63,703 bases of DNA from positions 1 to 63,703 of the IMG/VR virus record IMGVR_UViG_3300046709_000146; one strand, 5' to 3'. The translations under genes and the position numbers were made by a program. Each line of letters starts with the position of its first letter. The first letter of the stretch is position 1. The notes below the pieces were generated by a model, which saw only the letters and a program-made list of their open reading frames with translations, did no database searches and was not told where the DNA came from. Source of the DNA: a virus (Duplodnaviria > Caudoviricetes). Positions 1 through 63,703 of this stretch are shown one piece after another.

Positions 1-49
1 ACTCTGAGCGTATCGGTCATGGCTTGAGGCTCCAGTCATCAGGCGGTGG
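1..49 (+). repeat. 49-bp terminal direct repeat (assembly circularity overlap), copy 1
   Basis: actctgagcgtatcggtcatggcttgaggctccagtcatcaggcggtgg is identical to 63655-63703. Confidence 0.97.
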
Positions 50-721
50 AAAGTCTTTTCCGGGCGGTACGCCCGCAGGCAGCACGGCGCGCGCGTGCAC
101 GTCGGCCTCGGTCTCCGTGTCGACAGGACGGTCGGTGAAGAGCAGCGCGTCGAAGCTCAGCGCCGGGTAGAACGGGCCCTGGTCGATGTCGTTCGCATCG
201 CGCCAGACCACGTCGATCTCCGACACGAAGCCGGGGAAGGTCTGCTGACCTGCCTCGATGAACGCCTCGCGCTTGATGGCGGTCGACAGGTCGATGCGCA
301 CGACGCCCGCCTCGAGCAGCACGTCGCCGCCGTCCGCGTGCGCCGGGTGGTAGCCGCGCTTGAGCGCGCGCAGCATCGAGTGCCAGACGCGGTCGAGCAG
401 CGGCCAGCGCACGTCGAGCTGCTCGCGCCCCGCGGCCGGCGTCGCGTACACGAACTGCAGCGTGCTCGTGTGATTGACCCACTGCACGGTCTGCTGGCTC
501 GAGCGCGACCGGACGCGGTAGCAGTGCAGCGCCGGCAGCGCGCCCGCGCCGACCATGGTCAGCGTGAACGGCACGTGCGACGTCGTGCTGACGGCGTTCT
601 CGACAGGCACGCCGGCTGCGGCCATGTCGATCGCGAGGTCGGCGTTGATGGCGTCGTAGAGCAGCGCCAGGATGGGCGTGACGAGCGGGTCGGGAATGAC
701 GTCGAGCGCGTTATCGGCCAC
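17..721 (-). CDS. Putative tail completion/terminator protein
   Basis: 234 aa; lies between neck genes and the gp38-like/sheath genes across the join; call rests on position. Confidence 0.55.
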   Translation of the reverse strand: MADNALDVIPDPLVTPILALLYDAINADLAIDMAAAGVPVENAVSTTSHVPFTLTMVGAGALPALHCYRVRSRSSQQTVQWVNHTSTLQFVYATPAAGREQLDVRWPLLDRVWHSMLRALKRGYHPAHADGGDVLLEAGVVRIDLSTAIKREAFIEAGQQTFPGFVSEIDVVWRDANDIDQGPFYPALSFDALLFTDRPVDTETEADVHARAVLPAGVPPGKDFPPPDDWSLKP

Positions 722-724
722 GTG

Positions 725-1117
725 TCACCTCCGCTCGAATGGGAAGGTGGAGCCGCCGACCGCGCCGCCGCCGCCGCTTGCGGGCGTGAAGCGTCCGTGA
801 ATCGCGCCGAGGTACTCGCGCTCGTAGTTGCGCGCGAGCGTGTGGTTGCGGTCGTCCTGCGCGGCCATCGCCGCGAAGTAGATCTTGCTGAGCGCCCGGT
901 AGCAGACGGCGAGCTTGAGCTCGACCGGGTTGGCGAGGTCGGTCTCGTGCAAGGGCGGCGCGCGCGAGGCGAGCGCTGCGATGGCGTCGTCGAGCGCGGC
1001 CTGGCGGAAGACGTCGCGCGTCGGCTGGTCCTTGTTGATGCGGTTGAGCTCGGACAGCCCGCCGACCTGGTTGGCGAGGTCCGTGTCGGTGCAGATGCTG
1101 TCGACCGCGAGCGCCAT
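725..1117 (-). CDS. Putative head-tail adaptor
   Basis: 130-aa helical protein downstream of capsid genes (ELKLAVCYRAL...ARNYEREY). Confidence 0.55.
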   Translation of the reverse strand: MALAVDSICTDTDLANQVGGLSELNRINKDQPTRDVFRQAALDDAIAALASRAPPLHETDLANPVELKLAVCYRALSKIYFAAMAAQDDRNHTLARNYEREYLGAIHGRFTPASGGGGAVGGSTFPFERR

Positions 1118-1518
1118 CAGCGAACCTCGAAGCCGCAGTCTTTGAAGGCGCGGCCCATCGCGCTCTCGAGGATGTCGCCGTCCTCGGCATCGATGGCATC
1201 GCGGATGAAGCGCTTTTCCGTGACGCCGGTGCGCGTGCCGAACTCTTGCGCCAGGCCGTAGAGGTAGCCGTCTTCGCTCGTCGCGGCGAAGCTGACGACG
1301 CCGAACATCTCGCCGTTGCCAGTCACCGTCACGCCGTCTGACTGGATGGAGTTGCGTAGCGCCGCCGTGCGGTCGGTGAACGTCGTCGTCAGCTTCGCGT
1401 GCGCTGCGATGCTCTCGAGCGTCAGGTCAAGGCCCTGCTCGAGCCGCACGCGCATCGCGCCCTCGAGCTGCGCAAACGCAGCATGGAAGGCGTCGAAGTC
1501 GGCGACGATGCTGATCAC
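1117..1518 (-). CDS. HK97 gp10-like neck/tail-completion protein
   Basis: C-terminal 133 aa of ORF 1117..2184; GTG start overlaps the upstream stop; DRTAALRNSI...YGLAQEFGT...RFIRDA motifs. Confidence 0.7.
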   Translation of the reverse strand: MISIVADFDAFHAAFAQLEGAMRVRLEQGLDLTLESIAAHAKLTTTFTDRTAALRNSIQSDGVTVTGNGEMFGVVSFAATSEDGYLYGLAQEFGTRTGVTEKRFIRDAIDAEDGDILESAMGRAFKDCGFEVR

Positions 1519-2330
1519 TTCTTGCCGCCCTTGCCCTTGAGCTTCTCGCTCCAGCTGGGCGCGCGCTCTCGAGCAGCGGGCGGCGGCTCGGGCGTGGGCA
1601 GCGCTTGACCGCCCTCGGGCAGCGTGGGCAGCGTGCCGCCCTCGGGTCGCGTGGGCAGGTTGACGCCGACAGGCGGGCGCCCTGGCACCGTGTTGTCGAT
1701 GCCGGGCTGCTCGCCAGGCAGCTCCTGGCCAGCCTCGGGGATGGCCGGCAGGTTGCCGCCTTCGGGGCGCTCGGGCAGGTTGACGCCGATGGGCGGCAGC
1801 TCGTCCGGCAGTTCGGGACGCGGCAGCTCGTTGTCGGGGCGCGGCCCTTCGGGCAGCGTCACGCCGATAGGCGGACGCTCGGGCGGCAGGGCGTTGTCGA
1901 TGCCGGGCTGCTCGCCAGGTAGCTCGTTGTCGACGCCAGGGCGCGTCGGCAGCGTCGTGCCTACGGGCGGCACTTCGGGCGGCAGCGTGTTGTCGATGCC
2001 GGGCTGTTCTCCCGGCAGCTCGTTGTCGATGCCGGGGATGGCGGGCAGCGTGCCGCCCGTGGGCGCGTTCGGGTCGGTCTCGCCCTCGCCCTTGAGCTTG
2101 CTGGTGTCGCCGAGCTCGAGCGGCTCGCCCTCGACGCGCAGCGCGCCGAGCACGGCGTGCGCGCAGATGAACTTGCGCAGGCACCGGACGTCGACCGAGC
2201 GCGTGGCCACGCCCTGCTCGAAATAGGTGCCGCCGTGCTCGCCCTCGAGCGTCTCCGAGAGCGCGAACAGCCAGCGGTCCGTGTACAGGGTCGCCGGCTC
2301 GTAGGGTACGTCGTCGATCGAGAGTGCCAT
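1515..2330 (-). CDS. Virion-region protein with Pro-rich PG(I/V)DNxLP repeats
   Basis: 271 aa directly after the capsid gene; repeated PGIDNELP and PPIGVxLPE units. Confidence 0.7.
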   Translation of the reverse strand: MALSIDDVPYEPATLYTDRWLFALSETLEGEHGGTYFEQGVATRSVDVRCLRKFICAHAVLGALRVEGEPLELGDTSKLKGEGETDPNAPTGGTLPAIPGIDNELPGEQPGIDNTLPPEVPPVGTTLPTRPGVDNELPGEQPGIDNALPPERPPIGVTLPEGPRPDNELPRPELPDELPPIGVNLPERPEGGNLPAIPEAGQELPGEQPGIDNTVPGRPPVGVNLPTRPEGGTLPTLPEGGQALPTPEPPPAARERAPSWSEKLKGKGGKK

Positions 2331-2377
2331 GGGCGTCGAGCTCCAGCCGCGCGAGCGAGCGCAGCGCTACGGGTTGG

Positions 2378-3658
2378 TCAAGCGGTCTTGAGCTCGGAGG
2401 CGCGCGCGATCGCGTACTCGCTGCCGACCGCGAGCGAGCCGTACCACTCGACGCGCGTGCGGAAGCCGGCCTTGCTCTCGAGCTGGCCGATGTCGTACAT
2501 CTTGACGCCGCCGATGACTGCGTCGTACGGCGTCAGGTTCGCAAGCGCCTGCTCGCCCTGCTGCTGCACGCCGAAGTACAGGCCCGTCTCCGCTTCGAGG
2601 CTCGCCAGGTACACGCTGGACAGCGTGGTGCTCGCGCCCTTGACCTCGTTGCTCGGCACGTCGTCGACCTGGAAGATCGGATAGCCGTTGTACTGCGGCA
2701 CGAGCACCTGCGCGGGCTGGCCGTTCATGCCCAGCACCGGGATGGCGAGCATCTCGGGCGTCATGCCGCCCGAGGCCGAGCGAGACAGCGCCATGAACTT
2801 GCGCTTGAGCTTGGCGTTCATGAAGAACGCCGCCTGCTCGCGGTGCTTGAGCTTCTCGAAGATGAGCTGGTCGAGCGTGTCGAAGCTCAGCGCGTCGCCG
2901 TCCACGCCGGCCACCGACGACGGCACGGTCTGCGACGGCGGAACGAGCTTGGGCAGCCCGTCGAACTCGTGCGTGGTCGTGTTGAACGTGACCGAGGTGA
3001 TGCCGTCCGCAGTCGCCGAGGCGACCGTGATGTTGACGACGATCTTCTTGTTCGGATTGTCGGACGCGAGCACGACGTTGGTGCTGTTCGCAGTGACCGC
3101 GACGGGCGTGCCGAACGTGCGATCGCCGGGCGCGCGGTAGCTCCAGAACGTGCCGGCGTGCGTGTACTTGATGTCGCCCGGTCCAAAGCGCGCCGAGTCC
3201 GTGTGCGCGCTGGCGCTGACGAACACGAGCGCGAGAGCCGGGTTCACGGCCGCGCCCGAGAAGGTCGCGCTCGTGACGTAGCCGCCGCCGAACATCCGGT
3301 CCTGCAGCTTCATGCCGAGGGCCTTGAGCTTCTGCTTGAGCTGGATGGCGCGCGGGTCGCCGTTCGGGTCGGTCTGGTTGAGGACCGTGTTGAGCACGTC
3401 GACGTCGGTCTCGATGAGCCGCATCGGAACGGTCACATCGTCGAACGTCGCCGACGACTCGACGGTGACGGGGTTGGCAGGGTCGACGAACTCGATCGTG
3501 GGCAGCGCCTTCTCACGAGCGTACGTCCACGCGGAGCCTGTCTTCGGCACGAACTGCATGCGCGAGAAGAGCTCGTTGGTGACCGCGATGCCGAGGAACA
3601 CGCCGCGAGTGAGCGGGTTGCGGGCGATCTTCGCCGCCTCGTAGAGGGTGAATGCCAT
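2378..3658 (-). CDS. Major capsid protein (HK97 fold) with internal insertion
   Basis: Start MAFTLYEAAK; REKALP and EFDGL motifs; follows scaffold gene. Confidence 0.85.
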   Translation of the reverse strand: MAFTLYEAAKIARNPLTRGVFLGIAVTNELFSRMQFVPKTGSAWTYAREKALPTIEFVDPANPVTVESSATFDDVTVPMRLIETDVDVLNTVLNQTDPNGDPRAIQLKQKLKALGMKLQDRMFGGGYVTSATFSGAAVNPALALVFVSASAHTDSARFGPGDIKYTHAGTFWSYRAPGDRTFGTPVAVTANSTNVVLASDNPNKKIVVNITVASATADGITSVTFNTTTHEFDGLPKLVPPSQTVPSSVAGVDGDALSFDTLDQLIFEKLKHREQAAFFMNAKLKRKFMALSRSASGGMTPEMLAIPVLGMNGQPAQVLVPQYNGYPIFQVDDVPSNEVKGASTTLSSVYLASLEAETGLYFGVQQQGEQALANLTPYDAVIGGVKMYDIGQLESKAGFRTRVEWYGSLAVGSEYAIARASELKTA

Positions 3659-3714
3659 GGCGGGTGAATCTCCTGTCTGAGTGTTTCTGCCCGCCTGCAA
3701 TCACGCGGGTCTGG

Positions 3715-4560
3715 TTACGAGGACTTTTGTGCTTGTGCGCTGAGACCTGCCGAGAGCAGGCCGTCGAGGTTGGCGATGGTGTCGACGGTCTGCGGACCGC
3801 CGTTGCCGTTGAGCGGCGAGCGCGGCGAGTTGCTGCCGCCGTCCTGCTTGCCGGCGAAGTAGGGGTTGTCGACGAGGTACTGCTTGGCCGCCTCGGCGAG
3901 CTTGGTGAAGCTCTTGCCGCCGACTGCCACGGACTTGGGCTCGAGGTTGTCGTCGAGCTCGATCTGCGCCTCGCTCAGGAACGTGAGCGTCGCGGCCTTG
4001 CTCGCGCCCTTGGCGATGCCGGCGTCGGACAGCGCGCTCGAGACCAGGTGACGCTGCACGTAGCCCCGGTGCGCGTCGGCGGCCTTGGCGGCGTTCTGCT
4101 CGGCGGCGGCGACCTTCGCGGCCCACTCGGCCTCGAGCTGCTTTTGCTTGTCGGTCGACTTCTGCAGGTTGTGCTGGAGCTTCTCGAGCTCGCTCTTGCC
4201 CTTGAGCTTCTCCTGCTCGAGCTGCTCCTCGCGCGCGGCGTCCGCCTCGGCCAGGCGGGCCTTGATGCTGTCGAGGTCGGCGAGCGCAGCGGCCTGCGCA
4301 TCGAGCTGCACCTTGAGCTTGCCGACACGCTCCTGGACGATCGCGTTGAGCTCCTCTTGCGAGAACGTCTTGCCGCCGCCTGGCGCGGGGTCGCCGTCCG
4401 GCGAGCGCAGCACGCCGGGCAGCGCAAACCAGGGCAGGGCGTTGCAGACGGTCGCGCTACGGGCGACGGGCTCGCGCATGCGCAGCGGGTCGAACGCCTC
4501 GCGCTCGAAGGCGCTGGCGGCGAACGCGTGACTGCGGGCGTGCTTGGTGGGCGTGGTCAT
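3715..4560 (-). CDS. Capsid scaffolding protein
   Basis: KTFSQEELNAIVQERV motif then long coiled coil; immediately upstream of capsid gene. Confidence 0.8.
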   Translation of the reverse strand: MTTPTKHARSHAFAASAFEREAFDPLRMREPVARSATVCNALPWFALPGVLRSPDGDPAPGGGKTFSQEELNAIVQERVGKLKVQLDAQAAALADLDSIKARLAEADAAREEQLEQEKLKGKSELEKLQHNLQKSTDKQKQLEAEWAAKVAAAEQNAAKAADAHRGYVQRHLVSSALSDAGIAKGASKAATLTFLSEAQIELDDNLEPKSVAVGGKSFTKLAEAAKQYLVDNPYFAGKQDGGSNSPRSPLNGNGGPQTVDTIANLDGLLSAGLSAQAQKSS

Positions 4561-4676
4561 GGTGGTCTCTCGTCTCCCCGGCAGCGCCGGTGTTCCCCGA
4601 TTGACAGCACGCGCTGACGCAGCCCAACGGGTCGGAGCTGCAGCGCTGGGGCGGATGCTTTCACAGCACCGCCAAG

Positions 4677-4702
4677 ATCAATCACAATGGCCCCCGGGCA
4701 GG
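4677..4702 (-). promoter_or_regulatory. Candidate late-promoter motif, copy 1
   Basis: atcaatcacaatggcccccgggcagg resembles 47541-47565; both are intergenic and upstream of structural genes. Confidence 0.45.
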
Positions 4703-4891
4703 GGCCGAGCCCGGGCGCCTAGCGGGGCCTGCGCGGCGCCTGGCGGCCTCGGCGCGCCGCGCAGTACGCCCAGGCGTCGACGCAGAGCTCGAGCGCCCAG
4801 AAGAGCGCGCAGGCGGGCCAGTAGCGCGACTCGACGTGCGCCCAGCCGTACGCGATGAGCGCAGCGACCAGCAGGTCGAGCGCGAGCAGCG

Positions 4892-5119
4892 TCACGGCGC
4901 AGCCGGGGAGGGCGCGAGCGACAGCAGCGTGAAGCGCGGGCGCATGAGGCCGTCCGGCCACTGCACCGGCTCGATGAACATCTCGAGCGGGCGCACCCAG
5001 ATCGCGCTCGTCTCGTGCGAGACGTAGACCACGACGCGCTGCTCGCGGTCCTCGCTCAGCCGCGCAAGCCAGAGCAGCGTATACGTGCCGCCCTTGTAGT
5101 GGCGATAGGACTGCATCAT
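4892..5119 (-). CDS. DUF1653-family small protein
   Basis: YRHYKGGTY...VVVY...IWVRPLEMF...PRF. Confidence 0.8.
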   Translation of the reverse strand: MMQSYRHYKGGTYTLLWLARLSEDREQRVVVYVSHETSAIWVRPLEMFIEPVQWPDGLMRPRFTLLSLAPSPAAP

Positions 5120-6096
5120 CGCGGCTCGCCCGTCCGGTGGTAGACGGCGGCGAGCTCGCTGCGCGCCCGCGGCGCCGGGAGCTTTCCGTTGGACGCGCCG
5201 CGCAGGAGCGACAGCGGGCGGCCCTCGACGAACGCGTTGTACGCATGGATGGCGCGCGCCGCCTCGTCGAGACCTGCGACCATGCGGCCGAGTTCCGGCC
5301 CACGCATCCCGGTGATCATGACGCTGCAGAGCGCCTTGACCGCCGTGCACTCCTGGCCGCCGATGACGTGCGAGTTGTCCACGACGTGCGTGAAGAACTC
5401 GAGCGCCGCGTCTCGGTCGACACGCAGACACGCGACCATGCCCGCCATCAGCCCGGCCCTCGGCTGCATGCCCTTGACGCTGCGCCGGTGCAGCGCGGCG
5501 ATGACGTCGCGGAACGGATGCGCGAGCGCGATGTCCACCTTGGCCTGGTTGCCCAGGCGCGCGTACGCGTTCTCGCCGAACCCGACGTGGTCGTAGACGA
5601 GGCCCGCGATGACGCCTGCGTGCAGCGCGGTCTTGCCGGAGCTTTTGATCTTGGCAATCTGCGCCAGCGACCGCGACTTGTTGCCGGAGTCGATCGTGCT
5701 GAACGCGTCGTCGCCGACGATGCACACGGTCCAGTCCAACGTCACGCCCGCCTGCACCTGCGCCGTCAGGCGATGCTGGCCGTCCACCAGGTCGACCTCG
5801 CGCGAGAAGCACAGCGCCGAGCCATTCTCGAGGAAGCGCCCCTCGGTCATGGCCGCCTGCAGACGCGCGACGTGCTTCTTGCTGACGCTGCGCTGGTAGG
5901 CCGGGCGCAGCTCGAGCAGCTGGCGCGCCTGGTCTGGCGTGCAGCCGTGAATCCGGCCGAACGTGCTGTTGGACCATCGCGTCGCGCCGATGGCGCACAG
6001 CACGGCGCCGACCATCTCATCTGTCAGCTCCGTCTTGGTCGTGTGCACAGGCCGCCCCCATTGGTTGATCAGTGTCAGCTGCCGTCGATTCGTCAT
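5116..6096 (-). CDS. ParB/Srx-like DGQHR-motif protein
   Basis: YQRSVSKKHV...LVDGQHRLTA. Confidence 0.7.
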   Translation of the reverse strand: MTNRRQLTLINQWGRPVHTTKTELTDEMVGAVLCAIGATRWSNSTFGRIHGCTPDQARQLLELRPAYQRSVSKKHVARLQAAMTEGRFLENGSALCFSREVDLVDGQHRLTAQVQAGVTLDWTVCIVGDDAFSTIDSGNKSRSLAQIAKIKSSGKTALHAGVIAGLVYDHVGFGENAYARLGNQAKVDIALAHPFRDVIAALHRRSVKGMQPRAGLMAGMVACLRVDRDAALEFFTHVVDNSHVIGGQECTAVKALCSVMITGMRGPELGRMVAGLDEAARAIHAYNAFVEGRPLSLLRGASNGKLPAPRARSELAAVYHRTGEPR

Positions 6097-8288
6097 CCTG
6101 CCCCTGCCTTCCTGCTGCGCGTGAGCAGCGAGCTAACGCGCTTGATCTGACCGGTCGGCTCGAGCACCTGCTGGCCCTTCTCGAGCAGCGCGTGCCGCGT
6201 CGGACCGAGGATGGCGCGCGCCTTGTCCGGGTTCGCAGCGAGCCAGCCGGCCGCGTCAGGCGAGTCGTGGTCCTGCATCTCCTCGGGCACCTGGCCCTCC
6301 TCGTCTGCAGGCCGGTCGAAGAACTTGCGGTCGATGACGGCGTGCACCGTGCACAAGCAGTTATGTGCTACAACGCCATCGACGACGTACGACTCATCGA
6401 CGTCGACAGCGAAGTTGTGCACCGGGCCGTCGTAGGCGACGCGCTCGAGCGCCGTCACAGTGGAGAGAGAGAAGTGCCCAGCAGCAGCCCTCACGTTGAC
6501 GCTCTCGCGCAAGAGGTCGTCAAGCTCTACGTCGCCAAGCAGCTGAGCGTTCTGGAAATCGCGACTCGCACCGGACTGCATCGGGCGACTGTCGACCGCG
6601 TTCTGCAACGCGCCCAGATCGTCAAGCGTACTGCCTCCGAGCAGCAGATCGTGGCCAGCGCGCGTCGCTCGCCTGCGAAGCGCAAGGCCATGGTTGTCGC
6701 TGCGCACGTCGCTCGACGCGGGTCGCAAGACTCCTTCGCGTCGCTGTTCGCACGAGCTCACACCAAAGAGCATCGCGCTGTCCCGACCGCTCACGAGGCG
6801 CGCGTGCTCGCTGCACTCACCGACGACGGGTACCTGCCTGTCGCGCAGCTGGCTGTCGGCAAGTACAACGTCGACGCTGGGCTTCCCGAGCTGATGCTCG
6901 CTGTCGAGGTCGACCCTGGCGACTGGCATCGCGGCGGGCGCAAGCGCATCGCTGACCTTGCCAAAGAGCGCTACCTCGCTGCGGTCGGCTGGCGCGTGCT
7001 GCGCGTCGACCCGAGTAAAGACCCGGTCACCTGGCTGAAGCTGCTCCGCAGTCTGCCAGCCCCGAGCCGTAAGCACAGGATGCTCTGGCGTCGCTATCAG
7101 ACGCTTGTCGCCAATGGTCGCTACGACGAGCTGGCCGCGCCATGGGCGCGCGCTGAGGCGCAGCACGCGACGTAGCGCGCCCGAGTGCGTGCGCACGAGC
7201 ATGCCCGGCACGATGCGCTCGATGGGTACGTCGCCGTCGCTGGTCTCGACCAGACAGCCAGGCGGGCAGCAGTTCGGGTGCGGCATCGCGGGCACTGCGC
7301 CTGCTGGGTAGCGACCGGGGCCGAGCTCGTACGCATTCTGGTTGGCGAGGATGTCGCAGACGTCCATGCGCGAGCCGCCGTGCAGCGAGCTCGCGTGGCG
7401 GTTGCTGAGCGTCCACTGGAAGCAGACCACGCCCGGCTTGTCGGCCGTCTGCTTGACGTACGACTGGCGCATCGCCTCGACCGTCTCGGAGCGCGCGATG
7501 CGGTTGGCCTGGAAGGCGAGCTTGTCTTTGACGTAGCGCCCGACCACGTCGTCGAGCTGCTTGTCGCTGGCGGTCTGCACCTCGCGCACGAACTTCTTGG
7601 TCGCGCTCTTGAGGCTGTACTTGCTCGGCAGGAACGTGTTGTCGGTCTGCACCTCGCCGAGCTTGGCGATGCGCCCGGCGTAGCTCTTGGCCAGCTGGCG
7701 CAGCTCGCCCGCGTCGCCTGCGCGCGCGGCGGCCTCGAGCTCCTGGAGGTACTTGGGCAGCTCGACGGCGCGCGGGTCGATGCGCTCGATCTTGCGCGCG
7801 GCGCCGAGGATGCCTCGCTGCTGCTGGACGCCTCGCTGCACCTCGGCGGCCATCTGCTGCGAGACCTCGCGGTCGACGCGGCGCATGCGCTTGGTCAGCC
7901 CGACCTTGTCGACGGTGATGCGTCCGGCGATGCGGTCTGCGGCCTCGCTCATCGCGCTCGCGGTCGCGCGCACCTGCGCGTCGAGCACCTCGTCGCCGAG
8001 CACGGCGCGGAACGTCTGCTCTGCTGCGGCGGGGCCGGCGTCGGCGCCAGCGCGGATGGACTGCCGCACGATGCGCACGCGCTTGGGGAAGGTCTTCGCG
8101 AACTCCGCATCGAACAGCTGCTCGAGCTCGGCGGTCGAGCGGCGCACCTTGGTGGCCTCGCGCAGCTTGGCGAGCACGTCGCTGGCGAGCTGCGCGTGCG
8201 CCTGGGCGAGGTCGAGCTCGCCGCGACGGATCTTGCCGAGCAGCTTGCGCAGCTCCGCGCGGTAGAGCGTGAGCGCCTTGTCAGCCAC
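6093..8288 (-). CDS. Minor head morphogenesis protein (SPP1 gp7/Mu gpF-like) containing an intein
   Basis: RIARSET...DVCD...HPN/CLC C-terminal motif; follows portal region. Confidence 0.85.
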   Translation of the reverse strand: MADKALTLYRAELRKLLGKIRRGELDLAQAHAQLASDVLAKLREATKVRRSTAELEQLFDAEFAKTFPKRVRIVRQSIRAGADAGPAAAEQTFRAVLGDEVLDAQVRATASAMSEAADRIAGRITVDKVGLTKRMRRVDREVSQQMAAEVQRGVQQQRGILGAARKIERIDPRAVELPKYLQELEAAARAGDAGELRQLAKSYAGRIAKLGEVQTDNTFLPSKYSLKSATKKFVREVQTASDKQLDDVVGRYVKDKLAFQANRIARSETVEAMRQSYVKQTADKPGVVCFQWTLSNRHASSLHGGSRMDVCDILANQNAYELGPGRYPAGAVPAMPHPNCCPPGCLVETSDGDVPIERIVPGMLVRTHSGALRRVLRLSARPWRGQLVVATIGDKRLIATPEHPVLTARGWQTAEQLQPGDRVFTRVDAQHAPADRSEVALFGKVSDALAPAAMPVARVDLDSEHQLGKPSVDVVLADSQLRDRQVPVVGECSEHARLVSGRDSAMLFGVSSCEQRREGVLRPASSDVRSDNHGLALRRRATRAGHDLLLGGSTLDDLGALQNAVDSRPMQSGASRDFQNAQLLGDVELDDLLRESVNVRAAAGHFSLSTVTALERVAYDGPVHNFAVDVDESYVVDGVVAHNCLCTVHAVIDRKFFDRPADEEGQVPEEMQDHDSPDAAGWLAANPDKARAILGPTRHALLEKGQQVLEPTGQIKRVSSLLTRSRKAGAG
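6360..7271 (-). mobile_element. Intein (304 aa) inserted at HPN|CLC
   Basis: Block A CCPPGCLV, block B ATPEHPVLT, block F VHNFAV, terminal VAHN followed by Cys+1. Confidence 0.92.
6474..7175 (+). CDS. HTH + Vsr/DUF559-like endonuclease encoded antisense inside the intein
   Basis: GGAG RBS at 6462 and GTG at 6474; HTH LSVLEIATRTGLHRATVDRVL; PTAHE...YNVD...AVEVDPGDWH...D..KERYL...GWRVLRV. Confidence 0.85.
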   Translation: MPSSSPHVDALAQEVVKLYVAKQLSVLEIATRTGLHRATVDRVLQRAQIVKRTASEQQIVASARRSPAKRKAMVVAAHVARRGSQDSFASLFARAHTKEHRAVPTAHEARVLAALTDDGYLPVAQLAVGKYNVDAGLPELMLAVEVDPGDWHRGGRKRIADLAKERYLAAVGWRVLRVDPSKDPVTWLKLLRSLPAPSRKHRMLWRRYQTLVANGRYDELAAPWARAEAQHAT

Positions 8289-8523
8289 GCGACGCCTCCT
8301 CAGGCGGCAGGCCGAGCGAGAGTTCGAGGTGCAGCGCGGCGAACGGAATCAGGCAGAGGTAGATGTGCAGATGGTTCGGGTAGGCGAAGCGCTCGATGAC
8401 CATGCCGCTCTGGAGGCGGCGCTCGACGATGACGAGCTGCTCGACGCACTGGCGCACGTCCCAGTGCAGCCCGACCCAGGCGTAGCGCCACTGGAGCTCG
8501 AAGCGCATGCGTACGAACATCAT
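8281..8523 (-). CDS. Hypothetical protein
   Basis: MMFVRMRFELQW...; fills the operon gap. Confidence 0.5.
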   Translation of the reverse strand: MMFVRMRFELQWRYAWVGLHWDVRQCVEQLVIVERRLQSGMVIERFAYPNHLHIYLCLIPFAALHLELSLGLPPEEASRG

Positions 8524-8674
8524 CGGGTCTGCTCCTCGCTCTCGCGCTGCAGCTGCTCGACCTCGTTGACCAGGTCGTCGATCCACGGCAGGCACGCCAC
8601 GAACGCCAGCACGAACAGCGCCAGCGTGAACGCGCAGCCGATGCGCAGAATCTCGTCGTCGCGGCTGTGCTGTC

Positions 8675-8980
8675 TCACGGCGCCTCCTCGAGCAGCAGGA
8701 GCAGCTGCTCGAACGCCTCGCGCCTGGCCTTGGCCTCGCCCGGATAGTCTTCCTGGCCGGTGCGCTCGTCGTAGGCCCAGTCGTCGCGGTCGGTGCGCAG
8801 CGTGCTGACGAGCGCCTGGTAGGCCGAGCTCGCGCGCAAGAGCTCGAGGGCGCGCTGCGTGCGCACGAGCTCGAGCAGCGCGCCGCCCGGCACGAGCACC
8901 GAGTAGTAAGCGTCCGCCACGGTCAGCGAGCGCGCGTCGCGCGCCTGCTGCTCGAGGATGTCGAGGTCAGCGGTGAGCAT
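8675..8980 (-). CDS. Hypothetical protein
   Basis: 101 aa, coupled to the portal stop codon. Confidence 0.6.
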   Translation of the reverse strand: MLTADLDILEQQARDARSLTVADAYYSVLVPGGALLELVRTQRALELLRASSAYQALVSTLRTDRDDWAYDERTGQEDYPGEAKARREAFEQLLLLLEEAP

Positions 8981-10554
8981 CAGGCTGCCTCCTCTTCCTC
9001 GTCGTCGTCGTCAGGCGGCGGCTCTTCCTCGTCGTCGTCTTCCGCATCGGCGGGGCGCGCGGTGAACGCGGCGGTGGCCGCTTCTTTGTCCTTCTGCGCC
9101 TGGTCAATCTCGTCCTCGATCTCGCTGTCGATGGTCAGCTTGGTGTCGCTGGCGAGACCGGGCAGGAGCTTCTGGACAAGGCGCTGCAGCATCTCGACCT
9201 TGGCCTGGCGCCCGATGCCGAGCGACAGCGCCGCCGTGACCTGCTCGAGCTCGTCGCCGAGCGCCGCGTCCGCGTAGCTCTCGTGCGCCGTGCACTCGAT
9301 GGCCTGCAGCTTGTCCTCTGCGATGTTGAGCCCGCGCCCGGTGATGATGAGCGTGTCGCGGTCGGCGCGCGCGACCGCCTGCGCGAGGCTTACGATCTGG
9401 ACGTTGGTCTTTTCGAACTCGACCTCCTTGCTCTGCGCGCTCGTGTTGACGCCGCTCGCCTTGGCGTACTCGACGCCGCTGATGCGGTAGATCTCGATGA
9501 TGGTGGCGGTGATGCGGGCCTCGAGCGTGCTCGCGATGGTCGGCGGCGGCGCGAGGTAGAACGGAACGACCTTGGCCTGGTCGCTGATGACGAGCCCCGT
9601 GCTGACGCCGCCCGTGCCCGTGTTGTTCGCAGCAGGAGCCGCGCCCGGCCAGACGAGCTGCGCGAAGACCTGACAGCGGATGTGCTCGTCCATCTCGCTG
9701 GTCAGGTTGAACAGGCGCCGACCCTCGAGCGCGATGTTGGCGTTGATGCTCTTGGCCTTGACGCTGTCCTCGACGCTCGTGTCTGCTCGCCACGACACGA
9801 TGGGCACCGCGCCGAACGGATGCGTGCCGCTCTCGGACGGGCCGACCGCATCGCCCGTCACCTCGTAGACGGTCCAGTCGGTGCGCGTCCAGATCGTGTA
9901 GCGCGTGGTGCGCACGGCATCCTGGTCCCATGCGGGCTTGTGCGTCGACGTGACGCCGACCTTCGCCCAGACGAATCCGCCCTGGTCGTCGAGCTCGTAG
10001 TCGAACAGGTGGCAGGGAAGGTTGAGCACGACGTACGGCTCGAGCTTGCCCGTCTGCTCGACCGTCAGGGCCTCGCGCGGCGCGCTCGGCATGTCGACCA
10101 GCAGCGGAAACCACCCGAGCACCGCCGTGACGAGCACGCGGCGCCTGAAGTCTTTGTCGTAGCCGGTGCGGTCAATCCACTCGAGCAGCTCGGGCGGGAC
10201 GTTGTTCCGCTTGTGCGGCTTACGCGTGATGTACCCGACCTTGATCGCGGTCGTCGGCTCGACGTAGTTCAGGTAGTGCGCGACGTCGACGCGCCGCTGG
10301 TACTTGATCGAGTCTTCCGCGTTGAAGCGGTCGAGGTAGCTGTGCGACGCCTCGACCGCGCTCTTGCTGAGCGTTGCGAACCTGCTGTAGGTCTGACTGA
10401 CGATGCCCCAGAATCCCGCGGCGTCTTGCTTGACGCGGCCGAGGTAGCCGCCTGCGCCGGTGTAGCTGTCGAGCAGGAACTGATGCCACTCTAGCTCGAG
10501 CGCGTAGCCCTCGCGCTTGGCCTCGAGTGCGTCTTTGGTGGATGCGAATGGCAT
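8980..10554 (-). CDS. Portal protein
   Basis: 524 aa from MPFASTKD; directly downstream of TerL; HPFGAVPIV motif; acidic tail. Confidence 0.85.
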   Translation of the reverse strand: MPFASTKDALEAKREGYALELEWHQFLLDSYTGAGGYLGRVKQDAAGFWGIVSQTYSRFATLSKSAVEASHSYLDRFNAEDSIKYQRRVDVAHYLNYVEPTTAIKVGYITRKPHKRNNVPPELLEWIDRTGYDKDFRRRVLVTAVLGWFPLLVDMPSAPREALTVEQTGKLEPYVVLNLPCHLFDYELDDQGGFVWAKVGVTSTHKPAWDQDAVRTTRYTIWTRTDWTVYEVTGDAVGPSESGTHPFGAVPIVSWRADTSVEDSVKAKSINANIALEGRRLFNLTSEMDEHIRCQVFAQLVWPGAAPAANNTGTGGVSTGLVISDQAKVVPFYLAPPPTIASTLEARITATIIEIYRISGVEYAKASGVNTSAQSKEVEFEKTNVQIVSLAQAVARADRDTLIITGRGLNIAEDKLQAIECTAHESYADAALGDELEQVTAALSLGIGRQAKVEMLQRLVQKLLPGLASDTKLTIDSEIEDEIDQAQKDKEAATAAFTARPADAEDDDEEEPPPDDDDEEEEAA

Positions 10555-10562
10555 GGTGTCTC

Positions 10563-11960
10563 CTAGAGTCCGGGCACGTAAAACGGGGTGGGCGTGACGC
10601 TCGTCGTCAGGTCGAGGAACACGCGCGAGGTGCCATCGACCTGGTCGTCCTTGACGCCTGGCGTGGGGAAGGCTTCGAGCTCGTTGAGGTACGACTCGTT
10701 CCAGTCGCCGCGCAGCAGCTTGACGTTGCCGCCCTCGGCCTGCGCGCTGACGGGCTTGGCATAGGTCTGCTTGTTCTCGGCGGCGACGACGATGCGCACG
10801 TCCCAGCCCGCGAGCTCGCGCAGGTAGCGCTCCGCCTCGCTCTTGCCTGCGGCGCCTGGGTCTTGCCAGAAGCACTGACGGCACTCTCGACCGTCGTCGC
10901 GCGTGGTCCGGTGCACGAGCTGGTCGACGGCGTAGGGCCGGTCGCGCAGGCTCTTGACGTCCTGCACGACGAACAGGCCCGAGGCGTGCCGCGAGGTCTT
11001 CACGCCGCGCGTCCAGTCAGGCTCCTTGTTCTCGGTGCTCGGCAGCGTCGCCGCAAGGTCCCAGCCACGGCTCAGGCCGATGACGTCGTGCGGCACGCGG
11101 TCGATGATCTCGAACCACGCGCGCTTGAACACCGTGCCGGCAGCGGGCCGTATCTTCCAGTTGCCGCCGAGCAGGCGCATGCGGTCGACGAGCGACAGCG
11201 CCATCAGCTTGGAGGCGTAGTCAGGGTCGCCCTTGGGGTTGTCGCTCAGCATCGCCGGAATGAACCGGAAGCTCTGCGGGCGACCGGCCTTCTGTCGCGC
11301 GAGCACGTGCGCACCGCGCTCGCGCACCTCGTCTGCCGTGTCGCCCCAGAGCAGCTCGTCGCCGTCGCGGACGAAGTATCGCTTGAGCCCCGCGCGCTCG
11401 GGCAGCGCGTAGCCGTCGTCGCCGATCCACCACCGGACCATCTTGGCGACCCAGCTGTCAGGGTCAGGGTTGCAGGTGAGGAAGCAGCGCGGTCGCATGC
11501 CGCACTGCGAGCGCAGGCGCGAGTAGAGATACCAGAACTGCACCTCCTCGAAGTGCGTGGCCTCCTCGAAGGCGAACTCGGAGAACTGCGCGCCCTGGTA
11601 GTCGATGACGTCCTTGGCGTGCTGCAGGCCGCGGAACTGCACGAGCGAGCGCGTGTTCGGAAAGCGCCACTCGTGCGTGCCGAGGTTCGGCCGCGCGTTC
11701 CACATCGGGTAGAGCGACAGCGACTCTTCCCAGATGCCGCCGCCCATCGTGACCTGCGGCATCTCGCGGCGGAAGATCGCGCCGTAGTAGCGCTCGTGTC
11801 GCGCAGCGTGCAGACCGAACCGGAACAGCGTCGCCCAGCTCTTGCCTCCGCCGGCGGCGCCGCCGGTCAGCGTGATGTCCGCGGACGAGGCGATGGCCTG
11901 CGTCTGCGGCCCAGCGTTGGGCCCGACGTGCACCTCCTCGACGGCGGCCTCGCTCGTCAC
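10563..11960 (-). CDS. terL: Terminase large subunit
   Basis: Walker A GGAAGGGKS, Walker B FAFEEATHF, TCNP, nuclease motifs GWDLA and DDQVD. Confidence 0.95.
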   Translation of the reverse strand: MTSEAAVEEVHVGPNAGPQTQAIASSADITLTGGAAGGGKSWATLFRFGLHAARHERYYGAIFRREMPQVTMGGGIWEESLSLYPMWNARPNLGTHEWRFPNTRSLVQFRGLQHAKDVIDYQGAQFSEFAFEEATHFEEVQFWYLYSRLRSQCGMRPRCFLTCNPDPDSWVAKMVRWWIGDDGYALPERAGLKRYFVRDGDELLWGDTADEVRERGAHVLARQKAGRPQSFRFIPAMLSDNPKGDPDYASKLMALSLVDRMRLLGGNWKIRPAAGTVFKRAWFEIIDRVPHDVIGLSRGWDLAATLPSTENKEPDWTRGVKTSRHASGLFVVQDVKSLRDRPYAVDQLVHRTTRDDGRECRQCFWQDPGAAGKSEAERYLRELAGWDVRIVVAAENKQTYAKPVSAQAEGGNVKLLRGDWNESYLNELEAFPTPGVKDDQVDGTSRVFLDLTTSVTPTPFYVPGL

Positions 11961-12178
11961 GGCGTCTCGCTTTCGAACAGGTCCGCAAAACAGCAGAGCT
12001 CGAGCTCCGTAGCCGAGCGGCCCAGCCTCTTCTCGAGCACTGCGCGGTCGCCGTCTGAGGGGCGCTTCGGCTGTGGCAGTCCGTGAGAGGCGCGGAGGAT
12101 GCGCGCTTCGCACGCAGCAGCGTAGACCATCACAGCGGTCGACTTCGGCCGGGCATATGGATGCTCGAGCTGCGTCAT
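11957..12178 (-). CDS. Hypothetical protein between terS and terL
   Basis: 73 aa from MTQLEHPY; start/stop overlaps on both sides. Confidence 0.55.
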   Translation of the reverse strand: MTQLEHPYARPKSTAVMVYAAACEARILRASHGLPQPKRPSDGDRAVLEKRLGRSATELELCCFADLFESETP

Positions 12179-12579
12179 GGCTCCTGCTCCTCGGGCTCGT
12201 CCTCGGGCACGTGCACGACGTAGCGGATGCCTGCGACGATCGGCCCGCCGTTGGGACCGCTCAGCTCGACGCGCTGCTTGTCGTTGTAGAGGTCTGGTCG
12301 GTGCGCGCGCAGCTGCTTGAAGATCGCATCGATGTTGCCGGCCTTGGCTGCGCGCATCGCCCAGAACGTGAGCGTCGTGTTGCGCTGCGATGCTGCCTGC
12401 TCGACGTCCACCCAGAGCGACGCGTACGGCTCGACGCCCTCCTTGGCTTCCGCCTTCCACCGGAAGAACGTCGTGCGCGAGACGCCCTCGACGCCGAACG
12501 CATCGAGCTCGTCGATGCCTGCCTTGATGAGCTGGCAGACGCGCGCGTGCAGGTCTTCGTTGTAGAGGTTCTTGCTCAT
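12175..12579 (-). CDS. terS: Terminase small subunit
   Basis: N-terminal HTH (GVSRTTFFRW); C-terminal VELSGPNGGPI; upstream of terL. Confidence 0.8.
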   Translation of the reverse strand: MSKNLYNEDLHARVCQLIKAGIDELDAFGVEGVSRTTFFRWKAEAKEGVEPYASLWVDVEQAASQRNTTLTFWAMRAAKAGNIDAIFKQLRAHRPDLYNDKQRVELSGPNGGPIVAGIRYVVHVPEDEPEEQEP

Positions 12580-13142
12580 GGCACGTGTGGGCAGTGGGAC
12601 TGCGTTGGTGGTGCTGCGTCATAAGGCGCCGCGTCTGCGTGAATCAGTCCCGCAGCTGCGCGCGCAGCGGCGCGCGCCTCGGCGGCAGCGGCGCGCGCAG
12701 CGGCGCGCGCCTCGGCGCGGCGGAAGCGGTCGAACAGCTCGAACATGCCGATGAGAAAGTCCTCCGGCTCGAGCGCGATGCCGAGCTCGGTCTCGAGCGC
12801 GCTCGGCGTGAACTCAGCGAGGATGGCCTCGAACCCGAGGCGCAGCTTCTCGAGCGCCTCGACCTCGACGTAGCTCACGTTCGACTGCGAGATGCCCATC
12901 AGCTGCGCGACCTGCCACTGCGCGAGGCCGCCTGGATGCGCGGCCGTCACGAACCACGCCGCGTCGTCGTCCGTCCACGACGCAAGCTCCCAGCTGAGCG
13001 CACCAGGATGCCCGGCCGGAATGCGCGCACGACGCGCTGCGCCGCGCGCGACGACTGCGCGCACGCTCGTCAGCTGCTCGCGCGAGACGCGGAGCTTGCG
13101 CGATGGCGGGCGGCGTCGAGTCGCTGGACAGGACGCCATCAT
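12576..13142 (-). CDS. Sigma-70 region-4-like HTH protein, possible late regulator
   Basis: GLAQWQVAQLMGISQSNVSYVEVEALEKLR; just upstream of terminase. Confidence 0.6.
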   Translation of the reverse strand: MMASCPATRRRPPSRKLRVSREQLTSVRAVVARGAARRARIPAGHPGALSWELASWTDDDAAWFVTAAHPGGLAQWQVAQLMGISQSNVSYVEVEALEKLRLGFEAILAEFTPSALETELGIALEPEDFLIGMFELFDRFRRAEARAAARAAAAEARAAARAAAGLIHADAAPYDAAPPTQSHCPHVP

Positions 13143-13311
13143 GGCGAGACTCGCTTGCGGTAGTCGCGTGCGCGCTTGCGCGCCTTGCGCTTGACGCTCT
13201 TGCGCGCCTGGTCGGCGAGGCGACGCTGCTTGGCGTCGTACTCGCGGCGCGCGAGCGCCTCGACGCGCAGCTGCTCGCGCTCCAGCGGGGAGAGTGAGTG
13301 CTGCGCGCCGC

Positions 13312-13602
13312 TCACTGGGCGAGCTCCTGCTGCGCCTTGGCGAGGTCGATCATGCGCCCGATGAGGTCGAGCTCCTGCTCGCTCACGAACAGCTCACGCT
13401 GCGCGACGTCGAGCTCGGCCTGGCGCGCCTTGACGCGCACCTTGCTCGTCTCGACCACGTTCTGCTTGCTCTGATAGCGCAGCTCGAGGCGCTCGAGCTC
13501 CGTGCGTCGGTGGACGCGCTTGGGAGGCGGCGCCTTGTCGATGCTCTGGTCGGGCTCGGTGCCGGTCAGGGGTACGTCGCTGGTCGTCTCGATGTCTGTC
13601 AT
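13312..13602 (-). CDS. Coiled-coil hypothetical protein
   Basis: 96 aa with heptad pattern. Confidence 0.55.
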   Translation of the reverse strand: MTDIETTSDVPLTGTEPDQSIDKAPPPKRVHRRTELERLELRYQSKQNVVETSKVRVKARQAELDVAQRELFVSEQELDLIGRMIDLAKAQQELAQ

Positions 13603-13650
13603 GGTCTGCTGGTCCTTTGCGTGTGCTGGCGGTGCGTCGTCGTGCGCGGC

Positions 13651-14112
13651 TTACTGCAGGCCGCCGCGAAACAGGTCGTCGTCTGCGTCGTCCTCGTCGT
13701 CGTCTTTGTTGGTCTGCTCGAGGCGCCTCGAGCGCGGCGTCTTGGGAGGCGAGCAGCTGGTGCCGTCCGGGTAGACGATGGTCTCCTGCCGCTCCTCGGG
13801 GCGCATGCGGCGCGAGCGGATGACCTCGTTGATGTCGGTGCGCACGGTGTCGACCTGACCGTTCTCGTAGTCGGGCACTTCCTTGCACTCGATGTCGCGC
13901 CACTCCTTGCCCTCGCGTAGCTGCCGTCCGACGTCATCGGCGCGCTCTTCGGCGGCGGCGAGCTTCTGCTTGATGTCGTCGCAGAACGACTTCTTCTCGA
14001 GCTCGAGCTTGTGCGTGGTGAGCAGAAGCTGCGCGAGCTCCTCGCCACGGATCAACTTCTCGTCTTGCGTGAGCAGGCACTGCAGCGACTCGGTGAACAC
14101 GGTGGCTTGCAT
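13651..14112 (-). CDS. Hypothetical protein
   Basis: 153 aa from MQATVFTES; coiled coil plus acidic tail. Confidence 0.6.
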   Translation of the reverse strand: MQATVFTESLQCLLTQDEKLIRGEELAQLLLTTHKLELEKKSFCDDIKQKLAAAEERADDVGRQLREGKEWRDIECKEVPDYENGQVDTVRTDINEVIRSRRMRPEERQETIVYPDGTSCSPPKTPRSRRLEQTNKDDDEDDADDDLFRGGLQ

Positions 14113-14305
14113 CAGTCGTCTCCCTTGGTCTCGGCCGCGCTGTCGCGCGGGATGCTCTCGAGGACGCGCGCGAGCTCGTGCAGCGCCGTGCGCTGGTAGG
14201 TCGGCACGCGGTACATGGCGAAGTCGAGCTCGCTGCGGCCTCGGTGCGCGAGCACGTCGGCCGCGTGCCGGTCTGCCTGGCTGAGCGGTACGCGTCGCAG
14301 TGCCA

Positions 14306-14581
14306 TCAGACCACCTCCTCGAGGCAGGGCGGCAGCGCGTCTGCAAGGGCGAGCAGCTCGGCAGCGGCGAGCAGCTCCGAGGGTCTGCACTCGAGCGCGC
14401 GTGCGTAACGCTCGAGCGTCTCGAGCGAGACGACGTGCCGCGAGCTCTCGGCGCGCGACACAAGCGTGCGCGGCGTGTCGACGCGCTCGGCCAGGTCGCG
14501 CTGCGAGAGCCCGAGCGCTTCGCGACGCTGGCGAATCACAGGCCCGATGCACAGGCAGACTTCTTTGACGGCGTCGCTCAT
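14306..14581 (-). CDS. XRE-family HTH regulator
   Basis: IRQRREALGLSQRDLAERV...SLETLERYARAL. Confidence 0.85.
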   Translation of the reverse strand: MSDAVKEVCLCIGPVIRQRREALGLSQRDLAERVDTPRTLVSRAESSRHVVSLETLERYARALECRPSELLAAAELLALADALPPCLEEVV

Positions 14582-15198
14582 GCGGACCTGCGCTTGCCGA
14601 GCTCGAGCTCGCGTTTCTTGGCCCAGCGAAACAGACCGTCGACGGCGCCCCATTGCGCGATCGCCATCGCCTCGGCCTCGTTGTCGTCGGTGACGGGCGC
14701 GCCTGCGACGACGGTCGCCCAGAACATCGCGGACTGCTTGCACGCCGCGGTCGGCAGGTTGATGCGCAGGCCCATCACGCGGCGCCATTCCTTCGGCTCG
14801 ACGAGCATGCGCTGCGACTTGGGGTGCTGGAGTATCTCGAGCAGCATGCGCCAGCCGCCGCGCGCATCGCCCATGCCGAGGATGGTCTCGACGTTCACGC
14901 CCTGGCGCGCAGGGATGTGGCGGTGGTCCTCGAACAGCACGAGCAGCCGGCTCACGTCAAAGCCGCGCAGCTTGCGCAGGGCGCGTAGCGCCGCCTGCTG
15001 CTGCTCTGCTGTCGTCGTGTAGCCGTGCAGCACGAAGCGGCTGAGGTCGTGTACGGCCCAGCCGCTGCGCTGCGCCTGGTCGATGCCGAGCACGTAGCAA
15101 GGCTCGTCCGTGCCGTGCGAGAGCAGGTGCCGCGCACGCTCGCGCGACGGGCCGTGCTCGTGCGGCCAGGGCTGCGGCACCGGGCGCTGCTCGCTCAT
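14578..15198 (-). CDS. RuvC-like Holliday junction resolvase
   Basis: VLGIDQ...GWAV, LFED, DDNEAEA.AIA acidic motifs. Confidence 0.75.
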   Translation of the reverse strand: MSEQRPVPQPWPHEHGPSRERARHLLSHGTDEPCYVLGIDQAQRSGWAVHDLSRFVLHGYTTTAEQQQAALRALRKLRGFDVSRLLVLFEDHRHIPARQGVNVETILGMGDARGGWRMLLEILQHPKSQRMLVEPKEWRRVMGLRINLPTAACKQSAMFWATVVAGAPVTDDNEAEAMAIAQWGAVDGLFRWAKKRELELGKRRSA

Positions 15199-15698
15199 AC
15201 GTACCTCCACGCACGGGGCAGCAAGTCGTAGCGACGCGTGACCTGCACGGTCCACGTGCGCAGGTCGATGGCCGGCGCGGGCGGCTCGATGCGCCAGGCG
15301 AGGGCGAGGTGCGAGGCAAGGCGAGAGAGCATGCCCTCGATGCGGTCGAGCGTGGACGTGTCGGTCGTGCGGTCGCTGAGCTTGCAGAGCGTGCGCACCG
15401 TCGAGCAGAGCACGGCGAGGCGCTGCGCGCTGAGCGCCTCGAGCTCGGTCACCTGCGCGCGGTAGCCGCCGAGCGCGAGCGAAAACTCCGCGTTGGGCAG
15501 ACTCGCCTCGACCTGCGCGAACGTCTTGTCCTCGAGCACGTACGGGCGCGCCGGGAAGCGCGCCGGGTGATACGCGCCGGTGCTGAGCACGTCGCACAGC
15601 TCGAGCGCGAGCTTGAACAGCACGAGGTCGCGCTCGGCGTGCGTGCTCTTGACCAGCTCGCACGCGAGCTCCATCGGGTCGGGTCGTGCGTCACGCAT
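15195..15698 (-). CDS. Hypothetical protein
   Basis: 167 aa from MRDARPD; overlapping start/stop codons. Confidence 0.5.
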   Translation of the reverse strand: MRDARPDPMELACELVKSTHAERDLVLFKLALELCDVLSTGAYHPARFPARPYVLEDKTFAQVEASLPNAEFSLALGGYRAQVTELEALSAQRLAVLCSTVRTLCKLSDRTTDTSTLDRIEGMLSRLASHLALAWRIEPPAPAIDLRTWTVQVTRRYDLLPRAWRYV

Positions 15699-16707
15699 GC
15701 GAGCCCCCGCCGTTGAGCGCGCGTAGCTCCGCCTGGATGGCGTCGTAGCGGTCGAGGTCGCCTGCGCGCATCGCCTCCATGCCCTTGCGCGAGAGCGCGT
15801 CGCTCGGCGACAAGCGCGGCACGCCGCCCTCGGTCTGGTCGAGCACCTCGCCGAACGCCTGCGCAAAGCACTGCACCGGGGCGCGCAGCTCGCGCGCATT
15901 GCGCTCGCCCTTCGCCCAGCGCTCGAGCGTGGTGGTGAGCAGCTCGGCCGGCGCGACGCGACGCTGCGCCGCCGTGTCGGTCACGCGCTCGGCCAGCTCG
16001 ACGAGCTTGTCCTCGGCAGGCATGGGCGGGTCGGCGCGGTCGGCGCGCATCCAGGTCGAGCGGAACAGCCCGCGCAGCTGCGTCGCGGTCAGGGTCTCGT
16101 CTGGGCTCCGGGTCTCGCTCTCCCCAGGAGGCGAAGCCGTCGAGCGCGCGCGCGCATGCGGGGAGAGCGCGCCCGCGCTCTCTCTTAATTCTGCTCCTGA
16201 TCCTGATCCTGATCCTGATCCTGAATTGGCACTCCCTTGTGACCCCCTTTGAAGGGGCTTGGGACGGGCTCTTGTTTTGGGCTGCGCGACAGGCGCTGGC
16301 CTGTCCTCAAACAGGGCTGCGTAGCGTTCGACGAACGCGTCGTAGAACGGGCACTTGGCGTGCCGCTCGAGCTCTCGCCTGATGCCGAGCACGCGGTTGT
16401 CGGCGTGGCTCGGGTTGCTCCCGACGCTCTCGCGCGCCGCGTTGAGCACCCAGACGTACGAAGTCGGCTCGTCGTAGACCGCGAAGTCGACCTCCGAAAG
16501 GCTCCGAAGCCCCTCGAGAGCCCCCTCCAAGGGCATCCCGAGGTCGTGGCAGAGCAGGGGAAGGGGCAGGTAGAACAGCCCCGCCATGTTGCTGCTCGAG
16601 CACGTGAGCAGATAGAACTGCACGCGCTGCGCGTTGGCGTTGCCGCGCAAGAGACGCCCGGTCTCGCCTGTCCAGAGCGTCGGCCTGACCTGCGCGTAGT
16701 CTCTCAT
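15691..16707 (-). CDS. Phage replication initiator 1
   Basis: MRDYAQVRPTLWTG...FYLLTC..SNMAGLFYLP N-terminus as in lambdoid initiators; internal (TCAGGA)n Gly-Ser linker; downstream of cro-like gene. Confidence 0.75.
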   Translation of the reverse strand: MRDYAQVRPTLWTGETGRLLRGNANAQRVQFYLLTCSSSNMAGLFYLPLPLLCHDLGMPLEGALEGLRSLSEVDFAVYDEPTSYVWVLNAARESVGSNPSHADNRVLGIRRELERHAKCPFYDAFVERYAALFEDRPAPVAQPKTRARPKPLQRGSQGSANSGSGSGSGSGAELRESAGALSPHARARSTASPPGESETRSPDETLTATQLRGLFRSTWMRADRADPPMPAEDKLVELAERVTDTAAQRRVAPAELLTTTLERWAKGERNARELRAPVQCFAQAFGEVLDQTEGGVPRLSPSDALSRKGMEAMRAGDLDRYDAIQAELRALNGGGSHA

Positions 16708-17162
16708 CGCGCCGACTCCACAGCGCGCGTGCTGCCGAGCGCGAGCACCGCGTCAAAGCCGAGCGCGTCCGAGTCGCTGCGATAGTCCGCCAGCGAGGTG
16801 AGCGCGCACGACGCGGCGTGCAGACCGCTCACGATGACGTCGTACCTGCGCTCGACGTGAAAGCGCTGCGCCAGCGCGTAGCCGAACGCGATCGCTGCGT
16901 CGTGCTCGCGCTCGGTCGGCCAGAGCAGCCAGAACACGCGCGCACTGCGCAGCGCGCGATGGTGGTGCAGCACGTCGAGCGCTTGCACGTGCGAGAGCGA
17001 GCGCGCGTCGGGCGCTCGCTCTGCGCTGTCCCACCAGCGGTCTGCGAGCACGAGACTGCGCGAGCGCGAGATGGCGTCGGCCCACTTGCGCAGGCGCCCG
17101 AGCTCGGCGCGCGCGCCCGCAACGTACACGACGACCGGCATGCTCGAGCTCCTGTGGTTCAT
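16704..17162 (-). CDS. Hypothetical protein, possibly nucleoside deoxyribosyltransferase-like fold
   Basis: VVVYVAG start and FGYALA segment; weak resemblance only. Confidence 0.4.
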   Translation of the reverse strand: MNHRSSSMPVVVYVAGARAELGRLRKWADAISRSRSLVLADRWWDSAERAPDARSLSHVQALDVLHHHRALRSARVFWLLWPTEREHDAAIAFGYALAQRFHVERRYDVIVSGLHAASCALTSLADYRSDSDALGFDAVLALGSTRAVESAR

Positions 17163-17386
17163 GCGGCGCGCGCCTCGCCATCGCCCGTAATGAGCCAGGC
17201 GCGCGACACGCGCAGAAAGTCCGCGACTTGCTCGAGCGACTCGAGCGATGCGCGGTGCGTGCCGGTCTCCCAGCGGTAGACCGTGCGCGTACCGATGCCG
17301 AGCGCAGCAGCCAGCTCGACAACGCGCAGCCCCGCAAGCTTGCGCGCATGCCGAATGCGCCTGCCGATGTCCCCTCGGGTCTGCAT
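17159..17386 (-). CDS. Cro-like XRE regulator
   Basis: IGRRIRHARKLAGL...TVYRWETG...VSRAWLITG; first gene of the leftward run. Confidence 0.85.
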   Translation of the reverse strand: MQTRGDIGRRIRHARKLAGLRVVELAAALGIGTRTVYRWETGTHRASLESLEQVADFLRVSRAWLITGDGEARAA

Positions 17387-17400
17387 GACCCGGCAGAGTA

Positions 17401-17491
17401 TGTACACGTCGTGTGCACGCGATCTAGCGCTTGCGAACACGCACGTGCACTTTGTGGCGCCTGTCGCGTAGACTTGGACACGCCATGTACA
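17401..17491. promoter_or_regulatory. Candidate operators TGTACACG-N-CGTGTACA (17401-17417, 17475-17491)
   Basis: Near-palindromes between divergent HTH genes, matching the perfect palindrome at 18541-18561. Confidence 0.7.
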
Positions 17492-18003
17492 AACGACCTG
17501 CCGCCCCCGAGTCCGAAAGCCTGCCCGAGCGCCTCGACCGCCTGCGCATCGAGACGGGCTACCCGTCTCAGCGCGCGCTAGGCCGCGCCATGGGCGTCAG
17601 CTCGCGGGCCGTGCACCGCAACATCACGCTCGGCATGGAGCCGCGCGACGACATGCTCGAGGCGTACGCCCGCGCGTTCTGCTGCTCGGTGCACTACCTG
17701 CGACACGGCCGCGAGGAGGAGCGCACGCCCCCCGCTGTGGAGCAATACCTGGCAGAGCAAGGGCCGCACTGTCCGCCCGCCGTCGCGCTACGGCTGCGGC
17801 GCATCCAGTGGAGTCTGCTGACCGCAGGCCAGGTTGACAAAAATGATGTGCACCAGCTCCGACTGCTGATTGACGCGAACCTGACACGGCGAGCAAGCTC
17901 ACTTGATGACTCAGGTGGGGGACAGGTACAGGCAGTCAGTGGCGACATACCTCGCCAAACGGGGACACGGAACAAGCAACGCGGTCGCCGCGACGCTGTT
18001 TGA
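17485..18003 (+). CDS. CI-like HTH repressor
   Basis: LDRLRIETGYPSQRALGRAMGVSSRAV...SVHYLRHG; divergent from cro-like gene. Confidence 0.7.
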   Translation: MYKRPAAPESESLPERLDRLRIETGYPSQRALGRAMGVSSRAVHRNITLGMEPRDDMLEAYARAFCCSVHYLRHGREEERTPPAVEQYLAEQGPHCPPAVALRLRRIQWSLLTAGQVDKNDVHQLRLLIDANLTRRASSLDDSGGGQVQAVSGDIPRQTGTRNKQRGRRDAV

Positions 18004-18352
18004 GATTTCTCCTGACGACTTCGGGTTATGCGAGGACGCACCCGCCGACGAGACGCAGCTCGCGCAGCTAACCGCGTACTGCGAGCGCATGCGCGCCAAG
18101 CCCGCCAACGACACGGCGTACCCGGCCGCCGCCGTTGCGCGCGCCCCAGCGCCTGCGCACGACGCGGGCACGAGCTACGCAGCGCCTCGCCTCGGCGCGG
18201 AGCTCGCGCGCCTGCTCGACGCCGCGATGCGCGCGCACGGCCTGCGCAAGTGCGAGCAGGAGCCCGACGAGCTGCGCGTGCGGCGCACGCAGCGCTGGCT
18301 CTCGGGCAGCTACACGACCGTGCGCGTGTACCGCATCGCCGTGATGCGCTGA
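17903..18352 (+). CDS. Hypothetical protein
   Basis: 149-aa ORF overlapping the repressor 3' end; start uncertain. Confidence 0.4.
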   Translation: MMTQVGDRYRQSVATYLAKRGHGTSNAVAATLFEISPDDFGLCEDAPADETQLAQLTAYCERMRAKPANDTAYPAAAVARAPAPAHDAGTSYAAPRLGAELARLLDAAMRAHGLRKCEQEPDELRVRRTQRWLSGSYTTVRVYRIAVMR

Positions 18353-18540
18353 CGCTGTAACGTGACGCCCTCAGCATAACGGCGATCGCCGCGTCCTCGG
18401 GGCCGGGGCGATCGCCCGCTGGCCACACGCCGCGCCGCGCGCGCCCTCGCGTTCTGCGCGCATTTCACGCGAAAGCTGCAGCCCGTGGGGCTCGCGGGAT
18501 GGGCGCCTGCGCCCTTTTCGCTAGCGCCACTGCCGTTCGT

Positions 18541-18561
18541 TGTGTACACGTCGTGTACACA
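18541..18561. promoter_or_regulatory. Perfect 21-bp palindromic operator candidate
   Basis: tgtgtacacg-t-cgtgtacaca abutting the start of the rightward early operon. Confidence 0.75.
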
Positions 18562-18863
18562 TGCAAACGCCGCTTTACGAGACCTCGGACGACCCGCGCG
18601 TCTACCGCCGCGAGCAGCAGCGCGCCGCCTCCGGACGCGTGCTGATCGAGCTGCTGACCCGCGCGACAGGCGCGTGCTTCCCGCGCGAGGCCGTCGTCAT
18701 CGACGACTACGCAGACGGCCGCGAGCGCGTGCTCGCGCACTTCGCTTCGATTGCACGCGAGGGCCGCGCCGCCTGGGCTGAGCGCTGGCAGCCGAGCAAG
18801 CTCCTGCTGCGCGCGCTCGACAAGCGCGGCCTGAGCTGGGCGGACGTCGAGGCGCGGCTATGA
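18561..18863 (+). CDS. Hypothetical early protein
   Basis: MQTPLYETS...; first gene after the operator. Confidence 0.55.
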   Translation: MQTPLYETSDDPRVYRREQQRAASGRVLIELLTRATGACFPREAVVIDDYADGRERVLAHFASIAREGRAAWAERWQPSKLLLRALDKRGLSWADVEARL

Positions 18864-19108
18864 CGCCGGCGCTTCATCACTGCCCCTGCGGTCAGGCGAT
18901 ACCGCTCGACGAAGGCGAGCTGTGCGAGCGCTGCGCCGACGAGCGCGCTGCAGACGAGCACGACGAGAGCTGCGACTGCGAGCGCTGCGCGCGCGAGGCC
19001 GCCCGCTACCAGCGCCTGCTGCGCGAGCGCGCCGCGCTGCACGTAGGCGGGCTGTCGAGTTTCGGCCGAGAGGTTCTCGGCTGGGTGAGTGAAGGAGATT
19101 CCGAATGA
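18860..19108 (+). CDS. Small Cys-rich (Zn-finger-like) protein
   Basis: CPCG...CERC...CDCERC. Confidence 0.55.
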   Translation: MTPALHHCPCGQAIPLDEGELCERCADERAADEHDESCDCERCAREAARYQRLLRERAALHVGGLSSFGREVLGWVSEGDSE

Positions 19109-19377
19109 CTGACAACGCATGGACCGTGCGCACCTGGTCGCGCACGCACGCGACGCACGGGGCGTTTTTCGTGGGCACGCTGAACGCCGGCGAGGCGACC
19201 GCGCAGCGCGTCTACGGACCCGCGCCGCACAAGGTCGAGGACCTGGCGCCGCTCGCGCCGTTCGCCAACGTGGCGCTCGCCATGATCGCGTGCGAGCAGC
19301 GCATCGCCGAGCTCGACCAGGCCATCGTCGACGAGACCTGCGCCGACCTGCGCGCCTATGCCGGGAGGGTCGCGTGA
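19105..19377 (+). CDS. Hypothetical protein
   Basis: 90 aa with ATGA/GTGA coupling. Confidence 0.55.
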   Translation: MTDNAWTVRTWSRTHATHGAFFVGTLNAGEATAQRVYGPAPHKVEDLAPLAPFANVALAMIACEQRIAELDQAIVDETCADLRAYAGRVA

Positions 19378-19871
19378 GGCTGTACGAGTTGACCGCTCAG
19401 TTCGAGCAGCTGCTGCAGCTCGCCGAGGAGCACGAGCCGGGCGACGCGCTGCTCGCTGCTGCGCTCGAGGACGCTGCCGAGGCCATCGAGCAGAAGTGCG
19501 CCGGCATCGGCAAGGTGCTCGCGCAGCTCGACGCAGACGCCGCTGCGTGCGCGACCGAGGCCGAGCGTCTGCAGACCAAGGCGCGCCGCTTTGTCGGCAA
19601 CGCCGAGAACCTGCGCGCCTACGTGCAGCACAACATGCTCGTGCGCGGCATCGACAAGATCGAGGGCGAGACGTTCACGTTCAAGCTCGTGCAGAACCCC
19701 GAGCGCGTCGAGGTCGACAACCTCGCGATCGTGCCGGCCGAGTACAAGAAGACCAAGGTCGTCGAGACGACTGCGGTGGACAAGCGCGCCGTGCTCGACG
19801 CGTACAAGCGGACGGGCGAGTGCATCTCCGGGACGCGCGTCGAGCGCGGGCAGCGGCTGGTGATCAAGTGA
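19374..19871 (+). CDS. Siphovirus Gp157-family protein
   Basis: LYELT...IEQK...EAERL...LRAYV...VPAEY...VDKRAV. Confidence 0.85.
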   Translation: MRLYELTAQFEQLLQLAEEHEPGDALLAAALEDAAEAIEQKCAGIGKVLAQLDADAAACATEAERLQTKARRFVGNAENLRAYVQHNMLVRGIDKIEGETFTFKLVQNPERVEVDNLAIVPAEYKKTKVVETTAVDKRAVLDAYKRTGECISGTRVERGQRLVIK

Positions 19872-20566
19872 CGCCTGTCGGCAGGCCATTCCAGAAGCAG
19901 TTCGACGCGAACCCCGGCGACCGCTACGGGCATCGCGTCATCGTGCGAGAGATTGAGCGCGACGTGCGCGGACAACGCCGCGTAGTCGTGCTCTGCGACC
20001 TCTGCGGAGACGAGCAGGTTACGCGTTTTCACGTGCTGCGCGAGGGCGCTGCCGCGTGCCTGGCGTGCGCGAACCAGGGATTCCAGACAATGGAGGAGCG
20101 CTTCTGGGACAAGGCGTTTCCTGAGCCGAACAGCGGCTGCTGGCTGTGGACCGGAGTCGTTGACGGCGCCGGCTACGCGATGTTCATGCGCAAGGGCAAG
20201 CTCGTTCGAGCGTCGCGCTTTTCGTTCGAGCTTGCTGGCACGCCTGTCCCGAAGGGTAAGGTTGTCTGTCACCGCTGCGACAACCCAATTTGCGTTGCCC
20301 CTCCCCACCTATACGTCGGCACGCACAAGAGCAACGCGGACGATCGCACCATGCGCAACCGCGACGGCGGGCCGCTGCGTCGTGGCGACGGCAACGGGCG
20401 CGCGGTCCTGACGTGGGAGCTCGTGCAGGAGATACGCGCGAAGTGGGCGCTCAACATGCCGGGTCGAAAGCCGCTGCACACGAAGCGCAGTCTGAGCCGC
20501 GAGTACAAGGTGAGTGACGTGCAGATCGGTCACATCGTGACCGGTCGACAGTGGCAAGTGAAGTGA
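19868..20566 (+). CDS. HNH homing endonuclease
   Basis: ERFWDK...GCWLWTG...VCHRCDNPICVAPPHL..GT.KSNADD. Confidence 0.85.
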   Translation: MTPVGRPFQKQFDANPGDRYGHRVIVREIERDVRGQRRVVVLCDLCGDEQVTRFHVLREGAAACLACANQGFQTMEERFWDKAFPEPNSGCWLWTGVVDGAGYAMFMRKGKLVRASRFSFELAGTPVPKGKVVCHRCDNPICVAPPHLYVGTHKSNADDRTMRNRDGGPLRRGDGNGRAVLTWELVQEIRAKWALNMPGRKPLHTKRSLSREYKVSDVQIGHIVTGRQWQVK

Positions 20567-20588
20567 GTGAGTAAGAAGGAGTCTACCT

Positions 20589-21626
20589 ATGTCCATGTTC
20601 AAGAAAGCAACCAAGGCCCAAGCCAAGCTGCGTCTCGCCATCGTCGGAGTGAGCGGCGGCGGCAAGACGTACACTGCGCTGCGCATCGCCAAGAGCCTTG
20701 GCCAGCGTATTGCGCTCATCGATACGGAGCGCGGCAGCGCCAGTAAGTACGCGGGAGACGTCGCCGACTTTGACGTGCTCGAGCTCGAGCAGTTCGCGCC
20801 GAGCGAGTACGTCAAGGCCATCCGCGCTGCGGAGAAAGAGGGCTACGACGTTCTCATCGTCGACTCGCTCAGCCACGCCTGGAGCGGCAAGGGCGGCGCG
20901 CTCGAGATGGTCGACGACGCGGCCGCGCGCAGCAAGAGCAAGAACTCGTTCACAGCGTGGCGCGAGGTCACGCCCGAGCAGAACGCGATGGTCGAGGCTA
21001 TCCTGACTGCGCGCATGCACGTCATCTGCACGATGCGCGCAAAGACCGAGTACATTCTCGAGGCCGGGCCGAACGGAACCAAGACGCCGACCAAGATCGG
21101 CATGGCCCCAATTCAGCGGGATCAAATTGAATTTGAGTTTGATGTCGTCGGCGACATCGACACCGAGCACAAGATGATCATCAGCAAATCGCGCTGCGCC
21201 ACGCTCGACAAGAAAGTGTTTCGTAACCCCGGCGAGGAGATTGGACGGGAGCTGCTCGCCTGGCTCACGGACGGCGCCCCCGTCGTCGAGCGCGTCGACC
21301 CGGTCGCACTGCTGCTCGAGAAGCTGCCCGAGGTGCGCACGCCCGAGGCGTACGCCGCAGAGCTCGAGACCGCCAAGCGCCTGCGTCCCACGATGAGTGT
21401 GGTCGTGCGCGAGGCCGTCAAGCTCGAGCTCGAGCGCGCCGCCGCACGCGTCAAGCAGGCGCAGGAGGACGCCGCCGAGGCTGAGGCCGCCGAGCGCGCG
21501 CTCGCTGCGCAGGAGGCTGCCGAGCAGGGCGATGCCCCTTTGGCATCGACCTCGAGCGCTACTACCGAGCCTGGTTCCGCGCCCAGCTTGAGCGGTGAGA
21601 CGCTTGCTGCAGGAGGTGCCCAGTGA
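20589..21626 (+). CDS. Sak4-like AAA ATPase (recombination protein)
   Basis: GVSGGGKT, IDTERGS, IVDSLSHAW; sits in a Gp157-ATPase-SSB module. Confidence 0.8.
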   Translation: MSMFKKATKAQAKLRLAIVGVSGGGKTYTALRIAKSLGQRIALIDTERGSASKYAGDVADFDVLELEQFAPSEYVKAIRAAEKEGYDVLIVDSLSHAWSGKGGALEMVDDAAARSKSKNSFTAWREVTPEQNAMVEAILTARMHVICTMRAKTEYILEAGPNGTKTPTKIGMAPIQRDQIEFEFDVVGDIDTEHKMIISKSRCATLDKKVFRNPGEEIGRELLAWLTDGAPVVERVDPVALLLEKLPEVRTPEAYAAELETAKRLRPTMSVVVREAVKLELERAAARVKQAQEDAAEAEAAERALAAQEAAEQGDAPLASTSSATTEPGSAPSLSGETLAAGGAQ

Positions 21627-22165
21627 ATGTATGGGCGATAAGCGGTCGCTTAGGCCACGACCCGCGCCTTGCCGCGACACGCGACGGCACTGCTGTCCTG
21701 AACCTGAGCGTCGCTGTCGACCAGCGCGTCAAACGTGACGGGCAGTGGGTCAAAGACACGCTCTGGGTCGACGTGACGCTGTTCGGCACGCGCGCCGAGC
21801 CGCTCAGTCGCATGCTGCGCAAGGGCGGCATGGTGGGCGCGCACGGGCGCCTGGGCCTGCGCCACTACGAGGCGCGCGACGGCAGCCAGAAGACCGCGCT
21901 GGAGCTGGTCGCTGAAGACCTCGAGCCGCTCGCGGACGCGCCCGGCCAGGAGCGCTACGAGCGCGCGCCGGCTGCCGCAGGGGCGGGCGCAGCGCGTCAG
22001 GGCGCGAGCTTCGGCGGCGCGCACCGCGACGAGCTGGCCGGCCAGCAGACGCGCGGCGGCGCAGCTGCGCGCGGGCAGCAGGACCTCGGCGCGCGCGCTC
22101 GCGCAGCAGACGGCGCGTACGACTACGCGGCGCCGCCTGACGCGATCGACGACATTCCATTTTAG
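21623..22165 (+). CDS. ssb: Single-stranded DNA-binding protein
   Basis: SGRLGHDP OB fold; C-terminal DDIPF. Confidence 0.95.
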   Translation: MNVWAISGRLGHDPRLAATRDGTAVLNLSVAVDQRVKRDGQWVKDTLWVDVTLFGTRAEPLSRMLRKGGMVGAHGRLGLRHYEARDGSQKTALELVAEDLEPLADAPGQERYERAPAAAGAGAARQGASFGGAHRDELAGQQTRGGAAARGQQDLGARARAADGAYDYAAPPDAIDDIPF

Positions 22166-22590
22166 CCCGGTTGGGCTGCTCTCCGAGCGGCGTCCTGATC
22201 GGGCAACGAGCCTTGTTTTGCAGTGTGAGACCACGCTGCGCAAGGCCGTTGCTGATCACCACATATGGGCTACCTGACATGGCGATGACCGACGACGACC
22301 AGACCGGCGAGCGCCCCACGCACGGCCAGCTGCTGCGCGTCGTGCACAGCTGGTGCTGCGCGCACGGCGCCGTGCTGCTCGGGCTCGGGCTCGAGAACCA
22401 GGACAGCGTGCTCTACTGGCGCGCCGAGGTGCGCCTCGCGTCGGGCCTGCGCGTGCAGGCGCTGGGCGCGGACGCGTGCGAGGTCGTGCGGAGCCTCGAC
22501 CTGGGGCTTGACGTGCAGGTGCTCAACTAGCGCGAGGGCAGGTATCAACCGAGCTGACAGTCTCAGCCGGGTGCGGTAAAGTGTCTGACC

Positions 22591-22893
22591 TTGACGACCG
22601 CAAGCACCCCGGCCCCTGCAGCACGCCCCGCCTGGAAAGAGGCGCTGTTCAACTACGGGACGCTCGTGGCCACGCTGGTCGCGGTGCTAGGCACTCTGTT
22701 CGGGCAGATCTCGGCGTTGCGCGAGCTGAGCGCCGTCGCCAACACGCAGCTCACCGAGATTGAGCGGCGCCTCGGCAAGGCTGAGGAGCGCGACGAGCAG
22801 GCACGCGAGCGCGACGAAAAGATGCTCGCGATGATTGCCGCGATGCAGGCGTCGATCGCTCGCATCGAGGCGCGGCTCGAAGCGAAGCCATGA
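22591..22893 (+). CDS. Small membrane protein with coiled coil
   Basis: One hydrophobic helix GTLVATLVAVLGTLFG followed by heptads. Confidence 0.5.
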   Translation: MTTASTPAPAARPAWKEALFNYGTLVATLVAVLGTLFGQISALRELSAVANTQLTEIERRLGKAEERDEQARERDEKMLAMIAAMQASIARIEARLEAKP

Positions 22894-23399
22894 AGACGCC
22901 GACACGCGAGGAGCTCGACGCTATCCCGGTCTCGGACGAGGAGGAGCGCGAGTACCTGCACAAGCGCGCGCAGATTCGGCTCGCGCTCTACCTGGCGGAC
23001 ATCCCAAGCACGCTCGAGTGGGCGCTCGTGATGGTCGACGCGGCAACGCAGGTGCTGGTCATCCAGGGCATGCCGCGCGGCTTCTACTTGGAGCTGGCCA
23101 CATCGCAGTTCGCGCACAGCGCGAGCAAGCCACGGCGACCGCGACCGCCCTCGGCGGCGGCGCTTGCCGGCTTGCGCAGCACGGACGTGAAGCGCGTGCA
23201 GCAGCTGTTCGACGCGCTGCGCGCGCACAAGCTCGACGTCGCAGGAGACAGCGCCGTTGCCCCGCACCTCATCGGCCTCGCTGCCGACGTGCTCGCCGAC
23301 AACGCGGTCACGCCGCAGATGTTCTGCCAGCTCTGCGCCTACGCGTACGAGCTCGCCGAGAAGCGCGTCACGGCGATGGGCAAGGCGCACCAGGCTTAG
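22890..23399 (+). CDS. Hypothetical protein
   Basis: 169 aa, ATGA-coupled. Confidence 0.55.
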   Translation: MKTPTREELDAIPVSDEEEREYLHKRAQIRLALYLADIPSTLEWALVMVDAATQVLVIQGMPRGFYLELATSQFAHSASKPRRPRPPSAAALAGLRSTDVKRVQQLFDALRAHKLDVAGDSAVAPHLIGLAADVLADNAVTPQMFCQLCAYAYELAEKRVTAMGKAHQA

Positions 23400-23649
23400 C
23401 GCCGCCCCATCTCCTCACGCAATCGCGCGACCTCGCGCTCGAGAACGTGCAGCGCGAGGCGCATCTCGAGGTTCGACGCTAGCGTTCGATGTCCGATGTC
23501 CTTGCCGTCGATGATGACGAGGACGGCGCCCGTGCGCGCCTCGGTCGGATCCATCAGCTCGAGCATGTCGAGCAGCGCGCTCGCCTTCTGGTGCAGTGGG
23601 CAGCCAGCCGCCGCGTCGTCGCGCACGCCGTCATGGTGCGGGCAGTCGC

Positions 23650-23913
23650 TCATCCTTTGGCCTTCGGGTCGACCATCTGCTCCTGCATCTCCTTGGCGCT
23701 GTGCACGAGCAGCACGACGGCCGCCTGCGGGTCGGTGATGTTGGTCGCGGTCGCTGCGGCGAGGACGTCCTCGGTGCCATTGCGCGGCAGGCCGTACGCG
23801 ATTGCGTAGACGAGCTCGGGGTGCGCCATGCGGATGGGCCGTAGCGCTATCTCGATGCTGCGCCCGAGCTCGGCCATCTCGGCGCGCGTGGGGCGGGGCT
23901 CGGGGTCGGTCAT
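23650..23913 (-). CDS. Hypothetical protein
   Basis: 87 aa, coupled to neighbours. Confidence 0.5.
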   Translation of the reverse strand: MTDPEPRPTRAEMAELGRSIEIALRPIRMAHPELVYAIAYGLPRNGTEDVLAAATATNITDPQAAVVLLVHSAKEMQEQMVDPKAKG

Positions 23914-24755
23914 GGGCAGAACCGCTTGAGCGCTGCGGCGACGAGCTTCGCATCGTCTGCAAGCGCGCTCTTTCGGCGTGGCTGTTTGAGCAGGCGTTCC
24001 ATCGCAGCTCGCTCTAGTCCGGTAACCGCAAACCCTGCCGCGCCCTCGTCTTGGATACCGCGCCTGGCAAGGTCCTCGCGGACAAGAATCTCAAGCTCGA
24101 CAGCCTGGCGCTTGGCCTCCTCCTCGTCTGCAACTGCTTTGCCGTCGTACCACTCAGCCCCGTACTGCTCCGAGTCGACGCGCGCTACAGCGCGATAGCC
24201 GGTCTCGTAGCTCTGAATGATAGTGGTGATGCGAACGAGCGGAGATCGAGGCCGCTTGAGCGCCCAGTCGCGGCTGTCTCGATCAAACATGCCGCGAGTC
24301 ACGTTGTTTTTGAACCGGTCATGCACCTTCTCAACCAGCGGCGCTGCAGCTGCTAGGTACGCAGCGCGCGCAGCAGGGTCTTCCGGCACTGCGCCAAGTT
24401 CCTCCACGACCCAGGGGAGAGGCTCTGCCGGCTTCATCGACACATAGCTGTAGTACGCGTCGATCGACAAGCAGATCGCGCTTGGCGGACGCGCACGATA
24501 GAGCGTCCACAGTTCGCCGTACTGCACTCCTTCGCGCGTGTTGCAGCTCGAGCAGAGCACGCCGCGCTCAAGCCCTGTCTTGTGGCAGTGGTCGACAAGA
24601 TAGCGCTCGCCGTTTGCTCGCGTGCGTCCGCAGACTGCGCAACGCTCGGCCTGCCACGTTCTGTAGTGGACGCCGGGCTCAGGCGGCGGCCACAGGTGAC
24701 ACGCAGGCGCGTCGACATCCTCGGGCTTCTGTGTAGTTACTTCTGACTGCTGCAT
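23910..24755 (-). CDS. Endonuclease VII-domain protein
   Basis: CAVCG...VDHCHKTG.ERGVLCSSCNTREG. Confidence 0.75.
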   Translation of the reverse strand: MQQSEVTTQKPEDVDAPACHLWPPPEPGVHYRTWQAERCAVCGRTRANGERYLVDHCHKTGLERGVLCSSCNTREGVQYGELWTLYRARPPSAICLSIDAYYSYVSMKPAEPLPWVVEELGAVPEDPAARAAYLAAAAPLVEKVHDRFKNNVTRGMFDRDSRDWALKRPRSPLVRITTIIQSYETGYRAVARVDSEQYGAEWYDGKAVADEEEAKRQAVELEILVREDLARRGIQDEGAAGFAVTGLERAAMERLLKQPRRKSALADDAKLVAAALKRFCP

Positions 24756-24762
24756 ACCTCTC

Positions 24763-25803
24763 CTAAAGCAGCCCGTCCGCTGCGTTGTCCGTGAACAGTT
24801 CTGCGTCTCGAACGTAGCGCATGACCATCTCGACCGACGTATGCCCGGTCTGCTTCATGATGGTGGATGTCTTTTTGTGGTTCTTGGAAGCGGACGTCAC
24901 GAGCCCAGCGCGCAGCGAATGGCCTGCAAGGCTTGCGATGTCTTCCTTCTTTGTGCCCGACGCTGCTGCCGTGCGCTTGACGATGCGCGCGACCTCGCGC
25001 GCGCACAGGGGCGTTGCGCTGATGTTCTGGTGGCGATCGACGCCTCGAAACACATAGCCGTCCGTGATGCCCGACTGCTCGAGCCACGACTGCAGCGCGA
25101 GCACCGGGCATGCGCGCTGCGAGATGCGCGAGTATGGCAGCCCGACGTTGCGCCCGAGCTGCGCCTGGTCTGTCTTGCTCTTGCGAAGCCGCACGACCAC
25201 ACCCTCGCCGGGCCTAAAGGACAGATCAGACACCTGGAGCTCGACGATCTCGGAGCGCCGAAATGCGCCTGTAAACCCCACCAAAAGCAGAGCTCGGTCG
25301 CGCGTCCCTCGCAGCGAGTCGGGGAGCACCTCGACCATGGCGCTCAGCGTCTGCGCCAGGACCGGCGTCTTGCGCTCTCGCGGAACGGCGCCGAGCGTGT
25401 TGCGGATTCCCGTGAACGTTTCGCGCACGGCCTGGTGCTTGCGCGGCGCATCGTATCCCTCTCGCAGATGGCGCTTGTTGATCGCCGTCAGCGCGAGTGA
25501 AATCGAGGCGGGGAGCCAGGGCTTGTCTTTCCTCTTCTTGTCACCGTCCGGCATGCCCTCGCATCTCTTGCCCCAGGCAAGCGCCGTGATGTACTTGACG
25601 AGCGTCTCTGGCATGCACGGCAGAGCGCCGTGGCCACGCCGCTCGCACCAGTCTGCAAACAGACTCCACTGATATGCGTACGCCTCGTGCGTGCGCAGCG
25701 CCTTGGACCGTTTGGCGTACGCGACCGCCTGCTCTTCGAGCTGCTTCTCGTGAGGCTCCGCTAGCGCGTACTGCGCGTCGTCGTCGACCCGTCTCAGGCT
25801 CAT
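24763..25803 (-). CDS. Cre-like tyrosine site-specific recombinase
   Basis: RDRALLLVGF.GAFRRSE, RKSKTDQ, GHSLRAG, QTGHTS..MVMRY (R-K-H-R-H-Y catalytic set). Confidence 0.92.
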   Translation of the reverse strand: MSLRRVDDDAQYALAEPHEKQLEEQAVAYAKRSKALRTHEAYAYQWSLFADWCERRGHGALPCMPETLVKYITALAWGKRCEGMPDGDKKRKDKPWLPASISLALTAINKRHLREGYDAPRKHQAVRETFTGIRNTLGAVPRERKTPVLAQTLSAMVEVLPDSLRGTRDRALLLVGFTGAFRRSEIVELQVSDLSFRPGEGVVVRLRKSKTDQAQLGRNVGLPYSRISQRACPVLALQSWLEQSGITDGYVFRGVDRHQNISATPLCAREVARIVKRTAAASGTKKEDIASLAGHSLRAGLVTSASKNHKKTSTIMKQTGHTSVEMVMRYVRDAELFTDNAADGLL

Positions 25804-25832
25804 CTTTTGACACTCCTATCGTGTGACGGATC

Positions 25833-25866
25833 TAGAGGCCCCTAAGGAAAGGATTAGTGGCCTCCA
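25833..25866. other. lox-like 34-bp recombination site candidate
   Basis: TAGAGGCCCCTAA-GGAAAGGA-TTAGTGGCCTCCA: 13-bp inverted arms (2 mismatches) around an 8-bp asymmetric spacer, 30 bp upstream of the recombinase. Confidence 0.7.
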
Positions 25867-26381
25867 GCTGTCAAGTTCAGGGCAGGGCCAAGCCCCGCGC
25901 CGCATCGTAAAGCTCGCCGACCATCGCGAGCACGTTGTCGCGCGTGTCGAGTGCGAGCACGTCGACCGCGATGCTCAGCAGCGCCGCCGCGGTCACCGGG
26001 TCGCGCACGTCGAGCTCGGCGCGCTCGAGCGCGATGCGCGCGGCAATCTCGCGGTGCGCGAGCTGCTCGAGGAGGTTCATGGCTTGCCGCATCGCATTGC
26101 TCCGCATCGCGTGCAGGTGCGCCCGTCGTCGAGGTCCATCGCGAAGCTGTGCTTGCAGTCGCGCGACTCGTCGCGCACGGGCTCGACATTCCGCACGGCC
26201 CACGTGCCGACCAGCGTCTGCTCGGACGTGCGGCAGACGCCGCTGAGCTTGTCCGGGTCCGCGAGCATGCTCGTCGCGACGCGCAGCAGCACGGCGCGCA
26301 CCTCGGCGGTCGGGTGCTGCGGGTCGAACGCGTCGCCCTCGATGCTCATCACCAAGACGAAGCTCCTTTGCCGCGCGCGGC

Positions 26382-26612
26382 TCACCGGAAGCTGCTCGGC
26401 CAAGGGAAGCGCTCGGGCGTGCTTGCCGGCTCGAGCGTTGCGAGCTGGAACGTGTCGACTTGGCCCGTGCCGTCGCCGAGCTCCCACGCGCACACGCACC
26501 TGGGCAGTTCGTCGTCGAGTTCGACGCTCAGCACCGTCAGCACCGGACCGCCTGAGCGCAGCCGCACCTGGTCGCCCACGTTGATGGGACCGTCGAGAGG
26601 ATCGACGCTCAC
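26382..26612 (-). CDS. YodC/DUF2158-family protein
   Basis: VGDQVRLRSGGPVLTV...CAW. Confidence 0.75.
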   Translation of the reverse strand: MSVDPLDGPINVGDQVRLRSGGPVLTVLSVELDDELPRCVCAWELGDGTGQVDTFQLATLEPASTPERFPWPSSFR

Positions 26613-27193
26613 GACGCCTCCGCCTTGCGCGCGCGCAGGTCGGCCTTGATGTCCGCGAGCGATTTCTCGAGCTCCTCGATCGCCTCGGCCCGCGTCGCGC
26701 TCGTCGTCCACGTGACGTGCCCGGGCGCCTCGGTGTTGAACACCAAGAGCACGAACCCCTCGTTCGGGAACAGCCGCTTGGCGACCTGGCGAGCTATCTC
26801 CTGGGCCTTGTTTTTCAGCTCCTCGAGAGGCGTCGCAGCAGCGAGCGGGCGCTTGCACCAGGACACGACCTGCTTGGCCCGCTGCACGAACGCGAGCGGG
26901 TTCTCGCCCTGCTTGCCCAGCAGGTCCTGGCTTGCGGCGAGCGCGGCGACGAGCAGCGTGTCGCGCAGGTCCTCGTTCTTGGCGTCGGTCATTTCCTCGA
27001 GCTCGGGCTTGTCGTAGACCAGCGCGCCTGCGGCCTGCAGGAGCTTGTGCGCGCGGCGCAGCGTCTCGTTGAAGTTTTCTGGCGGCAGTCCGATGACCGC
27101 GGTCACGTACTCGTCGAGGTCGTCGATGAGCACGCCCTTGCCGCCAGGCGTGGCGCGTATCGTCGGCTCGTGCGGTGTCGTCTTGTCTGTCAT
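26609..27193 (-). CDS. Hypothetical protein
   Basis: 194 aa with normal composition. Confidence 0.6.
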   Translation of the reverse strand: MTDKTTPHEPTIRATPGGKGVLIDDLDEYVTAVIGLPPENFNETLRRAHKLLQAAGALVYDKPELEEMTDAKNEDLRDTLLVAALAASQDLLGKQGENPLAFVQRAKQVVSWCKRPLAAATPLEELKNKAQEIARQVAKRLFPNEGFVLLVFNTEAPGHVTWTTSATRAEAIEELEKSLADIKADLRARKAEAS

Positions 27194-27808
27194 CCGTCCC
27201 CCTTGCTGCGCAGCACGCGCAGCACGCTGCGCAGCGCGCAGTTCTCGCCCGTGGCGCGCAGAAACTCCGCGCTCAGAATCGCATCGTGCGTCTCGGTCAG
27301 CGCGTTGAACGCGCGCCGCCGCATGCTCGCTGTCCAGGTCGACAGACCGAACAGCGCCAGCAGGCAGACGCTCGTCACGTGCAGTCGACCAGGCCCCGTC
27401 GCCGAGGCGCTACGCACCGCCACCGCCACCAGCTGCGCGAGCCCCAGCGCGCCGATGACCGCGAGCAGCCCGTAGTCGATGCGGCACCAGCGCCGGTGCG
27501 CGCGCGCCAGCGGCACGAGCAGCTGGTAGGGGTCCGCCTCGGACTGCAGCGCGATGACGTCCGACATGCTCACGGCGCCTCCCGTCCCTCGATGCGAGCT
27601 GCCAGCTTCTCGAGCCTCGTCGCGAGGTCCAGGTCGCGCGCCCTCTGCTCGAGCACGCGTCGACGCTCGCTGGCCTGCCCGAGCAGCACTCCGCTCATGA
27701 GGCCGACCGTCAGCCCGCGCCCGTACGCGTCGAGCAGCGGCCCCCACCAGCGCGACGAGATGCCCAGCGCGAGCAGCACGACGAGTAACACGATTGCCTC
27801 CCAGCGCG

Positions 27809-28441
27809 TCACGGCCACTGCTCGCGCTGCAGCACGGCGAGCACGCTCTGCGGCAAGGTGCCCATGCCCAGTACGCCGCGCACGCGAGCGACCTCGTGGC
27901 AGAGGTGCGCCTGCGACGAGACGCGCGTGCCCTTGTCGAGCGCGGTATGGGTCGGCTCCTCGACGTCGCTTGCGCAGAGCGCCGGGTCGCTCAGCACGAA
28001 GTGCGTGCGGCACGCCAGCGGACGGTCGCGGTAGATCGTGCAGCGGCGCTCGGCGTCGAGAAACGCGCACGGCATGCGCATCGCGTGGTAGGCCGCAGCG
28101 GCCTGCCGCTCGACGTCGCGACTGCCGAACAACTCCTTCACCGTAAACGCGAGCTCGCGCTCGATGCGCTGCGCCTGGTCGAGCAGCTTCGGAAGGGCGC
28201 GCACGACCGCCGCGCGATTGCGCGCCACGATGTACTCGGCCTCGGTCGTCTCGGTCAGCACGATGAGCGAGCAGCAGCCTGCCTCCGCGTGCGCGCAGCC
28301 CGCGGTGCACTGCACGTGGTACTGCGCCGCCTCGGGCCGCGCGTCGGCCTTGACGTGCGCGGCGTCGACCTTCGCGATGAGCTCGCCGAGATACTGCTGC
28401 AGGTGCACGCGCTGGCGTCTGCGCTCCTGGGCGGGCTTCAC
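27809..28441 (-). CDS. YkgJ-like (CxxCxxCC) Fe-S/Zn cluster protein
   Basis: CTAGC...GCC...CAFLD...CTIYRDRPLACR. Confidence 0.8.
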   Translation of the reverse strand: MKPAQERRRQRVHLQQYLGELIAKVDAAHVKADARPEAAQYHVQCTAGCAHAEAGCCSLIVLTETTEAEYIVARNRAAVVRALPKLLDQAQRIERELAFTVKELFGSRDVERQAAAAYHAMRMPCAFLDAERRCTIYRDRPLACRTHFVLSDPALCASDVEEPTHTALDKGTRVSSQAHLCHEVARVRGVLGMGTLPQSVLAVLQREQWP

Positions 28442-29931
28442 GCGTCACCCTCCGGCTTGTCCCGCCGCACCATCGTCGTGCTAAAGCCTGCGCGCGCCAT
28501 GTGCTCAGCGTACCGCTCGCGCACGAGGTCGAGCATCGACTCCGCAAGCGCGCGCGACGGCAGCGGCTCGAACCTGTGGTCGGCACCGTTCCACCTGATG
28601 ACGACCTGCCAGTGCTGGCCTACGCGCTGCACGAGAAACTCCGGCCCGATGAGCGGCGGCTTTTGCAGGCCGCTCGTCACGACGCGCGCTCCTTGTTGGC
28701 GCGCTCGAGCTCGCAGCACTGCGCGTGCAGCACGTCGGCGAACGCGACCGCCTCCTCACGCGTCGCGAACACGCCCGCGTGCAGCGTCTCGCGTAGCCCG
28801 TCCGGCTGCTCGAGCCGCACCTCGACGCCGTACACGCCGCGCAGAACGTCCTGCGTGACCGCGACCTGCGTGTGCATGTAGCGCTCGGCAGGCCGCGTCA
28901 TTGGGCGAGCTTTCGCGCGTCGGCCTCGATCTGGTCGGCGACCTGGCGCAGCACGCTGGCCAGCAGTCCGATGTGACGCGGGTCGCGCGTCGACATCGAA
29001 AAGCCCGTGCCGCGCCGGCCATCGACCACGATGGCGCACGTCGTCTGCGCGCCCGTCACGGCGAGCAGGAGCTCGCACTCCGCATCGTACTTGCCGCCGC
29101 TGCCGATGGTCATCGCGTAGGCTCCTCGGTCAGCGGGGCGTCCTCCGGGTCGTGCTGCTTGGTGAACCAGTCGCACGCTGCGCCCGGACACCACTCGTAC
29201 GCGCCGAGCCCGCCGCCGAACGCGACGCCGTAGCCCGTCTCGCAGTGCGCGCCGCACCTCGGGCACAGCGTCCGGCCGCACTTGATGCACGACTCCATCT
29301 CAGCCCTCCTCGGCGAAGTGCGGACCCGCTGCGGCGATGCGCTCGAGCTCAGCGCGCAGCAGGCTGCATATCTCGTTGAACGCGTCGAGCTGCTCGGGCT
29401 CAGGCAGCTTGCCCAGCGTGGGAGACTGCCGGACGCAGTTGATGGCGAGGCGCGTGACCAGGCCCGGCGTGTCGAGCACGCGCTGCGCGGTCTCTGCATG
29501 CGTCGGCGAGCGCATCGACGCGCGCGTCACGGCTGCACCAGACAGCGCCGATTGCAGCGCATTGCAGCGCTACCAGTTGGGAGCGACATGAAGGAAACCC
29601 CTTCCCCGAAAGCGTGCGCGGGGGGTCGCGCACTCTCGGTTGATAACACCCGATCGCAAAAATGTCAGACGAAAAGCAGGCGAGCTCAGCAGACGAAATG
29701 CGGACAGCAGGGGTCCGGGGAAGACACTCGCGTTACCGGGGGAATGGTGGTCGCGCTGCTGACGCGCGCCTGCTGAGCTCGCCTCGCGCCGAGCGTGACA
29801 CACGGCTGCCGTCGCGAGTCGGACAAAAAAGAGCGCACGTCACCATGGCTTGTTCATCCAGCGCAGCCAGCGCACGAGCAGCCACGCGCCGACCACGACG
29901 CAGACGCTGCCGAAGAACGCCTCCGGCCAGG

Positions 29932-30576
29932 TCACGTGCGGCTCGCCATCGCAGCGCCAGCCTGACGCGCGAGCTCCTCGACTTCCTGCCGCACCCAGAC
30001 GAAGTCACGGTAGACGTCGATCAGGTAGCGCGCCATCGGGTCGAGCAGCTTCTTGAGCCAGCGCCTGCGCTCGGCAGCGTCGAGCCCCGCCGACCAGGCC
30101 GGGTCGTCGAGCGTCTGCGGCAAGCGCGACGCGATGAACAGCGGCTCGCGCGCGCGCCGCTCGGTGAGCGTGCGCAGCTGCGGCATCAGGTCGCCCGCGT
30201 GCCCGCAGTCAAAGCCGACGAACCAGTGCCCGACGTACGACGCGTCAGGCTTGGCGTGCAGGCGCCCCGTGCGCGCTGGCAAGAGCGCCGTCTCCGGGCT
30301 GCGCCACGTCACGCCCGTGTCGTCGTACAGCCCGGCGAACGTGAGCCCGCCGTGCACGTCGACCTCGACGTCGCCGTAGGGCTCGCCATGCCAGGGGTGC
30401 GTCGCGTGCACGCCGACGTAGCCGCAGAGCGTGCCGAAGTCGAGGTTGCGCAGCACCAGGCAGGGCAGCCCCGTCTCCTCGTGCACCCACTCGGCCTCGT
30501 CCGGCTCGTCGGTCCAGATGCCCGGCCCCCAGCGCTTGATCTTCTCCTCGGGCTCGAGCAGGTACTCGGTTCTCAT
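29932..30576 (-). CDS. Conserved phage hypothetical protein
   Basis: LCGYVGV...VHGGLTF...GFDCGH.GD motif set. Confidence 0.65.
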   Translation of the reverse strand: MRTEYLLEPEEKIKRWGPGIWTDEPDEAEWVHEETGLPCLVLRNLDFGTLCGYVGVHATHPWHGEPYGDVEVDVHGGLTFAGLYDDTGVTWRSPETALLPARTGRLHAKPDASYVGHWFVGFDCGHAGDLMPQLRTLTERRAREPLFIASRLPQTLDDPAWSAGLDAAERRRWLKKLLDPMARYLIDVYRDFVWVRQEVEELARQAGAAMASRT

Positions 30577-31477
30577 CGCGCGCGCTCTGACCCGGGAACG
30601 AGCGGGTCGTGCAGTCCGTGCACTTCGCGCCCGCGCAGCAAAGCGAGCAGCAGGCCCGTGCAGAACGCGCAGAGCCGCATGCTGTCCGGCCCGGTGACGT
30701 AGCGGTAGTCGTCGTCGTGCGTGTCGGTCGTCGACAGCTCGAGCGTGTGCAGGTGCTTGAGGTCGCCGCGCGCGATGTGCTGGCACGCCTCGGGGAGCAG
30801 CCTGTTGTCAGCCATGACCGCCCTCCCCTCGCTTGGCGCGGTCGTACTCCGCCAGGTGCGCGCGCGTCTCGGTGATGAGCCGGCGCTCGTGCTCGGGCAG
30901 CGTCGCCAGGTACGCCTCGCCCATGCCCGCGACGATGCCGCGCAGCTCGCCGATGCGCAGCTCGAGCGTGGCGAGCGGGTCTGCCGGCTCGTGCGGCTCA
31001 GGCAGCTTGCACTGCGCGCTGTGCGGACAGCCGTCGCAGTAGTAGCCCTCCAGGTCGCCGCGATAGGTGGCGTCGCCCTCCCCGCAGCACTCGCACCAGT
31101 GCGCGCTGGCGGCCTGACAGTCCTCGCACTCGCAGTACGGCGGGCAGACGCGGCGCGGCTCGCGGTCGTCGGTCTTGTCAGCCATGGGGCGCTCGCTGCA
31201 CCAGCCTGTCAGGCACGCCCTCGCCTGTGCTCTCGAAGTACGGCGTGAGCGCGTCCTGCACGTCGTTGATGATTCGCCGCATGGTTGGCGAGAGCCGGGG
31301 CTTGCCGTTGTCCTCGTGCTGGGGGAACGCGTGCACGATCGCGATGAGCGCGCACAGGTGGTGCGCGACCTCGCGGTCACCGTCGACCGGGCTCATGGGC
31401 GCGCTGTAGATTCCGTGCTGCTCGATCGCTTCGTAGACATCGTCAGGCAAGTGCATAGCGTGGGGGGTCCTTTCTGG

Positions 31478-31828
31478 TCATGGCGGAGTCTCCGTGTCGT
31501 TGCTGCTCTGCTCGAGCTCAGGCATGAAGTCGGTTCGCACGGCGTGGTCTAGGGCAGCCTCGATCCACTCGTTGCGCATCCAGCCGCGCTGCTTGGCGAG
31601 CAGCAAGTGCTTCTCGAGACGGGACATGACCGCCGAGGCGATGTTCGCGTTGAGCTTGCGCGTCGTGCGTCCATCCACTCGTTTGTAGGGGAGCCCCGCG
31701 GTCGCGTGCCTGCCTGCCCGCTTGCTCGCAGGCTTGCGTGCCCGCGTGCCCGCGTGCTCGCGAGTCAGCGAGTCCGCGCCTTCCTTCTGATGCTCGAGCA
31801 GCCCAGCTCCGAGACCTCTGCGCGTCAT
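31478..31828 (-). CDS. Putative small centromere-binding partner of ParA (type Ib-like)
   Basis: 116 aa coupled to parA; low-complexity N-terminus; RHH-like C-terminus (RKLNANI...RNEWIEAAL). Confidence 0.6.
   Translation of the reverse strand: MTRRGLGAGLLEHQKEGADSLTREHAGTRARKPASKRAGRHATAGLPYKRVDGRTTRKLNANIASAVMSRLEKHLLLAKQRGWMRNEWIEAALDHAVRTDFMPELEQSSNDTETPP
31704..31775. repeat. Nine degenerate 8-bp tandem repeats (GCGTGCCC-like)
   Basis: gcgtgcct gcctgccc gcttgctc gcaggctt gcgtgccc gcgtgccc gcgtgctc gcgagtca gcgagtcc. Confidence 0.7.
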
Positions 31829-32622
31829 ACGATCTCCCGGTGCACGAGCGCAGCGGCGAGCGCTCGGTAGTCGGTCGCGCCGTGGCTGTCCGGCTTGTAG
31901 TGAATGACCGGGCGCGGCCGCTCGAGACCGGGCGCCTCGCCGAGTGGGATGCTGCGTCGGATGCGCAGGTCGAGCAGCGCGTCTTGGCGCGCGGCAGGCG
32001 TGACGCCGAGCGCGTCGTCGACCATGCCCCGCGTGATCTGCGCAAGCGTCGTGCGCGGGTCGCTCATCGTCTCGAACAGCGCCTGGATGGCCAGCGTGGG
32101 ATTGGCGTTCTTGCGCAGCTGCATGATGGCGTCGATGAGCTTGTTGAAGCCCTTGAACGGTAGCGCCTCCATCGGGATGGGCACGATGACGCCGTGGCAG
32201 GCGATCAACGCGGACTGCGTCAGCTGCCCCAGGTTCGGCGGGCAGTCGATGATCACGGCATCCCAGCGTCCTTCGGGCAGGTCCGCGATGGCCTCGCGCA
32301 GCTCCATCCGGCCATCGACCTTGTCGACGATCATGTTCTCGACCTCGCGCATGTCTTCGCCGGCCGGCACCAGGTCGAAGCCAAACCCCGTGTCGACGGC
32401 GGCGTCAGCGATCGCGATCGGGTCGTGCATCACGTGCCACATCGGCGAGTGACGCGTCGTGACGGCGAGCCCGACGCTGACCGTGGCGTGCGCCTGCGCG
32501 TCGAGGTCGAGCAGGAGCGCGCGCCGGCCCAGCTCGGCAAGGCAGGCGCACAAGTTCACGGCGGTCGTGGTCTTGCCGACGCCGCCCTTGTGATTGGCAA
32601 TGGCTTTGATCCGTGGAGGCAT
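31825..32622 (-). CDS. parA: ParA/Soj partition ATPase
   Basis: ANHKGGVGKTT, DLDAQ, IIDCPP. Confidence 0.95.
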   Translation of the reverse strand: MPPRIKAIANHKGGVGKTTTAVNLCACLAELGRRALLLDLDAQAHATVSVGLAVTTRHSPMWHVMHDPIAIADAAVDTGFGFDLVPAGEDMREVENMIVDKVDGRMELREAIADLPEGRWDAVIIDCPPNLGQLTQSALIACHGVIVPIPMEALPFKGFNKLIDAIMQLRKNANPTLAIQALFETMSDPRTTLAQITRGMVDDALGVTPAARQDALLDLRIRRSIPLGEAPGLERPRPVIHYKPDSHGATDYRALAAALVHREIV

Positions 32623-32710
32623 GCCTGCACGCTTACACGCGAGCTCGCGAGTCCGCAAGTTCGCGGACTCGCGAGCTCGCGGACTCGCGTGTTCGCGGGC
32701 ACGCGCAGCC
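32623..32710. repeat. Eleven degenerate 8-bp tandem repeats upstream of parA (centromere/operator candidate)
   Basis: gcctgcac gcttacac gcgagctc gcgagtcc gcaagttc gcggactc gcgagctc gcggactc gcgtgttc gcgggcac gcgcagcc. Confidence 0.7.
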
Positions 32711-33007
32711 GCAACTGTCCGCAGCTTCCGAGCATTCGACGGGCGACGCGATCGCCTCGAGCGCTCTGCCGGTCGCCGCCGCGAGCGCTTTTCTTACAGC
32801 GTGGCCGCGCCTTTTACAGCGCGGTTGTGCAATCGGTCGCGGGTCTGACAAAAAGTTGGAGCCACGCGCGGATCGATCTTGTATCGCGGTCGAGTGGCCT
32901 CTCGCCGCGCCGACGGCGCAGAGGTCGACCGAGCCACCAACCAGACAGCACAACGCCCCGTTCCCTCAGCTTAGCCGGCCAGGAGGAACGAGGCGCTTAG
33001 GAGAGCC

Positions 33008-33607
33008 GTGTCAGCACGACCCCAACGCCACGAAGCTAACAGCCACGACCACGCCGCGCAAGAACTTCGCGCGTTCCCAGGTGGGAACAGTCCGCCGCGC
33101 GGCGTCGCGTGGCTGGCGCTGGTGAGATCAGCCGTCGACCAAGAGGACGCTTGGCGCTTGGCTGAGCAGCTCGTGCTGCACAAGGACTTCCCGCTCGTGG
33201 CTGCGCGGCAAGCCGACCTTCAGCGCAACGCAGGGCTGAGCCAGCAAGGCGTGGTCCGAGCGCGAATCGCTCTTGAGGCTGCCGGCCTGCTGCGCCGACC
33301 TGCAATAGGTTTCTACTTGTGCACCCTGGCAAGCGACGAGCCTGCGCACCGACGACGGCGGATACGCCGATCGCTGGTGTTCTGGCAGCGCGCGGTGTTC
33401 AAGCTCGACGCGCACCAATGCGTCGACTGCTCTGCGCAGGAGGAGCTGGAAGCCCACCACATCTACCCGCAGGCCGTATGGCCTGAGCGCGCTCTCGACC
33501 GCCGCAACGGGGTCACGCTTTGCCGAGTCTGTCACGTTCGTCTCCGAGGCGCCGAGCTCGAGCACGTTGCTCGCTTCGAGCAGATCGTCGAGGCCCGCCA
33601 TGGGTGA
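33008..33607 (+). CDS. wHTH-HNH endonuclease
   Basis: ADLQRNAGLS...LEAAGLL then CVDC...EAHHI...NGVTLCRVCH. Confidence 0.75.
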   Translation: MSARPQRHEANSHDHAAQELRAFPGGNSPPRGVAWLALVRSAVDQEDAWRLAEQLVLHKDFPLVAARQADLQRNAGLSQQGVVRARIALEAAGLLRRPAIGFYLCTLASDEPAHRRRRIRRSLVFWQRAVFKLDAHQCVDCSAQEELEAHHIYPQAVWPERALDRRNGVTLCRVCHVRLRGAELEHVARFEQIVEARHG

Positions 33608-34589
33608 GCCCGCAAGGCGCGTCCTGACCGAGGTCAGCTGCGGGTACATCCCGCTCGGTTTCTGGCTGACCAAGAAGCACCCCGAGCTGCGCGGCGCCGC
33701 GCGCACCGTGTACATGGCGATCGGGCAGTTCGCGAACGCGGGCAACCTGAGCCCGAGCAAGCGCGAGCTACGCATGGCCACGGGGCTCTGCGAGAACAGC
33801 GTCGACGCTGCCGTGAGCGAGCTGCGCCGCAGCGGCTGGGTGATGATCGGGCACGAGCGGGGAGGGCCGAACGAGTACCGCTTGATGCGCGGCCCGTGGC
33901 TCGACGCCCCCCCAGTGATCGACCCGACCCCCCCCCAAGAGGATTCTACGACCCCCCCCAGCCATTGGGGGGGCATAAAAGGATCTGAAAAAAGCTCAGA
34001 AAAGCAGCACGCGACCGGCCCCGCGCTCTCGAGCCTGCCAGCGTCGCCGCCCCTGCCGGCGCCTCTTGCTGCTGTCTCTTCCCAAGCTCCAGCACCGAGA
34101 GCCGAGAAGCCGAGAGCTCCGCTCAGCGAGCTCACGACGCGCCGGCTGTGGCGCGAGTACCCCGACCATGCCGCGGCCATCCTCGCCGTGCTCGCCAAGC
34201 CGGCGCACGTCGACGACCCCGCGCTGTGCGAGCACAGCGTCTCGAAGCTGCTCACCAGCCGCGAGGCGATCGGCAGTCCGGTCGGGTACGTGGCGCGCGT
34301 GCTGTCGGGCGAGCTCGTCGCCCGGGCCATTGCGCCGCCGCCTCCCGAGCCTGCGCCGAGGCCGCGCCCAGCCGCGCCGCCTGACGACCCGCTGCGCAAC
34401 CGCGTCGCTGCGCTCGCTGCGCGGCTCTCGACCTGCCCGGCGACCATGCCTGCGCACGGCCCGGTGCGCGAGGGCGAGCCCCTGCTCAAGGCGACGTCCG
34501 CAGCGCGCGTCAAGCTCGAGCAGCAGCTCGCCGAGGCCCGCGCTGCGCTAGAGCTACGCAACGTCCAACCCGAGGACCCACCACGATGA
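33600..34589 (+). CDS. Replication initiator 2 (N-terminal wHTH)
   Basis: ARTVYMAI...PSKRELRMATGL.ENSV..AVSEL...GWV; internal iteron-like repeats; divergent from parA. Confidence 0.65.
   Translation: MGEPARRVLTEVSCGYIPLGFWLTKKHPELRGAARTVYMAIGQFANAGNLSPSKRELRMATGLCENSVDAAVSELRRSGWVMIGHERGGPNEYRLMRGPWLDAPPVIDPTPPQEDSTTPPSHWGGIKGSEKSSEKQHATGPALSSLPASPPLPAPLAAVSSQAPAPRAEKPRAPLSELTTRRLWREYPDHAAAILAVLAKPAHVDDPALCEHSVSKLLTSREAIGSPVGYVARVLSGELVARAIAPPPPEPAPRPRPAAPPDDPLRNRVAALAARLSTCPATMPAHGPVREGEPLLKATSAARVKLEQQLAEARAALELRNVQPEDPPR
33903..34004. repeat. Iteron-like poly-C repeats with 23-bp period plus A-rich tract (origin candidate)
   Basis: C-runs end at 33913, 33936 and 33959, followed by G7 and A-tracts. 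Confidence 0.55.
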
Positions 34590-34903
34590 GCACGTTCCTC
34601 CCGACCGACGCCGAGCTCGCCGCGCTCGAGCACATCTTCACGCTCGCCGAAGGACACAGCGGCGGCAGCCGTCGCGCGCGCTCGCTGCTCGGCGCCTGGT
34701 GGAACGGCGACGAGCTCGGCGGGTTCAACTTCGCCGACCTGTGGAGCCTCGACGCGCAGGCCGTGACGGTCGTGCACATGATCTGCCGCTTGCCCGCAGG
34801 CTTCTACGCGCACGACCTGCCGGGCAACTTCGGCAAGCGCATGCGCCTCTTGCACGAGCGGATGGTCGACGCCGGGGAAGGGCGCCCCGCGCCGGCAGAC
34901 TGA
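34586..34903 (+). CDS. Hypothetical protein
   Basis: GHSGGSRRARSLL.AWWNG...FNFADLWSLD; coupled to rep2. Confidence 0.6.
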   Translation: MSTFLPTDAELAALEHIFTLAEGHSGGSRRARSLLGAWWNGDELGGFNFADLWSLDAQAVTVVHMICRLPAGFYAHDLPGNFGKRMRLLHERMVDAGEGRPAPAD

Positions 34904-34990
34904 GGGCAGGGTAGCGCTGCCGCCCTGGGGGTTACCTGCTCTCGGCGCGGTGACAAAAAAGAGGTTACGGTTTTTCCGGGCTGCTAGGAT

Positions 34991-35251
34991 GTGCCCATCC
35001 ATGGTCATGCGATTTCACGCGATTGCACTGCGTTGAGAAAGCCCGGTCGAAAGGTGCAAGGCCGCCCGTCCATCCCCGAGGAGCTGCGCGCGATGCGACG
35101 CATCAGCGTGCGGCTCTACGCGGACGACGCCGCGGCGTTCGACGCGCTGTGCGAACAGCTGTCGCTGAGCGAGAGCGAGGTCATTCGCGCAGCGCTGCAG
35201 CTGTACGCATGCGAGTGCGCCAAGAAGCGCCGTGCGGATGCTGCGAAGTAG
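34991..35251 (+). CDS. Ribbon-helix-helix (CopG-like) protein 1
   Basis: GRPS...ISVRLY...LSESEVIRAAL. Confidence 0.65.
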   Translation: MPIHGHAISRDCTALRKPGRKVQGRPSIPEELRAMRRISVRLYADDAAAFDALCEQLSLSESEVIRAALQLYACECAKKRRADAAK

Positions 35252-35285
35252 CATCGGTGGTTGACAGCGCGCCGCCCGGCTGCTC

Positions 35286-35489
35286 GTGTCTGACACGAAA
35301 GAGTGGGGCGCATTGACCGACACGAAGAAACCGACGACGAGCACAGTGGCGACGCGTCGCGTAATGGCGCGCCTCTACGCGGAGGACGAGCTCGTGCTCG
35401 GCGAGCTGTGCGCGCAGCTCGGGCTCGGCGAGGGCGAGGTCGTGCGCCTGGCGCTGCGTGCGCTGGCCAAGCGCGAGCGCGTGCGCTGA
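35286..35489 (+). CDS. RHH protein 2
   Basis: VMARLY...LGEGEVVRLAL. Confidence 0.6.
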   Translation: MSDTKEWGALTDTKKPTTSTVATRRVMARLYAEDELVLGELCAQLGLGEGEVVRLALRALAKRERVR

Positions 35490-35561
35490 GCTCGACGCGT
35501 GCGCGCGCGTCGAGCAGCAGCGAGCTCGACGGCGCGATCCGCGTCGCGTAGTACTTCGCGT

Positions 35562-35786
35562 ATGACAGCCAAGAAGAAGGGCGCCCGTATGGGACGGCCG
35601 CCTGTGCCTGCCGCCGAACGCGCCGCGCGCATCTTCACGATGCGCTTGTTCCCGCGCGACCTGGCACTGCTCGCAGAGCTCGTAGCGGACTGCGGGCTCA
35701 GCGAGGCTGCAGTCTTTCGCGCTGCGCTCTCGGAGCTCTCGGCCAGCAAGGCGGGGCGCGCCCGGCTACGCGATAGCGCTAGATAG
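35562..35786 (+). CDS. RHH protein 3
   Basis: GRPP...FTMRLF...LSEAAVFRAAL. Confidence 0.65.
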   Translation: MTAKKKGARMGRPPVPAAERAARIFTMRLFPRDLALLAELVADCGLSEAAVFRAALSELSASKAGRARLRDSAR

Positions 35787-35808
35787 GGTATTGCGCTAAG
35801 ACGGGTCC

Positions 35809-36312
35809 ATGGACGCTGAACAAGAAGTCTCTGTCTACGCCCTCGTCGACCCGCGCACCAACGCCATTCGCTACATCGGCACTTCCTCCGATCCCGAGAC
35901 GCGCTTTGCGACGCATCGTCAGCCGGGCTCAAGGTTGCCCGGTGTGCGCGACTGGGTCGCCAGTCTGCGCAAGCGAGGACGCGAGCCAAGGCTTATCATT
36001 CTCGAGCGCGTTTCCTTGGCAATAGCGGCTGAAGCCGAGGCTCGCTGGATAGCGCATCACAGCGATGGACAGCTGCTGAACAGGACCCGTGGCGGCGGTC
36101 TAGGACGGCCAACGAAACCTGCGGCAGAGCGCGCCGACCAGCGCGTAGTCGTGCGCCTCTACGCCCAAGACGTCGAGCGCCTAGCCCGGCTAAGCGCGGG
36201 TCTCGGCAAGACGGCGGGCGAGACGATGCGGCTTGCTCTGGCAGCGCTGGAGAACCCGCGTTGCCCCGCAAACCATTGTAAACACGTGCAAATCATTTCG
36301 AGGCAACAATAA
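35809..36312 (+). CDS. GIY-YIG nuclease fused to C-terminal RHH domain
   Basis: SVYALVDPR...RYIG...RFATH...E..WI...LLN, then GRP...VVVRLY...GETMRLAL. Confidence 0.75.
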   Translation: MDAEQEVSVYALVDPRTNAIRYIGTSSDPETRFATHRQPGSRLPGVRDWVASLRKRGREPRLIILERVSLAIAAEAEARWIAHHSDGQLLNRTRGGGLGRPTKPAAERADQRVVVRLYAQDVERLARLSAGLGKTAGETMRLALAALENPRCPANHCKHVQIISRQQ

Positions 36313-36419
36313 AGATAGCGCAATGCGCAAAGTGGGCGCATAGTTGTTTTGCGTGGCGGTGAGCAGGTCGGGCGGCAGGGTGCCGCGCCCCTCTCTCCGC
36401 CCGCAGAAAAGCGCCGCCA

Positions 36420-36692
36420 ATGACCACCCACTCCAGCAGCCTGCTCACCGACCTCTGCGCCGCCCTTGTTACTGCGCATCCGACCTACCGCATCGAGATG
36501 AAGGAGCAGGAGCTGTTCGTCGGGCACGGCGTCAACGTGCGCCTCAACGACCTGTCTGGCGCCCTCGAGATTCACGCCACGGCGCTTGGACGCGGCCCGG
36601 TGGTCAGCATCTCGGCGCAGCTGCCGCGCGGCTACCAGCTGCGCACAGCGGTCGAGGCGGTCGCCAACGTCGCGACGGTTGTCTTCGGCTGA
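36420..36692 (+). CDS. Hypothetical protein
   Basis: 90 aa. Confidence 0.55.
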   Translation: MTTHSSSLLTDLCAALVTAHPTYRIEMKEQELFVGHGVNVRLNDLSGALEIHATALGRGPVVSISAQLPRGYQLRTAVEAVANVATVVFG

Positions 36693-36795
36693 CCTTGCAA
36701 CGATTGCCGCTACGGCGGCGCTGGTCGCGTCTCTGCATTCGAGCTCCGAGCTCGACGGTAGAGACGAGCTCAGCGCTCGAGAAAAGAAGTACCCC

Positions 36796-37275
36796 ATGAC
36801 CAAGACCAACAAGAAGTCCGCCCCCGTCTCCGTTGTCGCGGCGCCCCGCGCCAAGACGCTTACCGCCGTCGACCGGCGCGCGATGCGCGCTGCGCAGCAG
36901 GCTGCCGAGGCTGCCGCGAAGGAAGCGCACGCCGCTGCGCTCAAGGAGAAGTGGCGCCTGCACTACGCCGCCAAGCGCGCCGAGAAGCGTGCCGCCAAGC
37001 TCGCGGCGGTCGCCCCCAAGGCGCAGCCCGCGCCCGTCGTTGCAGCGCCCGCCAAGGCGCCTGCCATCGCGCAGCAGCCCGCCCAGAAGGCGGCGCCCAA
37101 GGCGCCCGCGCAGCAGTCGCTCGACCTCGGCGTGACGCTCTCGCAGGCGCAGGGCGCGCTTGCGGTGCAGGTCGCCGCCGCGCACAAGCGCGCCCAGAAG
37201 GACGGCGACCTGCGCCAGGCGGGCATCGCCGAGGGCCTGCGCATCGCGCAGCGCATCCTCGACCTCGTCCGCTGA
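36796..37275 (+). CDS. Ala/Lys-rich basic protein
   Basis: MTKTNKKS..., AAK/APKA repeats. Confidence 0.6.
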   Translation: MTKTNKKSAPVSVVAAPRAKTLTAVDRRAMRAAQQAAEAAAKEAHAAALKEKWRLHYAAKRAEKRAAKLAAVAPKAQPAPVVAAPAKAPAIAQQPAQKAAPKAPAQQSLDLGVTLSQAQGALAVQVAAAHKRAQKDGDLRQAGIAEGLRIAQRILDLVR

Positions 37276-37478
37276 ACGTCGTGACGCACGCGCCCTGCTG
37301 CGCGTCTGCGCCGCGACTGCGCTTGAGCTGCTCTGGCCGGCAGGAGTTCAAGCGCAGTCGCGGGCAGTAGTTGCCCGAGCCGATAGGAGATACCCGTGAA
37401 CACGTTCGACACGTACATCGCGCTGCACTACGTGCGCAGCCTTCGCCAGCTGGCCAAGCTGCTGGTCGGGAGGCGCGC

Positions 37479-37670
37479 ATGAACGCCGGCACCCGCAGAG
37501 GGCGGCCCCCGCTGCCCGCCAACGAGAGGCTCGGCGAGCGCGTCGTCGTGCGCCTCAGCCCGCAGGATGCGGCGCAGCTCGACGAGCTTGCGCGCGCGCT
37601 GCAGACCACCGCCGCCACCGTCGTGCGCCTCGCACTCGCGCAGCTCGTGCGCAGTCAGGGCGCGTCATGA
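37479..37670 (+). CDS. RHH protein 5
   Basis: RGRPP...VVVRLS...TAATVVRLAL. Confidence 0.65.
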   Translation: MNAGTRRGRPPLPANERLGERVVVRLSPQDAAQLDELARALQTTAATVVRLALAQLVRSQGAS

Positions 37671-38059
37671 CGCGCGTGTACGTCGACAACGTGCGGCCGA
37701 ACTTCTGCGAGCAGACGCTCGCCGAGGGCAACGACGTCGCGTCCTGGTTCCGCCAGGAGGGCGAGCGCTACATCTACGACCACAAGCTGCTCGCCCTCGG
37801 CTGGCAGCAATGGGACACCGATCAGGACGCTTGGTACTTCGGCGTCTGGGTCCACGTCGAGCTGCGCCAGACGTTCTGCTACGCCGAGGGCGACTGCACG
37901 CAGACGTTTTGCCCGACCGTCGAGCACTTCCGCGCGCGCATCGCTGCGCTCTGGGAGGCGCACCCCGAGCACCCGCCCGCCATGGTCGTGCTCGACTTCG
38001 AGACGCTGACCCGCACCAATATTCTCGACGCGCGCCTGCGCCCGGAGGACGTCACATGA
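37667..38059 (+). CDS. Hypothetical protein
   Basis: GWQQWDTDQDAWYFGVWV...YAEGD. Confidence 0.6.
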   Translation: MTRVYVDNVRPNFCEQTLAEGNDVASWFRQEGERYIYDHKLLALGWQQWDTDQDAWYFGVWVHVELRQTFCYAEGDCTQTFCPTVEHFRARIAALWEAHPEHPPAMVVLDFETLTRTNILDARLRPEDVT

Positions 38060-38343
38060 CTGTAGAAGCTCGCTTTGCTCTCGGGCGCCTCGTGCAGACG
38101 CCCGGCGCGCAGGCCGCTGCCGCGCCGGCGCACGTGCTCGCGTGCGTGCACCGGCACGTGACCGGCGACTGGGGCGTCATCGACGCGCACGACGCGCAGG
38201 TCAACGAGGCCGCCCTGCGCGACGGCGGCAGCATCCTGAGCGCGTACCCCATCGACGTGCGCGACCCCGGCAAGGGCATGCTCTGGGTCATCACCGATGC
38301 GGACCGGTCGGCGACGACCGTGCTGCTCCCGGAGGAGTACTGA
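38056..38343 (+). CDS. Conserved plasmid/phage protein (GDWG...LLPEEY family)
   Basis: FALGRLVQTPG...RHVTGDWG...WVITDADRSATTVLLPEEY. Confidence 0.75.
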   Translation: MTVEARFALGRLVQTPGAQAAAAPAHVLACVHRHVTGDWGVIDAHDAQVNEAALRDGGSILSAYPIDVRDPGKGMLWVITDADRSATTVLLPEEY

Positions 38344-38678
38344 TGCGCCTGCACATCGAGTTCACAGACGACGAGCTGCGCGACATCCTGACCACCGCGC
38401 AGGAGAGCGGCTCGGGCTACTGGTGCATCAGCGACGACGACCTGGCTGACGCGCTCACCGGGCCGGGCGTGCGCATCCGCGACCGCGAGAACCCGGACGA
38501 GGTGCTCGGCCTGCTCACGCGCGAGCTGCTCGCGCAGGCAGGCGGCAAGCTGCACACGCAGATCCGCGCTGACCTGGTTGCGCAGTTCCTCGACCGCGAC
38601 GGCCCGAACGGCGTCGACGCAGACGCGGCCGACGCGTTCCTGCAGGTCGCGCTGTTCGGCGAGGTCAGGTTCGGCTGA
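38343..38678 (+). CDS. Hypothetical protein
   Basis: GSGYWC...DADAADAFLQVALFGEV. Confidence 0.6.
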   Translation: MRLHIEFTDDELRDILTTAQESGSGYWCISDDDLADALTGPGVRIRDRENPDEVLGLLTRELLAQAGGKLHTQIRADLVAQFLDRDGPNGVDADAADAFLQVALFGEVRFG

Positions 38679-38693
38679 GCGTCCCACCTACGT

Positions 38694-38737
38694 CGAGCGC
38701 GCCCCGCTGAGCCAAGCTGCCCAGCGGGGCGCGCTCG
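38694..38737. terminator. 16-bp perfect-stem hairpin between convergent units
   Basis: cgagcgcgccccgctg...cagcggggcgcgctcg; no U-tract. Confidence 0.55.
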
Positions 38738-38828
38738 CGCCTAGTGCCAGCGCGCGGCGCCCCGAGCTGCCGGACGTAGGCGCGCACGTCCCGGCAGAGG
38801 GCGCCCCGTACGCTGGCGCGAGGGCGCC

Positions 38829-39569
38829 CTAGCGGTCAGGCGCAGGTGCCTTGACGGCGACCCAGCCGGCGAAGTTGCACCAGCGCCAAAAGCAGTCGAC
38901 CTGCGAGAAGCCTGCGCGCTTGAGCATGGACTCATTCCACTCGGCCGTGATGGGCACGAGCACGCCCTCGAGCGCGAGACGCTTGCGCGCTATCTCCTCG
39001 GAGCTGTACCCGTGCGCGGCCTTGAGGCGCAGGTACTCGCGCACCATCGTGTCGTCGATGCCGCTCGACGCGCCGAGCACCTTCTCGACGAGCAGGAACG
39101 CGCCGCCTGGGAGCAGCGCGTCGTAGACCCGCTGCACGACCTGCTGGCGGTACTCGATGGGGATGAACTGCAGCGTCAGCACGCTGAGCACAAGGCTCGG
39201 CACGACGTTCGGGAAGTCGCGACGTAGGTCGGTCGGGAGCAGCAGAAGACGGGGCGCCTCGAGCCCCGAGAAGCGCGCGCGCGCCGCCTCGAGCATGGGC
39301 TCAGACACCTCGACGCCGACGAAGCTACGCGCCTCGGGTGCGCGCTCGACGAAGGGCGCGAGCGCCTCGCCGCGACTGCAGCCGAGGTCGACGACGTCCG
39401 AGCTCGGGCGCACGTACGTGAGGCCGAGCTCGGTGACCAGGCGCCGCATCTCGAGGTAGTCAGGAATCGAGCGCGCGAGCATGTCGTCAAAGCACTCCGT
39501 GACCGACGCGTCGAACGCCCAGCGCGCGCCCTCGTCGGGCAGGTGACCGAGGCTGCTATTGGGCTGCAT
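38829..39569 (-). CDS. cmoA: Carboxy-S-adenosylmethionine synthase (CmoA-like)
   Basis: WAFD..V..CFDDMLARSIPDY, DLGCSRG, LTLQFI, LLVEK, EIARKRLALEGV, AGF...NF. Confidence 0.88.
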   Translation of the reverse strand: MQPNSSLGHLPDEGARWAFDASVTECFDDMLARSIPDYLEMRRLVTELGLTYVRPSSDVVDLGCSRGEALAPFVERAPEARSFVGVEVSEPMLEAARARFSGLEAPRLLLLPTDLRRDFPNVVPSLVLSVLTLQFIPIEYRQQVVQRVYDALLPGGAFLLVEKVLGASSGIDDTMVREYLRLKAAHGYSSEEIARKRLALEGVLVPITAEWNESMLKRAGFSQVDCFWRWCNFAGWVAVKAPAPDR

Positions 39570-40806
39570 GCTCTGCTCCTTTGTGACGCAGCAGCACGCC
39601 GTCGCGAATGGCTGCTGCGATGTGGCTCATCATGACGGGAGGAACCGCGCGCCCGCAGCGCTCCCATTGCTGGCCGTAGTCTCCCGTCAGCACGAAGTCG
39701 TCGGGGAAGCTGCAGATACGGCGCAGTTCTGCGACTGAGAGTTTTCTGCACTGGGTCGGGTGCGAGATCGAAGCTTTGCTCGGGTCTCCTCCGAGCGCCG
39801 TCACCGTCTGCGCTGGCTTGTCAGGATGCGAGCGGACTAGCTGGAAATACTTCCCCGACTGTTCGCCCTCGGCGAGCTTCTCCCACTCTTTGCCAGTCGC
39901 GAACCTTGTCATCCATGAAGCGTCCTCAACGGGCCGTTGAACAAGTCCCGGCAGCGCATCGCGCAGTGTGTAGCGGTACGGCAACGGTTTCGGGAAGGTA
40001 GGGTCAAGTCCCAGGTCACTACGCACCCCGACGAAGATGAGCCGCTGCCGTGTCTGCGGAACACCGAGCCACTGCGCGTCGAGCAGCTGCGCCTGCACGC
40101 GATAGCCGCAACTCTTGAGCTCGGCGAGGATGAGCTTGAAGTAGCCCTTGGCGGTGCCCTTGATGAGGCCCGAGACGTTCTCGGCGACGAACGTCTTGGG
40201 CTGCACGCCGCGCACGAGCCTCGCGTACTCGAAGAACAGGTCGTCGGTGCGTTGCGCCTTGTCGCTGTACTTCTTGACCTGGCCCCAGCCGCCCTCGCGC
40301 TTGCCCACCGTCGAGAAGCTCGCGCACGGCGGGCTGCCGTCGAGTAGGTCGAGTTCGCCCGGCTGTAGCTTCATCGTGGCGAGAAAGTCCTCGGCCGTGA
40401 CCTGCCGGATGTCGCGCCCGTCGACGAACGTGTACGGCGCGGCGTTGGCCTTGTAGCTGTCGCGCGCCGCGTCGATGAACTCGTTTGCGTACAGAACGCG
40501 AAAGCCCGCCATGCGGTAGCCCGTGCTCGAGCCGCCGCAGCCCGAGAACGTGCTCGCGCAGGTCAGCCCGTTCCAGGGCAGCGCGCGCACCTCGTCCATC
40601 GTCGGCACGCGGTACGGTGGTTTGCGAGTGTCAGGCGCAGGCATTTCGGGGGGCTCCTCGGAAAGTCTGTAGTGGACTTGGAAGTGGTACCGATTGAGCC
40701 CACCTACGCCGACTGTGATCGCTGGACATGGCTTGTTCGTCACGTCGCCTGCGCCCCAGGCGCCGCTCGTGTCATGCACGACGCGCAGGAGAACCTCGTA
40801 CGTCAT
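39556..40806 (-). CDS. C5-cytosine DNA methyltransferase-fold enzyme, predicted carboxymethyltransferase
   Basis: FSGCGG (I), GSPPC (IV), ENV (VI), QTRQR (VIII); motif X reads GRAVPP rather than GNAVPP. Confidence 0.88.
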   Translation of the reverse strand: MTYEVLLRVVHDTSGAWGAGDVTNKPCPAITVGVGGLNRYHFQVHYRLSEEPPEMPAPDTRKPPYRVPTMDEVRALPWNGLTCASTFSGCGGSSTGYRMAGFRVLYANEFIDAARDSYKANAAPYTFVDGRDIRQVTAEDFLATMKLQPGELDLLDGSPPCASFSTVGKREGGWGQVKKYSDKAQRTDDLFFEYARLVRGVQPKTFVAENVSGLIKGTAKGYFKLILAELKSCGYRVQAQLLDAQWLGVPQTRQRLIFVGVRSDLGLDPTFPKPLPYRYTLRDALPGLVQRPVEDASWMTRFATGKEWEKLAEGEQSGKYFQLVRSHPDKPAQTVTALGGDPSKASISHPTQCRKLSVAELRRICSFPDDFVLTGDYGQQWERCGRAVPPVMMSHIAAAIRDGVLLRHKGAEHAAQ

Positions 40807-42176
40807 GCGGTGACCGTCCCTCCGAACGCTCGGCGAGCGGTCGCGTTGTAAAAGCGTATCGGCTCGGCAATGACGCGCGCGCACGCGTCGGCCATCCCGC
40901 TCGAGCCCTGGAAGGTGTCCTTGGTCCGCGCGATGACCCACGGCGGCACGACGCCGTGCGCGGCGCGCTTGAGCGCGGACTTGTGCCCCTGCGGCGGACA
41001 CTCTGCAGTCGACATCGACAGCACGCGCTCGACGAGCTCGCGCTCCATGAAGGGCAGCCGGCACTCGACGCCCGCCGCCATGAAGGCTTTGTTGCAGCGC
41101 ACGAAGTTGCCGCGCGCCATCTTGTCGAGCTGCTCGAGGCGTATCTGCCGCCAGTCCGCATCGGACTTTGCTGCGGCCAGGCGCATCGACCCGTAGCCCC
41201 CGAACAGCTCGTCCGACGCTTCGCCGCTCAGGCACACCTTGAAGCCGTCCGCTGCGATGCGGCGCGCAAGCGGCAGGCACAGCGCCGCGATCTCCGTCTG
41301 CGCCTTGCTCGGAATCTCGATGGCGAGCACGGCCGCTTCGAGGTCGGCCGAGGTCGGCGCCGACACCGGCACCTCGGTCAGCGGCACGCCGAGCTCGCTG
41401 CAGAGCTTGCGCGCTGCGTAGAGGTCGCCCGCGCGCTCGCTGAGCTTGGCGGTGTACGCGACGACGTCGGGGCGCACGCGCTGCGCCAGCGCCAGGATGA
41501 GGCTCGAGTCGAGCCCGCCCGAGATGAGCACGCACAGCGGGGCGTCGGCGACCAGACGCCGCGCTACGCCCTGCGAGAGCAGCGCGAGGACGTCGCCTAC
41601 GGGCCGCTGCTCGGCGGCTGGGTCGTAGTAGCGCCTGAGCTGTCCGGTGGTCAGGTCGAGGCACGTCGCGGGCGGCAGCGGCCTTGCGCCTGCGCCCCGC
41701 CCCGGCCCCCAGGCTTTGCGCTCACTCGCCCAGGCGTAGCCCGCGCCCTGGCGCAGCACGTAGAGCGGTATCTTGCCGTAGCGGTCGCGCGCCAAGAGGC
41801 GCACCGCGCCGTGCGACCACGCAAGCGCGAACATGCCCTCGAAGCGGGGCAGCGCTGCCTCGCCCCAGGTCGCGAGCGCAGCGGCGACGACCTCCGTGTC
41901 GCCTGTCGTGCGGAAGCTGCAGCCCAGCTGCTCGAGCTCACTGCGCAGCTGGGCGAAGTTCCAGAGCTCGCCGTTGTAGCTGAGCACGCCGCCCCCGTAG
42001 CGGAAGGGCTGGTCGCTCGCCGACGACAGGTCCAGCACGCTCAGGCGCACGTGCCCGTGCACGACGCCGTCATGCTCGCAGAGCCCGCGTGCGTCCGGCC
42101 CGCGATGCGCGATGCGCTCGAGCGCGCGCTCGACGTCGAAGCTCTGCAGCTGAAACTGACCGGCGACGCCGCACAT
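40803..42176 (-). CDS. Asparagine-synthetase-B-like glutamine amidotransferase
   Basis: MCG N-terminal Cys, HRGPD, YNGE, DTEV, ARDRYG, SGGLDSS, SGEASDELFGGY. Confidence 0.9.
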   Translation of the reverse strand: MCGVAGQFQLQSFDVERALERIAHRGPDARGLCEHDGVVHGHVRLSVLDLSSASDQPFRYGGGVLSYNGELWNFAQLRSELEQLGCSFRTTGDTEVVAAALATWGEAALPRFEGMFALAWSHGAVRLLARDRYGKIPLYVLRQGAGYAWASERKAWGPGRGAGARPLPPATCLDLTTGQLRRYYDPAAEQRPVGDVLALLSQGVARRLVADAPLCVLISGGLDSSLILALAQRVRPDVVAYTAKLSERAGDLYAARKLCSELGVPLTEVPVSAPTSADLEAAVLAIEIPSKAQTEIAALCLPLARRIAADGFKVCLSGEASDELFGGYGSMRLAAAKSDADWRQIRLEQLDKMARGNFVRCNKAFMAAGVECRLPFMERELVERVLSMSTAECPPQGHKSALKRAAHGVVPPWVIARTKDTFQGSSGMADACARVIAEPIRFYNATARRAFGGTVTA

Positions 42177-42178
42177 AC

Positions 42179-42733
42179 CTATCCCTTCGAGCTCTCGCTC
42201 CACTCGTAGCCGCACTTGGGGCACGTGCAGTTGGTCGCGAGGTTCTCGTCGTACTCGGGGAACTCCTCGGGCGGCGCGGGCGCCTCGAGCTTCTTGACCA
42301 GCTTGTCGAACTCGCCCTGGTCAAAGCCCGTCAGTAGTGCGTCGTACCCCTCGCTCGCAAGCCCCTGCAGCTCGACCGCGAGCAGCTCCTCGTCCCAGCC
42401 AGCATTGAGCGCGAGCTTGTTGTCGGCGATGACGTAGGCCCGCTTTTGCACCTCGCTCAGTCCACGCAGCTCAATGCACGGCACCTCCGCGAGCCCAAGC
42501 TGACGCGCCGCCAGCACGCGCCCATGCCCCGCGATGATGCCGCCGAGCTCGTCCGTCAGCACCGGGTTGGTGAACGAGAACTCCCTGATGCTCGCCGCGA
42601 TTTGCGCGATTTGCGCGTCGCTATGGGTCCGCGAATTTCTCGCGTACGGGATCAAGTCTGCTAGCGGTCTGTACACGACTGCGAGCTGCTCAGGTCCTGC
42701 TTGCTTGCGTGCTGCTGCCTCTGCCTTGCCCAT
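42179..42733 (-). CDS. ParB/Srx N-terminal-domain protein heading the modification cluster
   Basis: LIPYARNSRTH...IIAGHGR...IADNKL; C-terminal CPKCG. Confidence 0.85.
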   Translation of the reverse strand: MGKAEAAARKQAGPEQLAVVYRPLADLIPYARNSRTHSDAQIAQIAASIREFSFTNPVLTDELGGIIAGHGRVLAARQLGLAEVPCIELRGLSEVQKRAYVIADNKLALNAGWDEELLAVELQGLASEGYDALLTGFDQGEFDKLVKKLEAPAPPEEFPEYDENLATNCTCPKCGYEWSESSKG

Positions 42734-42748
42734 GCCCCATCGCCCCTT

Positions 42749-43009
42749 TCAGCCGCCCTCGATCCAGTCTGCAATCGCCACGTGCAGCGCGCCGATGAGC
42801 TCGTACACGCTCGTGCGCACGCCGCGCTGCATGCGGTAGCTCCTCGCGCACCGCACGCCGTGCTTGTCCCGCTCGAGCGCGACAACGACGACGCTGTCGC
42901 TCGCCGCCAGCGCCTCGGTGATGAACGCGTGCAGGTCGGCGCGCTCGCTCTCGCCCCAGGCCGGGAGCGGCTCGCCGTCGCTGTACAGGACGCGCAGGTT
43001 CTTGCGCAT
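42749..43009 (-). CDS. Hypothetical protein
   Basis: 86 aa from MRKNLRV. Confidence 0.5.
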   Translation of the reverse strand: MRKNLRVLYSDGEPLPAWGESERADLHAFITEALAASDSVVVVALERDKHGVRCARSYRMQRGVRTSVYELIGALHVAIADWIEGG

Positions 43010-44319
43010 CACTCGATGTGGTCGATGACGCGGTCGGTCCGAGCGCGCTGCCGGCGTCGCACGCGGTAGTGCTGCACGACCTGCCAGACGAGCAGCGCGA
43101 TGAGCAAGAGCGCGATGAGGAGCAGCAGGTAGTGCGTCGTGCTGAACGCCTGCTGCGTCGGCCCAAAGATGCTCGCCGGCTGCGCGTAGGCGGTCCACTC
43201 GGCCACCATGACCTTGCCGAAGTCGGTGAGGTTGTCCGGCTCGATCGACGCGGAGCTCGTGTCGAATACGTGGCAGAAGCTGGTGTTGCTGCACTTGGCG
43301 TTGGCCTGGTCGTTGTCCTCCCAGCTCCAGCTGAGCCAGCCGATGCCGTGCTTCTCGCTCACGTCGATGATGCGCTCGGGCGTGACGTTCGTCGGCGACG
43401 GCCCGATGCCGCGGCCGGGTCCGAACTCTCCGACGACAACAGTCAGGCCCGTGTCGCGTAGGCGGTCCATCGTGGGCACGAGGTCGAGCTGCCCGTTCCA
43501 CTGCGGCGGGACGCCGCCCTGCGAGTCGCAGACCATGCCGTAGATATGCCAGTCGAACAGCACGTTGCGCTCAGGGTCTGCATTGAACACCGCGCGTCCG
43601 TGGTCGACGATCGCCTGCGCGTTTTGGCCGCAGCCCGGCGCGTCGACCATGATGGCGCCGTGCCAGCCTGCATTGCGGATACGCGGAATGGCGGACACGT
43701 ACGCGTCGCGCCACTTGCCAGGGTCGTCGCCCCATTCGTTGGCGATGTTCAGAATCATGTAGCGCTCGAAGGCTTGGTACTTGCGCGCGTCGCGCACCCA
43801 GCGCGAGACCATCGTCTCGAACGTGCCGGGGTCGCTCTTGCAGGTCCCGTCCCAGAAGCCCGGCACCTGCACTGCGCGGCCGAACTCGGTCGTGCCGCCG
43901 ATGTTCGGACTCTGCATGTCCGCGATGGTGCGCTCCGGGTCGTCTGCAAAGTAGACGAGCCAGCGCGTCGTGTTGCTCGCGGTGTGCCCCAAGCCGGGGC
44001 CCCAGTTGTCCTGATGTGTCTTGTTGGTTCCGCGCATTCTGTGCTCGTGCCCGTTGGCGTCGAACAGATGCGAGCCGACCACGTAAAAGCCTTCGCCGCG
44101 AGAGGTCGGCGGGCGCGCGCCTCCGATGGGCGGCGGCCCTGCGTCGACGATGGGCGGCACGCCGCTGTCGACGACGGGCGGCACGCCTGCGTCAGGCGCA
44201 GCAGGCACGCCGCCGTCCGTGACGACGCAGGTCAGGGTCACGGTCTCCTGCGCCTGCGCATGCGCGAGCGTGGCGGTGAGCAGCACCAGCAATGCAGCGA
44301 GTAGAGGTTTCATTCGCAT
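43009..44319 (-). CDS. Secreted, C-terminally anchored GH5 glycoside hydrolase (beta-mannanase-like)
   Basis: Signal peptide; RGTN, NIANEW (acid/base), MVDAPG.GQ, HIY, VGEFG (nucleophile), GWLSWSW; C-terminal TM helix plus basic tail. Confidence 0.88.
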   Translation of the reverse strand: MRMKPLLAALLVLLTATLAHAQAQETVTLTCVVTDGGVPAAPDAGVPPVVDSGVPPIVDAGPPPIGGARPPTSRGEGFYVVGSHLFDANGHEHRMRGTNKTHQDNWGPGLGHTASNTTRWLVYFADDPERTIADMQSPNIGGTTEFGRAVQVPGFWDGTCKSDPGTFETMVSRWVRDARKYQAFERYMILNIANEWGDDPGKWRDAYVSAIPRIRNAGWHGAIMVDAPGCGQNAQAIVDHGRAVFNADPERNVLFDWHIYGMVCDSQGGVPPQWNGQLDLVPTMDRLRDTGLTVVVGEFGPGRGIGPSPTNVTPERIIDVSEKHGIGWLSWSWEDNDQANAKCSNTSFCHVFDTSSASIEPDNLTDFGKVMVAEWTAYAQPASIFGPTQQAFSTTHYLLLLIALLLIALLVWQVVQHYRVRRRQRARTDRVIDHIE

Positions 44320-44798
44320 GGGCCTTTCGAGCGCGAGTAACGATGCGGCCTCGGGCGATCGAGCAGGTTGCCGAGGGCCTTGAGGCAGTGCCTTTGCTCG
44401 TGCTCAGGCAAGCGCCGCACAGCGTCGCGCAGCGCCTCGGCGAACGGACGGCGCGGCGCGCGCTGCGCGAGCGCGCGCTCGACAGCGGGCGCGCACTGCG
44501 GGTTGACCTCGAGCTCGTCGAAGATGGGCATCGTCTGCCCGGCAGGCCCGATGCGGTCGGTCACGTACGGCACGAGGTCGATGGGCAAGGTCAGCGCCCA
44601 GGCCGGCACGTAGCTCCAGACGAGCCCGCCCTCGCCGCCGAGCACCCAGCAGTCCCACTGGTCATCGACGCGCAGGTTGTCGTCGACGACCAAGTTGCTG
44701 CCCTCGTAGATGAGCCCGTCCTCGTCGAGGTACGGGTAGCGCTCCTTGAACGCGTCGACGGTGGTCTGCTCTTCTGGCGTCAGGACGATGCGTTCCAC
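44310..44798 (-). CDS. Hypothetical protein
   Basis: 162 aa. Confidence 0.5.
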   Translation of the reverse strand: MERIVLTPEEQTTVDAFKERYPYLDEDGLIYEGSNLVVDDNLRVDDQWDCWVLGGEGGLVWSYVPAWALTLPIDLVPYVTDRIGPAGQTMPIFDELEVNPQCAPAVERALAQRAPRRPFAEALRDAVRRLPEHEQRHCLKALGNLLDRPRPHRYSRSKGPCE

Positions 44799-44811
44799 GA
44801 CGGGCCTCCGT

Positions 44812-47085
44812 TCACCACGCGGCAGCGCGTGCGTAGATGGGTGCGAGCTGCGGCGCGCCGACCTTGGTCAGGCCGCCTGCGCCCTTGCGATTGACGAGCG
44901 TCGCGGGCAGCGCGCCGCCGTTGGCGAGCACGTCCTGCTTGACGCTGATGAGGTAGTCGGTCTTGCCGGGTATCTCGACCAGGTCCTCGAGCGCCAAGAT
45001 GGCGTCGTGCGCGGCCTGCACTTCGGCGAGGCTCGGCACGCCGACGCCGCCCATGCAGCCGAGGATGCGGATGCCGGAGGCAGCCTGCGCGTTGAGCGGG
45101 TGGCGCCCCAGCGTGAACGGGTCTGCGGGCAGCGCAGGCGTGAAGCCTGTCATCGTGGCGCCCGCGCCAGACTCCGCGCGCTTGATGTACGCGTGAATCT
45201 TGCCAGCGCCGTCCCAGCTGACGATGAGCAGCATCAGCTTGCCGACGTCGGCTGCAGCCACGACGATGACGGGCCCGTTCGTCGGTGCGCCCGAGCCGCT
45301 GTAGAGCACGCTGCCGAGCGTGCTGTTGCTGCCCGCTGAGCTGAGCGACCAGCCGCGCCCTGCAGCGCCCGAGCCGATGAGCGTGCGCGTCTGCGACGGA
45401 ACAGACTGCGACTCGATGACGAACGGCACGCCAAACCAGCAGCCCGCCGCGTTGCCTGTCACTGCGTCTGTCGAGGCGTAGTGGTCTGCGTCGGTGAGCG
45501 CGTTGACGGCGTAGAGGATGGGCGTGGTCTCATAGCTCCACAGCCGCGTGGTTTGCTGCGCGAGAGTGAGGCCGCCTGCCCACGACGCAGGCCCGACGCG
45601 CGTCAGGTGGTCGGTCCCCACGCGGTCGAGCACGACAGCCGGCACTGCGTCGACGCCGCTGGCGAGGGTGTCGGTGGTCAGGTCCCACAGGTGCTCGGTC
45701 TTTCCGGGGATTGCGGTTAGGCGTCCGGTTGCATCAAACGTGTCGAATACTTGCTGTATCTCCGCAAGGGTCGGGTTCGTGTGTCCGCCCTGCACGGCGA
45801 AGGCTGCGCCCGACACGAAGGCGATACCATCGCTGCGCGATCCAACCTGCATGGCAACACCGCCAGGCACGCCAAAGACTGCGGCGACATCCGCGCCGAC
45901 CTGCGCACGTCGCATGTACAAACGAAGCTGCGTGCCGGTGAAGTGTAGACACGCCAGAAGGGGCTGCCCCAGATCTGCTGCTGTGATCGTGTACACGTTC
46001 GATATGTACGCGGTGCCGCCCGAGACGATGACGCAGCGAAGCGCGTTGCTAAACGTCTGCAGAGTCCAACCGTTGACGCCGCTCAGGTCGATGGCATGTA
46101 CGATCTGCTGCGTAATCACCGGCGGCACAACGTCCCAACGAGCCACAGCAAAGACGTGGAACCCGGCAGCGGCGCCTTGAATGCCGCGCCCCGGCGAAGT
46201 CTCAAGACGACTGCTCGCGCTAAACCCCATCGCCCCCAACAACCGCCGCCCGTCGGCAGACTGGTCAATCACCCGCACCACCGGCGAGCCCTGCCGCGCA
46301 AGCGCATCGACCGGCGCGCGCGTGACCGTGTCAGTCAGCTGCGCCGGTGCAGTCTGCCCGTCGACGACGACGGTGCCGCGCAGCTCGTCGCGCAGGCTCC
46401 AGCGGTGCGTGATGACTGCGCCGTCCATCGCGTCGGGGACGTCGCCTCGGGTGCGGATGGCGGCGACGAGCGCCTCGAGTTGAGCGCGTGTTGGCACACC
46501 GCGAAACGCAAGCAGCCCTAGACTGTCAACCGTCGACGCCGGATACCCGAGGCTGTCGTTGTTGCCCAAATACAGCGACATGCTGGCAGGGACGTATGCA
46601 GTCTGAGGAACAGACAGCCACACTCCGTTGCAGTACAGCTCGTGGACGCCCGGAACCGCCGTGATGCGCGACACGACGATCTGTATCCGTCCCACGTCCG
46701 ACGCAATGAACGACGCCGTCAATGCGTTAGGTCCAGCCCCGGTGCCATTGTGAGAGTTGAAAACGCCCCCTGCCGCGATGTAGTGCTGATACCCGGCAGT
46801 CGCGAGAAGCCGGCACATCAACACACCGAGAGCTGACGGAAGCTGGCGCAGACGAAAGACCTCGACAGTCCCAAACCCCGTCCCCGCCCCCGCCTCGCCA
46901 CCCCCCGCCGCAGTCTGCATGAAGTTGGCCGCGCTGAAGTTGGAGAGGCCGAGCAGCGCCTCCGCAACGCCGCCGCTGCCTGCCCCACCACCGCCCGTGC
47001 CGCCGCTACGTCCGCCAGGCGTGCGCCGCGCGAGCTCCGGGATGCGCCGGAAGCGTGCGCGCGTGCGAGTGCGCTGCATGCTCAC
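44812..47085 (-). CDS. Putative receptor-binding protein with three LamG/ConA-like repeats
   Basis: Three repeated beta-rich units (A.DxG; PT/S.A(Q/E)); downstream of baseplate genes. Confidence 0.65.
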   Translation of the reverse strand: MSMQRTRTRARFRRIPELARRTPGGRSGGTGGGGAGSGGVAEALLGLSNFSAANFMQTAAGGGEAGAGTGFGTVEVFRLRQLPSALGVLMCRLLATAGYQHYIAAGGVFNSHNGTGAGPNALTASFIASDVGRIQIVVSRITAVPGVHELYCNGVWLSVPQTAYVPASMSLYLGNNDSLGYPASTVDSLGLLAFRGVPTRAQLEALVAAIRTRGDVPDAMDGAVITHRWSLRDELRGTVVVDGQTAPAQLTDTVTRAPVDALARQGSPVVRVIDQSADGRRLLGAMGFSASSRLETSPGRGIQGAAAGFHVFAVARWDVVPPVITQQIVHAIDLSGVNGWTLQTFSNALRCVIVSGGTAYISNVYTITAADLGQPLLACLHFTGTQLRLYMRRAQVGADVAAVFGVPGGVAMQVGSRSDGIAFVSGAAFAVQGGHTNPTLAEIQQVFDTFDATGRLTAIPGKTEHLWDLTTDTLASGVDAVPAVVLDRVGTDHLTRVGPASWAGGLTLAQQTTRLWSYETTPILYAVNALTDADHYASTDAVTGNAAGCWFGVPFVIESQSVPSQTRTLIGSGAAGRGWSLSSAGSNSTLGSVLYSGSGAPTNGPVIVVAAADVGKLMLLIVSWDGAGKIHAYIKRAESGAGATMTGFTPALPADPFTLGRHPLNAQAASGIRILGCMGGVGVPSLAEVQAAHDAILALEDLVEIPGKTDYLISVKQDVLANGGALPATLVNRKGAGGLTKVGAPQLAPIYARAAAW

Positions 47086-47088
47086 GGC

Positions 47089-47499
47089 TCAGCTCTCCGC
47101 GAGGTGACAGCGCGCGACGCCCGCCACGCTGCCCGCGAGCGCGAACGTCGTCGCGTTCGGCGGAAACGGAATGTCCTGCCACTGGTCCTTGGCGATGCGC
47201 CCAGCGCCGTTCACAGCGGGCGTGAGCACAGCCGGGTCGCCCGCCACGGTCGCGAGCGCGGCCTTGTCGACGACGGCGAGCGTCGCGTCGAAGCTGATGG
47301 CGTAGAACACGTCGCCGCCCTCGGCCTGGATGCGCACGAACGCGCCCTTCCACTCGGCGGGCACGACGAAGGTCTTGCTGCCGGTCGCGACCGTGATGGG
47401 GTACAGCTCGCCGCGCACGGCGCCGCGCATGCACGCTGCAGCGTAGGGCGCTTGGTCCGGGCCGTACGAGTCCTGGCGCCGCTGCGCAGTCGTGGTCAT
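47089..47499 (-). CDS. Putative virion structural protein
   Basis: 136 aa beta-rich; upstream of the RBP gene. Confidence 0.5.
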   Translation of the reverse strand: MTTTAQRRQDSYGPDQAPYAAACMRGAVRGELYPITVATGSKTFVVPAEWKGAFVRIQAEGGDVFYAISFDATLAVVDKAALATVAGDPAVLTPAVNGAGRIAKDQWQDIPFPPNATTFALAGSVAGVARCHLAES

Positions 47500-47540
47500 G
47501 GGCCGCTCCTTCGCGCCGGAGCATGCCCAGTCACGCCCGA

Positions 47541-47565
47541 ATCAATCACAAAGGGCCGCCGCAGG
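47541..47565 (-). promoter_or_regulatory. Candidate late-promoter motif, copy 2
   Basis: atcaatcacaaagggccgccgcagg resembles 4677-4702. Confidence 0.45.
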
Positions 47566-47601
47566 TCCGCGTGTGACCTGCCTGCGCGCGAGCTCGCGGC
47601 T

Positions 47602-49986
47602 TTAGACCGGCTGCCCCGCGGCGCGCCGGTCGGTCAGTCCGAGGAAGCCCGACGCCTCGATGCTGCAGTTGAGGTACACGTCGGCGGCGGAGTAGTTCTC
47701 GACGACAAGCCGCGAGTGGAAGCCCTGGCCGGGCTTGCCGCGCGTGAACTCGAACTGCAGCCAGACCTGCAGGGCGAGCTCCACGCTGTATATCCCGGCG
47801 CTGTCTCCGGCAGACGCGCTCTCGACCGTGGTGGGCCCGGTGTAGAGCAGCGCCAGGAACGGCGTCGCCGACGCGTCGCTCAGCTGCGTCGCTGCAGCCA
47901 CGGTGATGTTGCTCGCGCTGAACCTGCCCTCGACCCACACGAAGCGGTCGCGATAGTCCGCCTGGTCGATGGCGCCCGGCGACAGCTGGGCCGGCATGTT
48001 GAAGTCGTCGAGCGCCGTCTTTTGCCCCGCCAGGCACCGGAGCGACGTGAGGCGCCGACGCTGCCCGAGCAGCTTCTGCCGCACCTCGTACGTGCCGTCG
48101 TCTGCCGCGCCGAGGCGCTCACGCACCAGCCAGCGCACCGGCCGCACGGGCGAGGCGCCGTCCGCGATGGTGCCAAGCGGAGGGCACGTTGGCAGCGCGC
48201 GCGGCGCGGGGTCGGACAGGCGGTAGCGCGGCACGTTGCCCTGCTGGCCCTGCGCGTACACGCCGCAGTTCTGGGGCTGCTCGAGGTCGATGGTCTGCAT
48301 CTGCGTCGCGTGCACCGGCACGCGCGTGACCACGCTCGAGCTGTTCGTGCGCTCGGTCGCGGTCACCAGCGCAATCATCGACGCGGCTTTGTTGGCGCTG
48401 AGCCCTTGCTTCATCTCGCACATCAGCGCGCCGTCCGTGTTGCGCGCATAAAGCCAGATGTCAGGCGGCGCCTTGCCGAAGCTGCTGCGCAGCGCGTGCG
48501 TAAGCGGCTGCTGAAAGGCCCCCTGCGCACTCGACCCCGACGCGCTGCCATACCCGGTGTAAAACAGACGCGGCGCAAAAGCAGACTGCGACACACCGGC
48601 GATCTGTCCCCAGATGCTCGGCACCGGAAAGTCGGCAGCGAGCGCGTCGTAGTGCCCGACCGACGCCACCTGCACCCAGCGCTCGCGCCAGTCCTCGGAC
48701 GTGTCGAGCACGACGCACTGCGGCACGACGGAGCCGGCTGCGTGAAAGAGCGCGCCGCTCGACACGACGCGCCGCAGCGCGCCTGCGGGCACGTGCGCGA
48801 ACTCGTTCTGGGCCAGGTCCGCGATGACCTGCGCGAGGTACAGCTCGATCACGTCCGCGTTCTTCGGCTGCGCCGCGTCAATCCACGGCTGCGAGCTCAC
48901 GCCCGTGCTGGCTATGTACTTCGCCGAAACGCGCACCATCAGCACGACGCTCTTGGCGCTGGCGCCCATGTTTACAACATCGAGGCCGCCGCTCACGTTC
49001 GCGCGCAGCACGATGCTCGTCACCACGCTCGGCGTCTGCACGGTCAGCAGCGCCGGATTGTAGCCGCCGCCTGCCGGCCCGAGCTTGCTCGTCGGCAGCC
49101 AGACGCGCTGCGAGTCAAGCGCCGTGGTCGGGTCGACCAGCTCCGCGTCGCTGACCAGGCCGCACGCCTGCACGAAGCGATACTGCATCCCGGCCGCTCG
49201 CTCCGGGAGCTCGTACACCGCGCCGGCCCCGAGCGACGGGAGATAGCAAAAGAAGGTGCGCCCCTGCCTGTGCTGGTCGAGCGTGAAGCCGTAGCTCTTC
49301 TGGCAGAGCATGCTCTGCAGCTCGAGCCAGTCCTCGCGCGTGACCCGCTGCCCCGGCAGAAACTCGAGCGGCGCGACGCGGCGCTTGGTCTGCTCAGGCA
49401 CCGTCACGGCCGGCACGAGCTTGATGGCAGCGGGCAAGAGCGCGTCGCCCCAGACCGCGTCCCGCTGCGCCACGCCGCCCGAGATGGCGCGCGCAGGTAG
49501 CCCTCGACCGAGCACGAGCGACAGGTCCTGCTGCTGCTGGGGCTGCATCGCCAGCGGCTCGAGCGAGCCCACCAAGAGCCCCGTCGCAGGCGCTGCGCCG
49601 TGCGGCACCGCATGCGGGTTGCTCGGACGCTGTGTCGTGCCGGTATACGACGCCAGGTGCGCGCCGAACGACGCGCGCATGCGCACCTCGTTGAGCGGCG
49701 AGGCGCGCTTGTACGCGAGCAGGCGCGCCCGGCGCTGCGCCACCGGAAGGGTCGAGCCCTGCAGCAAGAACAGGGTCCGCTCCATCAGGTCGAGCGTCGT
49801 GGTCGCCGACTGCAGGAACAGGTTGTTGGTGGCGTCGTTGAGCGCCTCGGTCGCGCGCGCCGCAATCTCGGCCCACGCACGCAGCTCGCTCGCGCGCACG
49901 CTGTCTTCGTCCTTGCTGTAGCCCGAGCCCTCGAGCCTCTGCAGCAGCTCGAAGTACCCCTGCGCGTCGAGTGTTCCCAGGTCCAC
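47602..49986 (-). CDS. Baseplate wedge (Mu gp48/YmfQ-like N-terminus) with long C-terminal extension
   Basis: SATTTLDLMERTL...AQRRARLLA; follows baseplate J-like genes. Confidence 0.6.
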   Translation of the reverse strand: MDLGTLDAQGYFELLQRLEGSGYSKDEDSVRASELRAWAEIAARATEALNDATNNLFLQSATTTLDLMERTLFLLQGSTLPVAQRRARLLAYKRASPLNEVRMRASFGAHLASYTGTTQRPSNPHAVPHGAAPATGLLVGSLEPLAMQPQQQQDLSLVLGRGLPARAISGGVAQRDAVWGDALLPAAIKLVPAVTVPEQTKRRVAPLEFLPGQRVTREDWLELQSMLCQKSYGFTLDQHRQGRTFFCYLPSLGAGAVYELPERAAGMQYRFVQACGLVSDAELVDPTTALDSQRVWLPTSKLGPAGGGYNPALLTVQTPSVVTSIVLRANVSGGLDVVNMGASAKSVVLMVRVSAKYIASTGVSSQPWIDAAQPKNADVIELYLAQVIADLAQNEFAHVPAGALRRVVSSGALFHAAGSVVPQCVVLDTSEDWRERWVQVASVGHYDALAADFPVPSIWGQIAGVSQSAFAPRLFYTGYGSASGSSAQGAFQQPLTHALRSSFGKAPPDIWLYARNTDGALMCEMKQGLSANKAASMIALVTATERTNSSSVVTRVPVHATQMQTIDLEQPQNCGVYAQGQQGNVPRYRLSDPAPRALPTCPPLGTIADGASPVRPVRWLVRERLGAADDGTYEVRQKLLGQRRRLTSLRCLAGQKTALDDFNMPAQLSPGAIDQADYRDRFVWVEGRFSASNITVAAATQLSDASATPFLALLYTGPTTVESASAGDSAGIYSVELALQVWLQFEFTRGKPGQGFHSRLVVENYSAADVYLNCSIEASGFLGLTDRRAAGQPV

Positions 49987-49987
49987 G

Positions 49988-51601
49988 TTAGACCTCCACG
50001 TACATGCGAATGATGAAGCTCGGCACGAGCACGCCGCCCGCTGCCGACAGCACGGGCACCGGACCCGGCATGCGCGCGACGTCGATCACGCCTGGCACGC
50101 GCGAGACCGCCGCCGCGATGGCGTCCGGGTCGCTCGAGACGATGCTCGCGGGCAGCCGCACCTGCGGCCCCGTGTCGCTCACGCTCGGCGCGCGCAGCTC
50201 GTACGCGCTCGACGCGGCCTCGATGATGGCATCGGCCAGCGGGCCGCCCGGCGTCACGTACGCGCCGACCGCAGGCGGGAAGGGCAGCGGCACCTCGAGC
50301 CCCACGGTATTCCCAACCAGCGAGCTCACGCGCCGCTGACAGATGTACGCGCCGGCCGCGGTCGCAGCGTGCACGATGATGCGGTCGCCGACCGCGAGGT
50401 CCGACACCGCGCTGAGCCCGAGCGTGCTCGAGCCGGTCGTCGTCACGGTCACGCCGCGCATCGACTGCTGCGGCAGCCTCCAGTCGGGCGCGTAAATCTC
50501 CGCGCACGCGATGTTCAGGTAGTCGATGGACGTGTCGAGCTCCTCGTACACGAGCGCGCCCGAGACCTTGTCTGCGGGCGACAGCCGCGCCGAGACGTAC
50601 GAGAGCAGGTCGCCGAGCTGCGCCGCGCCGACGTACTGCCCCTCGACCAGCACCGGAAGGATCGTGTATGTGCCGAGGCCGCTCGTCGCGGGCACGACGT
50701 AGCACTCGCGCAGCTCAAGGCGCGGGTAGCTCAGCGCGATGCGCCGGATGTCCTCGAGCGTGCCGACGCCCGTGCGCGCGCCGTAGAGCGCCGTCAGCGC
50801 GCCCTGCTGCGACGCCGAGTCCATCGCGTCGAGCCCGTCCGACAGGCGCAGGATGCTGGCCTCGGCGAGCATCGTGCCGGCAGGCGAGACCAGCGTCAGC
50901 ACGTCCTTCGGGTCCTTGTTGCCGCGCTGGCCGGCGACCTGCGCCGTGATGGAGCCGACCGCGCCGAGCTGCTGCGTGAACGTCGTGTGCAGCGCCGGCA
51001 GCGCGTCGAGCTCGTTGTAGAGGTCAAACAGCCAGCGCTTGAGCGCCACGCCGTTCTCGACGTCGAGCAGCGCGCACAGCTCGCCGCCAGCGGTCAGGTA
51101 CACCTCGCCGACTGCCGCCGCGACAAAGCCCGCGCCGAGGTGCCCCTGATAGAGCCGGCGCCGGCCGCTGCGCTGCCCAGAGCGCAGCACCTTGCTCGCT
51201 GCTGCGGGCGTCGTGACCGCGGCGTCGAGCGTGTACGTCGTGCCGTCCGCGTGGCGCAAGACCGAGCCGGCAGGCTGCGTCTGGCTGCCCGTCGTCGAGC
51301 GCAGGATGACGCGGCCGGTGCTCTTGGCGGCGGTCGTCGTCGTCTCGGTGAGGTCACGTCCGAGCCCGCGCTCGGCCATGAACTCGGCCAGGTAGGGGCC
51401 GAACGCGCGGCGCGGGTCAAGCAGGTTACGCGCGACGCGCCCCTGCTCCTGCATCCCCCAGGCAAGCGCCGCGAGCAGGCGCGCCGTGATGTCGAAGTCG
51501 CTCTTGTCCGAGACGTCCGCGCCGCGTCGACGCGTCCTGATGAGATCGCGGCCGCGCTGCTCGAGCTCGCCGCGGTCGTACGCTGGAAACTCGATCGCCA
51601 T
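49988..51601 (-). CDS. Baseplate J/Mu gp47-like protein, copy 2
   Basis: DVSDKSDF..TARLLA...PAGSVL...G.RGN...GLGT. Confidence 0.75.
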   Translation of the reverse strand: MAIEFPAYDRGELEQRGRDLIRTRRRGADVSDKSDFDITARLLAALAWGMQEQGRVARNLLDPRRAFGPYLAEFMAERGLGRDLTETTTTAAKSTGRVILRSTTGSQTQPAGSVLRHADGTTYTLDAAVTTPAAASKVLRSGQRSGRRRLYQGHLGAGFVAAAVGEVYLTAGGELCALLDVENGVALKRWLFDLYNELDALPALHTTFTQQLGAVGSITAQVAGQRGNKDPKDVLTLVSPAGTMLAEASILRLSDGLDAMDSASQQGALTALYGARTGVGTLEDIRRIALSYPRLELRECYVVPATSGLGTYTILPVLVEGQYVGAAQLGDLLSYVSARLSPADKVSGALVYEELDTSIDYLNIACAEIYAPDWRLPQQSMRGVTVTTTGSSTLGLSAVSDLAVGDRIIVHAATAAGAYICQRRVSSLVGNTVGLEVPLPFPPAVGAYVTPGGPLADAIIEAASSAYELRAPSVSDTGPQVRLPASIVSSDPDAIAAAVSRVPGVIDVARMPGPVPVLSAAGGVLVPSFIIRMYVEV

Positions 51602-51603
51602 GG

Positions 51604-53502
51604 CTACGCGCTCCTCGGCACGACGCCGGTTAGGGCCAGCGTGCAAAACACGACGGGGTCAAAGTCGATGAGTCCGCCCGGAGTGCCGACCGGGTAGAGC
51701 TGCACGTCGCTCACGCCCTCGATGCGCAGGAGCTCGGCGCGCAGCTCGCTCGCGCGCAGGCTCGATGCCCAGCGCCTGCCCTCGGGCGGCCAGCGCGTGA
51801 CGGCCTGCCCGGTCTCGATCGGGGCGATGTCGCTCGAGTAGTGCGCGACGTAGTTGGCGCTGTGCGGAGGCTCGAGGTAGCTGCCCGGCCCGAGCGCGTC
51901 GTAGTACGCGAACACCGCATCGACGCACGCCTGGGTCAGCGGCCCGGCCGAGCCCCAGCGCAGCACGCTCAGGACCGCCGCCTCGCCTGGCCCGAGCGTC
52001 GACACGTCGGCGATCTCGACGTACGTGCGGTCGCCCGCGATGTTCAAGATGGGCGTCACGACCGTCGCAAACGCGTGCCGCTTGTCCGCGCCGAGGTGCC
52101 CCACGGTCGCCCAGACGCGCTGCCCAGGACGCAGGCTCGAGTCGACCTGCGCGCCGGACGTCGAGGCGTACAGACGCGTCGCGTGCCGCTCGTAGGGCGT
52201 GACGTCAAGCGCCTTGCCGCAGTCCGGGCCGTAGCCGGGCTGCGCCTCGATGGACAGCTCGAGCGCGCTGGTCGCCTCGCGAAAGGCGTACCCGTAGTTC
52301 GCGACCGGGTAGGCGTTGCCGCGCCAGTCCCACTCGACCGAGCGCGCGACGAGGTCGTCGAAGTAGCTCGCCTGCGACCTGCACCAGTTGGTAACGCGCG
52401 CGGCCTGCGCCTCGCCGATGCGCCGGCTGTTGTTGCCCCAGCCGCAGAAGCTCAGGTTGACGCCCGGGTACGCGGTCGCGCGCACGCTGCCTCGACGGCC
52501 GATGCAGACCAGGTCGATCGTGCCGGGCCCGCGCACGTGCTGGTAGACCAGCACGTCGTCGAGGTCGACGTCCGGGCACGACAGCGCGAGCTCGCGCCAG
52601 TGCTGCGCGTTGCCGTACCCGGGCGGCATCGCGAGCGTGTCCTCGATGCGCGCCGAGACGCGCGCGCTGTTCACGTCGATGTCGCCCACGGCATCGCCGC
52701 CGCCGCTCATCTCGACCAGCGTCGCCATGAGCTTGCCCTCGGACACGTCGACCGACTCGTCCACGAACCTGTGCACGACATAGGGCGCATTGCCGGCCGC
52801 GCCCGGCGTCGTGCACTCGGCCTCGACAAGAGCGTTGGGCGAGCTCGCAAAGATGCGGTTGGTGTTGTCGTTGACGGAGATGGCGCTGCGCACGGCGGCC
52901 AGCAGGTCGACCGACTGGTCGTCCAGGTTGACCGACCGCACGAACAGGTTTTCCGTGTCGAAGTACGGCGCGGTGCCCGTGGAGACCACGAGCAGCATGC
53001 GCGCGCCGATCCACCCGACGCCGACGCCGGCCGCCGCGCCTACCTTCGGCACGAGCTTGCGGATGCCCGTGCCGAGGGCGAGCATGACGTCCTGGTCGCT
53101 GAACGTGTAGACGACATCAGAGAGCGTCCGGTACGTGCGCTCGACGCCGTCCGCAAACACCTCGCCAGGAAACACGATCTCCGTGCCCGCCAGCATCGTG
53201 AACGGGTCGTCGCGACCCTGGCTCGGCGTGATGGCGATGAGCCCGCGCGCAGGCGTGGCCTCGCGCGTGAAGTTCAGCCCCAGCATGCCGACGAGCTGGT
53301 CTCTCCTGTCGGCGTCCGCCTTCTCCGGGTCGAGCTGCGCCAGCACGTGCGCGCCTGCGACCTGCGTGCCGTGAAAGAGCCGCGCCGCCGCGTTGACCGT
53401 CAGGTCGAAGTCGGTGCCCTCCTCGGTACCGACGCCCGCCACGCTGCCGCGCAGCACCGCCTTGGCAGCGTCGAGCAGCTCGTCGATGGAGTAGGGCGGC
53501 AT
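51604..53502 (-). CDS. Baseplate J/Mu gp47-like protein, copy 1
   Basis: EGTDF...AGTEI...ECTTPGAAGN...GGGD...PPGYGN..HWRELAL...RGPGTID. Confidence 0.8.
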   Translation of the reverse strand: MPPYSIDELLDAAKAVLRGSVAGVGTEEGTDFDLTVNAAARLFHGTQVAGAHVLAQLDPEKADADRRDQLVGMLGLNFTREATPARGLIAITPSQGRDDPFTMLAGTEIVFPGEVFADGVERTYRTLSDVVYTFSDQDVMLALGTGIRKLVPKVGAAAGVGVGWIGARMLLVVSTGTAPYFDTENLFVRSVNLDDQSVDLLAAVRSAISVNDNTNRIFASSPNALVEAECTTPGAAGNAPYVVHRFVDESVDVSEGKLMATLVEMSGGGDAVGDIDVNSARVSARIEDTLAMPPGYGNAQHWRELALSCPDVDLDDVLVYQHVRGPGTIDLVCIGRRGSVRATAYPGVNLSFCGWGNNSRRIGEAQAARVTNWCRSQASYFDDLVARSVEWDWRGNAYPVANYGYAFREATSALELSIEAQPGYGPDCGKALDVTPYERHATRLYASTSGAQVDSSLRPGQRVWATVGHLGADKRHAFATVVTPILNIAGDRTYVEIADVSTLGPGEAAVLSVLRWGSAGPLTQACVDAVFAYYDALGPGSYLEPPHSANYVAHYSSDIAPIETGQAVTRWPPEGRRWASSLRASELRAELLRIEGVSDVQLYPVGTPGGLIDFDPVVFCTLALTGVVPRSA

Positions 53503-53506
53503 CGGG

Positions 53507-53923
53507 TCAGAGCTCCATGTTGTAGGGGACGTTGACGGGCATGCCGGACTTCTTGCCGGCGACCAGGAGGCTGATGCGGCCGGGCGCGCTCTTGCTCAGC
53601 GTCGCGACCACGCGCAGCTCCTTGATGCTCAGGTGCGCGATCGCGAGCTTCGCATACGCCTCGGACAGGCGGCGCCCGGTCTCGTCGGCGCGCTTGACCT
53701 GATAGAGCCTCGAGCCGAACGCCGGGTAGACCTGGCAGCTGCCGAGGCGCGTCGCGAGCGCGAGCACGACCTGGCTCGTGAAGCCGTCGTCTTGCTTGAG
53801 CCCGCCAGCTTCCACGACGTAGTCGAGCGTCTGCGCGTCAATCCAGCGGCGCGCGCGCACGGTCGTCTTGCCGAGCAGGGTCGAGCTCGGAGGCGGCAGG
53901 AAGTACGAGGCGGAGGTGCTCAT
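53507..53923 (-). CDS. Mu gp46-like baseplate protein
   Basis: DDG..SQVVLAL...FGSRLYQV.R. Confidence 0.75.
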   Translation of the reverse strand: MSTSASYFLPPPSSTLLGKTTVRARRWIDAQTLDYVVEAGGLKQDDGFTSQVVLALATRLGSCQVYPAFGSRLYQVKRADETGRRLSEAYAKLAIAHLSIKELRVVATLSKSAPGRISLLVAGKKSGMPVNVPYNMEL

Positions 53924-54939
53924 GTCGTCGGCCTTTGGAGCACGCGAATGTGCGTTGCGGTGATGGCCCTGGTGCCGCCGCCTGAGCCTGCGTACCAGCC
54001 CATCTTGAGATATTGCGAGCCGACGACGATGTCGCCGCGCTCGCAGCTGCCGCCGTTGGGCGTCATCGACTCCATGCTGGGCCAGACCGTGGGCGACGCG
54101 CCGCGCTTGAAGTACCCCGCGCGATAGTTGGTCTTGCCGTTCGAGGACTCCGGGTTGGTGCGGGCGACGGGCAGCTGCGACACGGCGAGCACGAACGTCG
54201 TGTAGTTCTCGGCCGCAGCGGCGGAGGGGATGGTGATGTCGTGGTCGACGCCCAGCGCGCTAAAGCGCGAGCGCGTCGTGTAGGCATCCCATCGCTGCAC
54301 GGCAACCTCGTCGCCTGGCCCGTAGCCCCACTGCTCGTAGGGGCTGCACCAAGTAGACGCTCCGGCGATGGCTGAGCTCGTGACGTTGCCAGAAAACCGG
54401 ACTTGCAAAGCCGTCTCCTTGGCGACGTCGTAGCCGACCATCTGGTAAAGCTTCAGTCCGACGTGCAGACCCGCGTACGCGCCGCCGCTCGAGTAGTCCC
54501 CGCTGACATTTCCGACCATGCCCTGCCCGTTGACGATCATCAGCGACCCGCTGCTGCCGTGAAAACACCACGGCTGACCGTCTGCCGTGAAGTTGATGAA
54601 CGTGTTGACCATCGACGCGCTGACGGTCTGGTTGGGCAGCGTGCGCAGGTCCTTGTCGTAGAGCGTCGTCCAGAACGTCGCGGGCAAGACCGGCGCCTCG
54701 TCGACGTAGAGCTGCGGATTGGCAGGCCAGCCCCCGTCGCGCACGATGCTGTACGTGGTGCCGACCTTGGTACTGCGCGTGTAGCTGCGCAGAAACGCGC
54801 CGTCGCGATAGACGCGCTCCTCGTCGCGCACCGCGCCAAACCCCACGCTGATGGCGATGACCTCGCCGCTCGCCGTGAAGTCGAGCGCCTCGGTCTTGCC
54901 GATGACACTGTTCGGCGAGTCGATGAACGTGACCGTCAT
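53920..54939 (-). CDS. Putative baseplate-associated/adsorption protein
   Basis: 339 aa from MTVTFIDS; beta-rich; between spike and gp46-like genes. Confidence 0.55.
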   Translation of the reverse strand: MTVTFIDSPNSVIGKTEALDFTASGEVIAISVGFGAVRDEERVYRDGAFLRSYTRSTKVGTTYSIVRDGGWPANPQLYVDEAPVLPATFWTTLYDKDLRTLPNQTVSASMVNTFINFTADGQPWCFHGSSGSLMIVNGQGMVGNVSGDYSSGGAYAGLHVGLKLYQMVGYDVAKETALQVRFSGNVTSSAIAGASTWCSPYEQWGYGPGDEVAVQRWDAYTTRSRFSALGVDHDITIPSAAAAENYTTFVLAVSQLPVARTNPESSNGKTNYRAGYFKRGASPTVWPSMESMTPNGGSCERGDIVVGSQYLKMGWYAGSGGGTRAITATHIRVLQRPTT

Positions 54940-55490
54940 GAGCCACGAACCTTGTCTGCTGCTGTTGGCAACACGCCCCCCTTGGCAGCGTTCGCTGCAG
55001 TCTTGAGCGCCGCGCCGCCGTCCTGAGGCACGGGCACCCAGGTCGTGAGCAAGGTCCAGATGCGTTTGATCTCCGCATCGACGCGGTCGGCGCGCGCCAT
55101 GAACGTCGTGAGCGCCTCGCCGCCAAGGTCGATGCGCGTCGCGTGCAGCTCCGCCGTGCCGTCCGGCTTGAGCTTGAGGTAGGCGGCCGGGCTCGGCCCG
55201 AGCGCGCGCACGATGCACTCGCCCGCCTCGACCGACACCTGCCAGCGCCGCTCTTTGACGCCGATCACGATGCGCTCGGAGCCGAGGTCGACGAACAGCG
55301 ACTCGCTGCCCGCAGCAGGCTGGCAGCTGATGGCCGGGTGCCCCCACCACTCGCAGCTGTCCTTGGACGCGTCGTCGGCGTGCGCCTCGATGCTGAGCTC
55401 GACCGAGCCGCTCTTGCCCACGCTCGCGCGCACGACCTTGGCAAAGCCGATCACGTCCTGCAGAAACTGCCCGACGTCCTTGCGTCTCAT
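54936..55490 (-). CDS. Baseplate spike (Mu gp45-like)
   Basis: EWWGHPAISCQP..GSE...VEAGE; PVPQDGGAALK. Confidence 0.75.
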   Translation of the reverse strand: MRRKDVGQFLQDVIGFAKVVRASVGKSGSVELSIEAHADDASKDSCEWWGHPAISCQPAAGSESLFVDLGSERIVIGVKERRWQVSVEAGECIVRALGPSPAAYLKLKPDGTAELHATRIDLGGEALTTFMARADRVDAEIKRIWTLLTTWVPVPQDGGAALKTAANAAKGGVLPTAADKVRGS

Positions 55491-55546
55491 GACGATGCTC
55501 CGACTTTTGCAACTGCACGCAGCTGCGAACCACCGTAAGACACAGC

Positions 55547-56284
55547 ATGGTCGATGATGCCGTTTGGGAACCGGTGCCGGGCTTTCCGGGGTACGAGCGC
55601 ACGCGCTTCGGCGAGTTCAGGAGCTGGCGTTGCGGCAGGGGCCGCCGCAAGACGCCTCGCGCAGTGAAGCCGTGTCCCACCAAGGGCTATCTCCGAGTGG
55701 GGTTGGTGCGAGACGGCAAGCAGTATTGGATAGGCGTTGCCGAGACCGTCCTTGAGATGAACGTGGGGCCGCGACCCGAGGGCTTGCAGGTGTGCCATTT
55801 CCCCGACCGCAATACGGCCAACAATCATCCGGACAACTTGCGCTGGGGAACGCCGCTGGAGAACAGCGCTGACAAGCGCATCCACGGCACAATGGCAAAA
55901 GGGCAGACGCACGGGTCTCAAACAAAGCCAGAGCGCACTGCGCGCGGCGACAGGCACGGCAGGCAAACAAAACCAGAGCGCACCGCGCGCGGCGAAAAGA
56001 ACGGCGCCCACACGATGCCGCATCGGCGGTCGCGCTCGCCTGGCGAGAGCCACGGGAGGCACAAGCTGACGGAGACTCAGGTCGCCCGCATACTCACGGA
56101 AGCCGGTCCGGCGCCGCGCGCTCGCGGGACTCTTACTCGTCTGGCGCGCGAGCACGGAGTTACGACCAGCGCAGTGTGGATGATTGTCAAGGGCCTCAAG
56201 TGGAAGCATCACGCTAACTCCCCGACGGCGCTCAAAACAATCGACCCCGGTGGGACCAGCTTGAGCGATGTCTGCGGGCCCTGA
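55547..56284 (+). CDS. NUMOD4-HNH homing endonuclease, inverted within the tail operon
   Basis: WEPVPGFPGYE; VCH...ANNHPDNLRWGT..EN..D; repeated KPERTARG. Confidence 0.88.
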   Translation: MVDDAVWEPVPGFPGYERTRFGEFRSWRCGRGRRKTPRAVKPCPTKGYLRVGLVRDGKQYWIGVAETVLEMNVGPRPEGLQVCHFPDRNTANNHPDNLRWGTPLENSADKRIHGTMAKGQTHGSQTKPERTARGDRHGRQTKPERTARGEKNGAHTMPHRRSRSPGESHGRHKLTETQVARILTEAGPAPRARGTLTRLAREHGVTTSAVWMIVKGLKWKHHANSPTALKTIDPGGTSLSDVCGP

Positions 56285-57696
56285 CGCGCAGAGCGCGTGA
56301 ACGTGCGCGCTGTGATGTAGTAGGGGCCGTGGATGCCGGCGACCTCGTCACTGACGTGAGCAATTGTGTCTGGCGCATAGAAGAGCCCGCCGTTCGAGTG
56401 TCCTCGCATTGTGTACTCGAGGCAGAATGCTCCCTGCTTCGACTTGCCGAGCTCGTACGCGGCGCGGTGCTGCGCGTCCTCCCGGGTCTTGATTGCGTTG
56501 TCGTGCACGACCAGCGTCTTGACGTACGGCACGCGCACGAGGTCGGTCGCCGTCGAGATCGCGTGGCCCTTGAATGCAGAGCGCGACACGTCCTTGCCTT
56601 TGACGCGCCCGTACACGATGACGTCTCCGCATACGTCCGAGATGTCCAGGCGCGAGCCGCCGCTGACGATGTTGTTCTGCGTGCGGTCGCCCTCGACCCG
56701 GCGCGTCAGGTGGTAGCTCGGGTGCTGGTCGTAGAGCAGCCCGCAGAAGAGCAGCTTGCCGTCCGGCGTCATGCTCATGAGCAAGCCGTTGCGCTTGGCG
56801 CTGCGGTCGAGAAACTCCCAGACCGTCTCGCCCGACTGCGGGCGGATGTCCTTGACCTTGAGCTGGTAGATCTGCAGCGAGCTGAGCCCGGTCGCGCCCG
56901 ACCACGGAATGCCCTGATGCACGACCATGAGGTTCCCGTCGCGCGTGATGCCGTTGCGGAACGGGAACGTGAGCGGCGCATTGAGCGGCACGACCGTGCG
57001 CACAACCTTGGGCCGCGCGTACGGGCCCGCGAACGGGAAGGTGCCTGCGGTCTGCGTGATGGACGCGTCGTCGATGCGGCCGGCCTGCGCGCCTGCGAAG
57101 TCGTCGAACGTGATGGTGCCGTGGTCGATGCTCGCGGCGATCTTCTCCGACATCAGGCTCGGCTGGATGCCCCAGCTGCGCGCCTTTTGCTGCAGGCGCT
57201 TGAGCTTGTCCTTGCTGACGCGCGCCTGGCGCAGGTCACGCGCCGCGACGTGGTCGGCCGTGACCTCGATGCCCCATGGCTTGACCGCGCGGCGCGCGAC
57301 CGACACGAGCGTGTCGTGCGCCGCGTACAGCTTCGGGTCCGCTGCCGAGCCGATGAGCTGCAAAGCCCGGTCACGTAGCGACAGCGTCATCTGCGTGCCG
57401 CCGTCCGCGTCGTTGGCGATCTCGCAGCTGTCGATGAGGAACGCGCCCTGTAGCGCGCGCCTGCCGCCCGCCGTGACGTACACCTTGACGAGCTTGCCGG
57501 GGGCGAGCAGCGCCTGCGCTTGCGTGATGGTGCGCCGGATGTCGCGCGCGCTCGAACTGCCGAGGCCGATGCTCAGACGGCACGCGTCGGCCGGCGTGAA
57601 CAGGTCGCTCTGAAACGAGTAGCTCGTCCAGCTGTCGAGCACGCTCGACTCGCACTCGAGCTCCGCGTGGTCCTCGCTTGCGCTTGCGCGGGTCAT
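56209..57696 (-). CDS. Baseplate hub (Mu gpP/gp44-like)
   Basis: WTSYSFQSDLFTPAD...GETVWEFLDR.A...MTPDGKL. Confidence 0.82.
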   Translation of the reverse strand: MTRASASEDHAELECESSVLDSWTSYSFQSDLFTPADACRLSIGLGSSSARDIRRTITQAQALLAPGKLVKVYVTAGGRRALQGAFLIDSCEIANDADGGTQMTLSLRDRALQLIGSAADPKLYAAHDTLVSVARRAVKPWGIEVTADHVAARDLRQARVSKDKLKRLQQKARSWGIQPSLMSEKIAASIDHGTITFDDFAGAQAGRIDDASITQTAGTFPFAGPYARPKVVRTVVPLNAPLTFPFRNGITRDGNLMVVHQGIPWSGATGLSSLQIYQLKVKDIRPQSGETVWEFLDRSAKRNGLLMSMTPDGKLLFCGLLYDQHPSYHLTRRVEGDRTQNNIVSGGSRLDISDVCGDVIVYGRVKGKDVSRSAFKGHAISTATDLVRVPYVKTLVVHDNAIKTREDAQHRAAYELGKSKQGAFCLEYTMRGHSNGGLFYAPDTIAHVSDEVAGIHGPYYITARTFTRSARQGPQTSLKLVPPGSIVLSAVGELA

Positions 57697-58631
57697 CGCT
57701 GGGCTCCGTAGCCGGGCCGCTCGGCCGGCGTCTGCGCGTCCGTGACGATGCGGACGGTCGTGCCGCGCGGGTAGCGCATGGGGTTGGCGGTCGGGTTGTT
57801 GTGAATGACCTCGTCGGCGCGGTCGGCGTCGTTGTGGTAGTGCGTCGCGATGTCGTAGGCGCTCATGTCCGCCTGCAGCACGACCTCGATGGTCTGCACC
57901 AGGTCGTTCTGGTTGGCGGCGTCCTCCGCTGCGCCTGCGAAGTCGATCAGCGTGTTGAACAGACTCCAGCGCTCGAGCTCCTCCTTGGCGCTGAAGTTGA
58001 GAAAGCGCGAGACCACGAAGTACACCTCGTCGAGCAGCGCCGCGACCTCGTCGGCCGTCATCGCCGCCGTGTTGAGCGCGTCCTGAAACTTGCCCCAGGT
58101 GTCAGACAGCCGGAAGGGCGGCTTGTCCTCGTCCGGCAAGTCGATGAACGCGACCTCTTGGTCGACCTGCGCGGCGAACAGACTCGCGCGCGCTGCGCCT
58201 GCGAGCTCGGGCTTGGTGAGGTTACTGAGCAGCGACTGGTCAAGCCCGCGCTCCTCGAGCACGAGCGAGAGCATCACGCCGTCGCGACGCTCGCCCGACG
58301 TCATCACGTCGTAGTCGAGAATCTGCACCTGCACCGGGCCGAACTCCGGGTCGACGTACTCGACCGAGCCGCGCTGCTCAGGGTCCTCGATGACCGCGAG
58401 CAAGAGCTGGTACGTGTCGGGGTAGTACGACTCGTCGAGGCCGCGAAAGAGCGGCACCGTCAGGTTGAAGACGTAGGGCTTACGCCCGAGCTCCTCGACG
58501 CCCTGGCCGTCGCGATACGGGTACTCGGTGCGGCTGACGCGCCGGCCTGTGGCGACCTTGCGATCGCTGACCGGGAACTCGACGTACGCGAGACTCGCCT
58601 CGAGAATCGTCTGCTCGAAGTAGTCAGCCAT
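57693..58631 (-). CDS. Mu gpN-like (DNA circularisation N-terminal domain) tail protein with LysM-like C-terminus
   Basis: EAS..YVEF...GRR....EYPYRDG..VEELGR; IATHYH...NNP..NP. Confidence 0.85.
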   Translation of the reverse strand: MADYFEQTILEASLAYVEFPVSDRKVATGRRVSRTEYPYRDGQGVEELGRKPYVFNLTVPLFRGLDESYYPDTYQLLLAVIEDPEQRGSVEYVDPEFGPVQVQILDYDVMTSGERRDGVMLSLVLEERGLDQSLLSNLTKPELAGAARASLFAAQVDQEVAFIDLPDEDKPPFRLSDTWGKFQDALNTAAMTADEVAALLDEVYFVVSRFLNFSAKEELERWSLFNTLIDFAGAAEDAANQNDLVQTIEVVLQADMSAYDIATHYHNDADRADEVIHNNPTANPMRYPRGTTVRIVTDAQTPAERPGYGAQR

Positions 58632-60574
58632 CAGCGGGGCTCCCTTGGCGCGCCGGCCGTGGGCTTGGCGGCGTTGGCGCGGATGCCTGCGTCGATGGTC
58701 TTGAGCACGGCGACGATCTCGCTCGTGCCGCCCTGCGCGTTGACGCGCTTGCCGCCGATGCGGTCGAGCGCCTCGTTCTGCCCGGTCACGCTCGACATCC
58801 AGTCGGCGAGCATGTCGCTGAGCGAGCGCTTGTCGTCGCGCAGGGCGCTTGTGGCCATGTTGATGCCCTCGCCGACTGCGTAGCCGGCAGCGCCTGCGAC
58901 CAGCGCCCCGCCTGCCATCACCGCGCCGCCTGCGAGCCCGCCCGCCGCTGCGACCGACCCGAGCGCGCCCGTCGCGCCGAGCGCGCTCACGCCGCTGCCC
59001 ACTGCGCCTGCAGCCTTGCCCAGGAGCCCGCCCGTCTCCGCGCCGCCGAACAGCTTTCCCTGGATGGCGGCGCTCAGCACCGACGTCACGCCCATCGCCG
59101 CGATGCTGCTCGCCCAGATGGACAGCGCGCCGAAGGACTTCTCGAGCGTGTCCGCTGCGCCCGAGACGGCGCCGAGCTGCGTGTTCATCTCGTCGAGATG
59201 GCTCATCGTGTCGGCCTGCATCTCGGCGGCCGCGACCTGGTTCTTGAAGAAACCCTCCTGGGAGAGCGACGCAAAGCCGCCGCTAATCGCTGCGCGCCCC
59301 GCCTCCTCGCTCACGCCCGCGATCGTCTTGAACCCGACACCGCCCGTCTTCTCGCGCTCGCGCGCAGCGAGCAGCGACTCGACCGCCTGCAGCGACCGCG
59401 TCTCGGTGAAGATTTTTTGTCGCGTCGCGGCGCTCTTGAACTTGCTGTTGTTGCCGAGCTGGTCGAGCAGCTTGCCGACGTCGACCTTGCCGCTCGAGTC
59501 GGCGACGTTGTTGATGCCGATGCCCTTGAGCTCCTTGCGCACCTTGACGTCGTTGACGTCCGTGATGAAGCGCTCGAGCCGCGTTGCGCTCTCCGCCGAG
59601 CCGAACTGTCCGGTCGCGATGCCTTGCGAGGCGCCCAAGAACTGGCGCACGCCCCCGATGCCCTTCTGCCCGGTGTTCATCGAGAAGATGCCTGCGCTCG
59701 CCGCGAAGTCGCGCGCGAAGTCCTTGAGCTCGACCGAGCCCTTGTCTGCAGACGCGCTCATGAGGTAGCCGGCCTGGATGGCCTCCTCGCCCGTCAGGTT
59801 GAACGCCTGCTTGACCGAGCCGATCGCCTTGGCGAACTCGCCCGTGTCCGCGTTGGCGACCTTGGCGATGGTCGCAATCTCTTTGATGTTGTCCGCAAAG
59901 AACTGAAGCTCGCCGAACTGCGCGTGCCCCGTCTCGACGACGCCGAGCAGCTCGCCCTGGTCTTTGCCCGTCGCCTTGCTCGCCTCGATGATCTTGCTCT
60001 GCGTGGCTTCGCGCTGCTCGGCGGTCTGGCCCGCTGCGCCCGTGACGCTGAAGAGCCGCTCGCGAAAGTCATTGCCCGCTGCGATGCGCTCCTCCAGCGA
60101 CCTGTGCCCCGTCGCGCCGCGCGCCGTCGAGACGGCAACGCCGATGCCGGCTGCTGTGCTCGCGCCCGCCGTGGCCATCAGCCCGCCGATCTGACGCAGC
60201 GTCTCGCGCTTGGCTTTGACCTCGGCGGCGGCGGTTCTCTCGGCGTTGCGTATCTGCTTGGCCGCCTCGCGCTCGGCGGCGCGCGTGACCTTGGCCTGCT
60301 CGGCCATGCGGACCTTGGCGCTCTCCTGCGCGAGCCGCTGCCAGCGCTCGGCCTCGCGCTCTGCAGTGCGCTCGATCTCGCGTCCGCTCTTGTCAGCGCC
60401 GCGCGCGACATCCTTCTGCGCCTCGGTCGTCTTCTTGGCCGCTGCGACCTGCGTGTCGGCCGCAGCCTTGGCAGCCTTGCCCGCGGCGCTCGTCTCGCGC
60501 GTCACACCCTGCAGGGACTTGAGCGCCTCGCTCGCGCCCACCATGGTGATCTTCGCGGTCGCTTCGATGCTCAC
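58631..60574 (-). CDS. Tape measure protein
   Basis: 647 aa, Ala/Gly-rich and helical, after the chaperone gene. Confidence 0.85.
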   Translation of the reverse strand: MSIEATAKITMVGASEALKSLQGVTRETSAAGKAAKAAADTQVAAAKKTTEAQKDVARGADKSGREIERTAEREAERWQRLAQESAKVRMAEQAKVTRAAEREAAKQIRNAERTAAAEVKAKRETLRQIGGLMATAGASTAAGIGVAVSTARGATGHRSLEERIAAGNDFRERLFSVTGAAGQTAEQREATQSKIIEASKATGKDQGELLGVVETGHAQFGELQFFADNIKEIATIAKVANADTGEFAKAIGSVKQAFNLTGEEAIQAGYLMSASADKGSVELKDFARDFAASAGIFSMNTGQKGIGGVRQFLGASQGIATGQFGSAESATRLERFITDVNDVKVRKELKGIGINNVADSSGKVDVGKLLDQLGNNSKFKSAATRQKIFTETRSLQAVESLLAAREREKTGGVGFKTIAGVSEEAGRAAISGGFASLSQEGFFKNQVAAAEMQADTMSHLDEMNTQLGAVSGAADTLEKSFGALSIWASSIAAMGVTSVLSAAIQGKLFGGAETGGLLGKAAGAVGSGVSALGATGALGSVAAAGGLAGGAVMAGGALVAGAAGYAVGEGINMATSALRDDKRSLSDMLADWMSSVTGQNEALDRIGGKRVNAQGGTSEIVAVLKTIDAGIRANAAKPTAGAPREPR

Positions 60575-60738
60575 CGTCCGCTCCTTCGCTCGCGCACTTC
60601 GGCCAGCACTTGCAGGAAGTAGATCAACTGGGTGGCGGTGACGTCCCGCGCAGCATCGACGCCATAGAAGTGACGCAGTGCCTCAGCGTGGACGAGTCGT
60701 AGAGGCTCAAGACCGCCAGTGGCTGCGCTGATTTTTTT
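60571..60738 (-). other. -1 programmed frameshift (A AAA AAA at 60738-60732) and G-T extension frame
   Basis: CTA AAA AAA TCA; the -1 frame stays open to 60571 and overlaps the tape measure start. Confidence 0.75.
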
Positions 60739-61148
60739 AGCGACTCGACGAGCGCTCCGACCTCCTCGGGCGGGCAATGCGTGTAGGGGTCCATCGCCTC
60801 GTGATGCGCCTTGTACAGCTCGAACAGCGTGCGCACCGTCAGGCTGTCAAGCTCGGCGACCTCCTTCTGCGAGCTGAAAAAGGGCTGCGTCGGCGCGTCG
60901 ACGTCGACGAATGCACGCGAGATGGTCTCGCGATGAATCATGCGGTCGAGGAACTCCGGGTCGGCGACGAGCTCGGCCTTGGCGCGCTTGCACAGCTCGA
61001 CCGCCTCGAGCCGCACGCTGTCAAGCTCCGCGTCCGTGAGCAGCTTGACCCCGACCTCGATGCCGGGCTGCCCAGGAAACGGGTAGCGCTGCATGACCTG
61101 TCTGCCACGCAGCGCCGCACGCACCGACTCGTCCGAGAACTTCGCCAT
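60624..61148 (-). CDS. Tail assembly chaperone (G)
   Basis: Between tube and tape measure; contains slippery site. Confidence 0.75.
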   Translation of the reverse strand: MAKFSDESVRAALRGRQVMQRYPFPGQPGIEVGVKLLTDAELDSVRLEAVELCKRAKAELVADPEFLDRMIHRETISRAFVDVDAPTQPFFSSQKEVAELDSLTVRTLFELYKAHHEAMDPYTHCPPEEVGALVESLKKSAQPLAVLSLYDSSTLRHCVTSMASMLRGTSPPPS

Positions 61149-61522
61149 TACGCGCCCAGAATCTTCGGCGCGCCCGCGATGAACTGCGCGCTCTGCATCG
61201 TGGCCGCGTCGACCGCGTTGGCCCAGTCTGCAGACTCGAACCAGCCCTGAAACTGCACGCGCTGGTTGCCGCTCTTGACGACGATCGTGAAGATGCGCTT
61301 CTGCAGCACCGCCGTCCTGAAGTCGAACTCCATACCCTTGCGCGGGATGGCGCTCTCGATGGTGGCCTCGCTCGTGGTCGCGCCGTCACTCTTGCCGGCG
61401 AGGCCCTTGCGCATCGTGAAGACCTGGTTGTTGTTGCCCTTGATCGAGAAGCTCGCCTTGTTGGCCTCGGCCAGCAAGCGCGCCTCGATGTAGATTTCTG
61501 CTGGCCCCTCGTACGCGTCCAC
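61148..61522 (-). CDS. Tail tube protein
   Basis: 124 aa beta-rich, directly after the sheath gene. Confidence 0.8.
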   Translation of the reverse strand: MDAYEGPAEIYIEARLLAEANKASFSIKGNNNQVFTMRKGLAGKSDGATTSEATIESAIPRKGMEFDFRTAVLQKRIFTIVVKSGNQRVQFQGWFESADWANAVDAATMQSAQFIAGAPKILGA

Positions 61523-61550
61523 GTGTCACCTCCTGTTGGCGCTGAGAGGC

Positions 61551-63029
61551 TCAGCCGATCTGTCGAACGTCGTTTGCGAACTGGTGCGCGCCCTCGATGA
61601 CGTCGAGCGGCAGCACGCCGTTGAACCTGCCCGGCGCTGTCTCGGACAGCTCGGTCAGGATCTGGCCCTTGTTCTTCTCGACCGAGCCGACCTCGAGCAG
61701 GCCGTCCTCCTCGGCGCCGATGGCGACCTCGTAGAGCGCGTCGCGGTAGAGCGCTGGCGTCAGCACGCCGCTCGGCGCGACCTGGCCATCGGGCGGGTCC
61801 TGCGACGCGTTGAAGCCGACGAAGCGGTCGAGGCAGAGCAGCTCGGTGCGGTCTGCGACCTCGTCCGGGACGGCGACCTTGGTCGTGTCGAGCACGCGGT
61901 AGTCCGCGTTGCTGAGCTGGTCGCGGCTGCGCGTCGTGATGGAGCGGACGACGTACACCGTGCCGTCGCCCGCGGTCGCCAGCGGCGTGATGCCGTTGTT
62001 GAGCGCGCTCTGTAGCTGCGCATTGATGGGGCGACTGGTGACGAGCGCGTGCGGCTTGACGCTCGGCAGGATCTCGCCGTCGAAGTTGTAGGCGGTGCCG
62101 CTCGCGCCCGCGCTCTCGCGCGCGGCGATGCGCGCCGCCAGGCCCGCTGCGATGACGCCCGGAGGCTGGTCGGCGAGGTACTGCCAGGCGGCCTGCATGC
62201 GCGCCTTGTTCAGCCCGGTGACGAGCGTGGTGGTCAGGGCGAGCGTGTCGAGCGAGCCGAACAGGCAGCGCTTGCGATGGCCGACCTCGGGCTGCTGCTC
62301 GGCATCGATGTGCGCGCGGAAGAGCGCGAGGTTGGTGGCGTCGGAGTAGGGCGCGACCAGGTAGCGTCGACGCACCGCCGCGATCGCGTCGAGCGCAGCC
62401 TGCGGGTTGTCGCTCGTTGCGCCGGTCGTCAGGTAGCCGCCGACCGGCGCAACCGCCGTGATGCCTGCGCCCTGGATGGCGCGCTCGCGCACGGCGATGA
62501 AGTTGCCGCGCGGGCCCTTGTGCTTGGCCGTGAGCGTGACCGTCCCGGTGTTCGCGGCGGCCGTGACGGGCCAGTCGCCTTTCGCGTTGATGGCGGCAGC
62601 GACGGCGATGCCGACCGCAGCAGAAGCGTCGCCGCTGTTGACGCCGACCTGAATCTCCTCGCCCAGCACGGTCACGCCGCGCGTGCCTGCGCTGGTCGCC
62701 GTGCCTGCGTAGACGATAGTCCCGGTCGCTGCAGTGCCTGCAGACTCGGCGATGGCGATGGCCTTGAGCGAGATGCCCGCCCAGCCGTCGAGCGCCGCCT
62801 TGGCCATCAGGAAGAGCTCCGAGCCCGCGCCGAAGTACGTGCGCGCGTCGTCCTCCGAGAAGATGTCGTACTCGGTCAGCGGCAGCGCCGAGCCGCTCGC
62901 GGTCATGTTGCCGAACAGCACGACGTGGCGCGTGACGCCGCCTGCCGAGCGCACGCCGACGCCGAGCGAGACGAGCGTGTACGTGCCTGGCACGCGGTTG
63001 GAGTCGCTGATGATGCTCTGCAGGGCCAT
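61551..63029 (-). CDS. Tail sheath protein (Mu gpL-like)
   Basis: RVPGTY, FGAGSEL, PVTA...TAKHKG.RGN, LNNGITPL, RSITT. Confidence 0.93.
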   Translation of the reverse strand: MALQSIISDSNRVPGTYTLVSLGVGVRSAGGVTRHVVLFGNMTASGSALPLTEYDIFSEDDARTYFGAGSELFLMAKAALDGWAGISLKAIAIAESAGTAATGTIVYAGTATSAGTRGVTVLGEEIQVGVNSGDASAAVGIAVAAAINAKGDWPVTAAANTGTVTLTAKHKGPRGNFIAVRERAIQGAGITAVAPVGGYLTTGATSDNPQAALDAIAAVRRRYLVAPYSDATNLALFRAHIDAEQQPEVGHRKRCLFGSLDTLALTTTLVTGLNKARMQAAWQYLADQPPGVIAAGLAARIAARESAGASGTAYNFDGEILPSVKPHALVTSRPINAQLQSALNNGITPLATAGDGTVYVVRSITTRSRDQLSNADYRVLDTTKVAVPDEVADRTELLCLDRFVGFNASQDPPDGQVAPSGVLTPALYRDALYEVAIGAEEDGLLEVGSVEKNKGQILTELSETAPGRFNGVLPLDVIEGAHQFANDVRQIG

Positions 63030-63032
63030 GGG

Positions 63033-63674
63033 TCAACGCTCCAGTTCTGCGTCGTCAGACGCGGGCGGCGGCTCGGGGGGCAGCTCGTTGTCGATGCCGG
63101 GGCGCGTCGGCAGGTTGACGCCGATGGGCGGCAGCTCCTCGGGCAGCTCGGGGTAAGGCAGCTCGTTGTCGGGGCCGGGCGACTCAGGCAGCGTGCTGCC
63201 CCCTGGCGGGCGCTCGGGGCGCGGCAGCTCGTTGCCGGGGCGCGGCCCTTCCGGCAGCGTGCTGCCGATAGGCGGCAGGCCAGGGCGCGGCAGCTCGTTG
63301 TCGGGCGCAGGCCCCTCGGGCAGCGTCGAGCCGATGGGCGGACGCTCAGGCGGCAGCGTGTTGTCGATGCCGGGCGTCGGCAGCGTGCCGCCGATGGGGC
63401 GCTCGCTGTCGGGGTCGGGCTCGGGCTCGGGGCCAGGTAGCGCCTCGCCCGTCGCGTCGTCGAGGTCGCCGCACGACAGCGCCTTGCGGTAGTAGATCGT
63501 GTTGGGCACGTCGACGGGCGCCTCGCTCATCGACAGCTTCACGACGCCGTCAATCTCGTGGTCGTACGCCTCGCCGGCAGGCGCGGTCGACCAGCCGACG
63601 TAGCCGCGATGCGCGTCGCCCTCCCACTGCAGCAAGCGCCCTTCGACGGCGCGGACTCTGAGCGTATCGGTCAT
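63033..63674 (-). CDS. Mu gp38/DUF2635-like protein with Pro-rich PGIDNxLP repeat tail
   Basis: LRVRAVEGR...VPNTIYYRKAL.CGDL just upstream of sheath; repeats shared with 1515..2330. Confidence 0.65.
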   Translation of the reverse strand: MTDTLRVRAVEGRLLQWEGDAHRGYVGWSTAPAGEAYDHEIDGVVKLSMSEAPVDVPNTIYYRKALSCGDLDDATGEALPGPEPEPDPDSERPIGGTLPTPGIDNTLPPERPPIGSTLPEGPAPDNELPRPGLPPIGSTLPEGPRPGNELPRPERPPGGSTLPESPGPDNELPYPELPEELPPIGVNLPTRPGIDNELPPEPPPASDDAELER

Positions 63675-63703
63675 GGCTTGAGGCTCCAGTCATCAGGCGG
63701 TGG
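63655..63703 (+). repeat. 49-bp terminal direct repeat, copy 2
   Basis: Identical to 1-49. Confidence 0.97.

Follow-up and report, generated by a model that had tools for sequence, protein, structure and literature searches.

A four-gene phage cassette encoding CmoA-, CmoX-, AsnB- and ParB-like proteins: a candidate pathway for cytosine hypermodification

Introduction

Formation of 5-carboxymethylcytosine (5cxmC) and its conversion to a glycine amide have been reported by Yang et al. (Nat Commun 2025;17:281, PMC12783734) for the CmoA-CmoX-CmoY system of Synechococcus phage S-B43. According to this report, the transferase SpCmoX uses carboxy-SAM exclusively and its R350N mutant is dead. The report also describes a second ligase cluster carrying a glutamine-hydrolysing domain, with A0A7T0Q3R0 as exemplar, and predicts that its members use glutamine-derived ammonia, soluble enzyme being unobtainable (PMC12783734). 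Components resembling those discussed below are known from other contexts. Arg199 of E. coli CmoA is reported to form a salt bridge to the carboxylate of carboxy-SAM (PMC3663124), and in a model of human asparagine synthetase (ASNS) Asp351 and Glu348 bind the alpha-amino and alpha-carboxylate groups of beta-aspartyl-AMP (PMC6748925). A subclass of phage thymine dioxygenases is described as requiring a ParB-like activator on double-stranded DNA; ParB176 is needed for activity of 5mYOX176 on this substrate, and a stable complex reportedly could not be trapped (PNAS 2026, PMC13229309).

Here we describe a four-gene cassette in the window, i.e. the whole stretch of 63,703 nucleotides that was analysed (IMG/VR record IMGVR_UViG_3300046709_000146). 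The cassette is a new example of the system published in December 2025. An AsnB-dependent amide had been put forward as possibly novel in the initial annotation of this DNA. The system as such turned out to be in print already, together with its branch of glutamine-amidotransferase ligases and its association with ParB (PMC12783734), while the amide of the AsnB-type ligase keeps its place as a prediction; a search of the literature found no proof of a primary amide generated by this branch.

Results

Organization of the locus

The window holds the complete, high-GC genome of a myovirus-like phage of 63.7 kb, and the cassette is located at the end of its late structural operon. The genes for the ParB-like protein, the AsnB-like ligase, the C5-methyltransferase homologue and the CmoA-like protein are co-oriented and connected by a 2-nt gap, a 4-nt overlap (ATGA) and a 14-nt overlap, respectively (Table 1). 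Thus, the dense packing claimed initially, with gaps or overlaps of no more than 14 nt, was borne out, and family profile matches and residues likewise agreed with the identities assigned to all four genes. A consensus scan detected no promoter- or terminator-like sites inside the cassette. Directly downstream of cmoA, within a convergent intergenic region of 150 nt, there is a hairpin, which is likely the end of the leftward transcription unit. In the phage's own genome, genes for a thymidylate-synthase-like protein, a chorismate mutase and a second C5-methyltransferase are all missing, which points to a modification that is made on DNA after replication and with prephenate from the host.

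Table 1. Positions of the cassette genes and of features discussed in the text (window coordinates).
Feature	Position	Strand	Remarks
Hairpin	38694..38737	not assigned	19-nt arms, 95% complementary; 6-nt loop
CmoA-like carboxy-SAM synthase, 246 aa	38829..39569	-	TIGR00740: 154.5 bits; cut-off 193.3
Arg197 codon of CmoA	38979..38981	-	equivalent of E. coli CmoA Arg199 in 4GEK alignment
CmoX-type DNA cytosine-C5 carboxymethyltransferase homologue, 416 aa	39556..40806	-	PF00145, E 6e-52
Arg386 codon (CGC), motif X GRAVPP	39649..39651	-	aligns with SpCmoX Arg350 (8YF3) and M.HhaI Asn304
Catalytic Cys161 codon, GSPPC motif IV	40324..40326	-	SPPC aligns on SPPC of SpCmoX
CmoX N-terminal extension, residues 1-59	40630..40806	-	extra KPCPAITVG module
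AsnB-like glutamine-dependent amide ligase, 457 aa	40803..42176	-	starts Met-Cys-Gly; Asn_synthase and GATase_6/7
Asn357 codon	41106..41108	-	position of E. coli AsnB Asp384; alignment
SGGLDS PP-loop (ATP pyrophosphatase motif), residues 219-224	41505..41522	-	alignment
Cys2 codon, N-terminal nucleophile of glutaminase domain	42171..42173	-	alignment
ParB-like protein, 184 aa	42179..42733	-	PF02195 (ParB_N): 21.1 bits; gathering score 26.3
ParB-like C-terminal tail, residues 151-180	42194..42283	-	predicted docking on CmoX

The transferase and the CmoA-like protein resemble their proven counterparts

Compared with solved structures, the methyltransferase homologue matched SpCmoX best (PDB 8YF3, E 1.1e-66), followed by M.HaeIII (E 8.4e-25), and it is 41% identical to SpCmoX (E 5e-83). 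Its motif X and the position of the arginine codon are exactly as described initially, and this arginine is present in 40 out of 40 CmoX proteins of the clade. These sequence comparisons support that the window methyltransferase is a CmoX, in keeping with the earlier prediction of a carboxymethyltransferase. A basic residue at the position of the motif-X Asn also permits use of carboxy-SAM by M.MpeI N374K, a Lys variant that was obtained by engineering and acts at CG sites (PMC12783734). The arginine of the window enzyme, in contrast, occurs naturally, and the enzyme belongs to the SpCmoX lineage. The module in the N-terminal extension resembles modules located inside the target-recognition region of relatives, and the entire extension is unresolved in the AlphaFold2 model (pLDDT 25-44). 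Of note, the annotated start of cmoX differs, being Met70 in IMG (347 aa) and Met1 in Logan (416 aa).

In neither of the two CmoA models does the CmoA-like protein reach the curated cut-off. One of them is the equivalog TIGR00740, in which SpCmoA, although proven, also stays below the cut-off and scores 115.6 bits, i.e. less than the window protein. The two are 28% identical (E 6e-30). Among solved structures, 1IM8 (E 3e-32) and 4GEK (E 3.1e-31) were matched, and the alignment with E. coli CmoA (4GEK/4IWN; PMC3663124) covers the full length. The segment KRLALEGV falls on KRSMLENV of the E. coli protein, and the carboxylate-binding arginine that had been proposed within this KR..LE.V segment could be assigned to Arg197, its equivalence with Arg199 being counted on the alignment under the assumption of a 14-residue tag in chain 4GEK. 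The equivalent of Glu164 is also kept. The window protein differs from E. coli CmoA in lacking a CmoB partner and in being phage-encoded beside a DNA enzyme.

The ligase is an intact two-domain enzyme of the AsnB type

The ligase consists of an Ntn glutaminase domain and a PP-loop synthetase domain and shares with E. coli AsnB (1CT9) and human ASNS (PMC6748925) the N-terminal cysteine (Cys1 in these enzymes), the equivalents of R49, N74, G75, E76 and D98 in the glutaminase domain, the SGGLDS motif and the equivalents of S346, E348, D351, E352, R387 and K449. Therefore, the claim of an intact AsnB-like enzyme held. Cys2 is present in all 36 ligase relatives for which the contig includes the N-terminus, and the glutaminase set is maintained across the clade. 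By analogy to AsnB and ASNS, one would expect formation of an acyl-adenylate and its reaction with ammonia tunnelled from glutamine. Sequence alone does not separate the ligase from a true asparagine synthetase, since it passes the cut-off of TIGR01536 (271.6 versus 267.1 bits) and has the equivalents of Asp351 and Glu348.

There are, however, differences. E. coli AsnB comprises 553 residues, and the alignment stops near its residue 471; the C-terminal end of approximately 90 residues is absent from the window ligase and from all proteins of its clade (451-470 aa). Lys376 of AsnB is not kept, and Asp384 is replaced by Asn throughout the clade (37/37 rows with a residue at this position; 6/6 close genome loci). 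Moreover, the acceptor of AsnB and ASNS is aspartate, whereas the acceptor proposed for the window ligase is a carboxymethyl group on DNA, and its close relatives reside in phage DNA-modification cassettes.

Comparison with related phage cassettes

As in phage S-B43, a cmoA gene is adjacent to a gene for a C5-methyltransferase homologue with SPPC and an arginine of the Arg350 type, accompanied by an ATP-dependent amide ligase, and both ligases belong to the asparagine-synthetase superfamily. However, SpCmoY is a single-domain protein of 271 aa, which has no glutaminase domain and attaches glycine, while the two-domain window ligase matches it at the PP-loop only (26% identity over 149 residues, E 0.003). 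Lacking orthology to SpCmoY, the ligase is proposed to act on DNA on the basis of context and not of homology. In addition, gene order differs and no ParB-like gene was found in S-B43.

A closer counterpart is provided by Streptomyces phage TurkishDelight, whose gp124 is A0A7T0Q3R0 (UniRef100_A0A7T0Q3R0) and thus the protein that exemplifies the "second largest" ligase cluster. Genes gp122-gp125 of this phage comprise the same four gene types. The ligases are 39.7% identical over 99% of the length (E 1e-69), the CmoX proteins are 57.8% identical and both carry the motif GRAVPPVMMSHIAAA, and the ParB-like protein ends in the same CP-x-C-x-Y-x-WS tail. In contrast, gene order is ParB-CmoX-ligase-CmoA in TurkishDelight, the ligase preceding CmoX in the window; TurkishDelight has a second, tailless ParB-like gene; and its CmoX carries the HDTSG...PAITVG module inside the target-recognition region, the module of the window CmoX being at the N-terminus.

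Co-occurrence was assessed in 36 IMG/VR loci, which were retrieved via the ligase alone. CmoX was present in 33, CmoA in 35 and ParB in 31 of them, and all misses (three, one and five, respectively) concern ligases or loci at contig ends. All of the genes were co-oriented. As control served 74 genome loci in which the AsnB homologue is of the ordinary kind (≤39% identity), among which neither CmoX (0/74) nor ParB (0/74) was detected and the CmoA profile matched weakly in two (23 and 42 bits). Hence, the gene set recurs more than by chance, and the three genes do occur together in other genomes, so that the lack of co-occurrence, which would have spoken against the pathway according to the initial annotation, was not observed. 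One close ligase relative (40% identity) had no partner genes within 5 kb.

Proposed pathway and alternative explanations

We assign a probability of roughly 0.6 to the reading that the cassette encodes a pathway of the CmoA-CmoX-ligase kind that hypermodifies cytosine after replication and would proceed in four steps. By homology to proven enzymes, CmoA would make carboxy-SAM from host SAM and prephenate. CmoX, which has the defining residues, would then flip out a cytosine of the phage DNA; Cys161 would attack C6 and the carboxymethyl group would be transferred to C5, the carboxylate of the donor being held by Arg386, to yield 5cxmC. In the third and least certain step, the AsnB-like enzyme would adenylate the carboxylate of 5cxmC at the PP-loop site and then amidate it with ammonia, which would be liberated from glutamine at Cys2 and travel between both domains. 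We infer that the product is 5-carbamoylmethylcytosine, a neutral primary amide. In the fourth step, the ParB-like protein would act as partner of CmoX (see below). The likely purpose is to shield phage DNA from host nucleases.

Alternatively, the pathway could lead to 5cxmC, to which the ligase adds another nucleophile such as an amino acid, a polyamine or hydroxylamine, giving a substituted amide or a hydroxamate. SpCmoY, the sole proven ligase of the system, uses glycine, and further amines are expected by Yang et al. The second-best solved relative of the window ligase, the "hydroxyamidotransferase" 7YLZ (E 8.9e-33), illustrates that delivery of other nitrogen groups is within reach of AsnB-family members that have an N-terminal Cys, and the clade-wide Asn at the Asp384 position suggests that the pocket for the acceptor or the nucleophile differs from its counterpart in AsnB. 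Nonetheless, we consider this scenario unlikely: the full glutaminase set across the clade is hard to explain without glutamine hydrolysis, and the cassette has no gene for making another amine.

Amidation might also precede transfer, in which case the ligase would amidate carboxy-SAM or a free nucleotide, CmoX would transfer a carbamoylmethyl group and the ligase would never touch DNA. Such an order would suit an enzyme that has no recognisable DNA-binding addition, is close to small-molecule AsnB enzymes and, outside the PP-loop, is unrelated to the DNA-acting SpCmoY. It is rendered very improbable by the donor-carboxylate-binding arginine kept in every CmoX of the clade, by the ligase of the proven system, which is reported to work on 5cxmC within DNA (PMC12783734), and by the lack in this phage of a thymidylate-synthase-type enzyme that would modify pyrimidines at the nucleotide level.

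Even less probable is that DNA modification ends at 5cxmC and that the AsnB-like enzyme, encoded by an auxiliary metabolic gene, provides asparagine to the infected cell. The TIGR01536 score and the aspartate-contacting residues would fit this function, but the gene is translationally coupled and sits between the ParB-like gene and cmoX, CmoX accompanies its close relatives and none of the ordinary AsnB homologues, and the clade lacks the AsnB C-terminal end and has Asn in place of Asp384. Finally, an ordinary 5-methylcytosine methylase next to an unrelated class I methyltransferase is hardly credible despite the sub-threshold CmoA scores and the merely generic methyltransferase domains reported by Pfam, given the exclusive use of carboxy-SAM by SpCmoX and its dead R350N mutant (PMC12783734), the much greater proximity of the window enzyme to SpCmoX than to any methylase, the still lower TIGR00740 score of proven SpCmoA and the carboxylate-binding arginine of CmoA.

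The ParB-like protein is predicted to dock on CmoX

In the preferred pathway, the ParB-like protein would associate with CmoX through its conserved C-terminal tail and, by analogy to the ParB-dependent phage thymine dioxygenases, may aid CmoX on double-stranded DNA. It has an N-terminal domain of the ParB/Spo0J type, in which GHGR replaces GERR; a profile of 13 sequences matched the Spo0J/ParB/Noc N-domain with E 3.7e-10. The tail ends with CPKCGYEWS, and P155, F158, C171, P172, C174, G175, W178 and S179 are invariant. The arrangement resembles 5mYOX176/ParB176 (PMC13229309), as reported, in that the neighbour of a post-replicative base-modifying enzyme is a small protein with a ParB fold and no obvious DNA-binding domain; the partner is an Fe/2OG dioxygenase in that case and a methyltransferase homologue here.

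Gene neighbourhood and one complex prediction suggest the link between the ParB-like protein and its partner enzyme in the window. The predicted complex with CmoX, built on shallow alignments of 13 rows, reached an ipSAE of 0.77 (0.79, 0.77 and 0.76 in the individual runs), compared to 0.01 for the best control; the mark applied to such predictions is reached by 58 of 80 solved complexes and by 2 of 110 mismatched pairs. The pLDDT of the partners was at least 73 and contacts agreed between runs to at least 78%. The model supports docking of the ParB-like tail on CmoX, which is new in the present analysis: residues 151-180 are placed against residues 215-228, 238-246, 256 and 271-278 of CmoX, and this predicted interface contains the invariant residues of the ParB-like protein.

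The cassette and its genomic setting

The virus record making up the window is complete, with a length of 63,703 bases, a G+C content of 68.8% and direct terminal repeats. Its genes include those for terminase, major head protein, tail sheath, baseplate proteins and tape measure, and the phage is therefore regarded as myovirus-like. The phage collection yielded no near-identical DNA, leaving no close relative with annotation to compare the whole phage with. On the minus strand, structural genes form a long leftward series; a GH5-like gene comes after them and, at the end of the series, a cassette of four genes. The initial annotation had described these as adjacent, co-oriented and separated by gaps or overlaps of at most 14 nt, and re-checking confirmed coordinates, strand and junctions: 2 nt separate the ParB-like and AsnB-like genes, the latter shares ATGA (4 nt) with the methyltransferase gene, and this in turn overlaps the CmoA-like gene by 14 nt.

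Features of the cassette region of the window
Feature	Coordinates	Strand	Remarks
GH5 (cellulase-family) protein gene	43009-44319	-	directly upstream of cassette; PF00150, E 2.2e-16
ParB-like	42179-42733	-	
AsnB-like ligase	40803-42176	-	
C5-cytosine methyltransferase homologue (CmoX)	39556-40806	-	
N-terminal stretch of CmoX with the short module (residues 1-59)	40630-40806	-	
CmoA-like	38829-39569	-	overlaps cmoX by 14 nt
GC-rich hairpin	38694-38737		arms 19 nt, 95% complementary, loop 6 nt; convergent intergenic region directly after cmoA

The hairpin lacks a T-run. It is located between cmoA and the convergent gene whose end is at 38678, and may represent a bidirectional terminator in a high-GC host. 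A consensus scan of 38300-44500, which is uninformative for a high-GC host, detected no promoter-like sites and a single terminator-like one, which lies within the GH5 gene on the plus strand; this yield was below that of shuffles. Of note, the GH5 protein appears to carry a signal-like segment at the N-terminus and a hydrophobic one at the C-terminus.

The window belongs to the glutamine-hydrolysing branch of a published system

As shown by Yang et al. (Nat Commun 2025;17:281, PMC12783734), CmoA of Synechococcus phage S-B43 generates carboxy-SAM, CmoX forms 5-carboxymethylcytosine (5cxmC) at GC sites and CmoY ligates glycine in an ATP-dependent manner. The same authors report a survey of IMG/VR v4, UniProtKB and MGnify, which yielded 5,615 CmoX candidates with 4,257 CmoA, 2,251 ligases and 1,660 ParBc proteins nearby. 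The second largest ligase cluster, including A0A7T0Q3R0, has a glutamine-hydrolysing domain, and glutamine-derived ammonia was therefore suggested as substrate. A soluble enzyme of this cluster was not obtained, and the role of ParBc was left open (PMC12783734).

The sole full-length match of the window ligase in the phage collection (tblastn) is gp124 of Streptomyces phage TurkishDelight (39.7% identity, 99% coverage, E 1e-69). By exact look-up, gp124 is UniRef100_A0A7T0Q3R0, an identification that is new here, and the window ligase lies within the network threshold of Yang et al. relative to A0A7T0Q3R0 (E 1e-56, ~30% identity). Like the window, TurkishDelight carries a ParB-like gene (two genes there), a CmoX with the sequence GRAVPP, the ligase and a CmoA-like gene. 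In contrast, S-B43 lacks a ParB-like gene, which the window has, and its SpCmoY is a single-domain protein of 271 aa that the window ligase matches near the PP-loop only (E 0.003); the two are not orthologous. Therefore, the window belongs to a branch that has been described by bioinformatics but is biochemically uncharacterised.

The CmoA-CmoX system is a year-old entry among phage DNA modifications and is proven for the glycine branch only. Of the glutamine-amidotransferase branch, Yang et al. obtained insoluble enzymes, and the window offers a complete, compact phage genome of this branch with its genes intact. As to novelty, for which the initial annotation had called for a literature check, system and ligase branch are already published; searches outside subscription journals retrieved neither a second CmoX/CmoY paper nor any paper naming or demonstrating carbamoylmethylcytosine in DNA.

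CmoX and the CmoA-like protein retain residues for carboxymethyl transfer

CmoX matches PF00145 (E 6e-52), and the closest solved structure is SpCmoX of S-B43 (PDB 8YF3, E 1.1e-66; 41% identity), followed by M.HaeIII (8.4e-25). The catalytic motif reads GSPPCASFS, with Cys161 aligned to the SPPC motif and Cys98 of 8YF3. In the HMMER alignment, Arg386 (codon CGC, 39649-39651) falls on SpCmoX Arg350, which corresponds to Asn304 of M.HhaI, bearing out the motif X arginine that had been noticed earlier. SpCmoX Arg350 touches the donor carboxymethyl group and the R350N variant is inactive (PMC12783734). The arginine is present in 40/40 CmoX proteins of the clade, the window counted among them. If the enzyme shared the GC specificity of SpCmoX, the 9,865 GpC sites of the genome (68.8% G+C) would place the modification on ~45% of all cytosines.

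Public gene calls conflict on the start of CmoX. JGI/IMG lists 347-aa products from Met70, whereas Logan has products of 416 aa, whose start is the ATG overlapping the stop codon of the ligase. We favor the long form because relatives have N-terminal modules. In an AlphaFold2 model based on a 13-row alignment, the core is confident (pTM 0.76) and residues 1-59 have a pLDDT of 25-44, too low to place the additional N-terminal module.

The CmoA-like protein shows full-length alignments with H. influenzae YecO (E 3e-32) and E. coli CmoA (E 3.1e-31), and is 28% identical to SpCmoA. In line with the claim that the carboxylate-binding arginine is kept, a residue count on the alignment, assuming a 14-residue tag in chain 4GEK, places Arg197 at E. 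coli Arg199; Arg199 forms a salt bridge to the cofactor carboxylate (PMC3663124). On TIGR00740, the window protein scores 154.5 bits (E 3.7e-45) against a cut-off of 193.3. However, the proven SpCmoA reaches only 115.6 bits, which makes this cut-off uninformative for phage-encoded CmoA. This calibration against a proven phage enzyme is new here. Thus, the features that mark a CmoA-CmoX-ligase system, i.e. SPPC, an arginine at the position of Arg350, a neighbouring CmoA with the carboxylate-binding arginine and an adjacent amide ligase, occur together in the window, and on these sequence features the phage is predicted to form 5cxmC in its DNA from carboxy-SAM.

The complete phage genome contains no match to a thymidylate-synthase-like gene (PF00303), which led us to reject a nucleotide-level pathway of the thymidylate-synthase kind. 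Supply of prephenate by the phage was likewise rejected, as the genome contains no chorismate mutase. A second C5-methyltransferase was not found in it either. Given these three absences, modification of cytosine would most likely be post-replicative and draw on host prephenate.

The ligase co-occurs with CmoX and probably forms an amide on DNA

The ligase, of the AMP-forming amide type, comprises an Asn_synthase domain with SGGLDS and is translationally coupled to cmoX. Its N-terminus reads Met-Cys-Gly and matches the GATase_6/7 families, i.e. an Ntn glutamine-hydrolysing domain with the catalytic Cys2. The equivalents of E. coli AsnB R49, N74, G75, E76 and D98 are all kept, as are SGGLDS, S346, E348, D351, E352, R387 and K449 on the synthetase side, so that the earlier description of an intact AsnB-like enzyme stands. 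The Cys nucleophile is present in 36/36 ligase relatives whose N-terminus is on the contig. Judging by this conserved glutaminase apparatus, the ligase would hydrolyse glutamine and spend the ammonia on a primary amide.

For the co-occurrence test, loci were fetched through the ligase alone, giving 36 loci in IMG/VR with relatives at 45-64% identity, and six-frame ORFs were searched with profiles. The profiles of the partner genes were built from hits in the same loci, which aids detection; as the loci were chosen by the ligase, this does not bias the test. CmoX was detected in 33/36 loci, the three misses being contigs whose very first bases belong to the ligase, and CmoA in 35/36, the one miss being a contig that ends 129 nt after the ligase. 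The ParB-like gene was found in 31/36, with 5/5 misses at contig ends. The cassette genes are co-oriented in all of these loci. As control served 74 loci of the genome collection with ordinary AsnB-family genes (<=39% identity): profile searches detected CmoX in 0/74 and ParB in 0/74, and with the CmoA profile two generic methyltransferases matched weakly, at 23 and 42 bits, compared with at least 150 for real ones. The initial annotation had named a lack of co-occurrence in other genomes as a refutation of its proposal, and this ligase-centred test with a negative control, also new here, is in favor of the proposal. Among close ligase matches in the genome collection, CmoX was present in 5/6, the exception being a Chloroflexi MAG locus (L044).

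An alternative is that the AsnB-like ligase makes free asparagine from aspartate. Indeed, the protein narrowly passes the curated cut-off of TIGR01536 (271.6 vs 267.1 bits) and keeps the equivalents of Asp351 and Glu348. By a 16-residue offset, these equate with Asp367 and Glu364 of human ASNS, which in the model of PMC6748925 touch beta-aspartyl-AMP at its alpha-amino and alpha-carboxylate groups. The gene context argues against free asparagine, since CmoX adjoins nearly all close relatives of the ligase but none of the ordinary AsnB genes. Moreover, the protein is shorter than AsnB (457 vs 553 residues), its synthetase domain being incomplete and the alignment stopping near residue 471 of 1CT9; the whole clade measures 451-470 aa and lacks the C-terminal end. 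The position of Asp384 is invariantly Asn (37/37 and 6/6 clade members), and Lys376 is lost. This exchange is counted within the clade and against the E. coli residue; the 74 distant proteins align to the clade profile only to about residue 330, and 68/74 have gaps in the compared columns.

Reading the cassette as a CmoA-CmoX-ligase amide pathway, a published kind of system, is thus the best supported interpretation, from which we infer the amide product. Certainty of a primary amide is reduced because the residues contacting beta-aspartyl-AMP are kept, because the clade-specific differences from AsnB that we could identify are few, namely the three mentioned above, and because it is from gene context and the precedent of the unrelated SpCmoY that we infer action on DNA. 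The product, 5-carbamoylmethylcytosine, would be a neutral primary-amide cytosine. If confirmed, it would be a new natural DNA base and represent glutamine-driven neutralisation of a carboxylate handle on DNA, of relevance for phage-host conflict and enzymatic DNA labelling.

Predicted docking of the C-terminal tail of the ParB-like protein on CmoX

As a single sequence, the ParB-like protein scores 21.1 bits against Pfam, below the gathering score of 26.3. A profile of 13 family members (A2) matched Spo0J (1VZ0) with E 3.7e-10 and also ParB and Noc chains. Hence the ParB N-domain, and with it the original assignment, is weakly supported by one sequence and clearly by 13. GHGR aligns with GERR of Spo0J, one Arg of the patch being kept. 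The most conserved part of the family is the C-terminal tail, with invariant P155, F158, C171, P172, C174, G175, W178 and S179.

Complex prediction for CmoX and the ParB-like protein returned a score of 0.77 (runs 0.79, 0.77, 0.76), compared with 0.01 for the best control. The score mark is reached by 58/80 solved complexes and 2/110 mismatched pairs, a calibration that holds only roughly for our own 13-row alignments used here. The pLDDT of the partner does not fall below 73, and the runs have 78% or more of the contacts in common. The interface involves ParB residues 151-180 and CmoX residues 215-228, 238-246, 256 and 271-278. This model, which is new here, supports, at the level of a prediction, binding of the ParB-like protein to CmoX via its C-terminal tail. 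In TurkishDelight, only gp122, the ParB gene adjoining CmoX, matches the ParB profile through the tail.

A ParB-type partner of a DNA-modifying enzyme has experimental precedent, as a subclass of phage thymine dioxygenases needs a ParB-fold protein on dsDNA, as shown in a recent study (PNAS 2026, PMC13229309). Taken as one statement, we give it roughly one chance in three that the phage DNA carries 5-carbamoylmethylcytosine and that the carboxymethyltransferase has the ParB-fold protein as a physical subunit or activator, attached via the conserved C-terminal PxxF...CPxCGYxWS tail. If true, this would define a 'ParB-dependent' CmoX subclass, parallel to the ParB-dependent thymine dioxygenases. 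A possible partner requirement of the enzymes gains a testable explanation from the predicted docking.

Variation among related loci

Gene order in the 30 complete four-gene IMG/VR loci is ParB-CmoX-ligase-CmoA in 29 cases and ParB-CmoA-CmoX-ligase in one. The order of the window, ParB-ligase-CmoX-CmoA, was seen again only on the chromosome of Verrucosispora sp. TAA-831 (L042; NZ_CP192240.1), an actinobacterial locus that is presumably a prophage. A Chloroflexi MAG contig (L044; JAADYZ010000449.1) contains a full-length ligase relative at 4673-6061 (40% identity). CmoX, CmoA and ParB-like genes are absent from the 5 kb flanking it on each side, and the relative is either at the margin of the ligase family or part of another partner system. 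In one IMG/VR contig (L033), ligase and cmoA are each broken into two overlapping ORFs (~3888-6372 and 7016-7856), reflecting frameshifts or sequencing errors. Two relatives carry an opposite-strand gene between ligase and cmoA (L002, 6657-7403 (-); L037, 6361-7467 (-)), encoding proteins of 248 and 368 aa, respectively, with a common C-terminal ...EEEICK.IGWKAC.VTLKRAA... segment.

CmoX proteins of the clade carry extra short modules, D-x-P-x-P-(T/A)-(I/V)-x-(A/V)-G followed by an aromatic-x-V strand, which look like the canonical segment immediately N-terminal of motif IX. In relatives (L001-L008, L018, L037, L042), they precede motif I, lie within the target-recognition region or occupy both places. 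The window CmoX has one N-terminal and zero internal copies; its copy ends in V and falls outside the regex PxPT(I/V)xA, the copies having been compared by aligned examples only. TurkishDelight CmoX has a near-identical copy (HDTSG...PAITVG...YHF), placed inside the recognition region.
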